From contig NC_068987.1 of assembly GCF_001194135.2 (NCBI RefSeq), positions 74,779,957 through 74,843,739 of the forward strand: a stretch of 63,783 nucleotides of DNA, in the 5' to 3' direction. The translations under genes were made by a program, and so were the position numbers. The notes beneath the pieces are model-generated. The model worked only from the letters and a program-made list of their open reading frames with translations, did no database searches and had not been told where the DNA came from. The first letter of the stretch is position 1, and each line of letters begins with the position of its first letter. The DNA comes from Octopus bimaculoides. Taxonomy: Eukaryota. Of this stretch, positions 1-63,783 are shown in pieces.

Positions 1-3000
1 ACCAATGCAAGATTTGGATTGTCCGCGTTTAGCTGTTATTTCTAGCATATCAAGTTTCGTGGTGGGGACTCCACATGTAATCCTTTTTATGTTTCAATAT
101 AAATGTAAGCCGTTCATTTTCACATCTAAGTTGCGAGAAGGCTATTCGTACGACCTGGACATGTAGAACACAATGTCAAAAATGAAAATCGTATATTGGA
201 ATTATGTATTTTTAAAATTATTTTTACTGATTAGAACCTGACTTCTTTTCTCCCCCTCAAACGTGTAATTTGTTGGATCGTGTACTTTTTAATAGCATTG
301 TGTATATATTAATAATATTTACTGTAATTTTGTTTTCATGTGACATTATTTTCGCTCATCTACTTATCTGTTTTCGTGTTTGGCAAAGGTATGAACGGAA
401 CCAGAATGCAATTTCTCGCTTTCCTTAAACTCGTATTGCCACATAATCTGAAAATTCTGTGTGGTCCCTCTCAGCTCTTTATTTATTTACTTGCGGTTGC
501 AATCAGAAAAGCAACGACAACGCATTATTCCATTGTCATGTTATCGGTATCAAATCGATCGTTCATACCGATTATATTTGAACCATACCGCCCAGCTCCG
601 CGTCTCTCTCTCTCTCTCTATTTATCTATCTATCTATCTCTTTTACATGCATGCATTGGTTAAGAAGCTTACTTCGCAACCATGTGGTTTCGAGTTGAGC
701 TCACTCGCGGCACATTGAGCAAGCGTCTTATACTATAGCCCCTGGTTGACCAATGCCTTGTGAGTGAATTCGGTAAACGAAACTGTGTGAAAGCCTGTCG
801 TGTGTGTGATCCATCGTTTGATAACCAGTATTGGTTTGTTTGCGTTCCCGTAAACTAGCTGTTCGGCAAAGGAGAAATCGATAGAATTAAGTATCAGACT
901 TCAAAATAGTACTGGGATCGATTTGTCCCACTAAAACTTTTCATTGTGGTGCCCAAGCATGGCCGTCGACCATTGAGTGGAACAAAAGATTAAGGACATT
1001 GCGCGCGCGAGAGAGAGTGTTTGTGTAATGAGTACAGGGATGTGTAGCTATATTCTCCGAGCTTTAAGGGAGATAACTCTATTCGCCAATCGTTTAGAAT
1101 TCTGCGATACTACTCCATCACCACCACCGAGTAACGAAGCCATAGGAAAAGCAGAGTTAGGTTTACATGAGATCAAGCGCAGGAAGTGCATTTAAGTACA
1201 AATGCAACGAACCAAAATACAAATTTCGTGTTTATGTTGATTTTTCTTTGGAAATTGAGAATTAGCTTGAATGAATTCGACTTCAACGTATAAATGATAC
1301 CTATTTTATCGACATGAGACCATGTCAACTGCTGTTTTATCGATTCCCAGAATGATGAAAGGCAATATTGACCATAGCAAGATTTGAACTCAAAATGTAA
1401 AGATCTAGAACAAATACTTCAATCTAGAATATTGAGAGAGCATCTTAGTAATCTAATCGATAGTGCATTGTTGATATTGATACTGTAATTTATTGGTATT
1501 AATGTACCCCATTAGATTCGTTAGCATTTTCTATTGCTCTATCAAATCAGTCTGTGTGTATGTTACCACTGCAAGCAATCAACTTTACTTTAGTTATTTG
1601 ATCAACTACATAATATGATCATTAAGTTATTTGTGTAAGTGGCTGAGTATTCCAAAGAAACTTGTCCCCTTTATAGTCCACAGGTAGAATCACTGTTAGT
1701 GGTGTCACATAGTTGGATCTTTGAATTACAGATACAATCCATATAATAGGCTTCTGCACAGTTTTCGTCTATCTTAATTTCACTCACATGATATGGATCA
1801 ACTCATGGCCAAAAGACACTTGTCCAGGACACCACACAGTGGGAATGAACTCCAGGCTTCATTTTGCAAAGAGAACTTCCTAACCATTCAACCATGCTGT
1901 GGCCATACATTTAGAAATGTGTACAGTCATAAATGCACTCATTTTTTTTTTCAACCTTCAAATCCTTAAAGCTAATCATTCAAATACAAGTTATCACTAG
2001 TTACACAGAGTCAAGCAGTTGATGTTTAAATCTCTTTATTTGATCTGTGTGTATCCTTAATAGATAAATATTCTAAACAATCTTTGAAGATTGCTTTCTG
2101 GAATAGAACGTTAGATCAGTTACAACTGTCACTCACAAAATGGTTAATTATTCTCTTTATTAAAACAAACAACAATATCAACATTCACAACACATGTTAT
2201 AATTCACAACGTATCATTCTAAGCTTAGTTGCTCTTCAGTATTATACTGTATAATAAAGTTTGTAAGTTGTTTACGCTGCATTACAAAGGTTATGGACAT
2301 ACCTAACTTTTATACCTCTATTTTATAAAGTTATAAATACTCCCAGATGGTAGCCATGTGGTGTAGATGGTTTATCTCTTTAACTGCATTTCATTAGAAA
2401 CAGGCTCCTGTCTCTGTCTATTATCTATACTGTTAAACATTGTCTGCTAATAGCACCACTTACATTTCCCTAGCGATGAGAACATCTGACCAGTTTGTGA
2501 CTGAGTGCAAAAGAAAAGAAAAAAGTACAGAAAATAAACTACATCTTCTAAAACCAAATTGCAATTTTATTCTTATTCTTGAGGAATTCTATCATCATCA
2601 TCGTCATTATCACGATTTTAACATCTGTTTTTTTATTTTTATTTATTCTGTTTTGTTTTTTCTGTGCAGGGTATCTTTGAAATCTATCCAATGGGTTATG
2701 AGTCTGCATACAATACATCATCTTTTTACAATGTTCACCACTACTCTACCAGTTTTTCTAAGTGCATTCTCTACTCTGTATGTGTGTGTGTGTGTGTGTG
2801 CACATGTTTGTGGATACATATGGATAGAGAGATACATATATCTACCCTTCTACAAGCACCCATCTGCTCTGACCCAGAACACTTCTTTTACAAAGTGAGC
2901 TGCTATGCAGTTGGTCCATTTTCTAGAAATATTAACCATGTCTGTATCAGATCACTGCTAAACAGCTTTACTGTGTCTGGGAAAAAGTGATGTGATGGAA

Positions 3001-4422
3001 CATTTTGGGGCATATGGGTGCAGGTGTGGCAGTGTGCAGGTGTGGCAGCTTGCTTCCCAACCACATGGTTCTGGGTTCAGTCCCACTGCATGACACTTGG
3101 GGCAAGTGTCTTCTACTATAGCCTTGGGCCCACCAAGGCCTTATGAGTAGATTTGGTAGATGGAAACTGAAAGAAGCTTGTCATATATATGTGTGTGTGT
3201 CTTTGTGTCTGTTCCCCCACCACCACTTGACAACCAGTGCTGGTGTGTTGACGTTCCTTTAACTTAGTGGATTAGCAAAAGAGACTGATAGAATAAGTAC
3301 TAGCTAGGCTTAAAAAATAAGTCCTGAGGTCGATTTGTTTGACAAAAACTTTCATGGCAGTGCTCCAGCATGGCCGCCGTCAAACAACTGAAGCAAAGGC
3401 CCCTAAACAACTACAGCAGCAACACCCTTTTCACCAATGATGCCTGCACCATTAATTTATATTGCATGTTACATATCTATACCAGTGTTTTTCAGTATTT
3501 CACTGCAGAAATATATAATAACAAAGAGAGTGTGTTGGATTTCTTTTTGTCTGTCTGTATGTCAATATCTATTAACCTGACTTTTTCAATGGCTACATCA
3601 TCATCATTTAACATCTGTTTTCTATGCTAGTCGGAGTGCTGCACCAGGTTCCTGTCTGTTTTTGTTTGGTTTCTACAGCTGGATGCCCTTCTTAATGCTA
3701 AACAGTCCACTGAGTGTACCAGGTGCCTTTAACATGTCGATGACACAGGTGCCTTTCATGTGTCACCAGCACTGGCCATGACTACTATTTCACTAATCTT
3801 CTCAAGTACAGCAAATGCCCACAATCTTGGTCATTGTCATTGCCTCCGTGAGACTCAAAATCTGAAGATGATATTTCACCACTTCATCCCATGTCCTCCT
3901 AGGTCTACATCTTCCACAGGTACCCTGCACAAATATTTCATTATTGAACAGATAGTTGGAATAGATTCCAGCTTCCCCATCAGAAAAAGCCATTTGGCCC
4001 AAGCAAACATTTGAAACATAGATGTAAGACAGTAATAAACACAAAAATAAACGATATATTTAATGATCACAATCAGTGCATGGTTGTTTATCATTGTTTA
4101 ACTCTAAGCTAGCTCTGGTCTGGTTGAGTAGACCTAATCAAAGGCATCACATCCATATCCACTTCATGCTGTTTTCGCTGACTCTCTAGAACTGTATTAC
4201 CCTATGTACCCCCCCCCCTACACAGACAGACACCCTTTTTGTTTTCTTTAGATGTCTATTTCTTGAAGATCCAATCATTGCTTAGAAGTTGCCACTTGGC
4301 TCATTTGTGCCCTTATTTCTTGGTAAAGAAGATTCTTCTACAATACAATAGGTTGGGGGGTGAGGGGAGGGGGTTCATAACGTTTATGCTAAATATTTTC
4401 TTTTTTAATTTTATTTTTACAG

Positions 4423-4492
4423 AACATGGTCTTTGCATGATATTTGTTATGCTCCTTCATCAGATATATTTGTGCAGCCATATCTTGAGAAA
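4423..4492 (+). CDS. ptc: ptc exon A (first visible)
   Basis: tttacag|A ACA TGG... [23 protein letters not shown] |gtaagt; 70 nt, equivalent to human exon 4 (QWKLEHLCYK...). Confidence 0.9.
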
Positions 4493-7400
4493 GTAAGTAT
4501 CTCTGATTATTTCATGCAACTCAACTTCACAGACAATATCTACATTGATGTAACTAATGAAAAAACATATATATTCTTTTACTTCATTGTCTAAGTAATT
4601 TTGCAGCAAATCAATCTAATCAGCTGTCGAACGCCGACGAAGGGAAATAACCCTGAAATCCGGATACGTTCGTGCTGCTGATCAAGGTGAGAGGGATAAC
4701 TTCCCTTGGCAAACAGGACACAGTCGTGTGTCGATAAGCCAGCTGGAGGAGATGTCCTCCTGGGGCTAAAAGCAACAGTAACATCCACCCCTAGGGGTCA
4801 GCCACACTTAAGTGGCAATATACTACACTTTATCGTGCAGTTACTGTTAATACTTCATTTAGAGAATTAACATTGCTTGTTTTCACCTTTTCAATATCAG
4901 TGAAGAATTTCACTGGAAAAGAAGATATAAGGTTTGCCAGGTTTTTGTCTCTCTCACCAAGGTCATCAGCTGTCGAACGCCGANNNNNNNNNNNNNNNNN
5001 NNNNNNNNNNNNNNNNNNNNNNNNNNNNNNNNNNNNNNNNNNNNNNNNNNNNNNNNNNNNNNNNNNNNNNNNNNNNNNNNNNNNNNNNNNNNNNNNNNNN
5101 NNNNNNNNNNNNNNNNNNNNNNNNNNNNNNNNNNNNNNNNNNNNNNNNNNNNNNNNNNNNNNNNNNNNNNNNNNNNNNNNNNNNNNNNNNNNNNNNNNNN
5201 NNNNNNNNNNNNNNNNNNNNNNNNNNNNNNNNNNNNNNNNNNNNNNNNNNNNNNNNNNNNNNNNNNNNNNNNNNNNNNNNNNNNNNNNNNNNNNNNNNNN
5301 NNNNNNNNNNNNNNNNNNNNNNNNNNNNNNNNNNNNNNNNNNNNNNNNNNNNNNNNNNNNNNNNNNNNNNNNNNNNNNNNNNNNNNNNNNNNNNNNNNNN
5401 NNNNNNNNNNNNNNNNNNNNNNNNNNNNNNNNNNNNNNNNNNNNNNNNNNNNNNNNNNNNNNNNNNNNNNNNATATATATATATATATATATATACGTGG
5501 CTTAGTGGTTAGAGTATTTGGCTTACAATCATAAGGTTGTGAGTTCAAATCCTAGTAACCTGTATCCTTGAGCAAGACACTTTATTTAACATTGCTCCAG
5601 TCCACTAAAATGGCAAAAATGAGTAGTATCTGAATTCAGTATTTCAAAAGGCCAGCCTTGTCACATTCCGTGTCATACTGAATCTCCCTGAGAACTACGT
5701 TAAGGGTTCACATGTTTGCTCAGCCACTTGCATGTTAATTTCAGAAGCATGCTGTTCTGTTGGTCAGATCAACTAGAACCCTCTTCATTGTAAGTGACAG
5801 AGTGCCAATTTTATATATATATATATATATATATATGACAGGCTTCTGAACAGTTTCTACCTACTAAATCTCTCTTGCAAGGCTGTAGTAGATGACATGA
5901 CACATGCATAAGGTGTTATGCAGCAAGACTGACACAAAGCTACGTACTTTTCATATTTCATGGCAAGTCTCTAGAACTACACAAGGCAACATGAGATAAC
6001 AATCGCGATTCCTCTTGAAACTATCCACTACCTTACATTATAGAAATGACCAGTCATATTGGTTGAGTAGCTAAAATAATATTAAGTTCATCTCTCATCA
6101 TTTCCACTACACTGTAATCATGACTTGAGAGCAGACAGGAAGACAGTGGTAGAAAGATTTTATGTGGTGGTTTGCAGTGCCAGGAAGAAAGAACTTCAAT
6201 TCTCTGACCACCTGATCCAGTTTTTTTATTCTTTTACTTGTTTCAGTCATTGGATGGCATCCGTGCAGGAGCATCACTTTCAAGAGTTTAGTTGAACAAA
6301 CTGGGTTCAGTCCCACCACTTTGGCACTTTGAACGAATGTCTTTTGCTGTAGTCTCAGGTCAATCAGTAATTCATGCATGGAATTTGGTTGATGGAAACT
6401 TACAGAAGCTTGTCATGGTGTTTGCATGTATTTATACTGTTTACATTTATATTCTGTAGCTTAGCAGTAAAAAAAAAAACAGATTAATAAGTACAGGGGA
6501 CAATGTCCTCATGATCATCGTCGTTTAACGTCCGCTTTCCATGCTAGCATGGGTTGGACGATTTGACTGAGGGCTGGTGGACCAGGAGGCGACACTAGAC
6601 TCCAATCTGATTTGGCAGAGTTTCTACAGCTGGATGCCCTTCCTAATGCCAACCACTCTGAGAGTGTAGTATTCGAGAGTGTGATCTATTTAATTCTTAA
6701 AGGTGGTGCTCCAGCATGGCTACAATGCAGTGACTGAAACCAGCAAAAAAAAAAAAAGAAGTTTTTAATTAATCTAATTGGAATATTTTAGTGATCTAAC
6801 TTCAAATACTTGTTTATTATTTCACTGGGATTTTAACAACTAATTTTTTTCCTTCTTTTCTCGATAGATTCTGACTGACTTGTTACCATGTATGATTATA
6901 AGTCCTTTGGATTGCTTTTGGGAAGGAGCAAAGCTTTTTGGACCTGAAAATCATTTGTCTATAATGTAAGTAAACTATTTCTCTCAATTTTTAATTAAAT
7001 ATTGTTTTAACATCTTTGCTTGTATAAGTTGTTGGGCCTACCATGTCTTGATTTCATCTTTTCTTGTCTTTATCCTGCACCACTTCATATCATCATCGTT
7101 TAACGTCTGCCTTCCATGCTAGCATGGGTTGGACGATTTGACTGAGGACTGGCAAGCCAGAAGGCTGCACCAGGCTCCAATCTCATCTGGCAGAGTTTCT
7201 ACAGCTGGATGCCCTTCCTAATGCCAACCACTCCGAGAGTGTAGTGGGTGCTTTTACGTGCCACCAGCATGAGAGCCAGTCACACGCACAAGGGCCAATG
7301 GCCATTTTCTTCAGTCCTGCATCATCTCAATTGCGAGGGCTAGCATCGAAAGATCTCTCCTCACCAATTTCTTCTACCCCCTCATCTTCTTCAGTCTTCA

Positions 7401-10400
7401 TACCTTTCTCTGTCAATAAGTGCTCTCCTCCTCTACTGACGGCACACACCACTTTTTCACTAACAGTTTATTGTCTATTCCCATTGCATGTCCTTACCTA
7501 CACATGTGTTTGATATTTAGTGTGCTCAATACAGGAACCCCTACAAAGATTGTTAGAACTAGCCAAAGGATGAAAAGCAATGTCGACCTCAGCAGAATTT
7601 GAACTCAGAATATCAAGATGGAGGAAATACCACTAAGCATTTTTCCCAGTGTGCTAACGATTCTGCCAGCTCACCACCTTCAGAAATAATGCCAAATCTT
7701 TCTCATATCATACACTAAAGTACTACTGATTGAGGATGATGGGTTGGTCTAGGGCTATAAATAGATGACACTTGCCAAATGTGCCATGCAGTGGGACAGA
7801 ACCCAAAACCTTGTGGTTGAAAAGCAAACTTAACCACCCAGCAGGTCTACAATACTCTGTCATTTCATCACATTAACATGGGTGGTAGCTTAATCTATTA
7901 TTCTCACCATTACCTGTTGTTTTATCCCATGACAATCCTGAACCAACAGACCTGTGATCTGTGATTCCCAATGTGGGGCATGGTAATATTTTGGTGAGGC
8001 ATGCATAGGGTTATGTTGAATTTTTATACCTTTTGTACACAATGTTTAGTATACCAATAGAGAAAGGGGGCAATTTGAGAATAAGTTATTAAAAAACAAA
8101 ATTTTTTACATCCCTTCTGCGGACGATTTTATCAAATTTTGGACACTTTAGAGGCAACAGGTCGTTTTCATCTTATTCATTGATCACAGGTAATGATGAA
8201 CTGTGACTTTCCCATATTGTTTTAAGGCATTGAGATGTGATTTATAAAAAGATTTGTTTGCTATTTCTAGCTGGTTGAGTAACTACACAGAGGCTTTTTT
8301 TGTGAATATATCAGGAGTATAGCAGTGAACCCAATCAGTGCTCAACCAGCACCAGAACACACCCACTATATTTTTCCTATGTACTTTGCTTTTTCTTTTA
8401 GCCTTTTGCACTGCATCCACCCCTTTGCCCTTGCTGATTCTCCCTCCCCTTATCTTACATTCTCTTTTTAAATTACCACATCATCATCATCACTGACAAC
8501 TCCCACCTCTACACTAGTCCATCTAGACCACCAAGTAAGAATGGTACCCCACCCATTATTTTTTCGACATCGCCACTACTACTACTACCATCACTAGGAT
8601 TTCTAGCTTTCAACCAAGCAGTCAAGGTTCAAGTCTTAGCAAGGGAGCTAGATTCAATGAGCCAATGAAGTCAAATCTCACATGCCTTACCCACCATTTC
8701 TTGTGAAGATGCTACTGATAAAAACTACCTGTATTTCATCACTCTCTCTATTAGAAACAATAACCAATTCTCACTCAAATTATACCCTCTGTCTTTAAAA
8801 AAAAAAAAAGGAAAATATTTCCATTGGTCATAGTGCCTCTCTATCAGGATTGATTCGTGACAATAACACCACCATTATCAGTGCAAAGGTTTGTGTGTGG
8901 CAAATCAATCTATTTGAAAATACTAGCAACATCACTAAATCACAACATTAATAAAAGACACTGCAAAATGTAGTGACTGAAATAGAGAAACTAGATAGGT
9001 ACAACTGGAATGACTCCTCGCATAAGTAGGTCTACTGGATCAGTTTTCACCTGGGGCTAAACAACAACAGCATACTACCACTTCAAGGATATGTAGGTAA
9101 CAAATAATGCCATAAGCAGACCGCTGCTGCTGTCACTATAATCCTCCTCCTACTACTACTACTACGACTACTGCTACTTCCTCTACTGCTGTTTGTACCA
9201 CCAGTTTGGTCTGACTGATTAACCCTGATACTTTTATGGGTTTTCTCTCACTCTTTCTCCTTCCCTTCTCTTCATGCCTGCTGAAATGCCCCTTCACTCC
9301 TTACCTATACAGCTCAGCTTAGCTTAGGTGCCTGCCACCACTATTCACCATCATGGGTGGTCTACACAGATTAAAAAATACTGTTGCTGTTGCTACTACT
9401 ATTAATACTACTATTGCTACTACTACTAAGTAATTATAATGGTTTCTGATTGAGGCTCCAGGATGGGAATTTTGAGGGAAGACAGCTAATTGATAACCAT
9501 GAACTTCAATACTTGACAAGTACTTTGGTTTATAAGATTCCAGAAGGATGAAAGGTGGAATTGATCTTGGTAAGAATTGAACTCTGAATCTAAAGAGCTG
9601 GAACAAATACCACATTTTGGTTCAATGCTCTAATCATTCTGCCAATCTGCCACTTGACTATCAAGTTTTTATTCACCAGACATACATAGGTATTTTTCCA
9701 GAGGTATGGCAACCAGGAATCAATGACAAAACCTGTAGTGGATGTTCAGCTTGCTAGAAATAGCAGTCAGAATTCCTTCAAAATACACATCTTAATAAAA
9801 GAAAAGGACATTCGATTTAAGTGTAGATGTGACTAAGTGGTTGAATAGTTTGCCTCCTTACCTCATGGTTTCAGGTTCAATTCCACTGTGTGGCACCTTG
9901 GATGAGTGTCTTCTAATACAGCCCTTGACTAACCAAAGCTTTGTAAGTGGATTTGGTGAATTTGTAACTGAAACGGTTATGTGTATGTGTGTGTGAGAGA
10001 GAGCTTGTATGTTTCTATATTCTTGTCTTAACATCTTGTGATAAGTGTATATGAGTGCCACTGTTACAGAAACAGTGTCATTGAGATAGACAGACAGACA
10101 GACAACTATGTGCATGTCAGCATGTGTATATCTCTGTATGTCCTATCTATGTGTCTCTAATAGCCATCTTGTGTCTAAAACATTTAGTTGGCAGATAAAA
10201 TGTTTTGCAGTATTTATTGTGGCTTTCTAAACTCCTGAGTTTAAATTCCTCTAACATCAACTTTACTTTCCATCTTTTGTGGTTAATAAAGTAGCACTAG
10301 TCCAGTACTAGAGTTGATTCCCCCACCTTCTCTTTCTCTCTCTCTCTCTCTCCTTCTGTGTGTGTGTGTGTGTGTAGGTAAATTGGCAATGTTCAGACAT

Positions 10401-13400
10401 GTCATGATGTCCTCCTAATGGCTCCATCAGGAGTCAAAGGCTCCAATGAAAGAAGGATCTGCTAATCTATCCCTGTCCAAAGTCTTTTATAGGTCACATG
10501 TTTACTGTTGCTGGACCAAGGGAAGTAAGCATGAGTCACTATAGAATTTTAACGCATTACACTTCAAAACGCTCATACTAGTACACACACCTACTTACAC
10601 CTGTTGTGCATACAAAGAGATACATTTTAACCTCATGGATGTTTAAAGTGTTTACAAAGGAAGTACCAATAGTTCGATATCAGACATCTACATTATGTCC
10701 ATAATAATGTCTTATGGTTTTTGAATTATCAAAACATGTCCATGCCTCTTGTATCTGCAACCTCACTTCATTTGTTTATATTAAACTATAGGCATGAATG
10801 AACTTCAATGTGGTCATATGATTTGCTAGAAACGACAACCAAATCTCAAAACACTCTCTTTATTGAGTGATATAGTTTGGTGCACACTGTAAAGAAAATT
10901 GATATGGCTAAGGATGATACATGTTTAGTGATAGGTCTGGTCAATTCATACAGCCTTCATGCTACCCCTGCCCAAAATACAACATGTATAGGTCTGGTCT
11001 CATGCAAACACACACACACACACACTCGCACATGAAGTAAGGTATTTCTTTTGCTGTGTATTTCTGCTATATTGTCATTTCTGTTGTTTTGATTATTCCG
11101 CAGGAAATATTCCAACAATGTTAAATGGACCAACTTAAATCCAAGAGAAATGGTTGAAAAATCAGATATCAGTAACAGGGATGTCATACTGGATGTAATG
11201 GATCGAGTAAGTGTCTATTTCTTTTCTTCTCACTCTTCTTTCTCATCTTTTCCTCCCTTCTCTCTCTGTTTCTTCCTCTTTCTCTCTTTGTATCTTGACA
11301 GAGGGTATTGACACTTCTCATACATACCGTATGTCAACTGTGCCAAACATAAGACCACTAGACTGAAATCTGGCCTGCAGTAATAATATTTAGTATCATT
11401 GGTTACAAGTTTCCAACAGACCAACCAAACAATGATTCAGAGTACTCAAAAATGTAGAGTTTACTTTTATTTAAATATATGCTTTATGCTTGTACAGTTT
11501 CAAGTTTTCTTTAACTCCCTTCAAGGGACATTACATTCTGATTACTTTGTCAAATTCACATTATTTTCAATTAATCATGCATTATGTTGTGATTGCTTAT
11601 TTTCAAGGATGACATTGTAGGATAAGTGTGAGGGGCTAACTCTAGCCAATTTGAATATAAAATAGGTAGAATATTTAGGTCAGATATATTTAAATGCTAA
11701 AAGGCTGAAGTGACTTTCTTACTATGTTTAATCTTTCATCTTTTCGTCAATCAGTCTATCAAATAACTCTGAGTGGCAACAGACTGAATAACCAACTCCA
11801 AAATGAGCATGTATGTGAGGAGTGTACGCTTTTTTAGTAGGTCTGCCTGTATGAGAACTGCCCTTGCTAGATCACTATGTTTCATATAGAAAGATATGCT
11901 AGTGTCCAAGGATCCAGTTGTGTTTGAACTCACATTTATGATCTCTAAACTATGTTTTGTGTTCTCTGTCTGTCTCTCTTTCTTTTGGTTTCCAGATGTT
12001 CCATACATCTAAGCAATCTTATCCATCCACCAACCAAAATTCCATATCTGTTGCCTTACATTTAAAATTAAGGGCATTTACAGCTCCTTACTATTGTTTC
12101 TTGTATTAGAGATCCTTTTCCCATTTTTTCTACTACTGTTATTCCCAAATCCACATGAATCCCAGGATAGGACCAAGTAACACCAAGACAAAAGAAAATG
12201 GTGATCCCCCCAAACTTACTTCTAACATCTGACAAAAGGGCCTGTTTATTTATTTATTCGTTTTCTCCCTGGAGGTGCAGTTTTACAAGATCTTGACAAG
12301 GATGTTTATATCCTGAGGTCGCAAATCTCTCAACCTCAACCTTCTTTACACACCATCTGGCACCCACCAGCCTTTACACCTCTATAGCACCACCACTGCC
12401 ACTTGACTTCCATGCCACTAGCAATCATCTACACCATTACAACAACACTCCATTACCATCTCCACCACTGCAAATGTCATTCTTAACATGCTCACCACCT
12501 CTACTATCACCATCACCAACACTACCACCTCCATCACAACCACTACTGCCAACCATCCACCACCACTATCACTTCCATCATCACTGCTACCATCACCAAT
12601 AGTGCTGCCATGATCACTACCATGTCCGTCATCATTGCTTGTCATCACAAATGGTAACTGTACCCCCCACCACTACATTAAGCAGCATGGCTAACATCAC
12701 TATTACTACCACCACAATTACCTTCATATCTACTACCACCTTTGTAACTACTGCCACAAACACTACTACTACTACTACTACAGCTGTAACGGTCGCCAGC
12801 AGTATACTACCACTACAACAATCACTACTACTACTACAACCATCAGTGGCATACCACCACTCCCTCCACTATCATTGCCTCCACTCTTTTTATTCCCAGT
12901 GCCCAGTCTTTTTGTTTATGCACCAGTGTCCCCTATTTCCTGTTGTAATTTTAAATGGTCTTTCCTACTCCTCCTCACCCTAACACAGCCTATCAGAGAG
13001 GAAGGGACATCTGGAAAAAAAAGATACCCCCCCCCACTCTTGCTGCCTTTATTCATTGGCTGTGTGTGTGTGTGTGTGCACATGTGTATGTACATGTGCA
13101 CACGTACATAAACACACATTAATCAAATGTACACACACCTATGCTAATTACATTTATACACCCAAATCAGTGATGGGAGTGGAGGGAGCAGCAATTTGGT
13201 TACTCAACCTGTTAGAAATAGTAGCCAAATCTCCCTCAAAATCATACACGTGTTTTTATAGAGGACAAAAGACATTAGATAATGTTCTCCTACATACAGC
13301 TAAAAAAGACAAAGTGGTGAGGAATTTGGAATTTGATGATGTCTGTTTGATAAGGGTTTGGTCAAATTGACAGTCATTAAAACATCAGGTATTTTTCGTT

Positions 13401-16400
13401 ATGGCTTTCATTCTAGCTCTGTGTGCTCTGATAACCAAACTCCTACACATCTAAAGTCTCCAAGCACATTTTTTTCTGTGTGTCCCTACACCTACCTCTG
13501 CAAGTCACACACTAAGCACTTTGGGTTATCCTTCCTATCCAACATCAATCCTCTGGAATCCTACCCCATGTACCACAACTTAACTTTGTAGCCCTGTCAA
13601 TGTTTGCAGTGAACATCAATCATATTAATGTAACCCAGTGATTTTTGACTGGGTTCTACATGGCTTCTGCAAGTACATAGAAGATTTTGTTGTTAAAATT
13701 TATCTGCAAAAAATTGGCTACACTTCTACAAGACACAAAATATCTTAACAATTGCTTTTATACAATTCCTAAGAATATTTACTTATAAAAATATAATAGG
13801 GTTTTTTTTTCTTCTTAACATCAAATGACTAGAAGGGTCCACCTGAGTAAAATAGGAATCAAAGAGGTCCACAATAAAAAAATAGTTGAGAAACACTGAT
13901 TTAACCAATTTTGGATGATCTGCAAATCTTATGGGCACTGTCCCTTCTTGACTGAGCCATGGATTTTTTTTTGGGGGGGGGGAGTTGTTTTCTTGCATCT
14001 TTTTTCTTTTCCTTTTTCCTTTTGTTTACACTTTCCCTCATTGCACATGGTCCTTCACTCATTACCCTCTCTATTTTCTCTCTGTCCCCCTTTCATTATT
14101 CCTTTCATTTTTTTNNNNNNNNNNGAGTTGTTTTCTTGCATCTTTTTTCTTTTCCTTTTTCCTTTTGTTTACACTTTCCCTCATTGCACATGGTCCTTCA
14201 CTCATTACCCTCTCTATTTTCTCTCTGTCCCCCTTTCATTATTCCTTTCATTTTTTTCTCTCTTTTTCAACCAGGCTGGTATCAAAAGTGGCTACCTAGA
14301 AAAGCCATGTCTTAATCCAAAGGATCCGAAATGTCCCAGCTTAGCACCCAACAAACAATCAGGATTGGTAAGTTGTTTTCTTCTTCCTTCCTTAATTCTT
14401 TTTTTAATTTTTTTCAACTTCTTTTTTTCCTCTTAATTTTTTTACCTTTACATTTCCTTATTGTATTTACAGCCCCCAGACATTGGAGCTGAGCTCACAA
14501 ATGGCTGCACTGGCTTTGCTACGAAATACATGCACTGGCAGGAAGACTTGATTATAGGTGGCATTAGAAGAAACAAGACAAATCACATTGTTCGGTAAAT
14601 ATGCAATCCCCTTTTATTGGTGCTGATGATGGTGCTAGTGATACTGGTTGGTAGAAGTTGCTGCTGCTGCTTAGTTCCATGTTAGCCCTGATCAAGCAGA
14701 CCTTTGTTCAAAGACAGTTAAGGCCATTGGATATAGTTTGGTAGGAGATTTAGACTACTATTTGCAATAGATAGAGCAACCAAGTAAAGGTTTCCTGATT
14801 GGTACCTGATGATGCTTGTTGTTTAGCCCCAGGTCAATCCTGATTGAGCATATCCATGATTGTGGGCATTCTAACCATGACAACTTTATCTCTTTAGAGT
14901 CACATTGGATTACATTATCCAAAGTATCTTTTGGATTTTTGAAGTGGCTCATGACAGGATTTGAACTCAGTAGCATGTGTCTGAAGCATGACCACCATTT
15001 AGAGCGAAGTCACGATAAGCTTTTGACAAACTAAGAGTTACAGCTCTTGCGCAGGTATTATTCCAAGTTGGTGAGACAGTTAATTTCATTTACCTGCAAT
15101 TAGACAACATCTTGGAGAAAGGTGGTCACTAACAGGGTGCTCAAATTACAGGAAAATGAAATTCTTCACTGGCAAACTCATTAAGATATTTTCTTTTCAT
15201 TGTGAGTCAGTGTTCGCCTTCATATTCTTTTGTAGTCTACAGTTAGAGAGCTTCACCACACAATGTAACCTATTTTACTTAATATTTGGTACTCATTCTT
15301 TCATTACTGGTAAGAAAAATGGGAAAATATGTAGATGATAGTGTTTCCATTTACTAACTTTAGTTAGCATAAAAATACACCTAAGTACATAAACAATATC
15401 ACACACACTCGTGCATACATACATAGATGTCTCAATAGTAGCTTTAACTCTCTCAATGTTTTACTTTCATCTCTACCATTATAGAGCAGAGGCTCTACAG
15501 TCCATAATCCAGTTGATGGGTGAGAAAGATATGTTTGAATATTACCAAAATGTGAGGAAGGTACGCACCATTGACTGGACCATGAACAAGGCCAAAAGGA
15601 TCCTGGAAACGTGGCATCGCAAGTTCACAGCTGTAAGTACTTCATTCTTTTCGCAAGAGAGGGATTTTTGCAAAAATCTGGTCTTCCCATTGCACAATTT
15701 AGCCTAACTAAACATTTTCATCCAAAATTTAACCTGCTTAGCTCTTCTTTACATAGTTTTTGTCTACACTTTCGCTACTAACCTGCCTCATATTGCCTCT
15801 TTCTATGATACAAAACTTCTTGATTAAAATGTATTTAAATTAAAATTCTTCCATTATAATTTTTTGGAAGAACCTTTTCATAAGTTTCAAATTTCTGTAT
15901 AAAAAGAAAAATATTAGTCCTCAGTCAAACCGGCCAACCCATGCTAGCATGGAAAGCGGACGTTAAACAACGATGATGATGATGATGATAAATGCACCTC
16001 CAAATTATTGATTATTAAAAAAAGGAAAGCTATTGATGCGTAAGTAATGTTGGAAACAAATATAGGCATTGAAAAATTAAGTGATTCCATTTTGTAGTTT
16101 TATTGAGTATTCCTGTAGCTTCATATTCAGAGTAATTCCAGTAAAAAAAGGATATATTATTTTTATCATTTACTGGTATATTAAGCTAATATGTAGAAAA
16201 TAAGTTTCAGAAAAATAAAATTTTGTATTATATGATGGTAAGATTTTCCATTATGATTTAATGGTATTGAACAGGTTGGCACTTACAATATGACTGACCA
16301 TCCATAAAAACATCTCAGTTTTTTGGGCTGTCAATTAGATAGCAATTTAATTGTATGTGATGTTTTTGTTTAAACAGGAAGTGGACAACATATACAATGG

Positions 16401-17079
16401 CAAGCATCAGCAACACATTCATGTATTCTCATCAACATCTCTGGCTGATATCATGGAAAAGTTTTCTAGTGTCAGTGTTGTACGCATTGCTTTGGGGTAC
16501 ATTGTAATGGTGAGTATATCTCTTCTGATTCATCCTTTCCTCTTTTTTTTTTTTTTTTTTTGGGGTGTGTTTGTTCCAACTCTCTATGCTCTGAGTTCAA
16601 ATCCTATAGAAATTAACATAACCTTTCATCCTACAGGATCAATAAAAAATTCAGGATGGTGGGGTAGTAAAAAAGGATATATATATATCAGGAGTAGCTG
16701 TGTGGTAAGAAGCTTGCTTCCCAACCACATGGTTCTGGGTTCAGTCTCACTGCATGGCGCCTTGGGCAAGTGTCTTCTACTATAATCTTGGGCCGACCAA
16801 AGCCTTGTGAGTGGATTTGGTTGATGAAAGAAGCCCATCGTATATATGTGTATATATATCTAGGTATGTGTTTCTTTTTGTGTCTGTGTTTGTCCCCACC
16901 ATCACCACTTAACAACCAGTGTTGGTGTGCTTACATCCACATAACTTAGCTGTTCAGCAAAATAGACTGATAGAGTAAGTACTAGGCTTACAAAGAATAA
17001 GTCCGAGTCGATTTGTTCAACTAAAGGGTGATACTGCAGCATGACCACAGCCAAATAACTGAAAATATATATATGCATG

Positions 17080-17130
<51 letters not shown>

Positions 17131-18731
17131 TATAAATATATATCTATATAAGAAGTCATCTGTGGAAGGGGGAGAATTCATTATAATTGTTATTTTTGTT
17201 TTAATTTCAGTTGCTATATGCCTGCATATCTTTGTTGAAGTGCAATGATGCTGTTAACTCTCAATGTGTTATTGGTATTGCTGGTGTATTGCTTGTTGGT
17301 CTTTCTGTAGCAGCTGGTCTTGGCTTATGTTCTGTGTTGGGCATCAAGTTTAATGCGTCCACAACACAAGTAAGTAGCAATTTTGTTTCATTTGTTTTTC
17401 CTTACCTCATTTTATGTATGAAAACATTTATTTAGATATTTCTTTAGTCTCAAAATTAAAAGCAGAGTTTTGTGGTGAAATTTTACTGGTTTATGTCAGC
17501 ATAAATCATTTGGTAGAGTTTAAAAACTTGGATGAGTCCATGTGTTGAGGCAAGATGGAAGGACAGATATTTATATAATACTTAATGAACTTATTGTATA
17601 GAATGCTTAGGTGCACTACAACTCATCAGAAAAGTAACCAAAACTGCATAAACAGTACATAGAATATGCACAGGAAGTGAACAGTGAAAAAGTCTTTCAA
17701 AAAACAAAAAAGAAGAACGAAGAAACAGGAGTGGAGAACAGGTGTACTGTTGGCAAATTTCTGGAAGCATGGAAGCTCCTTGTCTAAGAGAGAATTTATA
17801 TACTGTAAAATATACTCACACCTCCCAATTCATAAATATATAATGTGAAACACTTATTTATTGATTTTTTTTTTCTTTCAGATTGTTCCATTTCTAGCTT
17901 TGGGTCTTGGAGTTGATGATATGTTCCTCATAGCTCACACCTATGCTGAAAATAGCAATAACATTCCTTTTATGGTATGTATTTATGTATCTTTCTATAT
18001 ATATAAATGACTTTGTTTCACATCTGTTCTTCCATGCAAATATGGCTCAGTTGGGGAGCATTTAAGGCAGCATTTTTACCCCTTGGTGCTCTTTTTGTTA
18101 CCAATGTATTCCTGTTTTTCATTTAAGAGATTCATTATTCGAGAGGAATTCAAATGTGCAAAGCTGGCGTATAATCTATTGATGAGAAATGTCAATAAAT
18201 ATCACCGTAGTCTGTAGTCACAGCTCAGTGTAGTCTGTAAGCATTCACTCAAGACTTATACATGCATGCACACATGCGCATACACACACACATATATATA
18301 TACATATGTGTATGTATGTGTCTATGTACAATGGACTATTTAACCATGTTACCAATGGAAACATGGTAGATTTAAAAAATACTTTGTTAATTAATCAGAA
18401 GAATACTACAAATGAGTAAGCAGTTTCTTTGTATGCTAAATTTTATTTTTATATCTATTCATGCTGCCAGAGATGCTCGTAAGTATTTCTTTCCTCTCTT
18501 CCTTTTCACTCATTACACACCCTCTTCATGTTCAAATGGTTGGACTTTTTTTTTTTGGTGTTCTTTAGTTTCATATATTTTTGTATTCTTTTTGCTGGTA
18601 TTTATTTTGTTCTCTATTTATCAAATGGCTAGGTCCATCTTGATGGACAAATAAATGTCACAAGATAATTTTCTTCAACATACCCATTTACCCATGATCC
18701 CTAGCCAATACATACATGCACATACACACAC

Positions 18732-18768
<37 letters not shown>

Positions 18769-18802
18769 CATACATTTTCATACATTTTCATAAACATTTA
18801 CT

Positions 18803-18833
<31 letters not shown>

Positions 18834-19254
18834 ATTAAGGGCATTACTATACATAAATGCCTCACACTAGACGGGACTCTAAAAGTCAAAACTACCATAA
18901 TAAGCACAAACGTGAGGCATTTATGTATAGTAATGCCCTTAATATAAATAAATATATTTATAGGGAATAATTGATGGATTTTTCACTTATGAGNNNNNNN
19001 NNNNNNNNNNNNNNNNNNNNNNNNNNNNNNNNNNNNNNNNNNNNNNNNNNNNNNNNNNNNNNNNNNNNNNNNNNNNNNNNNNNNNNNNNNNNNNNNNNNN
19101 NNNNNNNNNNNNNNNNNNNNNNNNNNNNNNNNNNNNNNNNNNNNNNNNNNNNNNNNNNNNNNNNNNNNNNNNNNNNNNNNNNNNNNNNNNNNNNNNNNNN
19201 NNNNNNNNNNNNNNNNNNNNNNNNNNNNNNNNNNNNNNNNNNNNNNNNNNNNNN

Positions 19255-19301
<47 letters not shown>

Positions 19302-20216
19302 GTATGTATATTAATATATTGAATCTCACTAATCTGTATACATTGATAGATTTCTCATGAAATTCCTTGCTTGGGACACATGAAACCTTAGCTGAGTAGG
19401 TATAACTGGTTTCCATCAATGCAGATTTTCAACATTAGTCTTTTTAACATCATAATCATCATTATCATAATAGAATTATCCATCTTCCCACAATAAATCA
19501 TATGTCACATTCATTGCATCTTTTTTTCTTCCCTTATTTCAGGAGCGGACTGGGGAATGCTTGAAAAGGACTGGTGTTAGCGTTTTACTCACCTCTGTCA
19601 CCAACATCATGGGTTTTCTGGCTGCTGCTATTATCCCTATACCAGCATTAAGGGCTTTTTCTCTTCAGGTCAGTACATATAATATATAATCATCATAATC
19701 ATCAGCAGCAGCAGACATCTTTGTTTCGTTCTTCTATGCTAGCATGGACTGAAAGTGTCTTGTTCACCAGTTTCATTACACTTCATACAACCACTTGTAA
19801 TCACTTTTCTGAGATTCAACATCTTGAAATATATGTATATGTATATATAAATATACAAGTATATTATTAATAGATAATAATATTAGTGGCAATTCAAAGT
19901 GTGAACCATGCAGGCAAGTTTTAAAAAATATGATGGAACTAGAAAAGTACCAGCTTTGCTAGAGGTGGGAATCAAATGAACTCCGAAGCTGCAGAAAGCT
20001 CACTTAAAAACAAGCATGGTGAAATTGGGTGGTGAATAAACATTTAAGCTCTTACCTTTGTGAAGGCTGCAGAGCAAATGGTAGATAACTTAATACCAGT
20101 TTTGGGCTTTGAATTAAACAATACTTGTCCTGTTTTCAGTTAAATTTACCATGAAAAAAGCTAAATTTAAAGATGTTCGCCTCACCATGCTTGTGTGTTC
20201 GTATACACATACACAC

Positions 20217-20264
<48 letters not shown>

Positions 20265-20644
20265 CATAATTATCATTTAACATCTTTGTTCCATGTCGAC
20301 ATGGGTTGAACAGTTTGACAGGGTTCAACTTCTGTAAATATATAACTGCAAAAACACACACAAAAACATGAAGTGTATTGTAGTTCCCTCTATCATTTGT
20401 TGGCCCAGGACTCTAGTAGAAAACGTTTATCCATAATGTCATGTATTGGAACTGAAATTACATGGCTACTAAGCGAACTTAATCACAGCCATGCCTGCTC
20501 CTCTGTGTGTGTGTGTGTGTAATACTAGAAGTTTCTTTGCATGTTTCAGTTTACCTTAGTGTAAGAGTGAGTGTCTCTACATGAGAGATATAGGGAATGG
20601 ATGATATCAGTAATAGTGGGGGAGGGGGGAATGTTGTGTGTGTA

Positions 20645-20690
<46 letters not shown>

Positions 20691-20717
20691 TACCTATATA
20701 TAAATTTTATATATAGA

Positions 20718-20804
<87 letters not shown>

Positions 20805-21447
20805 GTGTGTGTGTGTGGAGAGAGAGAGAGATTCTTCTAGAATTTATATATATGCATACATATATATGTATGTATGTAAAATTCTAGACACATCTCTACA
20901 TGTTCTTGTTTATTCTTGTGTAAGAGTGGGTGTTTCTTGGTGAGAGAGATGTGTTAGGTTGGTGGCTGTAACAGAGGGTAGAGGTGGGGACAGAGAATAT
21001 ATGTGCAGATGTTGTATGGGGTGGGGATAGAGCAGGGAGGGTGTCCACAGGGCTTAGTGGATTAAGAAGTGAAAGCAGGGCCACCCACCACCACACTTTG
21101 ATGGTGATGATGATGAGGAGGATGATGATGGTGGTGGAGGTGGTGGTGGTGGTGGTGTTCTGCCTGCTGTTTCAACTGTCTCAAATGTTTTAACACTATC
21201 AACCCATACATCAATTTCCTATCACTCAATAACACCATCATCACCACCACCAATGCTTTTTCTTACATCATCATCATCATCAACAACAATAACAGTATCG
21301 TTCTGCTGCTCCTTCTCAATCTTTCTGGCTCTTGTTTTGTTGGCCTTTTTTTTTTTATTCTTAAGTCATATTTGGGTCAGGATAGTTTTCTTCACCAGTA
21401 TACCATCACAAGCACCACCATCACCACCACACTTTCTTCTACTACTT

Positions 21448-21492
<45 letters not shown>

Positions 21493-23388
21493 TTTGTGGT
21501 GGTGACAACTTACTACCACTGTAGTATTACTGCTACAACTGTCACCACCATCAATACTACTACTACTACCACCACCACCACTACTATTTCTAACAACAAC
21601 TAAGACCACAGCAACTATTAAGAAATGGAGAACTCTATCAACCAAATTTCCCTTAAAACGTTTTCCAATGTCTTGGAATAAAGTAAGAAACATTGGATAC
21701 TATAGATGTAGAGTCCATGGTCATGGCTGGAATTTCTTTTGACCATAAGTCTTAATCAATCAAGGCTGACTTGTTACTAGCCAAAAGTGATGACCACCAC
21801 CCCTACTGCTATTATATGCTTCCACCATTACATTTGCACTACCTTCAACAGTACCAACCTGTTTTCACTTTCTCTAGCACCACCAACACCACTTTTGCCT
21901 CCATCTATTTACACTGCCCAAACCGTAATAATATCTGATTCTAGTTTAGACACAAGGCTACCTATTTTTGTTGGGGGTGGGTTAGTTGATTAGATGGACT
22001 TCGGTATTCACCTTGCACTTCATTGCATCGCCCACCCCAATATTTGATGCTGACTGGTAATAAAAACACAATTTTGGCTAGGAAAAAAGTCACAATTACT
22101 TTATGTGATCTGCCAGAAAAAATACTGGTTTCAAATTTTGGCACAAGGCCAGCAATTTCAGGGAAGAAGTAAGTCGATTACATTGACCCCAGTACTCAAA
22201 TGATACTTATTTTATCAATCTGGAAAGAATGAAAGCTAAAGTCAGCCTGAACAATTTTGACGGGGAACTCAGAGCATAAAGAGGGATAAAATGTTGCTAA
22301 GCATTTTGCTCCAGGTGCTAATAATTCTGCTGACTCACTGCCTTAAGGCCAGAAGAAATATACTGAAAGCCATTTTGTCTGGTGCTTTGATGATCTGTTG
22401 TTAGTTCACCAACTTAACAGCCACACTAATGTTACAATTGATCCACATATTACTACTGACACTAATTGTAATAGTACCACCCACACCAATACTTCTAGAT
22501 ACCTAGATGCAACTTGACAATCATTTAGCACTTACACATAATGTGCCACCTGTTTGTATACACATGTAGTATTTATTCTACTTATCTGTCAGTCACCTTA
22601 CATCATCACTATTAAGTTTCATTCTTCATTGTTATACACCACTTGTCAGTACTTAATGTAGTGTGACATCAATAAGAACTTATTTATTGTATTATACCTG
22701 TTGATATTTACATGTAGTGTTCTGCCTGTAAGGGTACATGATTGTAACGTTCCACCTGTCAGGTGCATACATATAGTATTCCATCTGTCTGTTACCTTTC
22801 ATCATTTCTGGGGATGACTGTTTTGTGAGGGAAGGACTGGGAAAAGTTGTTAGTGTGAGGTATGAGAAATATATTAGCTTATTGTCACTTCTTGTTAACA
22901 AATAACCAAGAACTTTGGCAATGTGCTATGCTTGAGAGGACCCATCAAGCCGAGTGCACCCATGCTGGTGGCACGTAAAGAACATCTTTTGAACGTTGGG
23001 CCTCACGGAAGCAAAGTGGCTGAGTTCCTTTTGAGCATTGGGCCTCACAAAGGCAAAGCGGCTGAGTTCCTTTTGAGTGTTGGGCTTCACAGAGGTTAGG
23101 TGGCTGAGTTCCATTACACTCTTGGAGTGGTTGGCATTAGGATGGGCATCCAGCCATAGAAAACCATGTCAAATCAGACTGGTGTCTGGTGCAACCTTCC
23201 AGCATACCAGCCAAGTCAAACCATCCAACCCATGCCAGCATGGGCAATGGATGTTAAATGATGATGATGTGAAAGTACACAAAAAACACTAATGTGCAAA
23301 CATGTTCATATATGCATGCTCATGCTATTCTCATACACTCTAATAATTACATATATAGACACACAACACACTCTCACCCTCTCTCTTC

Positions 23389-23420
<32 letters not shown>

Positions 23421-26400
23421 TACTTGTTGCACACTTGTATACACACTCATACATCCAGATCTACACATATACATGTAATATTTATGAATGAAAGATTTTA
23501 TTTTTGAAATAAATTCTCCAGATTTATCCTTCATATTCCACATGTCTGTGGAATAACATTAAGGAGTTAAAAAAGGGAATGGAAATAATGATTTCATGTA
23601 ACTTTGTGTGTGTGTGTGTGTGACTATTTTATGGGATTTTTTTTTCTCTTCCCAGTGACTTTTCCTAGATCCTTAAAAGCCAAGCTCTTTCCTCTCCTTT
23701 TGTGTCAGCCAATCATCCCTTCATCTCATTCCCATCTACCATGGTTGTGGAAAAGGCCTATTTTTCTCCCCCAGCATTGACTGTCACTAGGTCCCTTCTG
23801 ACTTTGATGGCTTGTAGGTCAACAGAAGCCCCTATTTTCTTTCTTTTCATTCATTTCACTTTCTGCCGTTCTTTCTCTCTCTCTCTCCCCCCTCTCTCTC
23901 TCTCTTACACCTGCAGCTATTTTTTTTATTCACTTACCTATTTATCTTGTGATTCTCTCAATCTATATATCTTTCTATCCACCTATCTATATCAATCTAT
24001 CTACCTATCTATATCTATTTGTGACTCACCCCCACCTATCTTAAAAGAATTTGTCTCTCCTCCTTACAGAAGAAGAACAATTAGATTAAGTGTCCTGAGC
24101 TTAGGTGGGATGAGACACAATAAGGATGATGAAAAGAGGAAATGGTTAGATAGACAGATAGCTGTACAGATAGACCGACAGACAGACTGGCAAGTAGGTA
24201 GGAAAATAGATAGAATTTGGGAGGGAAAGGTGGGTAGAAGGTATTTCTTGATTTCTTTTCCATCTTTTCTTGCCTCTCTCTTTCTCTCTTCATATCTATC
24301 TGTCTGTCTGCCTCCCTTTACTTCTCTTTCTCTTGCTATGGCTGTTATTTCCCATGATGCTCTGCAGTTTTGTTTATACAAGTCTCTGAAAGAGGACAGC
24401 CTGTGTGATACTGTAGGGGTTGTATGGCAAAGAGGCCTGGGAGCAGTAGTAATCTACCCTCACCTCCTACCCCTCTTAACTCTTAAAGTACTCCCACCAC
24501 TATTCAGGTTACTACTGTTCTACACCACCACTGCCACTGCCCTCACCCTTATTTTACCACCACCCTCTCCTCTTCCTTTTGCCCCCAAACCTATCTCAGG
24601 ATATACTTTTAGCCCTGCTGCTGCTGTGACACTCTTATCACCACTATAGTTACTGTTGTTGTTGTTGTTACTACTACTACTACCACCACCAATACCACTA
24701 GCATTTGTTGTTTGTTGTGGTGGTGATAGTAGTAATTGTTTTGCTTGTTCCCCCTATTTGGTTCTTACTACTACTACTACTACTACTACCACCTCCACCA
24801 CTACTACTACTACTACTACTACCACCTCCACCACTACTACTACTACCACTACTACGACTAAGCATAGTTGTCCAGCTCTACTCCAAATTTGTCTTTTAAT
24901 TCTATAGTAGTGTATTAATTGTGTTGTAATAGTAACACTATTAACTACAGTAGTGGCTGTGGTGGTGGCGATGGTGTCCCCCCTCCCTTCTTATTTTTCA
25001 GCAACAGTAGTAACGTGGTCTATCTCTCATACACATGCACACGCACACACACACACACACACATATATGCCACTAGCTGAGGATGAGGGCCACCACTGCA
25101 CCACAGAGCCTCTATTGCCACATCAGTTACATCATTAAGCCCACCTTTTTAACAATGGGAATTCATTTGTGGTGGGTAGTTTCTCCAGAATACCCATTAC
25201 ACCACTTGTTGCAGTCCCTTCACCACTTCTTTGCATGTGGAAGCATGTGGCTTAGTGGTTAGGGTGTTGGACTCATGATCATAAGATTGTGGTTTCAATT
25301 CCTGGGCCAGGTGGCATTGTGTTCTTGAGTGACACATTTCATTTCATGCTGCTCCAGTCCATTCAGCTGTCAAAAATAAGTAATCCTGCAACAGACTGGT
25401 GTCCCCTTCAGGTGGGGAATATATACACCATGAGGCCATGAAACAGACTCTTATGAGTTGGTATGACTCGAGAAGGTAGCTTTGCTTTTTTTTTTCTTTT
25501 TTTTTTTTTGTATTCTTAACTGGTCTGGTCTTCTTTCACAACTTCCTTCCTCTTGGACTGCTTGATTTTCTTTAACCCCTTTGGTACCAACCTGTCTAAG
25601 ACTACCTCTTGTTCTATAATACAAACTTGGCTCCCTTGTCTCATTTACCAGTGGATTTAATGATACACTCTCAGAGTGGTTGGCGTTAGGGAGGGCATCC
25701 AGCTGTAGAAACTCTGCCAGATCAGATTGGAGCCTGGTGCAGCCTTCTGGCTTGCCAGTCCTCAGTCAAATCATCCAACCCATGCTAGCATGGAAAGCGG
25801 ACGTTAAACAATGATGATGATGATGATGATTAACCCCTTAGCATTTAAACCAGCCATATCTGGCCAGAAGTTTCTCCCTTCTTTCTGTTCAAACCAGCCA
25901 TATCTGGTCTCTCACACCTACCCTACAATGTCAATCTAAAAATGAACAACCACATCATCAAAATCTCACAGCTTTTAGATGATTAATACAAAACAATTGA
26001 ATAACTAAGCCTTACATTTCACAGAATAATCTGAATGCTAAAGGGTTACCAATGCTGTAGTGATGGCTCTCAATTTTTACCCATAGTGTGCTTGTGGTAA
26101 CTCTGGATTTCATTCTTTCCTGGTGATGTAACAGAGGTAGTTCTTCTATAGCAGCGTTGTAATGACATGACGAGTTGTGACCTTCATACTTTACTGGTTT
26201 TATAATGGTTCTCATTCCATATGAGTAGATTTTTTTTTTATCTACTGCTTGTTTCAGTCATTGGATTGCAGCCATGCTGAAGCACCACCTTGTAGGAGTT
26301 TTAGTCAAACAGACTGACCCCATTTTAAGTTTGGTATTTAATCTATCAATTTCTTTTGCTGAACTGCTAAGCTATGGTGACATAAACAAACCAACACCAG

Positions 26401-26661
26401 TTGTCAAGCAGTGTGGGTGGCAAACAAAGATGCCCCCCCCCACACACACACACACATATATAAACATATACGATGTGCTTCCACACAGTTTCCATCAATC
26501 AAATTGACGCACAAAGCATTGGTCAGCTTGGGACTATTCTAGAAGACACTTGCCCAAGATGCTACAAAGTGGGACAACCCGAAACCATGTGGTTTCCTGT
26601 ACTAAATCTTTTTAAAACTAATATGAAATGTGTATTCCTATCAAAATAGCAAGGAGTATAC

Positions 26662-26698
<37 letters not shown>

Positions 26699-29600
26699 TC
26701 TCACTCTCTCACTCAATCTCTCTCCCCCTTTGTCTCTCTTCAGCTTCCATTATCAGTACACCATTTCATGTCCAGTTTTCCATGCTGGTATGGTTTGGAC
26801 AGTTATCTTGAGGCATTGTTTTGTGACCAGATGTCCTTTTTGTTATCATTCCTTTTGCTCACTTCTTACAACGTACACACATGCACACACTTATGTGTGG
26901 ATGGAAATATTGATGTGTATTATGTGATGTGTGTGTGTACCTTGTCATACAGTAAACAGATGCATGGTTCACAATACATATTATCTCTATATATAATATA
27001 TCTTGTATGTGTTACCATAAACTGTTGTGTATATTATGTCATACTATATTTCAACAATTGTTTATTTCAGGCTGCAATTCTTGTGTTCTTCAATCTTAGT
27101 TCTATCCTTCTGATCCTACCTGCAGTTGTTAGTTGGGATTTAGTTCGACGTGAAGATAAACGAATTGATGTATTCTGCTGTTTCCAAAGGTATTTTTCTT
27201 CCTCCTCTCTTTCTATAAACAACTTTGCTTATATTACTGAGTTTTAAAACAGTTATTTTATATTATTACAAGCTTTTATGTCACCTATATGAACCATTAA
27301 CATTTTAATTAAAAGCAACTCATGCATTTACATGATTGTTCACCTTCCTAGAAATAGTAACTAAATCTCCCTCGGGTCACATCTTAGAAAAGAAGTACAC
27401 ATTGAATAATTTAGGTGTGAGCATACAACGAAAAGTAAGATTGTTGATTAGATCTGCTTAATCCTGCCTGGCCCTAGACTAAACCATAATAACGAAAAAA
27501 TGCAACAAATCAGAATAATTCTGTAGAAAACATTATTATACCAAGATTCATAGTGTTAAGAATTTCAGAGAACCCATTTATCATTTAACATCTGCCTAGG
27601 AAAGGTATTGCAATCTACTGGAGATTTGGTTAAATTCCACACAAAGAATATAAACTATTTTAGGGGAAAATTCCAAAGGTTTATTCCAGTATAATTTCCA
27701 AAGGCTTCCTAGTTTCTGAGAAACCTTTAAATGGTCATCTATCATTTGTTGAGGCAGATGTTGTGACATAAAGTGTTCATATTTAAATCCAAACACTCTC
27801 ATCATAATTTCATGGAAAAAATCTTTTGATAAATAATGTTAATTATAGTAATTAACTTAATGAGGAATTTTGATATTTTACTGAATGTTTCCAAAGATTT
27901 TACTATTGTGGAAATTTACTAAAACATAGAAAATGTATTTCATTAAAACTCTGGTCACAAAAAGGGTGGTAAATAAAGTTGTCACATGACTGTTGTTATG
28001 TAAAAATGCATGTCACAAGTCATCATGGGAATACCTATATGGTCACATGACCTGCTAGAATTAAAAGACAGACAGACACATTGAATAATGTAGTCCTAGA
28101 TATACTATATCTGCTCAAAAACATCATAGTGATGGATCTGCTTAGTTGAGGGCTAAGCTGTGTCTAAATAACTGCTTAACTATCATCATAACAATGAAGT
28201 TAGCTCTTTTCTTTTTAAATAAACTCTTCAGTAGAATAATTAACTGTGGGGTGGGTGGACACAATTTACTTGTACACATTCTTGCTTTGCCTAACACATA
28301 AAATGGCAGCTAATAAACCAAATTTTCTTTCCCACAGTTCAATGGCCAACCAAGTGATAGAATTACAACCACAAAGGGACAGTGAACACTGTTTATCACA
28401 TTTTGGTTACAGTTCAACACACCTGAGCATCCCAAATACCTCATCAAGTGTTGCTATTCATCAGACCGTAACTAAAATTTCTGTTAATGGCTCTCAGCCA
28501 GTCACCTGTTTAGCAATGCAGCCAACAGAACGTGTTGTCAATCAAAGCCACTCAACAAAGCCAGTACATTCAGAAAAAACACAAAAGGCCCCCGTTCCAG
28601 AAAAACATTCAAAGGCCCCCGTTCCAGAAAAACATTCAAAGACCCCTGTTCCAGAAAAACCTCTAAATGCTCTTGTCTCAGAAAAAACTCCAAATGCCCT
28701 TGTTCCAGAAAAATCTCCACATGCCCTTGTTCCAGAAAATCCTACAAATGCCCTAGTTCCAGGAAAACCTTCAAATGTTCCAGAAAAATATCCAAGAGCC
28801 ATTCTTCATGAAAAATCTCCAAAACTCCTTGTTTCTGATAAACCTCTGAAAGTCCTGTTTCCAGATAATTCACTCAAGTCCGTACTCACTGAAAAACCAC
28901 CAATTCAAACTCCTGTATATCCTCCAGGTAAGCCTGAATTTATTTTTATATATTTCAGGGCATCCAGTTGTAGAAACTCTGGTTCAATGAATTCTACCTG
29001 ATCCATGCAAGCTTGGAAAAATGGATGTTAAAATGATGATTGTGTGTGTGTACATATTCTTCCTTTATACATACAAGTGTATGTGTGTATCTGTCTGTAG
29101 ATTGAACAGTGAAATTATTATTTGAGAAAGATGAAAGGAAATTTTCGGTGGAGACCATAACCTCATTCTTCAATGATTTCTATTTGCAGCATGTCCATCC
29201 AATACATCGTCTCGTCAGTGTTTGACACCAATTGACAGCGTCTCATTCAAGGATTGTTGGCTACAGATGCAGCATGAATGCTTCAACTTCTCGTTAGCAA
29301 ATATTGTTAAGAATCATTATGGGCCATTTCTACAGAAGACACCAACAAAGGTGGGTTCAGCAACACAAGTGACATTTGTTGTTGCTTTCCATAACTGTTT
29401 CTGTTAGTTATGATCTTTGTGTTTTTTATTGCTTAGTTTCAGATCAACCGTGATTACTAACACACTTAATGTAGTGAGCACATAATGAGAAAGAGCAATC
29501 AATATGTTATAATTTACAATTAAAAATTTCTGAAATATTTTATAGAAACCTAAATTTTTTTATTGATTCTTATTTTGAATTGGGATGATGAAAGACTCAT

Positions 29601-30544
29601 ACATATTTCTTTATTTCCAGGTTTTCACTATTGTAGTATTTTTGATTATCACACTCATTGGTATTTATGGCATCACACTTGTGGAAGACGGCTTAGAACT
29701 TACAGACATTGTGCCACATGGAACGGCCGAGTACAATTTCTTGGAAGCAAAATCCAAATATTTTGGATTTTACAACTTCTTTGCTGTGACAAAGGTTAAT
29801 AAATATATAAGTATTTCTACATTTTTATAATGACCTGATTTCCAGGACAGTGTCCTGTCCCTTACTCATTGGTCAGGATGGCTAGATCCTGACATTTTTA
29901 TATAGATATCCTTTTTGGTTCAGTCCTTTCTATGTTTACAACACATGCATGACTGCATAGTTAAGAGATTTGTTTTACAACTGTGTGGTTTTAATTTTGG
30001 ATATGGGTTTAGTTCCACTGCATGACAACTTTGGCAAGTGTCTCTGGTTATAATCTTAGCTTCATCAAAGCCCTGTAATGGAAATTTGGGAGACAGAAAC
30101 ATTGTGCAAGGCCATTGCAGAAGACAGTTCCCTTTGCTCTTGGGTGCATTTGGCAGAATCTGACTATGAAGGCAGTCATAAATTTCATTAGGTGTTCTCG
30201 TTTTACCAAATTGTATTAACAACTATTTCCTTATGCTTACATGGGTGAGATAAAATATTTGTTAGATCAATTCTTTTTACAAGCAGACAGTTGACATTCT
30301 TCCATTAATCATCCATATTATGTGAAAGTTTCAATCAAACAAACTGGCTCAGCAGGGTTAGATGGTTTGCTCAGGAGCACAGCACAACAGCTATAGCAAG
30401 ATCTGAAGTTGTGCATGCACATGTGCTCAAAAATTGCCCAGTACCTTAACTGTGCAGCTCCACTCTCATTTGTTTAAAAAAAAAATTGGGATTTTGTACT
30501 TCATGAATAGAATGAAACAAGACACCATACCTGCACATACTTTT

Positions 30545-30593
<49 letters not shown>

Positions 30594-31008
30594 NNNNNNN
30601 NNNNNNNNNNNNNNNNNNNNNNNNNNNNNNNNNNNNNNNNNNNNNNNNNNNNNNNNNNNNNNNNNNNNNNNNNNNNNNNNNNNNNNNNNNNNNNNNNNNN
30701 NNNNNNNNNNNNNNNNNNNNNNNNNNNNNNNNNNNNNNNNNNNNNNNNNNNNNNNNNNNNNNNNNNNNNNNNNNNNNNNNNNNNNNNNNNNNNNNNNNNN
30801 NNNNNNNNNNNNNNNNNNNNNNNNNNNNNNNNNNNNNNNNNNNNNNNNNNNNNNNNNNNNNNNNNNNNNNNNNNNNNNNNNNNNNNNNNNNNNNNNNNNN
30901 NNNNNNNNNNNNNNNNNNNNNNNNNNNNNNNNNNNNNNNNNNNNNNNNNNNNNNNNNNNNNNNNNNNNNNNNNNNNNNNNNNNNNNNNNNNNNNNNNNNN
31001 NNNNNNNN

Positions 31009-31044
<36 letters not shown>

Positions 31045-34000
31045 GTCATAGATATGTAATAAAAGATTTCCAGACAATGGACATGAGTTAAAAATAAGAA
31101 CAGTAATAAATGAGTGAAGAACGAATATATAGTGAATGTGTTTATTTGGTGGGGAAAAAAAAGATCATCCCGAAATACAATATATATATATATGTACACT
31201 TTCTCCACTATTTTCTTCTCTTCTCTCCCAATTTCCCTCTCATTCTCATTTTCATTTTGCTTGTGTTTCTCCACAGAACAACTTTGATTATGCTCACAAC
31301 CAGCAGTTACTGTATTCCTATCACAAAGCATTCCAACAAGTCAATCACATCATCAAGCGAGAAGATGGTTCTCTGCCCACATTCTGGCTACAACTTTTCA
31401 GAGAATGGCTCCATGGTATGCTACTAATTTTAAAAAAACAACCCTTTATTTCCTTCTTTCTCCTTACCTTGGGTTCATGTATTAATTTCTTCAGCTTTCA
31501 TTTGTTATACATCTGAAATCCTTCGCTTACTCAACATTTTTTGCCCTTTTTAATTTCAGATTTACAAAAGTCTTTTGATGATGATGTGGCTAATAAGTGC
31601 ATTGGTCCACGGAAATGGTACCAAAATGCCTCTCAGAATGGTATTTTGGCTTTCCGACTTCTGGCCCAGACTGGCAATGTTGACGATCCTTTTGATGTCA
31701 ATCAGGTAAGAATTGATTAGAGATTCTTTTACAGATTTCAGTCATTGGACTGTGGCCATACTGAAGCACCATATTCAAAGATTTAAGTCAATTATATCAG
31801 CCTCAATATTTGTTTTTAAGTCTGTTATTTCCTCTGAATCCACTAATAAAGCGATGCCTAAAGAGCAGCAATATGAACTAAACTAGTTTTTAGATTTGTG
31901 TAAGCATAAACACATGCATCTATATATGTTTATAGATATATATATAATACCCGTCAGAGTGTAAGTATCTTGAGAGAAAAGCTGAACATTAGAAGCATCA
32001 GTTGTGGCGTGCAAGAGAGACGATTGCGCTGGTATGGACATGTGGTGAGAATGGAGGAGGATAGCTGCGTGAAAAAGTGCCACACCCTAACAGTTGAGGG
32101 AACCCGTGGAAGAGGTAGGCCCAGGAAGACCTGGGCTGAGGTGGTGAGGCAAGACCTTCGTACATTGGGCCTCACCGAGGCGATGACTACGGACCGAGAC
32201 CTTTGGAAATGGGCTGTGCGTGAGAAGACCCGGCAAGCCAAGTAAGATNNNNNNNNNNNNNNNNNNNNNNNNNNNNNNNNNNNNNNNNNNNNNNNNNNNN
32301 NNNNNNNNNNNNNNNNNNNNNNNNNNNNNNNNNNNNNNNNNNNNNNNNNNNNNNNNNNNNNNNNNNNNNNNNNNNNNNNGCGGGTGGCACATAAAAGACA
32401 CCATTTCGAGCGTGGCCGTTTTCGTGCGGGTGACACGTAAAAGCACCCACTACACTCTCTGAGTGGTTGGCGTTAGGAAGGGCATCCAGCTGTAGAAACT
32501 CTGCCAAATCAGACTGGAGCCTGGTGTTGCCATCCGGTTTCACCAGTCCTCAGTCAAATCGTCCAACCCATGCTAGCATGGAAAGCGGACGTTAAACGAT
32601 GATGATGATGATGATGATGATATATAATGCAGACTCATGCTCACACACATACATGCAATGACAGTAGGTGGAAACTAACAATGTGGAAACATTGTTAGTT
32701 TCCACCTACCAGATCATATTCTCATAGTAAATATAATTTTGGTCAATTCCAAAAGTATTGTAAAAGATACCTGCCTAGAGCTTTGAACCTCACACAACGC
32801 AATCATGCCTGCATAGGTGTGTGTGTGTGTGTGTGTGTGATATAGATATTTACAAACATGGAAGGTGGTTGGCAAAAGACAAAAAACAGCAGACAAAATA
32901 CTTTTTGTATCATTCCATTCTGAATTGAAATTTTGCCCACTTCTGCTTTGCCTCACATTCTTCCAAGATCCCTACAATAAGTACTGGTATTGATGCAGTT
33001 GACTATACCTTTGAAGACAGTGCCCCAGCATGGCCATTAAAAAAAAATTAAACACAGTATATTGCTTTTGTCAAATATGCAATACATAGCTGATATAGAC
33101 TACATACACCATGGTACATGTTGTATGGCATGTGTATGTGGTACCTTAACACAATGCAATACAGAATTAACATAATGGCATACAGCATACAGGCAGATAT
33201 ACACACTGTAAGCATAGACTGTACAGACACCTTTATGTTAAACACTATAAATACATACCTGAACCACTTAGCCACATTGTATTATAACCTATACTATTTC
33301 TCCCTGTATTTCCAGGTTCACAAAGTACGTCTTGTTAAGGATGGCATCATCAACCCATCAGGATTCTATAACTATTTGTCAGCCTGGCGAGGAACTGATG
33401 TGTTAGGATACGACTCAGCTATGGGTGATTTCTACCCACCATTAAAATCCTTTGTCCATGACTATCGAGATAGAAGCTTAGAAGGTAAGCTTGAGCAGAT
33501 TTATGTCAGGTGGCAATTCAATAGAATTGATGTGACTTTTTGTAATTAAGAAGCTTGTATCATTTCGCCATCTAGCTGAAGATTATACAGAAACATGGAG
33601 TACAGTGTGTCAACCTAAACAGGTTGTACTCCCTCGACTGTTCAGTCTATTTTTGGACCCTGAACTGATATGTGTTTCAATGCTGGAAACTAAACTGTAA
33701 GAGCCTACCTTTGTTTATACAACTGACCAGTAGAAGATTTCTATTCTGCAGTCTTCAATATCTTTCTTTCTCAGTTGATTTACTGGCCATTTTATTTTCA
33801 TTGTGGATGACATGCCCACTATATTCAACAAAATGATGAGTTGGTAAGACAAAAAGATAGTCAAGATTGCTCTTAATGTGTTCATATCATAAGGTTTTTC
33901 CACAGAAAAAGCCTGAAATCATTGACATGAATGCTAATAAAAGAAGTGAATTAGTATTTGAACAACATCTATAGACGTTTGGTGGGGTTGGACCACTGAT

Positions 34001-35636
34001 TACAAGATTCCTGTCTTCACTGGCAGCTCACCTAGCAGAGATAACTGGTGAAGTCCGTGAGGGCACTTGGTTGTTCCAGCACATCAGCCTCGCCATCACC
34101 CGTGGCAATGCTGCAAGTGTGCTAGCATGTCTCAAAAGTCATTAGAGAGGTTTCCCAGCATTGCAATATTTTCAACCTAAGGTGGCGAATTTTTTTTTTT
34201 TCTTCTCACTCTTATGTACATATTTAAGTGTAAATAAAATTACCAGTGCTATCTACAAACAGTTCACTTTAATGTTTGTATTTGTATATCACTGAGACGC
34301 TAGGACATTAGGATTTAAGCAAAAAGGGGTTCTAAATGATTTAATCATATTTTACAATCGTTTTTTAAGTCAGTATTTTGAGACACTATTACTTTCTCTA
34401 AACACTTTTTTTTTGTAGAATTCTTCTAAAAGTTTATGTTGACTTTACAGTTTATATATTTCATACCATTATATACCACCTTACCATATACCATTTCTTA
34501 CCATTTTCAGTATTCAAATCTCACCAAATACAGTATGCTCAGTTGCCATTTTACCTAACTAATTTATCCAACACCAGTGATATGATTGAAACTGTACGAG
34601 TAAGTTCACATTTCTTTTCCCTTAATCCTCAGTTTATAGTTCAACCATATTATCATGCTTGCAAATAACCACTTGTCTTTTTTACTGTTATATTTATAAT
34701 GTGAAATTGAAAAAGTTGTGAGTAGGAATGAAAGAGCTTTGACAAACAAAAACAAAACAAATTAGTTAATTGGATATTTATCCATTTGACTAATAATAAA
34801 GAAAAGGAGTGGAATTGAACCAGTGTTTGTGTTAATTGGCATAATGACTCTCCCTAGACACAACAAAAATTACATATATTGCTATCAACAAAACTGAAAT
34901 TGAAAATTCACATCTTGATGTGACTTGAAATTATATATATATATATATATTCTTATTTTTATCTCTTACAGCACATCCGTTCCATATGTAAGGAGTTTGA
35001 AGGCAAAGGACTCCCTAATTACCCACGTGGGGTCCCTTTTACCTACTGGGAGCAGTATTTGCACCTTCGCATGTACCTCTCCTTGTCTATTTTGTGTATC
35101 CTTATAATGACATTCCTTGTCATTGCTATCATACTGGTCAACTTATGGATAGCTGTAATTGTGGTAAGTATATATTTTATTTTTTTCCTCTTGTTTGAAT
35201 CTCTTCACACTGTTCACTCTTTTTGACATGGGAACCACTACATGGTTACTGAACTTGAAAGAAATAGCAGCCAAATCTCTCTCACGTTACATCTTATTGT
35301 CTTTTTTCCTATCTTCTCCCCACTTCCCTTTATTGTTACTTTTCCGTATACAGTTATGCATCTGGAAGCTCTGGCACAGTTTTTGTCTGTGTATAATCAC
35401 ACAATTCTTATAATCAGGCTTAACCTTGGATTAATCAACAACAACTATATTTTCATTCTAAAGAATCAACTGTTAAAAATAACTGCCAAATATCCTCGGG
35501 TAACATCCTATCATCTTAATAATGGATGAATATGTTATATACAAATAAACAGACTATTATGACTGGCTGGATCATTTTTGTGATCATAGGTCTGCTCATT
35601 CAGAGCTAATTTGGAGTTAGACAACAATACAAACTC

Positions 35637-35672
<36 letters not shown>

Positions 35673-38600
35673 TCTATCTAACACACACACACATTCATGT
35701 TATCACATGCATTAACCATCTTCTATGATAATGTCCAGAATCTTTCCAACCTATCACATAGAATGATATTCACTCAGTATGATATATTTTTTTTTCTTCT
35801 GTAGATGGCGATACTGCTTTGTTTGGTGTTACAACTCCTTGGTTTTATGGGTATTGCAGGAATCAAGCTAAGTGCAGTGCCTGCAGTTACTTTGGTCATA
35901 GCTGTTGGCATTGGCATGGAATTTATTGCACATGTATGCATAGTAAGTATTGCAACAGTAACAACATCTGCATGACTTATATTACATACATCTGTCATTG
36001 ATTTGTTTAATGGTGGCTTGATCTATATCAGCTTACAGTTGGAATCTCATTAGTTATAGTTTTCAATGCTAGTCACTGCTGACATTAGTGGTGCTAGATG
36101 TAGGTACTGGTCAGAATTATAGGAATTTGTCATTGGCTTTGGTGATGGTCACTGTAGGAATTGGTAGCAATAGTTGTGATGATAGTCATAAATCTGCAGG
36201 CTTTATATCTGTTGATAGCAATTGTGTTAATGGTATGTCAAAGTGGAGGCTCGTAGCTCAGTGTTGAGAGCATCAGGCCCACAATCATGAGATAGTGAGT
36301 TCAATTCCTGGACCAGACTGTGTGTTGTATTCTTGAGCAAGATACTTTATTTCACATTGCTCTAGAAATGAGTTGCAACATCACTGGTGCCAAGCTGTAT
36401 CGGCCTTTGCCGTTCCCTTGGATAACATCAGTGGTGTAGAGATGTGAGGCTGGTATGCATGAGCGACTGCTGGTCTTCCATTAAAAACAACCTTGCCTGG
36501 CCTTGTGCCTCAGGGGAGTTCTTTTTTTTACTGGTGATGTCAAGCAGTGGCACTAACTGTGGTGGCAATGGCCATGACTATGTAGTAGTAGGGGGAGGGG
36601 GGAGAAAGAGGAGGAGCAATAGCAGCAGAAGAGTTGACCTGTTGATTCTAATGAAGAGAAGGTGGACTGGGATGGACGAAGGGGTTGATAATATTTGTAG
36701 AGTAGAAGGTGGCAAGCTGGCAAAATCATTAGCATGTCAAGCAAAATGCCTAGCAGCACTTCGTCCGTCTTTACATTTCTGAGTTCAAATGCCACCAGGG
36801 TCGACTTTGCCTTTCATCTTTTCAAGGTCATTAAAATAAGTAAGAGTTGGACACTGGGCTCAAAGTAATTGACTTACTCCATCCCTCAAAATTGTTGGCC
36901 TTGTGCCATAATTTGAAACCAATATTTGCAGAGTAGAAAGGGATTGATGATTATTGTGTAGGAGGATTAAAATAAATATGATCATAGAAGAGATGGTAAT
37001 TGATGATGTTATATGATAATGGTTACGATGATGATGTTGATACTGGTTAGCATGATGATAATGTTTCATTTCTATTTTGCAGGGTTTCATCACATCTGTG
37101 GGCAGTAGAGACCGCCGTATGTTGTTAGCACTGGAACACACTTTCGTCCCTGTTGTCCATGGCGGTATCTCAACATTGTTAGGCATCATTATGTTAATAG
37201 GAGCAGAGTTTGATTTCATTATTAAGTAAGTTTTCTTATCTATAATTGTTCTTGTTGTTGGCATTGTCAGTGACTGTGACATTAGCAACCTCATTGTTTT
37301 TATTTAGCTCTGGGTGAGCTTCTGAGGAAGCATGGTCAGTGATGTTTGCAAGAGAGAGAGAGAGAGAAGGGTCTGGTAGATAGAACTGTGATGGTGGTTG
37401 TTGTTTAGTCATAAATGCACAAGTCTATGATTAGAGACATTGTAACCATGACTACCCCAGCTTATCAGACATTGTATTTCTAGGATACATTAACCAATGT
37501 GCCATTTTTTATTTAACATGGAAGCATGAATGTGTGTGTGTAATATATATATATATATGTCAATTAGTAGTGGCTTTACTTCACTTATCAATTGCAAACA
37601 AATAATAAAGATGTAAATATTGAGACTATGATCTTATTACTTTTATCTTTTAATTCTACTTCATCATAAGATTTAAAAGAAAATGTCTATTTTCTTCTGA
37701 ATCTATTTATATCTTTTATAGCAAAAATTTAGATTCAGATGAATATGGTACTTAAGTTGAGGCACCAGAGTTTAGTACGCTTTTATCCATACAATTTCAA
37801 AATAAGGTGATTAAAATCAACATAAGCAACAAGGATATCCAGAGGTAATGCTGTACGATTGTTTCACGCAACTCCATTTAATTGAACCATTGCATCAATT
37901 AAAATGCAGAGCAATCCTCAGCTGCACAAAGACATAGAATTTAATTAGATAATTTTACTTAAAATCTAGAAGTTAAGGAGATAGACAAAGAACATGCTGC
38001 CTTCACTTCAGCTTAGAAACTACTAAGGTATCAGGAAGAAAGACTTGTTACAGATTTTGCTTGTCACTGCTCTATGGGGTCAGTTTTAATTTACAGACTA
38101 GTTTTATCAAAAAGGCCGAGAGAACAAGGAGCAGTGTCTGTTAGGAATAGGGCTGAGGAGTTGACAGAAATCATAGTGGACACAGTCATAAAAAAAAAAA
38201 AAAAACTATCAAGATTTATTAGAAGCAATATCATGAAATTTGGTAAAGGAAATCAAGATGCTAGCTGACAATTAAGGGGGTTGGCCACTAGCAGACCATT
38301 GGTAATGAAACAGAAATCTTATCATGTACTACTATAGTTAAATATTTTAAACAATATTGCACCAGTCCTCAGTCAAATCGTCCAACCCATGCTAGCATGG
38401 AAAGCGGATGTTAAACGATGATGATGATGATGATGATGATGATTGCCTTATTGTATAAAGTTAAAGTTTAGGGTTATTCAGAAGAATATTATAACAAAAG
38501 GATAAAAAGTTTTTTGAGTATGTACCAAACATTTACCATAATAGAGGAAGGAAAAGAAATTATCTAGAAATAGTTTAATATTTATACATATTATATACTT

Positions 38601-41600
38601 AAATACTAACTTATCAGATGGTATCTGTGAATATTGATCAATTGGTATATACTGGTATTTAATAAAGGAGTACTGAGGTAAAAGAACATGCTAACTATCA
38701 ATTAATTTATTTATAATCTAAGCAGTTTATTTTAAGTAGTGAATATACCAGTATTGTTTTATATAAGCTAAGTATGAATTTATACAGGTACAAAAATTAG
38801 ATTTATTATACATAAAGGCTATTATAAAATAATAAAAAACTAAAATAATCAGGTAGGGCAGAACACCATAGAAAAGGAATTAAATAGCTTAATCACTAAA
38901 AACATGTATACCTTATTAACATCAAAAGAGAAGATTTATAGAAAATGTATAACAATTCAAAGTATACTAAACTAAAAATTATATATATAGGCATAGGAGT
39001 GGCTGTGTGGTAAGTAGCTTGCTAACCAACCACATGGTTCCAGGTTCAGTCCCACTGCCTGGCACCTTGGGCAAGTGTCTTCTACTATAGCCTCGGGCCG
39101 ACCAAAGCCTTGTGAGTGGATTTGGTAGATGGAAATTGAAAGAAGCCCGTCATATATATATATATATATATGTATGTGCATGTGTATGTTTGTGTGTCTG
39201 TGTTTGTCCCCCCAACATCGCTTGACAACATCGCTGGTGTGTTTAGGTCCCCGTAACTTAGTGGTTCAGCAAAAGAGACCGATAGAATAAGTACTAGGCT
39301 TACAAAGAATAAGTCCTGATGAAGTATATATACAACTCAGTAACATCAATCGAGAAGATTTATAGAAAATGTATAATAATTCAAGTATTTAAAACTAAAA
39401 ATTGTTTATTTACATATTTAGCTTGTATCTATAATGATTGATACCCTGTCTTAACTAAAGTAATATTGATGTTGTAGGACATGCTAATTATACACTGATT
39501 TTATACTAAGGGGTATATTATAGGTTTTAAATCACAAGATCAATAAAGTGCTACTTTCTAAAATATTTAAAGGTGCGGGTGACACTATGTGCACATGATA
39601 CCCTAAGGTCTAATCGATTATTAATCATGTTGCCTTTAATGTGTCCATCTGTTTTAATTTAATTAAATTATATGTCTTTATGCAGCTGAGGACTGCTCTG
39701 CATTTAAATTGATGTAATGGTTGCATTGTTCAATTAAATGGAATTGCTTGAAATGATCGTACTGCATTACCTCTGGATATTTTGTTGCTTATTTTGATTT
39801 ATATTTTCCTCTTTCAGATATATCTTCAATGTTTTATCAGTGTTGGTACTCTTAGGTTTACTAAATGGTTTATGGTTTTTACCTGTACTTCTCTCTGTGA
39901 TCGGTCCACCTGGTGAGGTAAGCTTGCAAAGAGCAATGGCTCTGCTTATTTTTTACTCCCCCAATGTGCTTCCTTACTTTCATTCCCTTCCACTTTTCAT
40001 TTGTAATGGATCCAAGTTAGTCTGGTAAAATTGAATCATGGGACTTGGAGAGGTATGGCCTGTTTTTCACTGAGCAGCCTGCAGTAGAAAAGAATCTAAA
40101 ATACTTTGTCTAGGAGACTATACTACAATATAATTACTGTTTTAAAGTTTGAACTCTCAATCTTACAGTTACTAATTCAGTCAGTAACTTCCATTTTTAT
40201 ATTTACCACATGTTATCAGTAACTTGAATTTGTCTAGATTTATCATAATAGATCTTTTTACTTTTTATTTATTTATTTATTTTCAAAATGACTGAACCAC
40301 TAGCCACGGGGTTAGTCTCCGTCAACAACTAATTAGAGCCACTGTGTGTAGTAGTGACTCCAAGCAAGACTGGAAATTCATCTCTCATCCTCTCATCAGC
40401 CCTATTGTAGCTTACCCATCAGGCACCATACTAACCACCATGTTCAGTCCTTCTTCCTCAAAGCATTAAGGCTCTGGAATTCTTTGCAGATGTGTTAATA
40501 TATAAATAGTTAAACTAGATGTCTGTATCGATCCCATCTCACCAGCCTTGAAAGGATTGTGATGACCAAGGGCACTACTCCCCCCACACACACCTTTTGA
40601 GTTGTTAACATCAGGAAAATCATCAAGGTTTAATAGACACTAGCCCACTTATATGCAAGCATGAAAAAAAATGAATTTAAAACAAGATAACCATATTAGT
40701 ATTAATTGTTTTGACTTTAATGTTGCTGTGTTTATTTTGTTTTTTTTAACTAATGACTGTTTTTTTCTGCTTTACTCAAAGATTGTACCCAAAGATAATG
40801 GTGATATGATTGAGCCTCCTACTCCAGAACCTTCACCAAGGCCAAGAGAAAGACCTATCAAATCAGTGAGCCGGCATATATATCCTCGAATGCCTTCAGA
40901 TATTTCACTGAGCACCATAACAGAAGAACCTACGCAGTACTCCTCACATGAAATCATTGTACAGCCAGAAGTGGTTGTTGAAACTACCACCATTCCTATC
41001 ACCACATCGTCAACACAGACCAAAAAAGACTTTTGTGATAATGTAAGTACCCCTTCCTCTACACATATCTTTACATATTGTTATATGATTCCTTGATTTT
41101 CTCCTGAACAATGATTATAAAACTAGAGGTAATAGTAACCCCTCTGTATCAAAATGTTATTGTGCCAATGTAAGTGCTCACACTTTTACCAGGTAAGGCG
41201 AGGTTTTGTGCCATGGAAGGTAGTAAGTGTAGGGTAGTAGAATACCAGTCAAAATGCCTTGTGGTAATTATTTACTTCCCATTATTATGTTCTTTTGTGG
41301 GGTTTTTTAGTACAAATCCTGTCAAAGTTGACTCTGCTTTTCATTTTCTGAGATCAATAAAATAAGTACTGGCCATTTACTTGACTCAATTTAGTCAATA
41401 TTTCCTTTCATAATGACTTGAGGGCTTATGCCTATCTTAGAAAATAAAAATATTATATCAAGAAGTCAGAGGAATGGCAAAAATCACTAAAGCATCGAAC
41501 AGAATACCTTGTGATGCTTAGTTTCGTCACTTTACATTCTGAATCCAAATAAACACCAAAATAAACTCAATAAAATAAATACCAGTCGAACACTAGGAAC

Positions 41601-41860
41601 CATTTGAGTGAGTGTAACCCTCTTCCGAAGTCTATAGCTTTGTGTTTGGTTGGTGGATTGACAGAATTATGAGAGTATCAGCCAATATGCCTTATGGTAA
41701 TTTATTATTGCCTTCTAGATTTTGAGTTCAAATTCTACTGAGGTCAGTTTTGCTTTTCATCCTTCTGGGTTGACAATAAAGTACTAGTCAAGCACAAGAG
41801 TTGATCTAATTGTTTATTTCCCCTCTCCAAATTTCAAGCTTTGTACCTTGAGTAGAATAA

Positions 41861-41893
<33 letters not shown>

Positions 41894-42206
41894 TCTACTT
41901 TCAGAATTTCTCTTATGAAACACCCCAAGCCCCCACCAAACATATAACCAGAGTAAAAGCCACAGCTACAGTCAAAGTTGAAGTGCACACACCTTTACCA
42001 GGTAAGGAAAGATTTCATAGAACATTCTTTTTCACCAGCTCTTATTGTAAGAATGTCTTAATATATTAAGGCTTCACCATTTCACCAATATGATATAATT
42101 CTTTCAATTATTCATTCCAGGTGCTGTGGAGCAAGAACACAGTTACAAAAGCAAAAGACGGAAGCTTAAAGAACAAGATAGTTCAGATTCAGACGGCAGT
42201 AAATAG
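4423..42206 (+). CDS. ptc: Patched (Hedgehog receptor, 12-TM RND/sterol-sensing protein); 5'-partial gene, 25 coding exons in the window
   Basis: 25 AG/GT-bounded exons join in one frame (3748 nt including TAG at 42204-42206). Diagnostic motifs: [37 protein letters not shown]4 [25 protein letters not shown]10 GIGMEF, GPPGE. Exons equivalent to human PTCH1 exons 1-3 were not found in 1-4422. Confidence 0.97.
4619..4682 (+). ncRNA. Minimal type I hammerhead ribozyme (Penelope/retrozyme type), U4C core variant
   Basis: ATCAGC-tgt-CGAACG [CCGACGA] AGGG-aaataa-CCCT [GAAA] TCCGGA T A^ CGTTCG-tgct-GCTGAT. Stem I (6+6 bp around an internal loop), stem II (4 bp) and palindromic helix III (ATCCGGAT) all pair; predicted AUA cleavage after 4666. 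Confidence 0.8.
4619..4983 (+). mobile_element. 346-nt HHR-bearing tandem unit (retrozyme-like or Penelope pLTR), running into the gap
   Basis: ATCAGCTGTCGAACGCCGA recurs at 4619 and 4965, then Ns. The unit ends are complementary (4686-4714 with 4932-4958). Confidence 0.7.
5497..5805 (+). mobile_element. tRNA-derived SINE family B (others: 25225-25470 +, 36243-36520 +, head at 56600-56670 -)
   Basis: GTGGCTTAGTGGTTAG A-box, GAGTTCAAATCC B-box, shared TTGAGCAAGACACTTTATTT...TGCTCCAGTCC body. Confidence 0.75.
6512..6670 (-). mobile_element. RTE 3'-end fragment (others: 7090-7275 -, 15918-15990 +, 25665-25830 +, 38365-38440 +; related at 3630-3900 -, 22940-23270 +, 43410-43790 -, 59730-59900 -)
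   Basis: Matches the 3' terminus of the RTE copies (CCAACCCATGCTAGCATGGAAAGCGGACGTTAAAC plus GAT repeats). Confidence 0.8.
6868..6965 (+). CDS. ptc: ptc exon B
   Basis: [32 protein letters not shown]; ag/gtaagt; 98 nt, ends phase 2. Confidence 0.96.
9354..9362 (-). promoter_or_regulatory. Perfect GLI/Ci consensus site (GACCACCCA) in the ptc intron between exons B and C
   Basis: + strand reads TGGGTGGTC; ptc is the canonical GLI/Ci target gene; function not shown. Confidence 0.45.
11104..11206 (+). CDS. ptc: ptc exon C
   Basis: [34 protein letters not shown]; cag/gtaagt; 103 nt. Confidence 0.92.
12400..12900. repeat. Cryptic (CAC/CTA/CAT)n simple-sequence tract (similar at 9120-9430, 21090-21600, 24500-24980)
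   Basis: Interleaved trinucleotide runs; these generate the poly-T/L/H ORFs in the track. Confidence 0.85.
14275..14367 (+). CDS. ptc: ptc exon D
   Basis: [31 protein letters not shown]; cag/gtaagt; 93 nt. Confidence 0.96.
14473..14594 (+). CDS. ptc: ptc exon E
   Basis: [40 protein letters not shown]; 122 nt. Confidence 0.96.
15485..15632 (+). CDS. ptc: ptc exon F
   Basis: [49 protein letters not shown]; 148 nt. Confidence 0.96.
16378..16509 (+). CDS. ptc: ptc exon G
   Basis: [44 protein letters not shown]; 132 nt. Confidence 0.95.
17211..17369 (+). CDS. ptc: ptc exon H (sterol-sensing domain, TM2-3)
   Basis: [53 protein letters not shown]; 159 nt. Confidence 0.96.
17882..17974 (+). CDS. 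ptc: ptc exon I (TM4, GxxxDD motif)
   Basis: [31 protein letters not shown]; 93 nt. Confidence 0.96.
18833..18944. repeat. 33-bp perfect inverted repeat with a 46-nt spacer
   Basis: TATTAAGGGCATTACTATACATAAATGCCTCAC (18833-18865) is the reverse complement of 18912-18944. Confidence 0.95.
19543..19668 (+). CDS. ptc: ptc exon J
   Basis: [42 protein letters not shown]; 126 nt. Confidence 0.96.
22995..23112 (+). repeat. 42-bp tandem repeat, about 2.8 copies, inside an RTE-related 3' UTR (a 19-bp x4 repeat is at 59800-59871)
   Basis: TTGGGCCTCAC...GGCTGAGTTCC units. Confidence 0.8.
25834..26045. mobile_element. piggyBac-type MITE
   Basis: CCC...GGG termini; TAACCCTTTAGCATT (25831-25845) is the exact reverse complement of 26034-26048; flanks TTAA and TTAC. 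Confidence 0.7.
27071..27189 (+). CDS. ptc: ptc exon K (TM6)
   Basis: [39 protein letters not shown]; 119 nt, ends phase 2. Confidence 0.96.
28338..28927 (+). CDS. ptc: ptc exon L (middle cytoplasmic loop with tandem repeat)
   Basis: cccacag|T TCA ATG... [12 protein letters not shown]...TPVYPP G|gtaagc; 590 nt with no stop; entry phase 2 and exit phase 1 match both neighbouring exons. Confidence 0.85.
28561..28905 (+). repeat. Coding 27-bp minisatellite, about 13 units, in ptc exon L
   Basis: Consensus GCCC(C/T)TGTTCCAGAAAAA(N)6AA(G/T); 28588-28614 and 28615-28641 are identical. Confidence 0.95.
29190..29350 (+). CDS. ptc: ptc exon M
   Basis: [53 protein letters not shown]; 161 nt. Confidence 0.93.
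29621..29794 (+). CDS. ptc: ptc exon N (TM7)
   Basis: [58 protein letters not shown]; 174 nt; donor gttaat. Confidence 0.95.
31277..31415 (+). CDS. ptc: ptc exon O
   Basis: [46 protein letters not shown]; 139 nt. Confidence 0.96.
31560..31705 (+). CDS. ptc: ptc exon P
   Basis: [48 protein letters not shown]; 146 nt. Confidence 0.96.
31955..32620 (+). mobile_element. 5'-truncated RTE-clade LINE
   Basis: [16 protein letters not shown]...[14 protein letters not shown]-terminal motif; 3' end ATGCTAGCATGGAAAGCGGACGTTAAAC(GAT)n; internal gap. Confidence 0.88.
33316..33484 (+). CDS. ptc: ptc exon Q
   Basis: [56 protein letters not shown]; 169 nt. Confidence 0.96.
34511..34599 (+). CDS. ptc: ptc exon R
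   Basis: [29 protein letters not shown]; 89 nt. Confidence 0.95.
34972..35163 (+). CDS. ptc: ptc exon S (TM8)
   Basis: [64 protein letters not shown]; 192 nt. Confidence 0.96.
35805..35942 (+). CDS. ptc: ptc exon T (TM9-10)
   Basis: [46 protein letters not shown]; 138 nt. Confidence 0.96.
37083..37225 (+). CDS. ptc: ptc exon U (TM11)
   Basis: [47 protein letters not shown]; 143 nt. Confidence 0.96.
38990..39318 (+). mobile_element. tRNA-derived SINE family A (others: ~652-990 +, 3018-3395 +, 16690-17065 +, 26245-26600 -, 52340-52695 -, 55075-55230 +, 61090-61260 -, plus fragments)
   Basis: A-box GGCTGTGTGGTAAG, B-box GGTTCAGTCCC, shared body GGGCAAGTGTCTTCTACTATAGCC...GATAGAATAAGTACTAGGC, internal (TA/TG)n; recurs many times. 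Confidence 0.85.
39818..39917 (+). CDS. ptc: ptc exon V (TM12)
   Basis: [33 protein letters not shown]; 100 nt. Confidence 0.96.
40782..41042 (+). CDS. ptc: ptc exon W (C-terminal tail)
   Basis: [17 protein letters not shown]...[28 protein letters not shown]...DFCDN; SLSTITEEP and IIVQPEV resemble the Drosophila Ptc tail motifs as I recall them; 261 nt. Confidence 0.92.
41905..42001 (+). CDS. ptc: ptc exon X
   Basis: [32 protein letters not shown]; cf. Drosophila TKVTATANIKVE; 97 nt. Confidence 0.88.
42121..42206 (+). CDS. ptc: ptc terminal coding exon Y
   Basis: ttccag|GT GCT... [30 protein letters not shown]; phase matches exon X. Confidence 0.82.
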
Positions 42207-43021
42207 CAAAATAAAAAGAATTATTTAACATAAGTAAGTTGAAGAAGTCTTTTATGAAACAATACAACTGAAGACGTAATCAATCAACATCATAATCTAG
42301 ATTATTACCCATCTTTAGAGTATTCAATTATTCATTCTTTTACACCACTTTTTTCCATACTGGTATGAGTTGGTCACTGTAACAAAATTTTAATTTTTTG
42401 TTTTAGGCTTTGATCAGTGTTATTTCTTATTTGCTTCTGTCTAGAAATCAAAAGGAATGACTACTGTTCTGTTAATATATTAAGAAGTAAATATTGTAAA
42501 TTACTCATCTCTAACAACAAAGGAATTAACAGTATGAATATGTGTGTGTGTATGTATGTATATATATATATNNNNNNNNNNNNNNNNNNNNNNNNNNNNN
42601 NNNNNNNNNNNNNNNNNNNNNNNNNNNNNNNNNNNNNNNNNNNNNNNNNNNNNNNNNNNNNNNNNNNNNNNNNNNNNNNNNNNNNNNNNNNNNNNNNNNN
42701 NNNNNNNNNNNNNNNNNNNNNNNNNNNNNNNNNNNNNNNNNNNNNNNNNNNNNNNNNNNNNNNNNNNNNNNNNNNNNNNNNNNNNNNNNNNNNNNNNNNN
42801 NNNNNNNNNNNNNNNNNNNNNNNNNNNNNNNNNNNNNNNNNNNNNNNNNNNNNNNNNNNNNNNNNNNNNNNNNNNNNNNNNNNNNNNNNNNNNNNNNNNN
42901 NNNNNNNNNNNNNNNNNNNNNNNNNNNNNNNNNNNNNNNNNNNNNNNNNNNNNNNNNNNNNNNNNNNNNNNNNNNNNNNNNNNNNNNNNNNNNNNNNNNN
43001 NNNNNNNNNNNNNNNNNNNNN

Positions 43022-43066
<45 letters not shown>

Positions 43067-43886
43067 CATTTACACGTTTTATTAGCTCTTAGTGCAGACC
43101 CAACGCTATAAACAAGCTAGATGATGAAAATCGAAGATCAAAACGATCGTTACGTAATGTATATGTATTCCAAGCCCACCCTCTGCATCCTATCAAAAGT
43201 GTCAAGTGTTGGTGGCTGTATATGATGAGCAGTTGGAGTTGCGTCCCTTCACTGTGATTCATTTCCCTTCAATTGTGAAACCTACATTATTCTGCTTTGT
43301 TTTATATTTTCTGTTAATTCTAATTTTTTATGAGTTGAAGAGTTGAAATAAATGTGAAGGAATTAATAGGAGCCAAGTTTGAATCCTCATTAAAGTTTTG
43401 GACAGTATCATCATCATCATCGTTTAACATCTGTTTTCCATGTTGGCATAAGTTGGATGGTATGACATAGCTAGGCAGCCAGGAGCTTTCCAGACTCCAA
43501 TTGTCTGTTGTGGCATGGTTTCTATGGCTGGTTGCTCTTCCTAACACCAACCACTTAACAGTGTGCTGGGTGCTTTTTATGGCCCACCAGCATGGATGCT
43601 TTGTATGTGGCACTGGTACTTGAAAGGACAAGCATGTATGTATGGAAGACAATTTTACTGAGCTTGACACATCTTTTCAAGTACAGCAAATTGCCATGCC
43701 TTCCAGTCCCTAGTCATTTCCTCAGTTAGGTCCAGTATCTGAAGATTCTTTCTCACCACTTCATCCCACGTCTTCCTGGGTCTACAGCTTTAGCAAATGG
43801 TGTGGCGGCTGAAATAAATGTAAAACAAACAGGAAAAGAATTTTTCAATGACTTTAAATTCTTGTTACTAATTAATTTATTCAGTG

Positions 43887-43920
<34 letters not shown>

Positions 43921-46739
43921 TTATCTTTTCAGAAATATTCATGCAAAATATCATCCTTACCAACCAGATTATTGAACTTCAATTTCTGACTACTGCCATC
44001 AACCCTCTCATCCCTGTTATTTAACTTTATCAACCATCACAGAGATTTAACTTCTGCTTAGAGCTGTTTACCAGTCATGTGATAATGACCAAGACCTTCT
44101 TGGGCAAAATGGTCAGCATACGGTGGAAGGCACTTATCCTTTGTGCAAGATAGGTTGGAATGTGCATTGAGAAAGGCCAACACATTCAATCTTCAGATGA
44201 AGAACTGGGATTGGAGTATTCAACAAAAGTAAAATAAATTCTGGTGGAAGTGTAGTGTTCGATAATAGAACAGCCACTGATAGTGGAGTGTTCAGCAAGG
44301 GTACAGCCACAGGTGGTGGGTTATTCGACAACAACGCAGGTAGCAGAGGAGTATTCCCATTGAACAGACAATAGTGGTATGTTCTCCTATCATATACACT
44401 CTACAATTGGAGTGTTTCAATAAAAGCATACAGACACCATTTGTGAGTGGACTACTACCCACAGTACAGAGAATGAAAATATATGACAACAATGCAGACA
44501 TTGCTGGAGGGTTATTATAAGACTAAACTACAGACATTGATGGTGTTAAGGGCATCTGTACAACAAGTAATGCACTGTAAATTCATAGTTTGTATCTTCC
44601 TTAACAACAACCACAACAAAATTGGTGCAGTATATCATTGTCATTATCAATATCATTCTCATCCTCATAGTCATTAAAATCATCATCATCATCATCATCA
44701 TCATATTCTTACCTCTATGAAAAGTCACATAAAAGAACTTACTACGAATGAAACAATTCAAACAACCAATACATGTTGTGGCCTTAAGGCAGAAAGGAAC
44801 TTCTTTCCAAAACCAAACAATATGACAACAATTTAAAACTGTGCACCACACAGCATCACATTGCACTTTATTGTTATGGGCCACTGGAATTATACAGTGC
44901 ATTAAAATGCAATCACTATACTTCTACAATATGCTTTAAAGACATCACTATACTATGCAGTGATACAGACATACAACACAACTATAAAATAATGTTACAG
45001 TTCATCTCACCACATCATACTACACTATGTGACACTCACCAAACTACATTCATTACAAATTATACTACAGTATCCGAAGCTGTCAAACCTCAATATTTCA
45101 ACTTCGATTTCACTAATCTACAACAATAAAAACAACTGCAACATCATGTTCCAGAAAGTACCATTGTTCTGCATATAAGAAAAATATCAGATATAGCAGT
45201 GCAATATTCGTTGTTGGGTTTCATCTACTAATTTTACCATTATTTATCATCATTCTGGAGAAGATGTAGTAGCAACTGCAAAGCTTTATTTTCATGAGAA
45301 TTCAACTCTCAAACAATTTCAGGCATTGCAATGCACATGTAAACAATTTCCTTGCTTTTATTTGCCTGTTTAAAGAATTTGTATTTATCAATTCCTTCTG
45401 AATTTAATTCTTTTATTTTTTTCCCCCCCACCTCCCTAAGACTGAAGAATAAAAGCAATATTTATTTAAAAAATTATTTTCAACAAACCTTAAAATGGGA
45501 TGGAGGGAAAGAATTATAGTTGTTCTTTTGTTAATGGGTGGAATAATTTAGATTCTTACTGCAACACTAGACAGATTGCATATGTGTGGTGCTCAAAAGA
45601 CTTCCTGCTTTCACCTGTCTCACTGCAGTGCAGTTAGCTACAAGGCAACAACATTGCTGCAATTAGCAACTGTTTGCTGCTCTTCTATGTATATATTTAT
45701 TTATTTGCATCTTGATTTTCTTTGTTTCTTTCGTATGAAATACTGGCTCAACAGTGCGTCTGTTGAAGGGCAAAAGTCAGAAACCGGGGCAGGGGTAGCT
45801 GTAAACTCTGACGTTAAGAATGGGGTAACTCAGCTGGTCAGTGACTATAATAATGAACAAAAAGTCCTTTTTAACTAAATATTTGACACTGTCTCTGTGT
45901 CACATTTTCTTCGTCATTTCATGTTACCAAAAGGTTGTTTCTGTTGTGTCTTGTTGGCCATGTTGAGGACGATCATGGGGGCTAGCTGAAAGCTGCTTTC
46001 TTGCAGATGTTTGATTATCCAGGATGCCAAATAAAACAATGGGTCCAGCTTTGTTCAGATCACTTACATGCACACTCTTGCCCCTCAGATTAGGAGTGGT
46101 GCTGATTGGTGAAAATGTTATTGTTTAGCACCAGGTCAGCTCCAGTTGAGCAGACCTACAAGTAAACATGTTCTAGCTGTGACTATTTGGCTTTTCACCT
46201 CTTTGTGGTGGTGGAATGATTGGGTATAGTGTATCTAGGACTACATTATCCAATGCATCCATTATTTTTAAGCCACAGGGATGTAATTTAAGAGAAACAT
46301 CTGACTGGAATTTGTTGCAGGTTTAGCAATTATATAGAGTCATTCTCCCTCTCTTGTTGGCTTGTCTTATTGTAAGAGTATTGGCATAATTACATTAGAA
46401 TATTAATTCAATTCAATAGAATAGATGCAATTCTTTAAGAATTTGTTTTAAATTTTTCAAGTCCCTTAAGGTGGAGGTATTTACAAAGTATTTGATACAC
46501 AAAAAGTGCACCTCATCCATGCTTCTTTATTATTTTATATTTTAAACTTTATTTTTCTGCTGTTGCAGTTGCACTGAGGTTTAATGACAGACTAAGATAA
46601 ACACATATGCAGGCAATTTTTTTTTTTTCTGGGGATTGCATTTGTGTATGCGTGTACATAGTGCACATACACACACACTCACAACATATATATGCACATG
46701 CACTCTTACAAACACACCCTATATATATATATAAAACAT

Positions 46740-46852
46740 AAAGTTAAAGTCTGGTGATAGAGTGACCAATGGTTTCGTATCCACGAAGGCTACAGCCGAT
46801 AGCTTTCGTGGATACGAAACCATTGGTCACTCTATCACCAGACTTAAACTTT
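46740..46852. repeat. 53-bp-arm near-perfect inverted repeat with a 7-nt loop
   Basis: 46740-46792 pairs with 46800-46852 with one mismatch and one G-T wobble. Confidence 0.95.
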
Positions 46853-46928
46853 GTTTAATACTTACTGCTCTATTCTTTAGAGTGTGTTTCTTTTTCTGAT
46901 ATGTGTTATATTGACAAATATATATATA

Positions 46929-47000
<72 letters not shown>

Positions 47001-47526
47001 TTTATACATATATGTATATATATATGTATGTGTATGCATCTATATACTTACACACAATATATGTGCTTGGGTATCTGTATAGCTATATATATAAATATTT
47101 GGGTGTGTGTGTATGTGGATGTATTATATATTTATAAATATGTACATACATATATGTATCTATAAACACACACACGCACATATCATAAAACTGATATACA
47201 ATATTGTCATAGATACACACGCAAATACATTGCAGTCATTCATGTATCAATAAACACACATTTATATATGTAAGTGTGTATATAAATTTAAAGATTATTT
47301 TTTTATGAATTAAATAGAAAACCATTTTTTTCTGTTTTCTACGGGTATATCATTACATCATCATTTTTGTTAATATTTTATTGATAACCATCATTAATAC
47401 ACATACACATGTGTACTTTATATATGTGTGTGTGTGTATATATATATATATACACACACATGTACACACACACACATATATATAGACTTACACATGTGTT
47501 ACATATATATGTAGCTTACATGTGTA

Positions 47527-47592
<66 letters not shown>

Positions 47593-48422
47593 CATACATA
47601 TATGCATATGTGTGTGTATATACTGGTATATAGTTACCATATTTGGAAGGATTGATCATCGCAGGATTTGTCCTTCTGTTAGGAAGCAAGCTGTCTGCAA
47701 TGATTGTGTTCCCTGTATAGTGACCATAGTTGTCGAATGTATTGAACAATCTATTTATTTATCTGTAAATATTATAAATATATAAATGATATATTAAAAA
47801 AACGAAAATATAAAACATCAAAATTTCTGGAAAATAATGAAAGAAAATGTGAAAATGAAATAAAGATTGTTAAAGAAATAAACTGTCTTTGTTGTTTTTT
47901 AAAAATTTATTTCATTTTAAATCTGCTGTTCTTTGCTATTAAAGTTGGGAAGGTATGTTCCAGTACAGTACCTCACGATATTCTGCTGTCCTTTATTGTT
48001 GCTTTTTTTTATTTGGCATCCTGAATTCTGATCTCACTATTTGCTCAATACATTTTTTTCTGGTTTTACCACTTGCATCATTTTTCAACCAAATATCCTT
48101 CAAATGTTTTTTACATATCCTTCAAAATATATTTTATCCCATCTTTCTATGTACCCTTCCTTGCTTGCATACATGCCATGTGTAAAACTACATCTAGTTG
48201 CTTCAAAGTACTGAAACAATGTATTCATATAATGTATCTTCCATTACCCTTAAACATTGCACTCCAGAACCAGCCACTCACTATACTTACTAAACTCTCA
48301 ATTTCTCTCTACAGATATATGCTCTAATCTTCAAAAACACATTGCAGTGTATCCCATTCTGAAGAAAGGGAATTTCTTTGGCTCTGCCAAGCATCATCCT
48401 ATTGCACTCAATATTTCTAAGG

Positions 48423-49090
48423 TGAACATTAGAAGCATCAGTTGTGGTGTGCAAGAGAGACGATTGCGCTGGTATGGACATGTGGTGAGAATGGATGAGG
48501 ATAGCTGCGTGAAAAAGTGCCACAGTTGAGGGAACCCGTGGAAGAGGTAGGCCCAGGAAGACCTGGGCTGAGGTGGTGAGGCAAGACCTTCGTACATTGG
48601 GCCTCACCGAGGCGATGACTACTGACCGAGACCTTTGGAAATGTGCTGTGCGTGAGAAGACCCGGCAAGCCAAGTAAGATCGTTGCCAGTGCCCCTGGAC
48701 TGGCTCTTGTGCGGGTGGCACATGAGATGCACCATTTTGAGCGTGGCCATTGCCAGTACCGCCTGACTGGCTCCCGTAGGATTTTCGAGTGAGATCGTTG
48801 CCAGTGCGGGTGGCACATAAAAGACACCANNNNNNNNNNNNNNNNNNNNNNNNNNNNNNNNNNNNNNNNNNNNNNNNNNNNNNNNNNNNNNNNNNNNNNN
48901 NNNNNNNNNNNNNNNNNNNNNNNNNNNNNNNNNNNNNNNNNNNNNNNNNNNNNNNNNNNNNNNNNNNNNNNNNNNNNNNNNNNNNNNNNNNNNNNNNNNN
49001 NNNNNNNNNNNNNNNNNNNNNNNNNAAATCGTCCAGCCCATGCTAGCATGGAAAGCGGACGTTAAACGATGATGATGATGATGATGATGA
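48423..49090 (+). mobile_element. 5'-truncated RTE-clade LINE, near-identical to the 31955 copy
   Basis: Same [11 protein letters not shown] segment with a short deletion; (GAT)n tail; internal gap. Confidence 0.88.
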
Positions 49091-49091
49091 T

Positions 49092-49400
49092 AAGGTGGTG
49101 AACAGGCAGAATTGTTAGCATGCTGGGTGAAATACTTAGCAGTATTTCATCTGCCATTATCTTCTGAGTTCAAATTCTGCCGAGGTTGATTTTGCTTTTC
49201 ATTTTTTCAGGGTTGATTAAATAAGTACCAGTTACGCACTGGGGTCGATGTAATCGACTTAATCCCTTTGTCTGTCCTTGTTTGCCCCCTCTGGTATACT
49301 TGTTAGCCTACCAACCAAATGCTTTAGAATAAGTACCAGTTGAGTACTTTGTGGGGGGGATATAATAAATTTATCCCCTCCCCCACAAATTCCTGGCTTT
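49092..49400 (+). mobile_element. SINE family C (others: 1235-1420 -, 7525-7685 -, 9465-9655 -, 22130-22345 -, 36712-36925 +, 41215-41860 several +, 59995-60130 +)
   Basis: Recurring GGCAGAAT(C/T)GTTAGCA...CTGAGTTCAAAT...GACTTTGC(C/T)TTTCAT...AAGTAC(C/T)(A/G)GT. Confidence 0.7.
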
Positions 49401-51959
49401 CTGCCAAAATTTAAAACCAATATTTCTAAAGTACTAGTGACAGCCATTAACTGCAATGTTGTTCAACAACTGGAATCTTTCTCACTAGTGAACACCAGCA
49501 CAGGTTCCATAAAGCTAAATCCATCGGTGACCTACTCTCATTTGTCAACCACCAGTGAGCTCTCACCTTTGAGAAATTTAGTGAATGCAATGTTTTTGCC
49601 TTCGATATCAGCAAAGACTTTCAACCATATGTCATAATTAAAATACGTGCTTCATTGTGTCTCATCTCATGGATCAGTAGCTTCTTATCAGATTGGGTGC
49701 TTGCTATTCCTTAATCAACTCTGGCATGCTCTGGTATTCAGTTTTATCCCCCACTTTTTTTTCTTCTCGACATCAGTGACCTACTTACTGTTACTTCCTA
49801 TTATACTTTTATCCTTCATTCTCCCTCAACCTTCTCCATCCATGCAACATTTACATACAAGCTAAACATCACAATATTCCTTGAACAGTGACCTCAAAGC
49901 ATCCTCCAATAGTGCTGTATCAATTTTGTTTCTTTTAACAAGGAAACGCAAACACTATTCATATCATGAGAACATTATTGTACCACACACTCTTTAAACA
50001 CATGCAGCATGCAACTAAAGCGTTCACGATCACTTCAAATGTTAGGCCTCACTATCTCTTAAGGGTTTCTCCTGATGAAAGCACATCTTTAACTGAGCTA
50101 GGACTACATTGCAGTGACAAGCCCTTTTCTTCAGAGCTAAGAGATACTTCATCCCCCAGGTGAGTTCCATAATGAACTATTTTTTGTTCCCATATCTGGA
50201 AACATCCTAGACTGTATCTAGAAAACAGCCATCTAGCTGATGGCCAATAGACACAAGCCCAGAGGTGTACTGTCTGCTCCCTGTCTAACTTTGACCCCTG
50301 CTTCTGAGAACTGACTGGTCTCACGGCACATTTACTGAAGCATTCCTAACCCACTCATCTCTCTCCTCATCACCCTTGTCGTATCCATCTCCCCAGGCCC
50401 TGCTCTAACTATATCCAATCCTTCATTGTCACTACCTACTGGAACTCCCACCTTGCTCGTGTCTTTGCTGTAGATGTTGAATAGCAATAGCCCAAGAGGA
50501 ACATAAATGGCATGAATCCCACCAGCTCCAGAATGCTTGTAAGCAGCCTCTTTCTCTAGACCCAACAAATAAAAAAAATAAAACACTTGTCCATACCAGT
50601 TCAGTTTTCCCTCTTATACATTACAGCTGTTTTACAAAGCACTTTTTTTGTCTCAGCACACTTGTACTCCATCATTCATACATAATGACATTACTGATAT
50701 TACACATCCAATGGAATATACTCAATTCGCTAGACATTTTTCTATTTTTCATTTTATGGCCGCAGACCATTTACCTATGAATTGATTTGATTGTCCAACA
50801 TCCACTTGCATAAATGGAGATGAGCTGCTAGATATTATTCGGCGCCAACTCTCCTTCAAGTAACATCCTATGTCTTAAATTCAGTTCTTGACACAGTACA
50901 TCTGAACAAATGAATATCTTTGATCAAGGCTGAATTGGGACCACACATTAACAATAGTTTTAAAGATTTTTCAGTATGTGAAAATTTATATTTTTTTCAC
51001 AAGCTTGTCATGTCAGAATTTGCAACCTTTTAAGTTCTCATCTCATCTTCTTCACCCATATATTCCTGGGAGGGTCATGGGTGGAGAGTCCTCAAGCATA
51101 CCTTCTGTTGGGTTTTGTTAAAAGTAACCGTCTCCAGTTGATTTGGCTGAATCCCCAAGTGACAACAACCAAGCTTATGGATGTTATCCAACTTTCTTGT
51201 TTGCAGACTACCCCTGAGTCTCTTGCTGTGTTCAGCATTTCTTTTCTGGGTCATTCTTACCACAATGTCAGAGCTGTGAGCTCTCAACTCAGGTAAACGT
51301 AGTGGCTCTATTTGGAGCACCTCTCTGAACTCCGAGCTATGCACTCTATCAACTAATGTTACTTTAAAGAACCTTTGGAGGAACATCATTTTTTGCTTGT
51401 ATTTGTCATTGATAAGGTCGTGAATAGTGACAAAAAGACTCGACAGAGTAAACTAACAATTGATTAATTGTTCAATCAACACATTAAACAGACCATTGAA
51501 TAGTCAGTTGGTAAAATAAAGAAGTTTTATTGAACTATCCCTGTGGGATAGCAAGTCAACTGTCTGGAACTGTATAAAGGCACATGCACACTGTTGATGA
51601 GGGACAATGTGGCGTGCGCAGGCACTTTGTGAAGACAGTCCTAGAAGTCGTTGAGAAGAGATATTGTTTGTTCTGTACTGTTTCTGATCTAAATTTGTAT
51701 TGTTATAAGTCCACATTATAAAGTGGCATACACAGTGAGTTCAAAGGACATAACAACGTCGACACGGCACAACAGTAGTGACAAGACATTCAAAGCTCAC
51801 AGTGGACATTCTTAGCATGGAAGACCTATTAGTGTCCATGGTTCAGTTGTAACAGCAACAACAACAGAAACAGCAAGAACAGGTACAACGACAACAACAA
51901 AATCAACATTTGTTGGAATTATTGTTGCAGTCAAAAAACACTTCAGGTTCATTTTCAGC

Positions 51960-52320
51960 AGACACAGTTGCTAATTCAATTGAAAATTTCACATATAATC
52001 CATAAGGGATTATGTTTTCTGCATACTCCATAAGGTATGAAGGAATTTCCAAGGAAGAGTGTAAAAGCTGAATGGATGAAAAGAAGGTATGTCTTCTTTT
52101 AAGGAAATTATCACCAGCAGAACAAGAAATGTTTTGTAATTACATCTTGCTGAGAAATCCATCCGAAATTTGTTTCGAGAAAACAATTAAGCTATTATCT
52201 AAAATATTCAGTGAAAGAAGTTCACTATTTAATATTCGATGGGAGTGTTTGAATTTGAAATAAAAAAGAAATGGAAGATTTTGCCATGTATGCTGGAATT
52301 GTAAATAGAGAATGTGAAAA
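51960..52320 (+). mobile_element. Ty3/Gypsy gag remnant (LTR-like sequence probably at 51500-51720)
   Basis: DTVANSIENFTYNP*...KVCLLLRKLSPAEQEMFCNYIL...FEKTIKLLSKIFSERSSLFNIRWECLNLK*...YAGIVNRECE. Confidence 0.75.
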
Positions 52321-52456
52321 ATTTTTTTAAAGCCTAGTACTTATTCTATTGGTCTCTTTTTGCCAAACAGCTAAGTTATAGGGATGTAAACACACCAACA
52401 CTGGTTGTCAAGTGGTGATGGGGTTACAAACAGACACAAAGGCACACACACAGATA

Positions 52457-52490
<34 letters not shown>

Positions 52491-54207
52491 CGTATATATA
52501 TATATGTATATATATACTGGCCACCTTTATTATTTTTTATATATGTATACAATGGGCTTCTTTCAGTTTCCATCTACCAAATCCTCTTACAAGGCTTTGG
52601 TCAGCCTGAGGCTATAGTAGAAGACACCTGCCCAAGGACTGGACCTGGGACCATGTTGCTGGGAAGCAAACTTCTTACCATACAGCCACACCTGGGGTAC
52701 CAAAATCTATTAATTGCTTAGGTCATCTATGGGTCTTTATCAATCCCTGGCTCTATGCAAACCAATTTTTACCTCTGAGAAGAAGTAGTCTATGTTATTC
52801 TGGCCTCTATTCTTTCACCTGTCCATATACATAAATTTATAAATCAAAATTGATTTTTAGCCCTCATCACCATCCGACCAAATAGTTGTTGTTTACTTTC
52901 ATTTCAACTCTAATCAAGTAAACCTGTTGAAGACAACTCAGTTGTAACCATCCAATCCATTTAGAGTAAGGATGGGGAAACCCTAGCCTGCGGACGCAAT
53001 TGTGCCTGCAAGCCCATTTTATTTCACCCACAGGCTGACATGCTCGTATACACAAAATATAGTAAATTTTTCAATTTTTCGACTTAAAATGGTTAGACTC
53101 AAACAGAAAATCGTCTGGTAATTGCCAGCAAATGTAAATTTTGTCTTCACTATAAAACACATATTGTGGCAATTGTTTCTGTTAATACCATTATGCAGAA
53201 AACAGAATCGAAAAAATTTTGTGCCCAAATTTGTGTTTTCATCTTCATTTATAGCATAGATAGTTTTCCCTCTGAAATGCTGCCTTTGCCCTCCAGGATG
53301 CATTGGTCAGCCTGAGGCTATAGTTGAAGACACTTGTCCAAAGTGCTATGCAGTGGGACTGAACTCAGAACTGTGTGGTTGGAAAGAATATCCATTTTCT
53401 TGAGGGAAAAAATCGGATCATGCGAATTTTCTTGGTCCTCTCCCCACCTCATAATCGTTTAGTACACATTATTTTACACCTATTGCACTTTTTCTTCTTT
53501 TTTTTTTTTTTGGTGGCAGGGTGTCGAAGTCATATTACTGGATCATGTAAATTATCCGAGTTTGCACCCCACCCATCCCCCGTCACAAAAATTAGGAAAA
53601 AAATAGTGTACTAGGTGTAAAATGATCTGTTGTAAATGAATATGAAGAAAAGAAATTGTGCCAATGAATGGGGAAGTGGTGAGAGGACTTGGAACATTCC
53701 CGATGTGAATTTACTGAGTCGTCTCTCCACTCCCCATTCGCCAGCATGCATTTTTTTTTCCATATTCATTTACTACATGTTGTTTTACACCTATTACACT
53801 TTTTTTTTTGCCCGGGTCAGAAACTGGAGGTTAACCCCCACCTTGAGACCCAACTCCACTCTAGCTGGAAAATATAGAATACCTCATAAGTAATATAAAC
53901 GTCCTAAATTCAGTGGCAGCATTAATGAAGATGTTACACATTAATTTGATGTGTTAAACTTATCTTTATTAATGTATATCAAATTATGTATAGATATATA
54001 CAAAATTTACACAGATATAAGAGTTAGAACTTGTGATCCATCCGTGGACCTTTCTCTTTGGAAATTTTTGCCTGCTGCACTAAGAAGTTTCCCCACCCCT
54101 GGACTACATTGTGTCCATCTTTCTCTTGTAGGGTACAATTAAAGAGAGATCTGGTTGTTATTACTGGCACATCAGATGACCAGGCAGACTTTCCTCAATA
54201 TTGACTT

Positions 54208-54208
<1 letters not shown>

Positions 54209-54240
<32 letters not shown>

Positions 54241-54328
54241 CTGTTCTTCTTCTTCTTCTTCTTCTTCTTCTTCTTCTTCTTCTTCTTCTTCTTCTTCTTC
54301 TTTTTCTTCTTTTTCTTCTTCTTCTTCT
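54209..54328. repeat. (TAG)n followed by (TTC)n microsatellite
   Basis: Directly visible; many (TA)n, (TG)n, (TC)n and (TATG)n arrays also occur, mostly next to gaps. Confidence 0.95.
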
Positions 54329-55289
54329 GCCCTTGATCGCTTGTAATCAAGTATGCCTATTTTACATAGCATTTCAGTGATCAACTAAGTCTTTGTTCTT
54401 ATATAATGTATCTTGTACTACAGAACATATATCCTTACTTTATAAAGCAAGTGAGGTGTGATTTGAAAGAGATTTAATCTCTATTTCTAGCTAGTTCAGT
54501 AATCATATAAAGGTACCTTTGTTTGTTTGAGAAATAGAAGTTTTTAATGCAAGCTGTTGGCTATTCAAGAAATTTGTGTTACATCTTGCTAGGATAGGAA
54601 ATAACAATAGTAATCCATTAAATATTCTGAAATCCAGACATAATATAAGAATGTGAAAATACAAAGGAAAAAAATACAAAAAAAGAAAAAGAGAAAGGAA
54701 ATGAATGCTCAAATTTTGCTTACCACAAAAATTTCTAGAAAATCATTGTAATATTGTAAACAATAACGACATTGAGGTAATGGTAGTTATGTAATGGACA
54801 AGAGAAAAGGTGGAAGTTTAAGGAGATAGAAGTTTCAATGAATGATGGATTTAACACACCATGAACAGAAAGGTAAGGTGTAACATTGACATGAGTTTTG
54901 CAAACATTTGATGTCACCAAACATTATGTAGGAGGAATGTTTGAATGACCTGTTTTTTTTTTTTACCTTTTTATTTCTTCTTTATAAAGCAAAATGAAAT
55001 AACATTATGCTACAGAAACAAAATTTCTTGTCGAGCAAGAAAAAAAAATTTGAACTGATCTAATTTTATACACATAGGTGTGTCTCCATGTTTAAGAAGC
55101 TGGCTTCCCAACTATATGGTTTCAGGTATAGTCCCACTTCATGGCTCTTCGGGTAAGTAGCCCCAGGGTGAACAAAGCCTTGTGAGTGGATTTAATCAGC
55201 AGAAACTGAAAGAAGCCCACTGTGTGTGTGTGTGTATATATATACATATATATAATTATAATAAAATATATATAAAATATGGGAAGAGG

Positions 55290-56100
55290 TTGGTTGCTCT
55301 TGCAGAGTGTATAATGACTGTCCAGTGGGAGGCCAATGCAAGGCCAAGGAAGTCATCTATGAAGCTGTGGTGACACCCAAGTGATGCAACCACAGTAATA
55401 GCAGCAACAGATCATCCAACAATATCAGAGGCCATGACAGCAGCAGAAACACCAGCACTGACACATATGGCCCCAGTGCAAGCATTACAGCCAGAGAAAA
55501 TGCCAACACCATTACACCAGGGAATCTACCGACTCCACACTCAACATTACCATTGACAGTATCCACATCACTGGCAACAATAGTACCAATCCTTATGACC
55601 AGGGACGACTACAACAATAACAACCACAGTGACTGCAGCCACAGCCATATTGCCAGACTCACACATCATAATGATAGCAGCACTGATGGTAGGCCCCAAC
55701 AACACCAGTGGCAACAACAACATTCCCAGGCCTGGAGCCAATCAGAGACACACCAGTAACGTGAACCTATCAACACCCAAGCCTGGAAATACATTGGATT
55801 AGCCAGTACAGCATTCAAGTGATGCTTGTACAGTCACAGGTCCTCTTTCATGGTCTCAGAAAGATGATTCATCACATCCCTGGCCAGCCATGTGTGGCAC
55901 CTCAAAGATCAAGGGACTCCATACAATTTTAAGTGGAAGATCTTAGAATGGTTGGAGCAGATACTGCAAGCTCTGCATAGCTGAGTAAGCTAGGATACTT
56001 AAAAACTCCCTGAGACTTGGAGACCTGGATCGCTGAATACTTGCCAAGAAATCTTCACACCAAGCATCCATTTCAAGTACTACCTGCTGCAAACATAGAA
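55290..56100 (+). mobile_element. Penelope-like element (Naiad-type) GIY-YIG endonuclease remnant
   Basis: CSCRVYNDCPVGGQCKAKEVIYEAVV (CxCx5C linker motif) ... KYIGLASTAFK*..HRSSF ... TSLASHVWHLKDQGTPYNFKWKIL ... CKLCIAE* ... LNTCQEIF; contains stops and frameshifts. Confidence 0.8.
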
Positions 56101-56413
56101 TTCCCCATTTGCTAGCTAAGACAGGAAGAGTCCTTACGATCCATCAGCGGGCTAAAGGATAGATCCCTTATTCTCCATCTCCAAACAGCTGGTCTAGGGA
56201 GGATAACCCATCCTCACTATCGCTGGACCTTTTATTCTCTAATGACCTTTTGACCATTGACCATAAAAACTTTCCACCTCTGAGAGGTGAAGAGTTAAAT
56301 TTGCTGTAATTTAGCCCCAGAAAACATCATCTCCAGTTGGCTATACGACACGATCTGTGTCCTTATATTTTCAAACAAGGGAATCTAGCACCCCTACTCA
56401 GCTCAAAACAATA

Positions 56414-56458
56414 TCTGTGTATCGCTATTTCCGGGTTATTTTCTTTCATCAGCACAGA
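56414..56458 (-). ncRNA. Decayed minimal type I hammerhead, homologous to the 4619 motif
   Basis: Minus strand: TCTGTG [CTGATGA] AAGA-aaataa-CCCG [GAAA] TAGCGA T A CACAGA. Stem I intact; same loop II and AUA site; stem II and helix III palindrome damaged. Confidence 0.6.
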
Positions 56459-56779
56459 ATAATTGTTCGGCTAGAGGTGGCACTGCCAAATTCCCATTCG
56501 AAATATATAGTTTACAAAATGACAACTAGTCATTGATCTATAAATTAGAAAATTACTATTTCCAAATCTCACGAGACATATTCAGCAACAGTACTTTACT
56601 GGGAATCGAAACCACGATCCTATGACCGCGATACTGCTGCCCTAACCACTGGGCCATTGCACCTCCACGTATATATGTATGTATGTCATTATTCAGTTTA
56701 TTTCAAGATTTCTTGCCAATAGAGAAAAATCCAGTTTCTAACCTAGATCCAAGATTACTTCATTGAAATTTCATGCTTG

Positions 56780-56813
<34 letters not shown>

Positions 56814-58627
56814 TGTATGTATGCATGTATGTATGTATGTATGTATGTATGCATGAGTGTAGTTATATTGAGTCTGCTTGTTTCGACAATGCATAATTGT
56901 TGTAATTGAAAGTCATTCATTTTCAATACTCTGCAGAAACATGTCTAGCTGCAGAGAAATATGAACTTGCTTAGAAACAGGTGGGAGTTAGCAACAGGAT
57001 GGACATGCAGATGTATAAAATATGTCTCAATAAACTCCATTTGACTCATTGAAAATTGGAAAAGTGGACATTAAAAAACAACTTCGATGATGATGATTGC
57101 TTAATATTACATACAGCCACAGTTATTAATAATCACTCAGGGTGCAGAATATTTCCCATATAATTCTAATTGTCCCTATATATCATGTCATTATCATTTG
57201 ATTACATTAATTTAAGTTTTACAATATTTCAGTGGCTATCATAGCGCTCGTACATAGTCTGTCCTTAATTCCCAAAATTAATACATTCTTTTCAAATAAT
57301 TAGCAATGCATCCAATATTATGGAATTGTACATGGGAAACAGAATTGATTATCCTTAAGAAAAATATTTTTATTTATTTGTTTATTTATTTATCTATTTT
57401 GCTTTTAAAACTTTGATACTAACTATAATGCAAATATTTAATGTCTAAAATATTAATTTCAGTTTTGCAATAATACAAGGATGCAAGGCTATCATAGCCT
57501 TCTTATATAATCTATGTCTTCCTCCACAATTTTAATATGTTCTTTTTGGATAATCAACAAGACATTCAATGTTATAAAATTTTCAAATAAAAAAATTCAG
57601 CTCCAATTAAATGTGCTGCCCATCCTGTAATGTGTACTAATGATATACAATACTTTTGATATTACATTTCTATTTTACTTATGTGGTCCTTCTAATAGTC
57701 ACAGCTATTACAAATGAGATAATCATGTCTCCATATGATTATCTCCCTTGAAATAATTTAAAGCTGGATTAGAAATTTGAAATTGAAATTAATGAATTGT
57801 AAGGAAAAAGATGCATAAGTTTCGCATATTTAATTTTTGTTTTTGTTTACCTATTACAAAGTTCTTAGAATTTCTAGTCAATGGTTATTATGTAAACACT
57901 ATTTCATTCTTCTTATAAATCATCAGCATGGCATAACCTGTGACTTATTAATTAAACATTTTATGAAATGGGCATTTGGAAATAATTACAGTCTGAAGGA
58001 AATTCATGAAATGTGATTTTCATTATTTCTTCCTAATATTCAATCATTAGGAGATTCATTCCACTGAAAATGGACACAAAAACTCTTCGCCTCTCAAGTA
58101 AACTGAATATAAAAATATCCAGTATAAGAGGAGAGAATAAAATAATTGTCGAAGTGATAAAGCATTCACAGTTATATTAAGTGATCAGTCATCAATGACA
58201 CAGACAAAATTATAAATTCATTGAATTCCTACAGTTATTACCTAAACCATGGCAAGTTAGTCAAGAACTATAACAAACTTGAAAGCAGCAACCACTGTTG
58301 CTGTTGTTTGCTGCTGCTACTGCTACTGCCGAAAAAAATTAAAGGAATCCCAACCTAGAGATTGAATGATCAACTTATTGCATTCTGTCAATGGTGTTGC
58401 TTTGTATGACTGGTAATGACCTTCATTTGTCAAGCTTTCATATGTTAATGACCTAGAACACCTGTATCAGTAACCTAGTTACGCTGGTTGTAAATAGGTT
58501 ATATTATGAGGTAGAGTCCATTTATATATATANNNNNNNNNNNNNNNNNNNNNNNNNNNNNNNNNNNNNNNNNNNNNATGCAGGGCAGGGAATCAGTATG
58601 TTGGAGAAGCAGGTTACTGTCAATCCC

Positions 58628-58682
<55 letters not shown>

Positions 58683-58989
58683 GTATATATGTATGTTACA
58701 ATTACGAAAGCACTATAAAATTGATATTTCTAGTCAATGGTGATTATGTAATCTTGTTATAATGTGTTTCCTTGTCCACTTGTATGTTACTACTTTTATG
58801 TCCACTACTGACTGACTTGGACTGCCACACAATTGACTTGTCATGTGGGGAGGGGTGTACCAATTTTTCACTACAACATCTTCCCTTTTAGTTTTTTTTT
58901 TCTTTGTGAAGTAAGTAATTTTATTTTACTTTATTCACCCCTCCTCCTTTTTAGTATTCTTTCCTCAACTGAATATTTTTTCTTTTTGA

Positions 58990-59650
58990 TGTTTATTTGT
59001 AGGAACTCTGTGGTTTTCCTTTTTCTTCCACTTGTACACGTGGGTTCAACAACCTGTAATGGTGTTGGTACCTGGAATGTGTCATACAACCATTCCATAG
59101 GTTCTTCCAATCTGTCTGGTTCATTTTCTATGAATCACTTCTTCAATTGGTTTCTGCTTTTTTCAATAACTTTTCTGCTTTTTACCCTGTACATCATTTT
59201 TCCTATGTACTTTGTAATTTCACCTTCTTCTCAGTACTGTTTTCTGCTGTCAATAGCATCCACAATGCATGAGCTATGGCCATCTTTACATTTGTGTAGG
59301 AGAATGACACCTACCCTGTACTCACTAGCATCTGTTGCCAGTATCATCTCCAACTTTAGATCGAAGTGTGTAAAGTGATATGTCTGAAGTTAAAACGCAT
59401 TTTAACTCCTCAGATCCCTTCTGGCATTTTTCTGACCATAAACATGTGGATCTGTACACACTTAGTTTATTATTTTTTTCTTTTACATAAACCGTCAGTG
59501 CTGTCCAGTTTGAATGACCAGCATTTTCAATTTTGTCTAGACTTTCTAGCTCTTTATTCACGCGGTCTAACACGGCAAATGGCACATTCCGTTTGGGCCT
59601 AAAAACAGGAGTTGCCTTTTCTTTTATCACAATCCTTGCTTTTGTTTTAG
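58990..59650 (-). mobile_element. Internally deleted Ty3/Gypsy pol remnant
   Basis: Minus strand: ATPVFRPKRNVPFAVLDRVNKEL (RT start), DASEYRVGVILLH (RNase H), EGEITKYIGKMMYRV...EEPMEWLYDTF (integrase C-terminus). Confidence 0.75.
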
Positions 59651-60184
59651 TTATTTCATATCCATAAACACATACATACATAGATACATATATATATATG
59701 CATACATACATGTGTGTACATATCATTATCATGTAAAGTCCATTTCCCATACTGGCATAGATTTAATGATTTGACAGAAGCTGGCAAACCAGAAGGCTGC
59801 ACCTAGCTCTACTGTATGCACCTAGCTCTACTGTATACACCTAGCTCTACTGTATACACCTAGCTCTACTGCCCTTCCTAACACCAGAGTATGCTGGGTG
59901 TTTTTATGTGGCACCAGTGAGATCACCAAGTAACTTGCAAGACAAGACCCTTCAACTGAATGGGGAGAAGTATTGGGGAAAATGGCTTTGTGCCATAAAA
60001 TTGGCAAAGTTGTCAGAGTTTTGGACAGAATACCTAGCAGTGTCCCAGACCTTTGCAATCTGAGTTCAAATCTTGTCTAGACCAACATTGCCATTTATCA
60101 TTTTAGTGTTGATAAATAAAGTATCATTCTTAGGCAGTGTTGGTGGTAGTGGCATAGCTAGAGTATGCACCACCCAGGGCAGCC

Positions 60185-61052
60185 CTTATGTTTGCTGCTC
60201 CCACACCTGCTGAGGACATGCATAAGCTTGCAAGGAATGAAGCCAGTATGCTCCGCTGGATGTGTAATGTCAGTGTGCATACTCGACAGAGTGTAAGTAC
60301 CTTGAGAGAAAAGTTGGACCTAAGAAGCATCAGTTGTGGTCTGCAAGAGAGACAATTGTGCTGGTATGGTCATGTGGTGAGAATGGATGAAGATAGCTGT
60401 GTGAAAAAGTGTCACACCCTAGCAGTGGAGGGAACCTGTGGAAGAGGTAGGCCCAGGAAAACCTGGGTTGAGGTGGTGAGGCACGACCTTCAAATGTTAG
60501 GCCTCACCGAGGCAGAAATATGCAGTGCGTGAGAAGACCAGGCAAGCCAAGTGAGACCATAATCCGAGGCCTCTGCCAGGGGTGTAGCCAGTCCACTTAT
60601 GCATACTTTTCCTTCATTGGACACTAAACTCTGCTTGCAAAGACCTGTTGAGCCAAGTGAAATCGAAATCGTGATTGAACCAAATTCGATGACTGGCACC
60701 TGTGCCAGTGGAGCGCTAAGAGCACCGTCAGAGTGTGATCATTGCCAGAGCAGCTGTCTGGCTTCTGTGCCAGTGGCACGTAAATAGTACCATTTGAGCG
60801 TGATCGTTACCAGCGTTGCCTTACTGCCACTTGTGCCGGTGGCATGTGAAAAAGCATTCGAGCGTGGTCATTGCCTAACTGGCCCTCATGCCGGTGGCAC
60901 ATAAAAGCACCCACTACACTCTCAGAGTGGTTGACCTTAGGAAGGGCATCCAGCTGTAGAAACTTTGCCAGATCAGATTAGAGCCTAGTGCAGCCATCTG
61001 GTTTGCCAATCCTCAGTCAAATCGTCCAACCCATGCTAGCATGGAAAGTGGA
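60185..61052 (+). mobile_element. 5'-truncated RTE-clade LINE, more diverged
   Basis: LARNEASMLRWMCNV...WYGHVVRM...GRPRKTW; repeat-rich 3' UTR; (GAT)n tail. Confidence 0.88.
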
Positions 61053-61985
61053 CGTTAAATGATGATGATGATATATATATATATATATTTATATACACAC
61101 ACACACAACAGGCTTGATTCAGTTTCCATCTACTAAATCCACTCACAAAGCTTTGGTTGGCCCAAGGCTATATTAGAAGATACTTGCCCAAAGTGCCATG
61201 CAGTGGGACTGAACCTGGAACTATGCAGTTGGGAAGCAAGCTTCTTACCACACAGCCACACTTTCTGCATTTGAGTTCAAATCCCTCCTAGGACATTTAT
61301 GCCTTTCATCCTTTCAGAGTTCATAAATCATGCATGAGTCCAAGGTGGTGGGTGAGTTGATGAAATGTCAAAGCACATACATTTCATGAATCCATCACTT
61401 TGGATTGACATGATTCATGAACTTTGAAAAGATGAAAAGCATAAATGTTCTAGGAGGGATTTGAACTCAAATGCAGAAAGCTTGACTATATATACCTTTA
61501 CATACATGCGTGCGCACACGTGTAAAGGTGCGTAGGTATGCCCGTATGTATGTATATAAGTATGGATGGATATATTCGTGTGTATACATATAGATGATAT
61601 TATTATACATAGGTATGTGTATGTTTAACCTTATTTCTGTATGTATATGACATGTGTAAATATGCATGTACGTATGCATGTGTGGGTGTGTGTATCCGTG
61701 TTTGTCATAGGCGGGAATATATAAAAATATATTTCTTATACATACAGATAATGAAAATGTAAGGATGTGATTGCTATATGGGGTTTGGTTGTAAAAATTC
61801 TCTAGGCCACTGCTGTCGCAAGTCAACCTGGCTAATAGTTCGTCAGGTAGATAGATAGTTATACAGGGTAGAGAAATAGGCTGACGAGTAGGTTTGCCGG
61901 CTGACAAACACAATACACCTGTGAAAATAAGGCTAACACTTGTTGATTATTGCCGTAGCGGCCATCCATAGCGAGAGTTGTTCTG

Positions 61986-61991
61986 TCAGTC
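61986..61991 (+). promoter_or_regulatory. Candidate initiator (TCAGTC) for the CABIT gene
   Basis: Matches the protostome Inr consensus TCAGTY, about 95 nt upstream of the ATG, in a CpG-richer segment. Confidence 0.35.
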
Positions 61992-62082
61992 AGCTCTAAC
62001 GTCAGGTACGGCAGGTGAACAAAAACACCTAAAAAAAGAGAACGAAAAAAAAAACTTGATTAAATAAGTGAATACAAGAAAA

Positions 62083-63783
62083 ATGGCGGACTCGGAGGAG
62101 TCGTTACAAGACAACGAGCTGTTTACACTGAAAAGTTTCCTGGACAATTTTGATCTTCCACAAACTGTACTTGTTGTGTCGCCAGGTAACTGCCAGACGA
62201 CTCCTGCTGTCGAAGAAGGTCAGTGGCTGCGTTTGTATAAAACTGTTATCCCCAGAGTGTTGTTGACACCTTGTAAGGCAGACGATGACTGCGAGTGGGA
62301 CACGCACTATGATCCGTCGGCCAAGACTCCGGTCACGGATCACGACACAATTGAAGTACCTATAGACTATCCAGCACGGTACGTTGTTCTTTCACCTCCA
62401 CATGACGAACAGGAGCCGGACGCGATCTACGAGACGATAAATGATTTAATGAAGGTATCACCGCCATTATTTAAAGCGAACTGTTCGTCGTGCTTCTCGC
62501 AACAGAGTTTCATTGGAGAAATACAGAAAAATAATTTTGAGGCTGGAGATACATTCAAGTTTCTGAAAATCGTTCGCGATGGATATTTCGGGAAATATTT
62601 ACAATGCCAACACCAAGACGGTCGTATTATGGAACTTCCATGGTCATGTAAGGGTGATTTTTCTTACGTCGTTGATTCGAATACCACTTACACTGTGGAA
62701 CAACTTCTGGAAGCGAATCGCATGCCCAGGTATCTTTGGCAAGCTGATGAAATGGTTGATCACAGTGATTACCAAGACAGCATCATACGTGTGGGAGTTG
62801 ATTCCCCCTCAAAAGTATTCACAGACGACCCATTTTTCAACGACGATTCGATCGACATGTCTGAATCACAATTCTCTAATCAACGGAATAGTTTTCGTTC
62901 TGCGAAATTATCTGGAAGGAATATTATTTATATGGACATTCCTGAGATGTTTGTCCAGGTTTATCACACTAGTGACCCTACTGATAGTGTTGACGCTGAT
63001 CCCACACAGAATGGCGAATCAGACGTAAGGTGGCTCATTCCTCTTAGCTCTGACATGCTTGTTAAATGTATATCCGTTCCAGATTATGAACATCCCAAAA
63101 ATTACAAAGCTCGTCGTACATTATGGGAAGTGGCATCGGAATATACTCGACCATTAATTTTCTTCCCAGTTCTAGCCCAAATTGTATCTTACCCCGACCT
63201 TCCTTCTGAATTCGTCGCTTATCTTAAACCAAAGTCACAAATAGTTCTTCGAAGAGTGGAACATATCGATAAAATTCTTGCGCGAACGGAAGACAGATTC
63301 TTCATAATTGGACCTAATCTTTATAAAAGTTTCTCTGCATTACCACGGAGATTTCGGAATGTCTCTGAATTAAGTATTTGCAAGGCTGGCTGTGAACTGC
63401 AGGTATTGGAAGATGTGGCCACTGACTTTCCGAAACCAATTAGTTTGAATAAAGGTGATATCATCCGAATTCCAAACTTCCAGACCGTTGTCTATAAATT
63501 CGGAGGTGGCGATTACAAAATGGAATGTAAAGTGTTAAGATGTGAGAAACTAAATTCTCGTGGAAAATACGAGAAACTGAAGATACCTGTGGATTTAGAA
63601 ATTGATTTAATTGAAATGATTGCTAACGAAGATAGAGAAAGATGGTTCGTGTCCGAATTATTCTACCGTCGGCCAAAATTACCACTGGATGTAGAAGCCG
63701 GGGATTTCTACCCGACAGTAAATGCAAACACAGTGCTAACTTTAGAAAATTTTGTTCGAGACTCAGTTGTGGTTGTGTCTAAC
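62083..63783 (+). CDS. THEMIS-like tandem-CABIT-domain protein, 3'-partial (567 codons open to the window end)
   Basis: Hand translation: ATG in AAAATGG context, in-frame upstream TAA at 62065, no stop for 1701 nt. CABIT signature LQC-x7-MELPWSCKGDF (62599-62661). Second, degenerate module VLRCEKL...LKIP (Cys at 63541). Colinear blocks with remembered human THEMIS: LKSFLDNFDLPQTV, IEVPIDYPARY, YTVEQLLE, FPVLAQIV, LPRRFRNVSEL, LPLDV, LENFVRDSVVVVS. Confidence 0.85.
   Translation, partial: MADSEESLQDNELFTLKSFLDNFDLPQTVLVVSPGNCQTTPAVEEGQWLRLYKTVIPRVLLTPCKADDDCEWDTHYDPSAKTPVTDHDTIEVPIDYPARYVVLSPPHDEQEPDAIYETINDLMKVSPPLFKANCSSCFSQQSFIGEIQKNNFEAGDTFKFLKIVRDGYFGKYLQCQHQDGRIMELPWSCKGDFSYVVDSNTTYTVEQLLEANRMPRYLWQADEMVDHSDYQDSIIRVGVDSPSKVFTDDPFFNDDSIDMSESQFSNQRNSFRSAKLSGRNIIYMDIPEMFVQVYHTSDPTDSVDADPTQNGESDVRWLIPLSSDMLVKCISVPDYEHPKNYKARRTLWEVASEYTRPLIFFPVLAQIVSYPDLPSEFVAYLKPKSQIVLRRVEHIDKILARTEDRFFIIGPNLYKSFSALPRRFRNVSELSICKAGCELQVLEDVATDFPKPISLNKGDIIRIPNFQTVVYKFGGGDYKMECKVLRCEKLNSRGKYEKLKIPVDLEIDLIEMIANEDRERWFVSELFYRRPKLPLDVEAGDFYPTVNANTVLTLENFVRDSVVVVSN

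What the first reader, a model, noticed from the sequence alone, without database searches (positions are those of the whole stretch)
4619..4983. Sense-strand hammerhead ribozyme tandem (retrozyme-like circRNA unit) inside a Patched intron
Seen: 126 nt after the exon A donor there is a complete minimal type I hammerhead fold. Stem I is ATCAGC/GCTGAT plus CGAACG/CGTTCG around an internal loop. The core reads CCGACGA...GAAA, stem II is AGGG/CCCT with an AAATAA loop, and helix III is the 8-nt palindrome ATCCGGAT, with an AUA site after 4666. The same 5' half restarts exactly 346 nt later (4965) and runs into a 489-N gap. The unit ends pair with each other (GGTGAGAG 4686-4693 with CTCTCACC 4951-4958; TGGCAAAC 4707-4714 with GTTTGCCA 4932-4939), and there are several internal hairpins. 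Established: minimal HHRs with a palindromic helix III occur in Penelope-like pLTRs and in metazoan non-LTR retrozymes, cleave as dimers, and tandem copies of a few hundred nt release monomers that circularise. Inference: ptc pre-mRNA could supply both hammerheads, release a 346-nt structured circRNA and be cut in its intron, linking a self-cleaving element to Hedgehog-responsive transcription. The core has U4->C (C3-G8 kept) in both copies, which is either a family variant or an attenuating change.
Basis: partly seen in the sequence, partly recalled or inferred. Interest (0 to 1): 0.88.

Follow-up and report, generated by a model that had tools for sequence, protein, structure and literature searches.

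The report
Hammerhead retrozyme repeat in Patched intron
A copy of a known kind of small mobile repeat that carries a self-cutting hammerhead RNA motif sits, in the gene's own orientation, in an intron of a Patched gene; its catalytic core has an unusual base, so it is most likely a weakly active or silent passenger, not a Hedgehog-linked switch.

Summary
The described sequence is real and not chance. Window 4619-4683 (+) folds as a metazoan type I hammerhead: 6-bp helix I extended by an outer stem, 4-bp helix II, GAAA, an 8-nt palindromic helix III and an AUA cleavage site after 4666. The unit restarts 346 nt later (19 nt visible), then a 489-N gap follows. The host gene is Patched on the + strand. 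The element lies 126 nt into a ~2.4-kb intron (4493-6867).

A diverged relative on the minus strand (56283-56467) keeps the fold through five compensatory stem I pairs. The 346-nt unit has 44.5% GC and is very strongly structured (z = -8.4). It fits the published non-LTR retrozymes (170-400 nt tandem units with type I hammerheads and palindromic helix III).

Caveats:
- The core has C at position 4 (CCGACGA); U4C is reported to lower activity considerably.
- Rfam does not detect either copy.
- The second ribozyme is unseen.
- Whether C4 is a family state or a copy-specific change is unresolved. The relative has CUGAUGA, but it is the more AT-decayed copy, and both core C's sit in CpGs.

Verdict: a new member of a known kind. 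The link to Hedgehog signalling is unsupported speculation.

The parts
4423..4492 (+). Patched exon ('exon A'; ...[23 protein letters not shown]), donor AAA|GTAAGT
   Evidence: Reading. It joins in frame to the exon at 6868.
4493..6867 (+). Host intron (about 2.4 kb as assembled, including the 489-N gap)
   Evidence: Donor at 4493; acceptor ...ctcgatag| at 6867. The next exon encodes [23 protein letters not shown], 74% identical to my recalled human PTCH1 probe.
4619..4683 (+). Hammerhead 1, complete type I fold. Outer stem I 4619-4624/4677-4682; inner stem I 4628-4633/4667-4672; core CCGACGA 4634-4640 (C4, C7); stem II 4641-4644/4651-4654; loop 2 4645-4650; GAAA 4655-4658; palindromic helix III 4658-4665; predicted cleavage after A4666
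4619..4964 (+). One full 346-nt retrozyme-type unit (GC 44.5%; circular MFE -126.1 kcal/mol, z = -8.4)
4965..4983 (+). First 19 nt of the next unit, identical to 4619-4637 and including CCGA of the core
4984..5472 (.). Assembly gap (489 N) hiding the rest of the array and its 3' junction; (AT)11 follows at 5473-5495
6868..6965 (+). Next Patched exon (approximate 3' end)
56283..56467 (-). Diverged relative ('copy 2') covering the hammerhead plus about 125 nt. The hammerhead is at 56467-56408: core CUGAUGA 56452-56446, stem I UCUGUG/CACAGA plus ACAAU/AUUGU, stem II broken (AAGA/CCCG), helix III AUAGCGAU. No tandem partner is seen.
   Evidence: (nhmmer E 2.6e-9)

Best explanation
Window 4619-4983 is the start of a short tandem array of a non-LTR retrozyme. 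One full 346-bp unit and the first 19 bp of the next are visible; the rest is lost in the assembly gap. Non-LTR retrozymes are non-coding, non-autonomous retroelements, thought to be mobilised by Penelope-like elements. Each unit carries a metazoan type I hammerhead ribozyme.

The array was inserted in the sense orientation 126 nt into a ~2.4-kb intron of a Patched gene.

Inferred mechanism for the family: multimeric transcripts fold two neighbouring hammerheads into a double hammerhead through the palindromic helix III (AUCCGGAU). Each cuts after its AUA. The 346-nt monomers, whose ends pair into a compact branched fold, are then circularised by a cellular RNA ligase.

For this particular copy the core reads CCGACGA (C at position 4) and stem II opens with A-U. 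I therefore expect weak or no self-cleavage. The element is most likely a tolerated passenger in the intron with no dedicated role in Hedgehog signalling.

Shown: sequence, fold, homology, covariation, host gene and strand. Inferred: mobilisation route, dimer cleavage, circularisation and low activity.
For: Motif and chance:
- All described elements are present.
- The descriptor gives one hit in the window and 0 in 100 randomisations.
- The 65-nt domain folds at -24.3 kcal/mol, z = -4.1.

Family origin:
- A second, diverged copy on the other strand matches with nhmmer E 2.6e-9 (66% identity in the BLAST alignment) over about 170 nt.
- It keeps stem I through changes on both sides at 5 of 6 inner pairs. 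No slid register gives more than 1 such pair.
- It also has a different but perfect outer stem, ACAAU/AUUGU.

Architecture:
- It equals the published canonical metazoan type I hammerhead: helix I 6 bp, helix II 4 bp, helix III 1-2 bp capped by a palindromic loop, active as a dimer.
- Published retrozyme hammerheads have the same palindrome design: mussel ACGCGCGU, axolotl ACACGUGU with UA site.
- A covariance model built only from four published retrozyme hammerheads ranks 4628-4672(+) first and 56414-56458(-) second in an unfiltered scan of the whole window.

Retrozyme features:
- 346-nt period, within the published 170-400 nt range; mussel units are 350-390 bp.
- GC 44.5%, and a circular fold with z = -8.4 in which the unit ends pair.
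- No homologue for its open frame.
- No RT or GIY-YIG domain in nearby open frames.

Dimer: the homodimer fold (-53.5 versus 2 x -24.3 kcal/mol) is a double hammerhead with an 8-bp intermolecular helix III and unpaired cores.

Host: PTCH1 structures match at E 4e-25, colinear on the + strand; flanking exons are mapped.

Attenuation: U4C 'considerably decreases activity in vitro' (Perreault et al. 2011), and 10.1-11.1 is the most conserved stem pair.

Ordinariness: about 43% of Xenopus retrozyme copies are intronic.
Against: - Rfam hammerhead models do not match either copy, even at E<=10 on short slices.
- My own model's scores (13.1 and 12.9 bits, E about 0.2) are not individually significant.
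- Only one complete unit is visible. Tandem structure rests on a 19-nt restart before a gap.
- Only two family members could be examined. No eukaryotic genome collection was searchable, so copy number and the family consensus are unknown.
- 'Passenger with low activity' is not proven. U4C viroid variants remain infectious.
- The high CpG content of the ribozyme (o/e 1.57 against 0.30 for the window) suggests a young, undecayed copy.
- Substitution asymmetry suggests that C4 may be the family state rather than damage.
Confidence: 0.78

Rival explanations
1. First reader's functional reading. Both hammerheads are active in the ptc pre-mRNA. They cut the intron co-transcriptionally and release a 346-nt RNA that is circularised. 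Patched transcription, itself Hedgehog-responsive, would then drive a circRNA and/or be damped by intron cleavage.
For: - Sense orientation in the intron.
- All helices are intact, and the dimer fold leaves the cores free.
- The monomer is compact and its ends pair.
- The ribozyme is CpG-rich, so it looks young.
- C4 may be the family's own state, and U4C variants can work in vivo.
- There is precedent for intronic sense-strand ribozymes affecting host mRNA: amniote intronic hammerheads and the CPEB3 ribozyme.
Against: - U4C and an A-U 10.1-11.1 pair both lower activity.
- The second ribozyme is unobserved.
- The monomer MFE fold sequesters C3-C4-G5 against CGG of helix III.
- Retrozymes are under-represented in introns after normalisation, which is read as selection against genic insertion. 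Surviving sense copies are therefore likely to be the weak ones.
- There are no expression data and no conservation data.
Confidence: 0.17
2. It is a fragment of an autonomous Penelope-like element: a pLTR carrying its hammerhead, not a stand-alone retrozyme array.
For: - PLE terminal repeats carry type I hammerheads that act as dimers.
- Retrozymes are phylogenetically close to pLTRs.
- The gap could hide sequence.
Against: - The unit restarts after 346 nt with no reading frame in between.
- No open frame of 65 aa or more within several kb of either copy has an RT or GIY-YIG match.
- PLE min-HHRs have helix II of 7-8 bp, helix I of 4-5 bp and no helix III. Here the values are 4 bp, 6 bp and a 2-bp stem with a palindromic loop.
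Confidence: 0.04
3. Chance hairpin-rich intron sequence that merely resembles a hammerhead.
For: Rfam finds nothing, and the core departs from consensus at U4.
Against: - 0 hits in 100 randomisations.
- A homologous second locus with compensatory stem I changes.
- Both loci top a scan with a model built from independent published hammerheads.
Confidence: 0.01

Closest known systems
Non-LTR retrozymes of invertebrates, e.g. Mytilus galloprovincialis (Cervera & de la Pena 2020, PMC7229834)
   Same: - Type I hammerhead in tandem units of about 350 bp.
- GC below 50%; non-coding; compact self-paired monomer.
- Helix III is an 8-nt palindrome (mussel ACGCGCGU, here AUCCGGAU).
- 4-bp helix II.
   Different: - The core has C4 instead of U4, and stem II opens with A-U.
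- No primary sequence similarity to the published mussel unit beyond the motif.
- Copy number and circRNA expression are unknown here.
Amphibian retrozymes / newt satellite hammerheads (axolotl Ax353, Ax330)
   Same: - Short palindromic helix III (ACACGUGU) and a UA cleavage site.
- 330-353-nt units.
- Poor cleavage as monomer and efficient cleavage as dimer. The dimer fold is predicted here too.
   Different: - Different phylogenetic host and unrelated unit sequence.
- The axolotl cores used in the published constructs are canonical CUGANGA.
Min-HHRs in the terminal repeats of Penelope-like elements (Cervera & de la Pena 2014, PMC4209133)
   Same: Type I topology, dimer-dependent design, retroelement context. 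PLEs are the probable mobilising partner and evolutionary source.
   Different: Min-HHRs lack helix III, have a longer helix II (7-8 bp) and a shorter helix I, and flank an RT/GIY-YIG frame. None of this applies here.
Natural U4C hammerhead variant of a viroid (Ambros & Flores 1998, as cited in Perreault et al. 2011, PMC3088659)
   Same: The same core substitution. It was reported as strongly reduced in vitro yet sufficient in vivo.
   Different: That is a type III hammerhead in a plant viroid RNA, not a genomic animal repeat. I could not read the primary paper.
Intronic sense-strand self-cleaving ribozymes of vertebrates (amniote intronic hammerheads; CPEB3 HDV-like ribozyme, PMC10919898)
   Same: A ribozyme transcribed as part of a host intron. 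Cleavage competes with splicing and can tune mRNA output.
   Different: Those are single-copy and deeply conserved, with canonical cores. This one is a repeat-family copy with a variant core and no evidence of conservation.

Membership tests
Hammerhead ribozyme, type I (canonical metazoan form) | Three helices around the core, with helix I open-ended (type I topology) | tested here: met
   Helix I 6 bp plus a 6-bp outer stem, helix II 4 bp closed by a 6-nt loop, helix III closed.
Hammerhead ribozyme, type I (canonical metazoan form) | Conserved boxes apart from U4: C3, G5, A6, G8, A9 / G12 A13 A14 / A15.1-U16.1 / H17 not G (published filter CUGANGA / GAAAY / RUH) | tested here: met
   C-C-G-A-C-G-A, GAAAU and AUA are present. 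All listed positions conform; the filter wording is.
Hammerhead ribozyme, type I (canonical metazoan form) | U at core position 4 | tested here: not met
   C at 4635 in unit 1 and at 4981 in unit 2. The diverged copy 2 has U.
Hammerhead ribozyme, type I (canonical metazoan form) | Helix I 6 bp, helix II 4 bp, helix III 1-2 bp capped by a 2-4-nt palindromic loop (Cervera & de la Pena 2014) | tested here: met
   CGAACG/CGUUCG; AGGG/CCCU; AU/AU with CCGG. The dimer fold forms the 8-bp helix III.
Hammerhead ribozyme, type I (canonical metazoan form) | Match to the curated covariance model (Rfam Hammerhead_1 and clan) | tested here: not met
   No hammerhead family is listed at gathering score or at E<=10 on 96-nt and 171-nt slices. 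A model built from 4 published retrozyme hammerheads ranks both copies top, but only at E about 0.2.
Hammerhead ribozyme, type I (canonical metazoan form) | Stems maintained by covariation among relatives | tested here: met
   5 of 6 inner stem I pairs are changed on both sides between the two copies, and the outer stem is also replaced by a different perfect helix. There are only two sequences; 2 of the 5 changes could come from CpG decay on both arms. Stem II is broken in copy 2.
Hammerhead ribozyme, type I (canonical metazoan form) | Site-specific self-cleavage | not testable with these tools
   Needs in vitro transcription and cleavage assays.
Non-LTR retrozyme (metazoan) | Type I hammerhead within head-to-tail repeats of about 150-450 bp | tested here: inconclusive
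   The period is 346 nt, with one full unit and an identical 19-nt restart. The array then runs into a 489-N gap, so two or more complete units are not seen.
Non-LTR retrozyme (metazoan) | Low GC (<50%), non-coding, no LTR/PBS/PPT | tested here: met
   GC is 44.5%. The open frame across units has no homologue. No long terminal repeats lie around the unit.
Non-LTR retrozyme (metazoan) | Monomer predicted to form a stable, highly self-paired (circular) structure | tested here: met
   Circular MFE is -126.1 kcal/mol against -83.7 +/- 5.1 for 200 dinucleotide shuffles (z = -8.4). Only 1 of 200 random window segments folds as well.
Non-LTR retrozyme (metazoan) | Multi-copy dispersed family in the genome | tested here: inconclusive
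   One further diverged copy lies in the same 64-kb window. The host genome could not be searched, and scans of viral and metagenome collections gave only chance matches.
Non-LTR retrozyme (metazoan) | Target-site duplications; expression as linear and circular RNA | not testable with these tools
   The 3' junction is in the gap, and no transcript data are available.
Penelope-like element (pLTR) | Hammerhead-bearing repeat flanking an RT plus GIY-YIG reading frame | tested here: not met
   No such frame or domain lies near either copy.

The most novel reading that the evidence does not exclude
CCGACGA (C4) is the consensus core of a still-active retrozyme family in this animal. That would make it a natural U4C hammerhead that works as a dimer. 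The ptc-intron array would then be transcribed with the host gene, self-cleave, release 346-nt circles and measurably reduce or time ptc mRNA output.

The hint is the substitution pattern. Copy 2, the copy with the 'canonical' CUGAUGA, is the more AT-decayed of the two: 24 versus 8 GC-to-AT differences, and 7 C>T versus 0 T>C. Both core C's in copy 1 sit in CpGs in a genome with CpG o/e of 0.30. Copy 2's T's may therefore be deamination products and not the ancestral state.
Probability: 0.1. Interest if true: 0.6.

Novelty: new member of a known kind. Interest (0 to 1): 0.3.

Why it matters
As it stands, this is routine repeat annotation: one more retrozyme-type hammerhead repeat, here in an intron of a developmental gene.

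It would matter to ribozyme specialists if the C4 core proved to be the working consensus of a propagating animal family, because natural active U4 variants are very rare.

It would matter to people studying intronic ribozymes if cleavage 126 nt downstream of a 5' splice site affected ptc mRNA yield.

It also shows that curated covariance models miss this class of short-helix-III, core-variant hammerheads, while a descriptor scan or a comparison with a relative finds them.

Tried and rejected
1. Rfam, at gathering score and at permissive E-values on short slices, gave no hammerhead hit. I did not accept this as proof of absence, because the descriptor, homology and covariation evidence is strong.

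2. Finding more family copies failed.
   - Degenerate-pattern scans of metagenome and viral contigs gave only chance matches confined to the pattern.
   - A search with the 106-aa open frame that runs across unit junctions, hoping for called 'proteins' on other assemblies, found nothing.

3. Identifying the organism or another assembly failed.
   - A search with concatenated Patched exon peptides found nothing at E<=1e-10.
   - Exact look-ups of two repeat-derived ORFs found nothing.
   - The organism remains unidentified. It is a metazoan with Patched, GC 37%, CpG o/e 0.30 and tRNA-like SINE heads.

4. PLE hypothesis: no RT or GIY-YIG signal in open frames around either copy.

5. An upstream partial unit before 4619: the three-way alignment of the upstream flanks shows only weak AT-rich similarity. 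I set the 5' boundary at about 4612-4619.

6. The naive inference 'copy 2 has CUGAUGA, so C4 is a copy-specific defect' was rejected as unsafe after the substitution-asymmetry and CpG analysis.

7. The primary U4C paper (PMC147498) is not held.
Full report
**The observation.** The sequence is as described. From 4619 the + strand reads AUCAGC-UGU-CGAACG-CCGACGA-AGGG-AAAUAA-CCCU-GAAA-UCCGGAU-A|CGUUCG-UGCU-GCUGAU. In standard hammerhead numbering:
- Inner helix I is 6 bp (4628-4633 with 4667-4672), extended past a 3x4-nt internal loop by a 6-bp outer stem (4619-4624 with 4677-4682).
- The core is C3 C4 G5 A6 C7 G8 A9.
- Helix II is 4 bp with a 6-nt loop.
- G12 A13 A14 follow, then A15.1-U16.1 and U15.2-A16.2 closing a CCGG loop. 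Together these make the 8-nt palindrome AUCCGGAU.
- H17 is A4666.

The first 19 nt recur identically at 4965-4983, 346 nt downstream.

**Not chance.** A hammerhead descriptor I wrote (helix I >=5 bp, II >=3, III >=2, core C[CT]GANGA, GAAA, UH) finds exactly this one site on both strands of the window. It finds none in 100 first-order Markov randomisations. The 65-nt domain folds 4.1 sd better than dinucleotide shuffles.

**Host gene.** Peptides from candidate exons match solved PTCH1 structures at E 4e-25, colinear on the + strand. A tblastn with a human PTCH1 fragment that I recalled from memory maps eight exon matches in order, from 6.9 to 27 kb. The exon upstream of the element ends at 4492 (AAA|GTAAGT). 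It joins in frame to an exon starting at 6868 that encodes [23 protein letters not shown]. The element therefore lies on the sense strand, 126 nt into an intron of about 2.4 kb as assembled. The organism could not be identified.

**A relative in the same window.** BLAST and nhmmer with the unit find one diverged relative on the minus strand, 56283-56467 (nhmmer E 2.6e-9; 66% identity in the BLAST alignment). Its hammerhead reads ACAAU-UAU-UCUGUG-CUGAUGA-AAGA-AAAUAA-CCCG-GAAA-UAGCGAU-A|CACAGA-U-AUUGU.
- Between the two copies, five of the six inner helix I pairs differ on both sides yet stay paired. No slid register gives more than one such pair.
- The outer stem is also replaced by a different perfect helix.
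- Loop 2, GAAAU and GAUAC are conserved.
- Helix II is broken in copy 2 (three of four pairs), and no tandem partner follows it.

This is good evidence that the fold, not just the sequence, is what the family maintained. The caveats are that there are only two sequences, and two of the five double changes are of the CpG-decay type on both arms.

**What kind of hammerhead.** Cervera & de la Pena 2014 define the canonical metazoan type I hammerhead as follows: helix I 6 bp, helix II 4 bp, and helix III 1-2 bp capped by a 2-4-nt palindromic loop. It is too unstable to cleave well alone, and it is active as a double hammerhead when a second copy is nearby. Copy 1 fits this exactly.

The PLE 'min-HHR' is a different thing: helix II 7-8 bp, helix I 4-5 bp, no helix III. 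So 'minimal' is a mislabel.

The constructs in the supplement of Cervera & de la Pena 2020 show the same design: mussel GAA-ACGCGCGU-C, axolotl GAA-ACACGUGU-A. A covariance model built only from those four published hammerheads, run unfiltered over the whole window, ranks 4628-4672(+) first and 56414-56458(-) second. Both are full-length and in the correct register, but only at 13 bits and E about 0.2. That is supportive, not significant on its own.

RNAcofold of two copies gives -53.5 kcal/mol against 2 x -24.3. The structure is a double hammerhead with an 8-bp intermolecular helix III and both cores unpaired. The monomer MFE instead pairs C3-C4-G5 with CGG of the helix III loop.

**What kind of repeat.** The unit is 346 nt with 44.5% GC. 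As a circle it folds to -126.1 kcal/mol, against -83.7 +/- 5.1 for shuffles (z = -8.4). Only 1 of 200 random window segments does as well. Its open frame has no homologue. No RT or GIY-YIG domain lies near either copy.

These are the published features of metazoan non-LTR retrozymes: 170-400-nt tandem units, GC below 50%, compact circRNAs, with mussel units of 350-390 bp. In Xenopus about 43% of such copies overlap introns, although they are under-represented there after normalisation. An intronic copy is therefore ordinary.

**The core variant.**
- C4 is present in both visible units.
- Perreault et al. 2011 state that U4C 'considerably decreases activity in vitro' but kept a viroid infectious. 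They also state that 10.1-11.1 is the most conserved stem pair. Here that pair is A-U, and copy 2 also has A at 10.1.
- I therefore expect attenuated cleavage.

Is C4 damage, or the family's state? Copy 2 has CUGAUGA, which at first suggests damage. But three points weigh against that inference:
- Copy 2 is the decayed copy. Copy 1 has G/C where copy 2 has A/T at 24 sites, against 8 the other way (p = 0.007). All 7 C/T differences have C in copy 1.
- The window is strongly CpG-depleted (o/e 0.30), while the copy 1 hammerhead is CpG-rich (o/e 1.57).
- Both C4 and C7 precede G. Deamination of a CCGACGA ancestor would produce exactly CTGATGA.

The polarity is therefore open, and only a genome-wide census can settle it.

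**Mechanism and verdict.** Most likely (about 0.78) this is a young copy of a retrozyme array, riding in the ptc intron with weak or no self-cleavage. It has precedents in kind: amniote intronic hammerheads and the CPEB3 ribozyme. It is not excluded, but it rests on an unseen second ribozyme, a variant core and no expression data. I give it about 0.17.

The kind of element is well known. This is a new member, with a possibly interesting core variant.

Noticed in passing
window 56283-56467 (-): A diverged solo relative of the retrozyme unit. It has a canonical CUGAUGA core but a broken helix II, and it is much more AT-rich than copy 1 (40% against 53% GC over the aligned part).
   Followed up: yes
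window 4600-4692 (+): The hammerhead is bracketed by splice-like signals: a pyrimidine-rich ...tttgcag| acceptor ending at 4606 and a CAAG|GTGAGA donor at 4686/4687. An 80-nt cassette (4607-4686) would shift the frame and read into a TGA. It could act as a poison exon, but no splice-site scoring or transcript evidence was available.
   Followed up: no
window 5497-5560 (+) and 56590-56675 (-): tRNA-like SINE heads (e.g. GTGGCTTAGTGGTTAGAG...GGTTGTGAGTTCAAATCC). ARAGORN calls no tRNA anywhere in the window. One of them lies directly after the gap that follows the retrozyme array.
   Followed up: partly
window 31970-32245 (+), 48257-48529 (+), 60188-60532 (+), 51078-51452 (-): Repeated open frames with the motif [19 protein letters not shown]...GRGRPRKTW. 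They look like C-terminal tails of a non-LTR (LINE-type) retrotransposon ORF. Pfam gave no domain, and exact-protein look-ups found nothing.
   Followed up: partly
window gaps 4984-5472, 18994-19254, 30594-31008, 42572-43021: Assembly gaps are flanked by (AT)n, (TA)n or (TC)n microsatellites, which suggests that assembly breaks at simple or tandem repeats. The gap sizes may not be real, so the number of hidden retrozyme units is unknown.
   Followed up: no
whole window: Strong CpG depletion (o/e 0.30, with TG and CA in excess at 1.32 and 1.34) and GC of 37%. This implies germline CpG methylation in this animal. The copy 1 hammerhead stands out at CpG o/e 1.57.
   Followed up: partly
window 28246-29001 (+): A 251-aa open frame with imperfect PVPEK/LVPEK-type repeats, lying between the Patched exons at 27.2 kb and 33.3 kb. 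It may be a lineage-specific expansion of the cytoplasmic loop between the two transmembrane halves. It was not verified as an exon.
   Followed up: no
window 7142-7510 (+) and 32187-32543 (-), 48619-49049 (-): Another repeated open frame (…[31 protein letters not shown]…) occurs at least three times in the window. It is an unidentified interspersed repeat with no Pfam match.
   Followed up: no

What the first reader, a model, noticed from the sequence alone, without database searches (positions are those of the whole stretch)
62083..63783. THEMIS-like two-CABIT protein in an invertebrate, absent from the ORF track
Seen: at least 567 uninterrupted codons. Module 1 matches the CABIT signature (phi-x-C-x7-26-phi-x-LP-phi-x3-G-x-F) exactly as LQC-QHQDGRI-MELPWSCKGDF (Cys175). 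Module 2 keeps VLRCEK (Cys487) and IP but has lost the GxF. Blocks align colinearly across both modules with human THEMIS as I recall it (FPVLAQIV~FPIVTEVI, LPRRFRNVSEL~RPREFPTAYDL, VLRCEK~VLACEK, LENFVRDSVVVVS~LEEDITDSYLLIS). About 50 extra acidic residues lie in module 1. Established: tandem-CABIT THEMIS proteins are known as vertebrate lymphocyte regulators acting on SHP-1/GRB2, whereas GAREM and Drosophila Serrano have a single CABIT. Inference: a THEMIS-type architecture with both conserved cysteines in a mollusc would point to a pre-lymphocyte THEMIS-SHP signalling module, for example in haemocytes or neurons.
Basis: partly seen in the sequence, partly recalled or inferred. Interest (0 to 1): 0.8.

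Follow-up and report, generated by a model that had tools for sequence, protein, structure and literature searches.

The report
Octopus two-CABIT THEMIS-like adaptor gene
The window ends in the first coding exon of a real, conserved octopus gene with the same two-domain (tandem CABIT) architecture as the vertebrate lymphocyte regulator THEMIS, but without the sequence features THEMIS uses to bind GRB2 and SHP-1, so it is an old relative of THEMIS and probably not a working equivalent.

Summary
An ATG at 62083 opens 567 stop-free codons that run off the window. They are 96% identical to Octopus sinensis LOC115214407 (833 aa) and under purifying selection (dN/dS 0.19).

Module 1 (aa 1-337) passes the Pfam CABIT threshold and carries the exact core motif. 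Module 2 (aa 338-567+) gets no Pfam hit on its own. A profile of cephalopod orthologs aligns it end to end with CABIT2 of solved THEMIS (E 5e-10).

Orthologs occur in chitons, bivalves, gastropods and cephalopods. Profile-profile scores pair module 1 with THEMIS CABIT1 and module 2 with CABIT2, each better than the two modules pair with each other. The duplication therefore predates the mollusc-vertebrate split.

The functional inference is not supported. The cephalopod proteins lack the PxRPxK GRB2 motif, the R544/R545 hot-spot arginines and the Tyr34 loop needed for SHP-1 binding. Their disordered tails instead carry mollusc-conserved tyrosine and basic-serine motifs, which suggests phosphorylation-dependent docking.

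The proteins are already in databases, some auto-named "protein THEMIS", but are uncharacterised. Verdict: a new member of a known kind, of moderate interest.

The parts
62065..62067 (+). In-frame TAA stop upstream of the start codon, which fixes the N-terminus
62083..63783 (+). First 567 codons of the large first coding exon of the octopus tandem-CABIT gene (ortholog of O. sinensis LOC115214407). In O. sinensis this exon runs to codon 648
   Evidence: 96% aa identity, dN/dS 0.19
62083..63093 (+). Module 1, CABIT1-type domain (aa 1-337)
   Evidence: Pfam CABIT 53.7 bits for this half alone against a 24-bit cut-off. Mollusc M1 HMM hits THEMIS CABIT1. hhalign M1-V1 score 78
62599..62661 (+). Exact CABIT core motif LQCQHQDGRIMELPWSCKGDF (aa 173-193, Cys175)
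   Evidence: 2 of 20,000 shuffles contain such a match
62803..62913 (+). Largest low-confidence loop of module 1 (aa 241-277). It is Asp-rich and mostly cephalopod-specific
63079..63105 (+). Short low-confidence linker between the two modules (aa 333-341)
63094..63783 (+). Module 2, CABIT2-type domain (aa 338-567). The window end cuts off about its last 80 residues, including the C-terminal helix
   Evidence: profile positions 363-633 align with THEMIS 281-547, E 5e-10; M2 HMM 52-76 bits on vertebrate CABIT2; hhalign M2-V2 score 137
63535..63609 (+). Degenerate core motif of module 2, LRCEKLNSRGKYEKLKIPVDLEIDL (aa 485-509, Cys487). LP has become IP and GxF has become IDL

Best explanation
The stretch is the start of a functional octopus gene for a cytosolic, non-enzymatic adaptor protein with two CABIT domains in tandem. 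Each domain is an all-beta core with an SH3-like head. A roughly 190-residue disordered tail follows, encoded on small exons beyond the window.

The protein belongs to a family found across molluscs. Its domains correspond one-to-one with CABIT1 and CABIT2 of vertebrate THEMIS, so the duplication that made the tandem is older than the protostome-deuterostome split.

Shown: the gene is real and under purifying selection, it has two CABIT modules, the modules correspond by position to those of THEMIS, and the known THEMIS determinants for GRB2 and SHP-1 binding are absent.

Inferred: the two domains act as a rigid protein-binding platform. Partners are recruited mainly through phosphorylation of conserved linear motifs in the tail:
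- an acidic ...N-x-Y-E-D-V tyrosine motif present across molluscs;
- a YEN motif (GRB2/Drk SH2-type) in cephalopods;
- a basic [KR][KR]x[FLI]S site.

That is a GAREM-like, signal-dependent docking mode, not the constitutive clamp that THEMIS forms on the GRB2 C-terminal SH3 domain.
For: Gene is real and constrained:
- 567 open codons.
- 96% identity to O. sinensis with dN/dS 0.19; module 2 alone 0.11.
- One 648-codon exon holds both modules in O. sinensis.

Two CABITs:
- Pfam hit on module 1 at 64 bits for the whole protein.
- Cephalopod profile against PDB THEMIS, E 5e-10, over all of CABIT2, plus a weak colinear stretch on the CABIT1 core.
- AlphaFold model from a 34-sequence alignment: two confident, mostly beta domains (aa 10-640, mostly pLDDT 80-95), each followed by disorder, with a C-terminal helix at 621-641.

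Family spread: chiton, bivalve, gastropod and cephalopod orthologs.

Shared duplication, hhalign scores:
- M2-V2 137 and M1-V1 78, against M1-M2 43 and M2-V1 26.
- HMM hits on frog THEMIS and coelacanth THEMIS2 are colinear.

Loss of THEMIS determinants:
- No PxRPxK in any mollusc.
- R544E/A, R545T, E483N/H/C, Y541F/I/T and I181T, F327D (read from the alignment), against the mutagenesis data in PMC13381594.
- Tyr34 loop absent, against PMC13320886.

Tail motifs: the distal acidic Tyr motif matches in 11 of 12 mollusc tails, and a twelfth variant is visible by eye. The basic Ser motif is in 10 of 12. YEN is in Octopus and Argonauta. The tail is predicted disordered.
Against: - No expression, interaction or phosphorylation data exist for any member. 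The docking mechanism rests on short linear motifs, which are weak predictors.
- Direct binding of CABIT domains to a SHP-type phosphatase domain has no mapped interface and cannot be excluded.
- The R545-equivalent arginine is retained in several non-cephalopod molluscs, so some GRB2-SH3C contact in the wider family is conceivable.
- A second, unnamed group of two-CABIT proteins (group B) scores slightly closer to vertebrate THEMIS (B2-V2 173 against M2-V2 137). Some of its members keep PxRPxK. The mollusc family may therefore be a divergent paralog and not the direct ortholog.
- No GAREM or Serrano sequence could be included in the comparison.
- The V1 profile rests on two sequences only.
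Confidence: 0.6

Rival explanations
1. It is a functional equivalent of THEMIS. It would bind GRB2/Drk constitutively and regulate a SHP-type phosphatase through its CABIT domains, for example in haemocytes.
For: - Same two-domain architecture with positional correspondence.
- Both core cysteines and structural residues L411, C413 and Y546 are conserved.
- THEMIS CABIT modules are reported to bind the SHP-1 phosphatase domain directly (review PMC9250082). That surface is unmapped, so it cannot be excluded here.
Against: - Every determinant that could be tested is missing in cephalopods: the PxRPxK motif, R544/R545, whose single alanine mutations abolish GRB2 binding in THEMIS, and the Tyr34 loop.
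Confidence: 0.15
2. The tandem arose independently in molluscs, by internal duplication of a single-CABIT GAREM/Serrano-type gene, and only converges on the THEMIS architecture.
For: - Module 1 resembles the single CABIT of a one-CABIT protein (P0045: 59 bits to M1, nothing to M2).
- Module 1 is about equally similar to THEMIS CABIT1 and CABIT2 (78 against 71).
Against: - Modules 1 and 2 are less alike (43) than module 2 and THEMIS CABIT2 (137) or module 1 and THEMIS CABIT1 (78).
- THEMIS CABIT1 matches only first modules (78-82 against 26-33).
- Both modules align colinearly on THEMIS and THEMIS2.
Confidence: 0.07
3. The mollusc family is an old paralog. The direct counterpart of vertebrate THEMIS is the unnamed group B of two-CABIT proteins, some of which keep PxRPxK.
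For: - B2-V2 173 is higher than M2-V2 137, and B1-V1 82 is at least M1-V1 78.
- Pfam sees both CABITs in group B but only one in molluscs.
- P0066 has two PxRPxK motifs, and P0043 has PPRPVR directly after module 2.
Against: - The taxonomic origin of group B is unknown. All members are unnamed ENA or Logan contigs from different samples. They may simply be the orthologs from other phyla.
- No named mollusc protein fell into group B.
Confidence: 0.2
4. It is a chance ORF, a pseudogene or a transposon-derived reading frame.
For: None beyond the repeat-rich, gap-rich surroundings.
Against: - The probability of the open frame by chance is about 2e-16.
- dN/dS is 0.19.
- Orthologs occur across four mollusc classes.
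- Pfam CABIT scores well above threshold.
Confidence: 0.01

Closest known systems
Vertebrate THEMIS / THEMIS2 (tandem-CABIT adaptors; solved structures 9i3p and 9iaz)
   Same: - Two CABIT domains joined by a short linker, followed by a disordered tail.
- Module-by-module homology, with colinear HMM and profile hits.
- Conserved buried Cys in each SH3-like head, conserved CABIT2 C-terminal helix with an aromatic at the Y540 position and Y546.
   Different: - No PxRPxK proline-rich sequence after CABIT2.
- R544/R545 are replaced by Glu/Ala-Thr.
- No Tyr34 loop.
- The basic KRRPR cluster is reduced to LPRR.
- GxF of the module 2 core is replaced by IDL.
- About 59 extra loop residues in cephalopod module 1.
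- Different tail motifs.
GAREM1/2 and Drosophila Serrano (single-CABIT adaptors)
   Same: - CABIT domain of the module 1 type at the N-terminus.
- Long disordered region with tyrosine motifs.
- Phosphotyrosine-dependent GRB2/SHP2 docking is the published GAREM mode (as cited) and is the mode proposed here.
   Different: - The octopus protein has a second full CABIT domain.
- It has no detectable C-terminal SAM domain: Pfam finds only CABIT in the 833-aa ortholog, and the tail is predicted disordered.
- No GAREM or Serrano sequence was available for direct comparison.
Predicted mollusc proteins already in databases (Lottia V4AC98 'CABIT domain-containing protein', Aplysia LOC101845015, Elysia and Plakobranchus 'protein THEMIS')
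   Same: Same family, matching across both modules at E-values from 1e-20 to 1e-67 against the cephalopod profile.
   Different: - They are uncharacterised. Pfam marks only one CABIT in those tested (Lottia, Aplysia).
- Gastropod versions carry tails of 400-530 residues rich in PxxPx[KR] motifs, which the cephalopod proteins lack.

Membership tests
CABIT domain superfamily (Pfam PF12736) | Score above the Pfam gathering threshold | tested here: met
   64 bits against a 24-bit cut-off, E 1.9e-17. Orthologs score 53-70 bits.
CABIT domain superfamily (Pfam PF12736) | Core motif phi-x-C-x7-26-phi-x-LP-phi-x3-G-x-F | tested here: met
   Exact in module 1 (aa 173-193). Module 2 keeps phi-x-C...phi-x-[I]P-phi but not GxF.
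CABIT domain superfamily (Pfam PF12736) | [quoted passage not shown] | tested here: inconclusive
   The AlphaFold model is confident and mostly beta. Foldseek hits are SH3 domains only, as reported for the THEMIS CABIT2 crystal structure. The Foldseek PDB copy predates the THEMIS entries, so no direct superposition was possible.
THEMIS family | Two CABIT domains in tandem | tested here: met
   Module 2 aligns with THEMIS 281-547 at E 5e-10. M1 and M2 HMMs hit CABIT1 and CABIT2 of THEMIS and THEMIS2 in order.
THEMIS family | Domain-by-domain correspondence (shared duplication) | tested here: met
   hhalign scores: M2-V2 137, M1-V1 78, M1-M2 43, M2-V1 26. The V1 profile has only two sequences.
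THEMIS family | Proline-rich PxRPxK sequence directly after CABIT2 (GRB2 SH3C site 1) | tested here: not met
   Absent from O. sinensis, Argonauta and all other mollusc orthologs. Present in all vertebrate hits. The region lies beyond the window, so it was tested on the full-length orthologs.
THEMIS family | GRB2 site 2 hot-spot arginines R544/R545 in the CABIT2 C-terminal helix | tested here: not met
   Glu-Thr in O. sinensis and in the two unnamed cephalopod orthologs, Ala-Thr in Argonauta. Requirement taken from PMC13381594.
THEMIS family | Tyr34 loop in CABIT1 (LCK site needed for SHP-1 association) | tested here: not met
   The 8-residue loop GGSIYELCG is present only in the vertebrate sequences. 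Requirement taken from PMC13320886.
THEMIS family | Binding and regulation of SHP-1/SHP-2, and lymphoid or haemocyte expression | not testable with these tools
   No interaction or expression data are accessible.
GAREM / Serrano type | Single CABIT domain | tested here: not met
   Two modules are present.
GAREM / Serrano type | C-terminal SAM domain | tested here: not met
   Pfam finds only CABIT in the 833-aa and 816-aa orthologs. The tail 642-833 is predicted disordered.
GAREM / Serrano type | Tyrosine motifs that recruit GRB2 SH2 (YxN) and SHP2 after phosphorylation | tested here: inconclusive
   YEN at Y714/Y719 in Octopus and Argonauta, and a conserved distal YE[D][VI] motif across molluscs. 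Motif presence only, with no phosphorylation data.

The most novel reading that the evidence does not exclude
The tandem-CABIT architecture is a bilaterian-ancestral invention, and the mollusc gene is the direct descendant of the gene that became THEMIS. On this reading THEMIS was recruited into antigen-receptor signalling from an older adaptor that worked by phosphotyrosine docking. The PxRPxK/Arg-Arg clamp on GRB2 and the Tyr34 switch for SHP-1 would be later additions on the vertebrate or deuterostome line. Octopus and other molluscs would then give an outgroup for working out what a CABIT pair does in itself.
Probability: 0.4. Interest if true: 0.5.

Novelty: new member of a known kind. 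Interest (0 to 1): 0.35.

Why it matters
What CABIT domains do biochemically is still unsettled, even in mouse T cells. THEMIS has been reported both to activate and to inhibit SHP-1, and the first structures appeared only in 2024-2026.

A conserved invertebrate protein that keeps the two-domain scaffold but lacks the GRB2 and SHP-1 determinants separates what belongs to the CABIT pair from what was added in vertebrates. It shows that the duplication which produced CABIT1 and CABIT2 is far older than lymphocytes.

There is also a practical point. The Pfam model misses the second CABIT in the whole mollusc family, so domain databases under-report tandem-CABIT proteins outside vertebrates.

The significance is evolutionary and comparative. 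Nothing here changes the current understanding of THEMIS itself.

Tried and rejected
- **Pfam on the C-terminal half alone** (aa 338-567, E up to 10): no hit.
- **BLASTP of the two halves against each other** suggested that GDF at about aa 540 was a displaced GxF of module 2. I rejected this: the HMM and profile alignments place IDL at the canonical position.
- **Two profile searches of the named protein database** returned only the same four cephalopod proteins and added nothing.
- **AlphaFold with the 5-sequence alignment** failed (pLDDT 30). A 34-sequence alignment was needed.
- **Foldseek against PDB** could not find THEMIS, because that copy ends in April 2026, before those entries were released.
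- **My reading of the P0066 and P0045 C-termini as SAM domains** was not confirmed by Pfam, the PDB sequence search or mutual BLASTP.
- **Finding the organisms behind group B through sample accessions** failed; all accessions differ and none is named.
- **The founding CABIT paper** (Johnson et al. 2009) is not in the held library. I could not check whether it already lists invertebrate two-CABIT proteins.
Full report
**1. The observation**

The frame starting at 62083 translates into 567 codons without a stop, up to the last base of the window. The ATG sits in an AAAATGG context, and an in-frame TAA lies six codons upstream. With the local base composition, the chance of such an open frame is about 2e-16. 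The ORF lister omits ORFs that run off the end of the source, which explains its absence from the 'ORF track'.

LQCQHQDGRIMELPWSCKGDF at aa 173-193 (Cys175) fits the published CABIT core; the consensus is quoted in PMC9250082. Only 2 of 20,000 shuffles of the protein contain such a match. VLRCEK with Cys487 is followed by KIPVDLEIDL.

**2. Is it a gene?**

The translation is 96% identical over its full length to Octopus sinensis 'uncharacterized protein LOC115214407' (833 aa). It is 80% identical to the Argonauta hians ortholog and about 50% identical to two unnamed proteins that I take to be from more distant cephalopods.

Against the O. sinensis exon there are no indels, with 32 synonymous and 23 non-synonymous differences. 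dN/dS is 0.19 overall, 0.30 for module 1 and 0.11 for module 2.

In O. sinensis the gene spans 53 kb. One exon encodes aa 1-648, which covers both domains, and three small exons encode the tail. The window therefore holds the first 87% of that exon. At the DNA level, window positions 61099-63783 are 93.6% identical to O. sinensis. The window comes from a closely related octopus and not from O. sinensis itself.

**3. One CABIT or two?**

Pfam gives CABIT at 64 bits against a 24-bit cut-off, but both reported stretches lie in aa 1-337. The C-terminal half alone gets no Pfam hit, even at E up to 10. The same holds for the Lottia and Aplysia relatives.

A profile built from the window protein and its four cephalopod orthologs hits the solved THEMIS chains 9i3p_B, 9iaz_B and 9uou_B at E 5e-10. 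The main alignment covers profile positions 363-633 against THEMIS 281-547. That is nearly all of CABIT2, whose boundaries are 267-550 according to PMC13381594. A weak colinear stretch falls on the CABIT1 core.

HMMs built from 25 mollusc sequences gave these hits:

| Target | Module 1 HMM | Module 2 HMM | Best cross-hit |
|---|---|---|---|
| Frog THEMIS | residues 15-190, 29 bits | residues 269-495, 52 bits | 13 bits |
| Coelacanth THEMIS2 | residues 8-184, 18 bits | residues 245-482, 76 bits | 8 bits |

**4. Structure**

A 34-sequence alignment gave an AlphaFold model with two confident, mostly beta domains. Residues 10-640 are mostly pLDDT 80-95. There is a helix at 621-641. Low-confidence stretches are 68-80, 141-147, 241-277 and 309-313, plus the linker 333-341 and the tail 642-833.

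**5. Distribution**

An exhaustive HMMER search of 1.84 billion representative proteins found 43 relatives, 18 of them below E 1e-30. Named members are:
- the chiton Liolophura sinensis;
- the bivalve Potamilus streckersoni;
- the gastropods Lottia, Babylonia, Physella, Aplysia, Candidula, Elysia and Plakobranchus;
- the cephalopods Octopus and Argonauta.

The names are 'uncharacterized', 'CABIT domain-containing protein' or, for the two sacoglossan sea slugs, 'protein THEMIS'. Frog THEMIS (E 1.6e-6) and coelacanth THEMIS2 (E 1.9e-4) are also reached directly.

A further set of unnamed two-module proteins ('group B') comes from ENA and Logan contigs of unknown organisms.

**6. One duplication or several?**

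Profile-profile scores (hhalign), where M is mollusc, B is group B, V is vertebrate THEMIS/THEMIS2, and 1 and 2 are the modules:

| Pair | Score |
|---|---|
| M1-B1 | 327 |
| M2-B2 | 205 |
| B2-V2 | 173 |
| M2-V2 | 137 |
| B1-V1 | 82 |
| B1-V2 | 82 |
| M1-V1 | 78 |
| M1-V2 | 71 |
| B1-B2 | 59 |
| M1-M2 | 43 |
| B2-V1 | 33 |
| M2-V1 | 26 |
| V1-V2 | 23 |

Second modules from all three groups are much closer to each other than to any first module. Vertebrate CABIT1 is divergent and matches only first modules.

That pattern is what one ancient duplication predicts, and it is the opposite of independent duplications. Two caveats apply: the V1 profile has two sequences, and no GAREM or Serrano sequence was available. 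A one-CABIT protein among the hits (P0045) matches the module 1 HMM at 59 bits and gets no module 2 hit.

**7. Does it work like THEMIS?**

The cryo-EM study of THEMIS-GRB2 (PMC13381594) shows three contact sites. Binding is abolished by the double mutation P554A/P557A in PxRPxK, and by single R544A or R545A. I181, E483 and Y541 contribute, and F327 is dispensable.

Mapping onto the octopus ortholog:
- There is no PxRPxK anywhere, while every vertebrate hit that includes a tail has it directly after CABIT2.
- Residue changes are R544E, R545T, E483N and Y541F, plus I181T and F327D (from the alignment).
- The structural residues L411, C413, the aromatic at 540 and Y546 are kept.

SHP-1 association requires LCK phosphorylation of Tyr34 in an extended CABIT1 loop (PMC13320886). 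That loop is an 8-residue insertion present only in the vertebrate sequences.

The conserved cysteines are buried in the SH3-like heads and dispensable for THEMIS function. Some relatives carry Trp, Val or Phe at the module 2 position.

The scaffold is therefore conserved, but the known partner-binding features are not.

**8. What it probably does**

The tails of the mollusc proteins are predicted disordered. They share two short motifs:
- a basic [KR][KR]x[FLI]S site 30-50 residues after module 2, in 10 of 12 species;
- a distal acidic (D/E)N(L/I/F)-Y-E-(D)-(V/I) tyrosine motif, matched in 11 of 12. Candidula has ENFYEEL, which is visible.

Octopus and Argonauta also have FNIYENI. From general knowledge of SH2 specificity, pYxN is the GRB2-type consensus and pYExV/I suits Src-family, Fes or Nck-type SH2 domains.

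My inference, at modest confidence, is a scaffold whose recruitment depends on phosphorylation. That is closer to the published GAREM mode than to the constitutive THEMIS-GRB2 clamp. These tail motifs lie beyond the window and were read from the orthologs.

**9. Comparison and novelty**

The protein is a member of the CABIT superfamily with THEMIS-type architecture. It fails three THEMIS-specific features (the PxRPxK motif, the Arg-Arg hot spot and the Tyr34 loop) and two GAREM features (a single CABIT, and a SAM domain).

The superfamily is already described as metazoan, with single or double CABIT domains, and as reaching 'from cnidarians to mammals'. I found no paper on mollusc or other invertebrate two-CABIT proteins. 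The founding paper is not held.

It is a new, uncharacterised member of a known kind. The evolutionary point is real but moderate.

Noticed in passing
P0026, P0028/P0066, P0029, P0031, P0032, P0034, P0036-P0038, P0042-P0044 (loci L001-L003, L006, L008): A second, unnamed group of two-CABIT proteins from ENA and Logan contigs of unknown organisms. Pfam sees both CABITs in them. Their module 2 is closer to vertebrate CABIT2 than the mollusc one is (173 against 137). P0066 carries two PxRPxK motifs and P0043 has PPRPVR directly after module 2. This group may be nearer to the THEMIS ancestor than the mollusc family.
   Followed up: partly
L004 10001-11944 (O. sinensis); L002, L003, L005-L008: Both CABIT domains are encoded without an intron. 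In O. sinensis one 648-codon exon holds them. The unnamed genomic contigs carry uninterrupted ORFs of 507-646 codons that cover both modules.
   Followed up: partly
Tails of P0001, P0002, P0005, P0007, P0008, P0012, P0015, P0019, P0020, P0023, P0048 (beyond the window end): Two linear motifs are conserved across mollusc classes in otherwise divergent disordered tails: [KR][KR]x[FLI]S, and an acidic N-x-Y-E-D-V tyrosine motif. Gastropod tails are 400-530 residues long and rich in PxxPx[KR], while cephalopod tails are about 180 residues.
   Followed up: partly
Pfam PF12736 against P0007 and P0020, and the window protein aa 338-567: The Pfam CABIT model does not detect the second CABIT of the mollusc proteins tested. 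Domain databases would therefore show them as single-CABIT proteins.
   Followed up: yes
P0012, P0023, P0043, P0066 at the column of THEMIS Cys413: The 'universally conserved' CABIT2 cysteine is replaced by Trp, Val or Phe in four relatives. That fits a buried structural role better than a catalytic or redox one.
   Followed up: partly
P0066 aa 690-773 and P0045 aa 880-967: The C-terminal segments looked SAM-like to me, which would be the GAREM hallmark. Pfam, the PDB sequence search and mutual BLASTP gave no support, so this remains unconfirmed.
   Followed up: yes
window 31979-32248 and 48419-48680: Two copies of a dispersed repeat, 97-99% identical over about 265 bases and 16.4 kb apart. 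Each lies next to a run of N. It is either an interspersed element or an assembly artefact.
   Followed up: partly
window 4984-5472, 18994-19254, 30594-31008, 42572-43021 and four shorter runs: Eight assembly gaps (runs of N). The long gaps that fall inside listed ORFs are flanked by TA-rich simple repeats, which translate as YIYIYI.
   Followed up: no
window 46895-47067 and 47503-47661: Two blocks of short-period (about 8-base) tandem repeats, 550 bases apart.
   Followed up: no
window 28246-29001 (+): A 251-codon ORF with a repeated PVPEK(H)SK-like peptide unit and no Pfam match. It is probably a low-complexity repeat and not a gene.
   Followed up: partly
window 62579-63028 (+): A 149-codon ORF in another frame inside the CABIT coding sequence. 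It is the only ORF the lister shows here, and it is a by-product of the real frame.
   Followed up: no
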